Shown here: one piece after another, positions 1 to 10,957 of the stretch
Layout of the letters: each line of letters begins with the position of its first letter
Numbering within the stretch: the first letter of the stretch is position 1
The notes under the pieces: generated by a model
What the model was told of the DNA's origin: nothing
Seen by the model: the letters and a program-made list of their open reading frames with translations, nothing else
The model's database searches: none
Program-made: the position numbers and the translations under genes
Assembly (NCBI GenBank): GCA_036479435.1
Contig: JAZGFI010000245.1
Coordinates: 1 to 10,957 of the forward strand
DNA: 10,957 nt
Source: Planctomycetota bacterium
GTDB taxonomy: Bacteria; Planctomycetota; GCA-002687715; DRQF01
Direction of reading: 5' to 3'

Positions 1-95
1 CGGCGCCGACCCCGCGTCCAACTGAAGCGCACGGCGAAGTGATCTCGACACCGGTGCTCGGCGGTCTTCACCACCGATATCACCGCGCAGCCTAA
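1..95 (+). CDS. 3' end of rve integrase-core (DDE) transposase, copy 1 (partial, begins upstream of window)
   Basis: Frame from position 3 reads [30 protein letters not shown] (TAA 93-95), the same C-terminus as the 342-aa transposase at 1279-2307. Confidence 0.92.
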
Positions 96-134
96 GCCGA
101 GAATGGCCGAATGAACCTCTGATTTCGCGCCCAA

Positions 135-258
135 GGTCCGTTGCGACCTCTCGATCAGCGCGCAACGACGTCGGTTCGCGACCGGCCCTCTTGTTAGAAT
201 CCAAATCGGCCTCGTTCACAGGTGCTTGGGAACCCGTTTCTGGTTTTCGGGAACCACA
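135..258 (+). repeat. IS right-end module, copy A (124 bp)
   Basis: Homologous to 855-978, 2347-2470 and 2578-2701. Shares the invariant CTTGTTAGAATCCAAA core and the terminal GGTTTTCGGGAACCACA. Confidence 0.9.
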
Positions 259-259
259 G

Positions 260-815
260 GACCTTCATCAGCAACCACATGGACGTCAGCGCGGCTTCCG
301 ACTTCTTCACCGTGCCCACGTTGACCTTCAAAGTGCTCTACGTCTTCGTCGTACTCTCGCACGATCAACGCCGCATCGTTCATTTCAACATCACCAAGAA
401 CCCGACGGCGGAATGGACTGCCCAACAGATCGTCGAGGCTTTCCCCTGCGGAGAAGAACCACGGTTCCTTCACCGTGACCGAGACTCGATCTTCGGCGAC
501 GTCTTCAAGAAGAAGATCAAAGCGCTCGGCATCGAAGAAGTGATCAGCTCGCGAAAGTCGCCTTGGCAAAATGCCTATTGCGAACGAGTCATCGGGACGC
601 TTCGCAGAGAATGCACTGACCATGTCATCGCCCTTTCAGAAAAGCACCTTCGTCGCACTCTCAATGAATTCATCAACAACTATTACCATCCCGCCCGCTG
701 CCATCTGTCGCTCGATGGTGACGCGCCGACGCCGCGCCCAACCGAGACACACGGCGAGGTGATCTCGACGCCGGTGCTCGGCGGTCTTCACCACCGATAT
801 CACCGCGCCGCCTAA
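260..815 (+). pseudogene. 5'-truncated/interrupted rve transposase, copy 2 (catalytic core only)
   Basis: From TFISNHMDV onward it is nearly identical in protein to the C-terminal half of 1279-2307. Homology starts abruptly at 260 (=1752), directly after an IS right end. The N-terminus of ORF 222-815 derives from the IS end sequence. Confidence 0.88.
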
Positions 816-854
816 GCCGAAAACGGCGGATCACACTTCTGAATTCGCGCCCCG

Positions 855-978
855 GATCCGTCACGGCTTTTTGACCTACGCGAAGCAACGTCGGATCACT
901 ACCGACCGGCTTGTTAGAATCCAAATCGACCTCGTTCACAGGTGCTTGAGAACCCGTTTCGGGTTTTCGGGAACCACA
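855..978 (+). repeat. IS right-end module, copy B
   Basis: Follows the transposase stop at 815. Same core and terminal GGTTTTCGGGAACCACA; its 5' half is more diverged. Confidence 0.88.
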
Positions 979-1278
979 GGGCCTCGCGCCACCGCGCGCT
1001 GAGTTGCCTTTTCCATGGTGGAGCACTTCTATCCACGGGGACCTATCGTTGATTTCTTGACGAGTTCTCATCACAAATCCAACAATCGGTCTGCGCGGCC
1101 AGCAACCCTCGGTTCATGCCACAGCTCCCCACCTCTGCGTCAAGAAACTCAACGCACCGACACCTGTCATTCCCGAAAGCTCGAAAGCCATCCCCAATCA
1201 CGGATTGCACGCCTGTGTTTCCGACACTAATTCACACACGTCCTCCCGTCAACGACACCGATCCAACAAGATGCGCCC

Positions 1279-2307
1279 ATGCTCAAGCTCCTCGCCCATG
1301 CCTTCGCGCTTCTCGAAGCCGTCGCCGCCGACCGGGCGCGACTCGCGATCGAAAACGTGGCCCTACGCCAACAGCTCAACGTCCTCCGACGAAGCGTTGC
1401 CCGCGCCGACTTGGATGACAGCGACCGCACTTTCTGGATCCTTCTCTGCAGCCTCTTTGAAAACTGGAGCGACTACCTGGTCATCGTAAAGCCCGAGACC
1501 GTTTTGGCCTGGCATCGCAAGGGTTTCGCCTACTATTGGAAACGAAAGTCCCGAGCACCCTCGGGCGGAAGGCCGCCAATCACCGACGAGATCATCGAGC
1601 TGATCAAGCGCATCTCTACTGAGAACACAACTTGGGGATCTCCGCGAATCCGAAACGAGCTTCGAAAGCTCGGCCTCGATGTCGCCAAGTCCACAGTTGA
1701 GCGATACATGGTCAAAAAGCAACCGAGCGATGGTTCGCGTCAAAACTGGAAGACCTTCATCAGCAACCACATGGATGTCAGCGCAGCTTGCGACTTCTTC
1801 ACTGTTCCCACGTTGACCTTCAAAGTGCTTTATGTCTTCGTCGTACTCTCGCACGATCGACGCCGCATCGTCCACTTCAACGTCACCAAGAACCCGACCG
1901 CGGCTTGGACTGCCCAGCAGATCGTCGAGGCTTTCCCATGCGGAGAAGAACCACGGTTCCTTCACCGTGATCGTGACTCGATCTTCGGCGATGTCTTCAA
2001 GAAAAAGATCAAAGCACTCGGCATCGAGGAGGTCGTCAGTTCGCGAAAGTCGCCCTGGCAAAACGCCTTTTGCGAAAGGGTCATCGGCACGCTTCGCAGA
2101 GAATGCACTGACCACGTCATTGCCCTTTCAGAAAAGCACCTGCGTCGAACCCTCAAAGAGTTCATCAAAAACTATTACCATCCCGCTCGCTGTCATCTCT
2201 CGCTCGACGGCGACGCGCCGACCCCGCGTCCAACTGAAGCGCACGGCGAGGTGATCTCGACGCCGGTGCTCGGCGGGCTTCACCACCGATATCACCGCGC
2301 AGCCTAA
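1279..2307 (+). CDS. Integrase core domain (rve) DDE transposase, 342 aa
   Basis: N-terminal ENVALRQQL and VKPETVLAWHR, GRPP, HTH region WGSPRIRNELRKLG...STVERYM, and catalytic motifs ACDFFTV, HRDRD, PWQNAFCERVIGTLRREC. Confidence 0.95.
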   Translation: MLKLLAHAFALLEAVAADRARLAIENVALRQQLNVLRRSVARADLDDSDRTFWILLCSLFENWSDYLVIVKPETVLAWHRKGFAYYWKRKSRAPSGGRPPITDEIIELIKRISTENTTWGSPRIRNELRKLGLDVAKSTVERYMVKKQPSDGSRQNWKTFISNHMDVSAACDFFTVPTLTFKVLYVFVVLSHDRRRIVHFNVTKNPTAAWTAQQIVEAFPCGEEPRFLHRDRDSIFGDVFKKKIKALGIEEVVSSRKSPWQNAFCERVIGTLRRECTDHVIALSEKHLRRTLKEFIKNYYHPARCHLSLDGDAPTPRPTEAHGEVISTPVLGGLHHRYHRAA

Positions 2308-2346
2308 GCCGAGAATGGCCGAATGAACCTCTGATTTCGCGCCCAA

Positions 2347-2470
2347 GGTCCGTTGCGACTTTTCGATCAACCTACAGCGACGCGGTCTGCGACCAGCCCG
2401 CTTGTTAGAATCCAAAATCGACCTCGTTCGAGGGCGTTTGAAATCCCGTTTTGGGTTTTCGGGAACCACA
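2347..2470 (+). repeat. IS right-end module, copy C
   Basis: Right end of the complete element; homologous to copies A, B and D. Confidence 0.9.
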
Positions 2471-2577
2471 GGGGTGTGTCGGCGCAATTCTTGACAACTG
2501 ATCGCCGTGACCCTCCTACGAGATCGCATCGGAACGCCAATTCGAGGTCGGCTGACTTTTTGCACGCTACGGGTACG

Positions 2578-2701
2578 GGTCCGTTGCGACTTTTCGATCA
2601 TCGCACAGCGAAGTCGGTTCGCGACCGACCCGCTTGTTAGAATCCAAATCGGCCTCGATCACAGGCGCTTGGGAACCCGTTTCGGGTTTTCGGGAACCAC
2701 A
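2578..2701 (+). repeat. Solo IS right-end module, copy D (no transposase of its own)
   Basis: 124-bp copy most similar to 135-258, starting ~107 bp after copy C. Confidence 0.88.
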
Positions 2702-3627
2702 ACCGGCTTTGAGATTTCGGAACCACGACCCGCGCGGGGATTTCGGGACACACGAGACTTTTGCACGCTGCGATAGTTGTCCCGTACGTCTACGCCATCC
2801 CAGAACACGCCATTCATATCCTCATGAAATACTAACATCCTCTTTCGAATCAGCGACACCTTCGCAGAAAGAACCAAATCCGAAGCCGCTAGCTCTCGTA
2901 CCCTCTTGGGGCTAACTACCATATTAGAATAGGTCTCAGCTTTATCTTCTGCAACGTTAGTGGTCGCATAGCTCGTCAAGAAGCCTTCGATTGAACCGAC
3001 CAACATTGAGGCTCTAAAGTCGAGAGTGCGTTTCTTATAGACGTAGCTCGTCCCGTTAAGCCGCCGCCAAGTTTCATCCACTGTATCTTGCCCATCCTCG
3101 GCAAAATCAACGAGGTGATAGAGTTCATGGTGAATTACGGTTCGTTGATATCTATCATTGAATTGAGCAGCCGTGATATCGAAGTATAACTCCGAGTTTT
3201 GCTTACAAGCGAGTCCGCTCCTTTCCTCACCTGACCAATTGAGTGCAGAGCATAAGACTACTCGCCTAAGGCCAGCCTTCTTCAGAAAGCTGGCCCGATA
3301 GAGGCTTAGCTCGCCGACAAACAACTCGATGTATTGGGTTACTTGCGAGTGGGGCACACTATTATAAGATATATTCCCCGAGCGATGGATTGTCGTTCCT
3401 CTTGATTGCGCGATTGAGACTTCGATGCCAGTTCGGTCGCAAAAAAACCGTAGCCCACCTCTTGACGCGTCCTCTCGACTCACTCGCCCTTCTTGACCGG
3501 AAACAGCCTCCCGGTCGAGAAGGCTACTGGAACCAAGCGTCTCGCAGATCCACGCCAAGAAAGGCACTGCTATGATTGCAATCAGCAGAAAAACTCTGTT
3601 GAAATGTGCTTTTGATGAGCTCGTCAT
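2659..3627 (-). CDS. Putative membrane-anchored zinc metallopeptidase (zincin-like)
   Basis: N-terminal hydrophobic segment VFLLIAIIAVPFLAWI, HExxH motif (HELYH), downstream GFLTSYATTNVAEDKAE. ATG at 3627 preferred; the ORF is open to 3690. The last ~37 codons run through IS-end sequence. Confidence 0.75.
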   Translation of the reverse strand: MTSSSKAHFNRVFLLIAIIAVPFLAWICETLGSSSLLDREAVSGQEGRVSREDASRGGLRFFCDRTGIEVSIAQSRGTTIHRSGNISYNSVPHSQVTQYIELFVGELSLYRASFLKKAGLRRVVLCSALNWSGEERSGLACKQNSELYFDITAAQFNDRYQRTVIHHELYHLVDFAEDGQDTVDETWRRLNGTSYVYKKRTLDFRASMLVGSIEGFLTSYATTNVAEDKAETYSNMVVSPKRVRELAASDLVLSAKVSLIRKRMLVFHEDMNGVFWDGVDVRDNYRSVQKSRVSRNPRAGRGSEISKPVVVPENPKRVPKRL

Positions 3628-3696
3628 TAGCTCCTCTCGCGATCTGAGGTCAGGCAGCCCACAAGACGGGCACTGTGGTCCGAGAGGCACTCGCTG

Positions 3697-4113
3697 TCAA
3701 TGCCAAGGCCCCCTTCGTGCCCAAGGTAGGGTTGTTCTCAGCTCGGCAATCGGCCTCCTCCACCTTGCACGCAGCACGCGGATTCCCCGCACTGCGCACT
3801 TCGGAAACACTTGTAAATGCCATCGATTTGGCTCCAGCTGCACTTCTTCACCTTTAGCCACTCCAACGAAGCCGGTCTGCTTCAACCAGTCGACCACCAA
3901 GGCCACGAGAAGCCGTGTGAAGCGACTGTCCGGCGCGGCCCAATGCAATTCGACTTGCTTCACTCCGTGCGCGACGCATTCGCCCCAAAGCACGTCGACG
4001 ATCACGTCGTACCCGCAAGAGTGTCGAGGTGACGCTTTCATTGGTCGCGACGGGCGTAGCCAGGGCTCTTCGAGCCGCACTCGGGACGGGGCAAACGCGA
4101 AACTCGGAGACAC
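3697..4113 (-). CDS. Possible hypothetical protein or gene remnant
   Basis: Co-oriented with neighbours, stops just upstream of the peptidase ORF, and has a protein-like middle (FTRLLVALVVDWLKQTGFVG). No recognisable motif or RBS; start uncertain. Confidence 0.3.
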   Translation of the reverse strand: MSPSFAFAPSRVRLEEPWLRPSRPMKASPRHSCGYDVIVDVLWGECVAHGVKQVELHWAAPDSRFTRLLVALVVDWLKQTGFVGVAKGEEVQLEPNRWHLQVFPKCAVRGIRVLRARWRRPIAELRTTLPWARRGPWH

Positions 4114-4320
4114 TGCTCACGGCAACCTCAACTTTGCATTCTCTGTCAATGCCAGCGCGACAGCTGTGACTCTCAACAGAGGGGAAACGCCTAGCATAGG
4201 AGCGTTTGATTTTTTTGTCGCTCAATAGCCAAGAACACAAACTCCTGTAGGACGCGACGAAAAAACAATAGCTCAAAGACCACACGCAATAGCCACTCGA
4301 AACCCCGAAGCACCAGATCA

Positions 4321-5265
4321 TTATTGACAGATTAACGAAAACGACTTTTCCAGTTTTGCCAGACGACTCCGTCCCTTGATTAGCTCCTCTCTCGTTTTCT
4401 TTACCGCATCTTTCAGCGCGACGGCGACTTCTTCCCAGCTACTGCTATGTTCAGAAAGCTGATCTATCCATGCATAGTTCCCGGTTTGGTCGCGAAAAAT
4501 GGACCAGCGTTCGGCCACGACGTCGCGTTTATGGCGCGCAAGTATGATCGTCTTATCTCCCAAATCAGCGACCGCTTTCTTTGACTTCGTTATCTCCTTG
4601 CCTATCCACTCGCAGAGATCTACACCTGCAGGAGCTTCATTTAGGATCTCCAACAACTCCGGCGGAATCGGTTTAGGCGGGGCTGGGCGCGGGCCAGCGG
4701 GGCCAGGCGCTGGTTCTGGAATCGGAGTCTCAGCGTACCTCAAGCAGTCACCATTCGGCCCCATTCTAACGTGAGGTGGCGGGCAAGTAGGGTCTACAAT
4801 CAAACAAGACCCGTCCGCCAACCGCGTGAAGAGCGGCGGAGGACAAGTAGAGTTGTGCCACCCATCCGGCGGCGCTGGATCACCGTAATTGTAGCAATCT
4901 CCATTCGCCAATCTGACCTGAGGAGGCGGACACGTTGGGTCGGGATAAGCCCCAACTGGCAGACCGAACATCGGCCTTTCTTGCTTCGCAATCGAACCGG
5001 ATCCCACGCCTGCCCCCAACCTCACCACTACAGGTTCAAATGGGGTCGCCCGGCGAGGCAAATGCTGCGGAGAAGAAACATCAGGCTCATCGGGGTTCGC
5101 ACCAGGCAAGATGCCGCCACCACAATCGGCGCACGCTGGTTGGCTTGAATCTCCGCCCTGATCAAAAACGACAACGGGGGCAGTCTCTTGTTCTCGCACC
5201 ACCCTCTTTTGACCGCGGCCTTTGCCTCGGGTCCACTCGTCATTTTCGAAGTTTGATTTTTCCAT
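4321..5265 (-). CDS. Hypothetical protein with three Cys-Pro repeats, Pro-rich linker and helical/coiled-coil C-terminus
   Basis: Long ORF (open to 5295); ATG at 5265 is preceded by GGAGAGAAGAAA. Contains CADC, 3x TCPPP...R..(N/D)G.C, and PIPEPAPGPAGPRPAPPKPIPP. Confidence 0.75.
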   Translation of the reverse strand: MEKSNFENDEWTRGKGRGQKRVVREQETAPVVVFDQGGDSSQPACADCGGGILPGANPDEPDVSSPQHLPRRATPFEPVVVRLGAGVGSGSIAKQERPMFGLPVGAYPDPTCPPPQVRLANGDCYNYGDPAPPDGWHNSTCPPPLFTRLADGSCLIVDPTCPPPHVRMGPNGDCLRYAETPIPEPAPGPAGPRPAPPKPIPPELLEILNEAPAGVDLCEWIGKEITKSKKAVADLGDKTIILARHKRDVVAERWSIFRDQTGNYAWIDQLSEHSSSWEEVAVALKDAVKKTREELIKGRSRLAKLEKSFSLICQ

Positions 5266-5363
5266 TTTCTTCTCTCCAAAGTTGACTGGGCTCATGCCTC
5301 AACCACATTTGGTCAATTTTCGACCTCAGCTGCAATCGCTTCACAACTCATGGTGGTTCTTCT

Positions 5364-5750
5364 TCATTGGTCAGAGAAAACCAATTCGGAATCAAATCGA
5401 ACAGTTGCTCCCGTACCCGATACGGCAGCCCGTAAGCGAATAAACGGGTAATCCACATCAACCACCGCAGACGACGCTTCAGTCACCGGCGGTGCATCGG
5501 AAGCAGCGTTCACTGTCACCGTAGCACCTGACAGACCCTTCACCTGCCAAACAACGCCGTCGTAGCTGCCAAGAACTGCGACTTTAAGGGACGCTGACGT
5601 TCCTTCCAGGTTGAGAATCGCAACGTTGACCCTCATCGAGTGCGTCGGTGCGGTCACTGCTTCGGAGTCGATCTCATCAACGAGCGCCGGCGTCGTGACA
5701 ACATTTGAAAGCAACGCGTTCCGCAGAAGCGTGTAAGACTGATTGATCAC
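5364..5750 (-). CDS. Hypothetical beta-rich protein, paralogue 4 of 4 (128 aa)
   Basis: GTG start with GGAGG RBS. Motifs GSYDGVVW, DYPFIRL, FDSELVFSDQ* shared with the three upstream ORFs. Confidence 0.88.
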   Translation of the reverse strand: MINQSYTLLRNALLSNVVTTPALVDEIDSEAVTAPTHSMRVNVAILNLEGTSASLKVAVLGSYDGVVWQVKGLSGATVTVNAASDAPPVTEASSAVVDVDYPFIRLRAAVSGTGATVRFDSELVFSDQ

Positions 5751-5764
5751 GGTCAGGCCTCCAA

Positions 5765-6142
5765 TTATTGCGCCGAGAACACGACGCTCGCATCGAAAAG
5801 CGCGGAATGCGAGCTATCGACGTTCTTGATTTCGGCGGCAAGCCGCGCGAACGCGAAATCGACGGAACTGAGCTTGCTGCCGCTTTTGTCCACCACACCC
5901 TGGGCATCAAATTCTACAGCATCGGCTTGCGCCACAAACCACGCTCGCCCGTCATAGCTAGCTTCTACTGAAACAGCCAAGCTTGATTGAGTACCGAGGT
6001 TTGTGGAATTCAAGAGCGTCGCAGAGACGACAAGAGCGTTGCCAGCGACAGCTACCGGCGTGGAACGGATGTGTGAAACAAACCCTCCCTTGCCCGTTAA
6101 GTACGACCGGCTGAACACACGAAAAAGCGGATGCCTTTTCAC
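5765..6142 (-). CDS. Hypothetical beta-rich protein, paralogue 3 of 4 (125 aa)
   Basis: GTG start 1 nt after the upstream stop. Motifs STPVAVAGN, ASYDGRAW, DFAFARL, FDASVVFSAQ*. Confidence 0.88.
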   Translation of the reverse strand: MKRHPLFRVFSRSYLTGKGGFVSHIRSTPVAVAGNALVVSATLLNSTNLGTQSSLAVSVEASYDGRAWFVAQADAVEFDAQGVVDKSGSKLSSVDFAFARLAAEIKNVDSSHSALFDASVVFSAQ

Positions 6143-6143
6143 C

Positions 6144-6503
6144 CTACTGCTCCGAGAACGCCAAGAAGGCGTCGAACACGGCCTTGAGCGACGTTCCTAT
6201 CGATGCGCCCTCTGCGCGAATGCGAATCCAAGCGAAATCCAAGTTCGCTTGAGAGCTGTCGTAGTATCCGAAACTAGATGCCTTGATCGCGGTGCCCGTG
6301 TTTTCCCAGGCCTTGCCGTCATAAGAGCCTTGCATCTGCAATGAGAGTGTCTCTGATCCGGCGGCGGCAAGATTGATCACCGTTGCTGCCATCACAACTT
6401 TGTTACCGCGCGCTGCCACGGGCGAAGACGTAATGGTGCCAAGATCCGAAGAACTCGTTGATTCAACGTATTGCTCGTTGAAGACCTGCATGGACATGTT
6501 CAT
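6144..6503 (-). CDS. Hypothetical beta-rich protein, paralogue 2 of 4 (119 aa)
   Basis: ATG with GGAGAGG RBS. Motifs SSPVAARGN, GSYDGKAW, DFAWIRI, FDAFLAFSEQ*. Confidence 0.9.
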   Translation of the reverse strand: MNMSMQVFNEQYVESTSSSDLGTITSSPVAARGNKVVMAATVINLAAAGSETLSLQMQGSYDGKAWENTGTAIKASSFGYYDSSQANLDFAWIRIRAEGASIGTSLKAVFDAFLAFSEQ

Positions 6504-6513
6504 GAAACCTCTC

Positions 6514-6861
6514 CTACTGCTCGCTTTGTGAAATAGTTGAGCTGAAAAGCACAGCTGAACTGCTACCTGAAAGAAGAATGCTGATTCGAACGAAAGCTGC
6601 GGCGACCTTGCTCACAACGTACGTTGAATGTCCAAACCCCGTTATGGTTTGACCATCCAATCGGTTCCAAGCCACGCCGTCATTGCTGCCGTAGAGATCA
6701 ACAAACATGCTGAAAGAGCCTCGTGCCAAGATGCTCGTGGTCGAAACGGCAAGTTGGTTGCCGACGACTTCGATGGGAGCAGACTCCCGCACACCTATGT
6801 TGATGGGGCTCCCATCGGTCGCGAGATACTCGCGCTCAAACACGTTTGTCGCCGTTGACAT
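6514..6861 (-). CDS. Hypothetical beta-rich protein, paralogue 1 of 4 (115 aa)
   Basis: ATG at 6861 with GAGG RBS aligns best with the paralogues (ORF is open to 6885). Motifs SAPIEVVGN, GSNDGVAW, AFVRI, FSSTISQSEQ*. Confidence 0.87.
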   Translation of the reverse strand: MSTATNVFEREYLATDGSPINIGVRESAPIEVVGNQLAVSTTSILARGSFSMFVDLYGSNDGVAWNRLDGQTITGFGHSTYVVSKVAAAFVRISILLSGSSSAVLFSSTISQSEQ

Positions 6862-7211
6862 GAGCCGCCTCAAAATTGACTCCACGATTCGTCAGAAGAA
6901 TTCGAAACTGTGGTGTCTGCCTGTGATCGGCCGAAACGTAGCCCCTGCGATCCGCCGCGTCAACAAGTTTCCATTTGGAGTCAGATTTCGGCGGCTCACC
7001 GCCGAAAACCAGAGCTTGAGGGCTTCGAGTGACCACAGTCTTGAGGCCGCACTTTCTTCGATTCTGTGACGCCGGTTCCTGAGCGCATTCGATCTTGGTG
7101 ATATGGTCAAACCGCCTCAAGGTCGCATTTCGGGTGTAATGCGACTACGCCGATTGACCATACTTTTGCCCCACTATGCGATGGATTCGGCCCATCATGG
7201 CCAGGTCTGGT

Positions 7212-7381
7212 TGGCACCATCAAGGCCGCGGTAACCCCAAATCCCAGAGAAAAATGGCACCCTTGGCACCCCCTAAACCAAAAAACGGATGGTGCCATTT
7301 TCGAGTTTTCTGCCCTAACCCACCAATGGGGCGGGACTTAAAAATGGCACCATCGAGCGCAAAAAATGGCACCCGGTGCCA
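7212..7381. repeat. Cluster of seven TGGCACC motifs in direct and inverted orientation
   Basis: Forward at 7212, 7255, 7264, 7345, 7367; reverse at 7291, 7375. Perfect 14-bp inverted pair 7288-7301/7341-7354; palindrome 7367-7381. Confidence 0.85.
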
Positions 7382-7816
7382 AGCGGTGACACCCTTAAAG
7401 CACAAATTCATGTCCCCGAAGAGATGTCGTTATTGCCCCACTCCAGCTCTTCATTCGACCGTCCCCGCCAAGGAAGAAGCTAAGCCCGTGCGCACGATCG
7501 CGGCGCATTCCGAGACACCCTTCCAAGACACCGCATCGAGCCACCGCGCTGGGGTCACCCGACGTAGCGCGTAACCGGTTCGTCCGGGCTTGGCTAACCG
7601 CTGGCCATTCCAAAACCACGTCGAGTGAAATGGCGGTTGATCCCTCGCGGGGGCGGCGCAAGCGCGTCGTGGCAGAGCGAGGCAAAACAAGTCTGTCGGG
7701 CTTAGCCCACTTCCGATGATCCCGATGACCGAAAGCGTCATGGGGGGAGGGGGGGCTTATTCAGCGGGAGTGCTTTTTGGAGCGTTGGCACTAGGCTTCA
7801 GACCCCAAGCGGTCGC

Positions 7817-7849
7817 AAAAGAAGGGGCAGCCACCACGGACCGCCCTTC
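7817..7849 (-). terminator. Probable intrinsic terminator of the AT-hook/wHTH gene
   Basis: Minus strand reads GAAGGGCGG-TCCGTGGTGG-CTGCCCCTTC-TTTT, an imperfect GC stem plus T run, 24 nt after the stop at 7874. Confidence 0.55.
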
Positions 7850-7873
7850 CCCAGTTCGCAATTTGTCACTTGC

Positions 7874-8362
7874 CTAAGCTACGTGATATTCGGTCCCACG
7901 AGCCTGTCCCTGGCGCTTTACCATCTTCTGATCCACCAAGGATTGCAAGGCTCTGCGCACCTGCACGGACTCGCCACCGACTTCCGCTCGAACCGATTCG
8001 GCCCCGAGTTGCCCACCATCTGCCGACAAGATCGCAAACACATCTCGCACCAGCTCTTCTCTTCCGGCAGCGGTGCGCGTGTTGCGGGCGCGGTCCTTCA
8101 TCGTCTTCACCGCAGCCTTCGCGGTTGACCCTTTGGGACGACCTGGGCCGCGCTTTGTGGGCTGACCGCCAACCGCGGTCAAAAACTCCTTCACGCTGAG
8201 TGCGTTGAGTTCTGCGGCAAAGTCGGCGGCTTTGAATCCATCGATGATCTCGCCCATGGTCGCCGACTGCGGAATCGCCGCCAGCGCTTTATTGACGAAC
8301 TCAGCATTTACCCTCTCGATAGCGCCGGTGATAACGCTCTCAATTCTTGTTTGCTTGGCCAT
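7874..8362 (-). CDS. Putative DNA-binding protein: AT-hook plus C-terminal winged helix-turn-helix
   Basis: KRGPGRPKG AT-hook-like motif. C-terminal VRRALQSLVDQKMVKRQGQARGTEY fits a wHTH recognition helix and wing. ATG at 8362 has GGAG upstream (alternative start 8383). Confidence 0.82.
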   Translation of the reverse strand: MAKQTRIESVITGAIERVNAEFVNKALAAIPQSATMGEIIDGFKAADFAAELNALSVKEFLTAVGGQPTKRGPGRPKGSTAKAAVKTMKDRARNTRTAAGREELVRDVFAILSADGGQLGAESVRAEVGGESVQVRRALQSLVDQKMVKRQGQARGTEYHVA

Positions 8363-8506
8363 AGTGGGATCACTCCGGTTCATTCTTCGTTTTCCACGCC
8401 GATGGAAGCTTCGTAGCGAGTATCCCCGTAATGTGCTATTAATTCAATGGCATTCCTTCCGAGTCATCATTCCAAGTCGCCATATTCACCGACTGCGAGA
8501 CTGGAC

Positions 8507-9727
8507 ATGACTGACACTTTGATCACCGAGACGGTCAAACTTGATCGCCTCTTCCCCAACCCTTCGAATCCCCGCTTCAACGACGAGGCCATTCCGCACG
8601 TTGCGGCTTCCTTGCGCCGTTTCGGATGGCAGCAGCCCATCGTCGCGAAGATGAGCGGCGAGATCATTGCCGGGCATACTCGGTTTTTAGCTGCCCAGTC
8701 TCTTTCCATGCAGGAGATCCCCGTTGTGTGGTTCGAAGGCGATGATCTGGAAGCCGTGGCCTTTGGGATTGCCGACAATAGGACCGGCGAGTTTGCGAGC
8801 TGGGATGACGAGGCTTTGGCGAAGCTCCTAAGCCAGCTGCGAGACGAAGATGCCCTCGAAGGCGTTGGCTACGACGACAAGGAGATCGATGCCCTCCTCC
8901 ACTCGGTCTTAGAGGAATCGGATCTCGAAGATGCAGGAGCCGAAGAGCCGCCGGAAAACCCTTTCACGAAGAAAGGGGATCTCTGGCTACTCGGCAAGCA
9001 TCGCGTGTTGTGCGGCGACGCCACCAACGAGCGCGACGTCGAGACCCTTCTTGCGGGCAAGCGCCCTGGCCTCATGATCACCGACCCGCCCTACGGCGTG
9101 AGCTACCGGCCGGAGTGGCGACAAGAAGCGGGCTTGGCTGACGGCGGCAAGACAGCCGAAGTCGCCAACGATGAGCGCGTGGACTGGACCGATGCCTGGC
9201 GTTTATTCCCCGGCGAGGTCGCCTACGTTTGGCACGCGGGTGTACATTCACCATCGGTAGGTCAGCAACTCATGGACGTCGGTTTCGACATCCGTTCGCA
9301 GATCATCTGGGCCAAGAACCGCTTTGCGATCAGCCGAGGCCATTACCACTGGCAGCACGAGCCCTGTTTCTACGTCGTTCGATCGAGCGCCACCGCATCA
9401 TGGGGCGGAGACCACGCTCAATGCACCCTGTGGCCCATCGCACATGACAAGGACGACCAAACCGAGCACTCAACGCAAAAGCCCTTGGAGTGCATGCTGC
9501 GACCCCTACGCAATCATGACATCCATGATGTCTATGACCCTTTTCTGGGCTCGGGTACGACCATCATCGCAGCAGAGAAGCTCAACCGGCGTTGTTTTGG
9601 TTTGGAGCTAACGCCAAGGTTTTGCGATGTGATCATTTCTCGTTGGGAAAAGGCCACGGGGCAGGAAGCGATTCTTGAGTCGAGCAAAGAGAACTTCATA
9701 ACCACCGCGGAACGCCGCGCTGACTGA
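8507..9727 (+). CDS. ParB/Srx-like N-terminal domain fused to N6/N4 DNA methyltransferase (beta order), prophage type
   Basis: NPRFND...SLRRFGWQQPIV...IIAGHTR...IADNR (ParB-N); GDLWLLGKHRVLCGDAT; catalytic TDPPY precedes HSTQKP and SAM-binding DPFLGSGTT. Start at 8507 preferred over 8447. Confidence 0.93.
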   Translation: MTDTLITETVKLDRLFPNPSNPRFNDEAIPHVAASLRRFGWQQPIVAKMSGEIIAGHTRFLAAQSLSMQEIPVVWFEGDDLEAVAFGIADNRTGEFASWDDEALAKLLSQLRDEDALEGVGYDDKEIDALLHSVLEESDLEDAGAEEPPENPFTKKGDLWLLGKHRVLCGDATNERDVETLLAGKRPGLMITDPPYGVSYRPEWRQEAGLADGGKTAEVANDERVDWTDAWRLFPGEVAYVWHAGVHSPSVGQQLMDVGFDIRSQIIWAKNRFAISRGHYHWQHEPCFYVVRSSATASWGGDHAQCTLWPIAHDKDDQTEHSTQKPLECMLRPLRNHDIHDVYDPFLGSGTTIIAAEKLNRRCFGLELTPRFCDVIISRWEKATGQEAILESSKENFITTAERRAD

Positions 9728-10332
9728 TGAGCACCAAGCTCCCAAGTGAAGCCGTCGACTATTACCTCTCCTTGGGGGCAGAGCGAAGCTACATCGCGGT
9801 GGCGAGACTATTCGAGGTTTCGAAACGCACGGTCTCCAGGAGAGCGGCTGAGGAAGATTGGCAATCACGAGTTGAGGAGCTGGAACGACCGGATCGGGAG
9901 CAAGCCTTCGAACAAAAAAAGGCGCAGCAGGCTGTCGAGGTGACCCGCGTCAACGGGCTGCAGGATGCCTTTCGGGAAGTCATCACGCCGCAACGCATGA
10001 AGGCCCTGGTCGCGACTATGTTTAAGAATGCAGTCCAAAAAGACGATGTGCGAGCCGCGAGATTTCTGATTGAACGTTCGCTGGGGCGTGCGCGCAATGA
10101 GCCCCTAAGCCCCGTCAGTTTGGACCTCCCGAACGGCCTGGAGACCACGACCGATATCCGCCGGGCCGCCAACTCACTTTTGCAGAGCATCGCCGATGGA
10201 AGCCTTGCGCCGGAAGACGCGCAGAAAGCCGCCATGGTTTTGGAGGCAGTTCGCACGTCGATTGAAACTGAGGATCTTGAAAAGCGCCTGATCGAACTCG
10301 AAGAGCAATTGAAGCGGCAGGACAAACCATGA
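9727..10332 (+). CDS. HTH protein, terminase-small-subunit-like
   Basis: TGATG overlap with the MTase. N-terminal YYLSLGAERSYIAVARLFEVSKRTVSRRAAEEDW HTH, DVRAARFLIERSLG helix, C-terminal DLEKRLIELEEQL coiled coil. Sits after ParB-MTase as in phage packaging regions. Function is inferred. Confidence 0.65.
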   Translation: MSTKLPSEAVDYYLSLGAERSYIAVARLFEVSKRTVSRRAAEEDWQSRVEELERPDREQAFEQKKAQQAVEVTRVNGLQDAFREVITPQRMKALVATMFKNAVQKDDVRAARFLIERSLGRARNEPLSPVSLDLPNGLETTTDIRRAANSLLQSIADGSLAPEDAQKAAMVLEAVRTSIETEDLEKRLIELEEQLKRQDKP

Positions 10333-10625
10333 GGCTGAAGCAGCGGGTTCGACGCCTGTCACGGCTCATCGAAGTCGCGCCACCGGAAGACATGGGCTTT
10401 TTGCCAGCGAACTTTGCAGAGGACATCGCCGGTGTCGAGTTGTCCACCATGGCGGTTCGCGACCGGCTTGCAGCTCATGCCCGCTACCGCGAGCAATCTG
10501 CGCCCGTGTTCGCCGAGATTGACGCTGCCATGAAGGCGGAGGCCGAGGCTCTGGCCGATTCCACCAGTTCGGGGCCAAGATCCCCTGGGAAACCTCAGGG
10601 CTCTGAAGAGCTTATTGACGACTGA
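10329..10625 (+). CDS. Hypothetical protein, 98 aa
   Basis: ATGA overlap with the upstream stop; basic amphipathic N-terminus MRLKQRVRRLSR. Confidence 0.7.
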   Translation: MRLKQRVRRLSRLIEVAPPEDMGFLPANFAEDIAGVELSTMAVRDRLAAHARYREQSAPVFAEIDAAMKAEAEALADSTSSGPRSPGKPQGSEELIDD

Positions 10626-10712
10626 TCTAAATATCGGAATCTGACTTCCCATTCCCTTGGATTGGAGCGTGTATGGCGTCCACGCAAATCACCACGAACC
10701 GAGGAGGTCCAG

Positions 10713-10889
10713 ATGGACGCCAATTCCAAGAGAACCCCAAGCACCCCCAAGGCACAAGCGAAAGTTTCGACCACGAAGTCACACCCTCAGCAAGTCCTCG
10801 CCCAAGTAGGCACGCTCGGTGAGCTCGCCGAGGTGTCAGCAGCCAACTTAGTCGAGGGCAATTCGGCGATTTATCGCCACGCTCTTTGA
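10713..10889 (+). CDS. Small peptide (58 aa), possible RiPP (lasso-like) precursor
   Basis: GAGGAGG at 10701-10707, 5 nt before the ATG. Sequence MDANSKRTPSTPKAQAKVSTTKSHPQQVLAQVGTLGELAEVSAANLVEGNSAIYRHAL; followed by a long hairpin. Confidence 0.6.
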   Translation: MDANSKRTPSTPKAQAKVSTTKSHPQQVLAQVGTLGELAEVSAANLVEGNSAIYRHAL

Positions 10890-10922
10890 GGCTCGTTGGA
10901 TTCTGAGCCTCAAAGAGCGTGG
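10877..10922 (+). promoter_or_regulatory. 18-bp perfect stem-loop without U-tract (mRNA stabiliser/attenuator-like)
   Basis: CCACGCTCTTTGAGGCTC (10877-10894) pairs with GAGCCTCAAAGAGCGTGG (10905-10922), 10-nt loop; overlaps the peptide stop codon. Confidence 0.8.
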
Positions 10923-10957
10923 TGGTCGGCATCCGAGCCATGCCTTTGAAAACCTCG

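Follow-up and report, generated by a model that had tools for sequence, protein, structure and literature searches.

The window analysed here, a stretch of 10,957 nucleotides that makes up the entire contig C245 of a 5.5-Mb planctomycete genome (G000, 92% complete), carries four adjacent genes for small proteins, named A to D, and raises the question of what such a set serves for. The genes are co-oriented minus-strand open reading frames of 115-128 aa, spaced by 10, 1 and 14 nt; each is preceded by an RBS-like sequence (GAGG/GGAG upstream of every start; that of C overlaps the S-E-Q codons of B). The initial annotation regarded them as an old retained duplication, lacking cysteine and signal peptides. 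All this is borne out: every motif and C-terminal end that it quoted is present, none of the four proteins contains cysteine or a signal peptide, and their identity of 26-35% is significant versus shuffles in all six pairs (local-alignment z = 7.8-23.9; 0 of 1000 shuffles reach the score for each pair). In tblastn, the E values are 1e-12 for B and C and 2e-5 for B and D, and no further close copies were found in the rest of the genome. In sequencing runs of two studies, of which one is possibly the source, a single difference-free contig covers positions 2720-7362, which shows that the two genes downstream lie on the same DNA molecule as the row; no RNA data set was listed among those with this DNA.

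Table 1. Coordinates of the features in and around the gene row of the window.
Feature	Position	Strand	Remarks
Jelly-roll paralogue A	6514..6861	minus	115 aa; ATG 6861, alternative GTG 6885; divergent 'short' type
Jelly-roll paralogue B	6144..6503	minus	119 aa; 'short' type; AF2 pLDDT 94, eight strands
Jelly-roll paralogue C	5765..6142	minus	125 aa; 'long' clade; RBS overlaps last codons of B
Jelly-roll paralogue D	5364..5750	minus	128 aa; 'long' clade
Putative cargo	4321..5265	minus	314 aa, 10 Cys, no hydrophobic N-terminus
Doubtful ORF	3854..4321	minus	TAATG overlap with cargo stop; ~35 hydrophobic aa at the start, remainder shadow-like
ISL3-like transposase remnant	3697..4113	minus	HTH_Tnp_ISL3, E 2.4e-4, below cut-off
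Membrane-anchored HExxH zinc metallopeptidase	2659..3627	minus	Peptidase_Mx1 E 2.4e-7; LIC13305-like, below cut-off
Integrative element, context outside cassette	7117-10625 (genes 7874..10625)		HTH protein, ParB-methyltransferase, terminase-small-like gene, small ORF

B was modelled with AlphaFold2 from a 26-row alignment (pTM 0.85), and by homology A, C and D probably share its single jelly-roll fold. The model and the structure searches agree with the earlier proposal of a jelly roll with relatives of the phage virion type. The first rank was taken by the N-domain of XepA (PDB 6i56/6i5o, the pair with YomS; Z 11.9, rmsd 2.3, 103 aligned), and a wide structure search gave YomS with Z 10.8 (rmsd 2.0, 94 aligned). 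Other matches are a subtilase jelly roll (Z 11.1), IBDV VP2 (Z 10.9), PirA (Z 10.5), Ena2A (Z 10.0) and the BPP-1 cement protein (Bbp16, PDB 3j4u; Z 9.6, 18% identity), followed by general jelly-roll and CBM structures at Z 8-10. As the top matches are tied within about 1 Z, they speak for a single jelly roll but for no particular function. Among predicted phage proteins the TM to B reaches 0.77, and the matches in the ESM Atlas are mostly tailed-phage clusters of the DUF6385 type (TM 0.79 and 0.82 to DUF6385 clusters).

Membership in the F5/8 type C family (PF00754), to which the motifs had been likened, was not upheld: the cut-off is 28.2 bits, whereas A attains 13.1 (E 0.11), B-D have no match, and two of 26 family members score weakly. 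The best 50 matches of the wide structure search include no such domain. Scans of A-D against Pfam, PHROGs and NCBIfam gave nothing above cut-off (weak PHROGs matches are phrog_427 and phrog_16217), the cut-off for DUF6385 (PF19912) was reached by none of A-D or the 26 members scanned (one has E 0.029), and the best E value in a PDB sequence search with A-D was 0.092. Judged by sequence, A-D belong to an undescribed family that no known family claims.

With a limit of E 0.001, a profile of this family matches 818 representatives; the best 150 of these were covered. Two related subfamilies can be distinguished (hhalign probability 98.7): subfamily I, GSYDGxxW...FSxQ, which includes A-D, and subfamily II, SQAVSMxGAN...SNDLxNW...AGINTAxL. 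The family is carried by 6 of the 23 genomes of the class and by 25 of the 401 genomes of the phylum Planctomycetota, with matches per genome reaching at least 11 when the best 11 candidates are scored in each. In a scan of species genomes 21 of 26 subfamily II loci were planctomycete, and almost all tandem rows occur in Planctomycetota. Two or more jelly-roll domains are present at 35 of the 37 loci in the tree, up to seven in the largest row; in this count the copies at L080, L089 and L108 span separate cassettes, and several loci share one genome. The tree is a quick one, based on 113 columns and with many unresolved forks; it places A and B with the 'short' members, C and D with the 'long' ones. 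In the five-gene rows (L065, L066, L067, L072, L073) as well as in the three-gene rows (L071, L078, L083, L084), genes cluster by position and not by locus, which means that the duplication is old and that the paralogues look non-redundant. Recurrence as tandem arrays with position-specific clades is consistent with the non-redundant subunits envisaged by the initial annotation. Some proteins naturally combine two or three jelly-roll domains in one chain (P0021, P0030, P0091, P0132), and some genes that stand first in their row bear Cys-rich N-terminal extensions.

The same annotation took the C-terminal F-x6-S-x-Q to be invariant. This holds for all four proteins of the window but not for the family: among 136 single-domain proteins (A-D included) this end is present in 45 and a C-terminal glutamine in 75. 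Furthermore, L023 is a singleton without S-x-Q, a type of case that had been named as speaking against the proposal. The terminal S-x-Q is a subfamily trait, common but not invariant. That S-E-Q merely reflects the RBS of the next gene would fit the junction of B and C; however, D, L016 and L017, all last in their rows, keep the glutamine, and we rejected this explanation.

Across the loci the order regulator, row, 'cargo' and partner recurs. A sigma-54 activator is encoded less than 1 kb upstream of the row at eight loci, and proteins with sigma-70 region 2 or 4 precede it at six others; neither type of gene lies upstream of the row in the window, where there is only the integrative element of Table 1, no sigma-70 promoter was found before this row, and no sigma-54 promoter candidate in the window scores 5.5 or higher. 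In total, 4 of 33 upstream regions reach this score versus a shuffle mean of 0.71 (maximum 4), so that the sigma-54 promoter signal before the rows is only weak. The gene behind the rows, the cargo, differs between loci; it is signal-less, Cys-rich and frequently swapped. Indeed, the cargo is homologous (E<1e-3) in only one of the 15 locus pairs with a best jelly-roll identity of at least 60% (drawn from 325 pairs of 26 loci), and related cargo recurs behind arrays merely 37-43% alike. A hydrophobic N-terminus is found in 1 of 32 cargo genes versus 64 of 262 in the background (Fisher p 0.003), Cys content of at least 2% in 17 of 32 versus 47 of 262 (p 3e-5), and 13 of the 26 genes after the cargo begin with a hydrophobic or lipobox-like sequence, versus 64 of 262, i.e. 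24% (p 0.009); these p-values overstate the significance, since the cargo/partner pairs were hand-chosen (the 32 cargo genes from heuristic gene calls) and come from related loci. A hydrophobic N-terminus is lacking in half of the partners, and the designation of the partner as a putative, immunity-like gene is derived from its position and from the frequency of such N-termini.

Of the 36 metagenome loci, L131 encodes a protein in which a Pro/Gly linker connects two jelly rolls with a Cys-bounded domain, and the next gene is lipoprotein-like; this fusion ties row and cargo within one protein. Further examples of the cassette are L125, L132, L138 and L140. At L065, L072 and L073 a conserved gene for ~74 aa and a homologous gene for a ~190-aa protein with a Cys run precede the larger second gene that was counted as cargo. 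The ~74-aa acidic protein, a possible adaptor, is encoded right after five-gene rows (L065:10799, L066:4463, L067:10140, L072:8773, L073:10563). Some cassettes of subfamily II contain genes for tail fibre, collar, glycosyltransferase and methyltransferase. At 14 loci a highly conserved unannotated protein of ~188-189 aa (L074:10464-11033 and relatives) adjoins subfamily II rows and has no viral match; its gene often precedes genes whose products begin with M-P-T-(L/I)-R and have tail-fibre-like parts.

Many of these loci are situated among IS elements and integrative islands, and broken jelly-roll copies occur in G015, G201 and G010:C23. One could regard the rows as relics of a decayed prophage or XepA/YomS-like lysis cassette in an insertion hot spot that gathers unrelated orphans. 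However, the rows are intact and tightly spaced, with position-specific orthologues across genera, the order of regulator, row, cargo and partner recurs, with one fusion (L131), and no holin or amidase adjoins the rows in Pfam scans of the neighbours, except for an M23 domain at L065. We regard a relic as very improbable.

In the window, the protein encoded behind the row (Table 1) consists of a Pro/Gly-rich leader, three PTCPPP beta-hairpin repeats, a Pro linker and a Cys-bounded helical hairpin; a single-sequence model (pLDDT 63) shows the beta-hairpin repeats and a long helical hairpin. With its 10 Cys, its disordered leader and no signal it fits the cargo pattern. It is an orphan for which no homologues were found; its matches are generic coiled coils only, the homology to helical cargos of other loci is not significant, and an Atlas search with its C-terminus gave no matches. 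It may be a toxin, to judge only by the cargo of other loci. The partner region of the window is disturbed by an IS remnant. The doubtful ORF that overlaps the cargo stop may be a disrupted partner gene, and the metallopeptidase, which now sits in the partner position, may not be the cognate immunity gene.

The surroundings are rich in mobile DNA. An 86% identical copy of the integrative element is present on contig C120 of the same genome; C9 of this genome, L024, L019 and L148 carry members of the same element family, which encodes integrase, primase-like and recombinase genes and, in G004 and G006, a terminase large subunit. No capsid gene was seen in this satellite-like family. A cluster of direct and inverted repeats of AAAAATGGCAC at 7205-7381 possibly marks an element end or binding sites. 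On the other side, positions 1-2701 hold three nested copies of an IS3-like transposase with an integrase core, which are 84-90% alike and one of which is intact (1279-2307); this element has ~231-nt end repeats at 2347-2701 and recurs on many contigs. A ~125-nt repeat at 10829-10957, common to many contig ends, is likely an IS terminus that broke the assembly.

What the cargo might do can be judged best at other loci. The cargos of L069, L075 and L072 are mutually related, and that of L069 has a weak match to Ntox44 (E 0.0056) with DxK, GNxxxG and DxxxD, which are listed as Ntox44 motifs in the part of PMC3482391 covered here. A profile of these three cargos detects 15 longer proteins, four of which possess RHS or RHS-associated Pfam domains and three DUF4157; the Ntox44-like domain begins just past the end of the DPxG core in the three RHS proteins inspected and forms the end of the DUF4157 proteins. 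When the phylum was searched with the domain alone, seven matches were obtained: four long RHS-type genes, one jelly-roll-linked gene and two standalone copies. The Ntox44-like gene of G010:C23 lies immediately behind a jelly-roll remnant and ahead of a membrane gene, in the same order as in G000. No jelly roll was detectable near the two standalone copies (L160:6495-6896, L159:7503-9095), which are preceded by small beta-rich genes outside the jelly-roll profile, possibly other carrier families. The weak Ntox44 match with its motifs and the presence of the domain in RHS and DUF4157 proteins indicate that the cargo is of toxin type in at least one clade. As for the others, the cargos of L077 and L065 appear to be lipase-like alpha/beta-hydrolases (GxSxG motif and reading by eye), those of L066 and L067 are Tgl-like by a weak score (E 0.031 to PDB 7c9j), those of L071, L078, L092, L125 and L138 are, as read by eye, helical with hydrophobic ends, and two genes downstream of rows resemble those for glycoside hydrolases or penicillin amidases. 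For most cargo genes there is no matching family, and none reaches the toxin cut-offs of Pfam or NCBIfam.

These data bear on a comparison with the Ena1/Ena2 endospore appendages, in which jelly rolls polymerise to a filament; the variable genes would then code for tip adhesins or hydrolases of a surface or matrix fibre. Besides the fold match of Ena2A, ena1A-C likewise form a tandem cluster of paralogous jelly-roll genes (PMC8619143, in part), and glycosyltransferase, methyltransferase and fibre genes in some cassettes as well as the Cys-rich extensions of some first-in-row genes agree with a fibre. However, the Ena subunits require an N-terminal connector with cross-linking Cys, and in the portion of PMC8619143 considered no cargo or partner genes are described for them, whereas A-D possess neither Cys nor such a connector (5% identity to Ena). 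Moreover, one cargo clade is common to RHS toxins, and immunity-like partner genes would be unexpected for a fibre. An Ena-like fibre operon is thus quite improbable.

The jelly rolls could also be an accessory virion module, in which they decorate, together with fibres and cargo, the particles of a helper prophage or satellite, the effectors riding phage heads or tails by a MuF-like logic in trans. The nearest structural neighbours are phage proteins, some cassettes include tail-fibre and collar genes, and ParB-methyltransferase/terminase elements adjoin rows in three genomes (the window, G006:C203, G004:C3). In addition, G000 harbours two Mu-like prophages (C292 and C197), neither of which is linked to the row of the window. 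In the prophage on C292 the gene in tube position is followed by a gene for 99 aa (27266-27565; L150:7266-7565) that matches the jelly-roll HMM with E 0.0015 and is possibly a distant relative, unconfirmed by hhalign (probability 1.2). On the other hand, IMG/VR yielded no match with one query (A3) and, with the other (A4), two 19-residue matches (E 5e-4) that we judged unconvincing, and GenBank phages gave no match to the family. No capsid gene module was found beside the rows among the called neighbours, and no sheath or capsid matched in four other carriers; however, the Pfam models (PF04984, PF05065) missed the sheath and capsid of the prophages of G000, which PHROGs detected, and Pfam searches for sheath, tube and capsid are therefore unreliable. 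The dedicated sigma-54 activator or sigma-70-type genes before many rows are a further argument against a virion module, which is on the whole unlikely.

Alternatively, the row could provide adaptors or chaperones for another secretion machine, a T6SS or an unrecognised one; the role of the jelly rolls would then be to load the cargo, with no particle of their own. Rows and cargo do not have signal peptides, disordered leaders resemble loading signals, and G000 does possess a T6SS, which is also not linked to the row. Among the carriers examined, however, T6SS was found only in G000 and a sheath only in its prophages; Hcp is absent in 4 of 4 and VipB in 5 of 5 other carriers, whose genomes are 85-92% complete, with false negatives of Pfam known, and no secretion genes recur near the rows. 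The adaptor model is decidedly unlikely.

Our preferred reading, which we consider rather probable, is that Planctomycetota possess an undescribed polymorphic effector (toxin)-immunity cassette and that A-D are its conserved front module, derived from phages; this module would probably act as a hetero-oligomeric carrier. The combination of swapped cargo with an immunity-like gene downstream points to a toxin-delivery cassette rather than to the virion vertex or diversified binding repertoire considered initially, and toxin-immunity at the level of the cassette is held with moderate confidence. The constant front module with a swapped effector, as known from polymorphic toxins, is evident from the single close pair of 15 that shares its cargo and from the L131 fusion; an effector domain common to other delivery routes was found for one cargo clade only, the Ntox44-like one (RHS, DUF4157). 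Counting against the cassette are the tail-fibre, glycosyltransferase, methyltransferase, glycoside-hydrolase-like or penicillin-amidase-like genes downstream at some loci and the fact that only one of the seven Ntox44-like matches in the phylum is jelly-roll-linked.

Tentatively, the jelly rolls may assemble into the carrier by themselves. This model is preferred to the adaptor, helper-phage and fibre models because Hcp, sheath and VipB were not found in the other carriers examined (with incomplete genomes and Pfam false negatives) and no viral match was convincing, and by analogy with the XepA and YomS pentamers. The jelly rolls would be made in the cytoplasm and co-assemble into a hetero-oligomer, in its simplest form a XepA/YomS-like five-fold disc or a larger shell, to which tail-fibre-like proteins would be fitted at some loci. 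Row sizes of 1 to 7 argue against one fixed stoichiometry such as a hetero-pentamer. The carrier would bind the disordered leader of the cargo, leave the cell by lysis or another route and bring the Cys-stabilised cargo to the envelope of a competitor, while the envelope-located partner would protect kin. In its full form, a self-contained antibacterial particle, this model is speculative: several non-equivalent jelly rolls of phage origin might form a hetero-oligomeric disc or mini-shell. It would take up any of many interchangeable signal-less toxins via the disordered leaders of these, could carry glycosylated fibres, and would need neither a tail nor a capsid nor a secretion system for its release.

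How does such a cassette relate to known systems? The 4+4 jelly roll of about 110 aa seen in the B model is that of XepA and YomS, its best structural matches. According to the sections of PMC6834076 used here, XepA (PBSX) is cytotoxic, and both XepA and YomS (SPbeta) are pentamers. They differ in sequence (12% and 1% identity to B) and are homopentamers from Bacillus prophage lytic cassettes, whereas here several paralogues occur with swapped cargo and partner genes, and neither the window nor the neighbours at other loci include a lytic cassette of holin and amidase. DUF6385 and Bbp16, single jelly rolls of phages, resemble B in structure (see above), and the accessible part of PMC13700489 describes an archaeal virus protein whose DUF6385 domain is a jelly roll; the family studied here stays below the Pfam cut-off, is not convincingly found in viral collections and resides in cellular cassettes.

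A jelly roll is paired with a toxin subunit in the PirA/PirB binary toxin, where one jelly roll and one fixed toxin are aimed at animals. PirA is likewise a small jelly roll (PDB 7fcn, 3x0t), but several paralogues, swapped cargo and immunity-like genes distinguish the present cassettes. The polymorphic toxin systems (RHS, DUF4157/PVC, MuF), as far as covered in PMC3482391, have in common with them a constant front, a variable toxin domain and an adjacent immunity-like gene, and RHS and DUF4157 proteins share the Ntox44-like domain. Here, however, separate jelly-roll genes in a row make up the constant part (cargo-fused at one locus), and no known secretion genes are linked to it. The word 'jelly' is absent from the main text of PMC3482391, the supplements of which, outside this search, could hold relevant neighbourhoods. 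No description of the family or of the cassette was found in the literature searched, which omits most subscription papers. On the best reading, the cassette functions as polymorphic toxin systems do, whereas its front module is of an undescribed type.

Planctomycetota hold many orphan toxin-like genes, among which those without signal peptides or RHS repeats raise the question of how their products leave the cell. A small, defined jelly-roll set tied to swapped effectors makes this export question directly testable. The self-contained particle, if true, would be a delivery class missing from current catalogues of polymorphic toxins. Our reading would give a function to a large unannotated family and would show that accessory jelly rolls of phages have been domesticated for competition. 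As most cargo genes match no family, the jelly-roll rows would also be useful markers in the search for new effector and immunity domains. The family suggests a new way for planctomycetes to package and deliver weapons against rivals.
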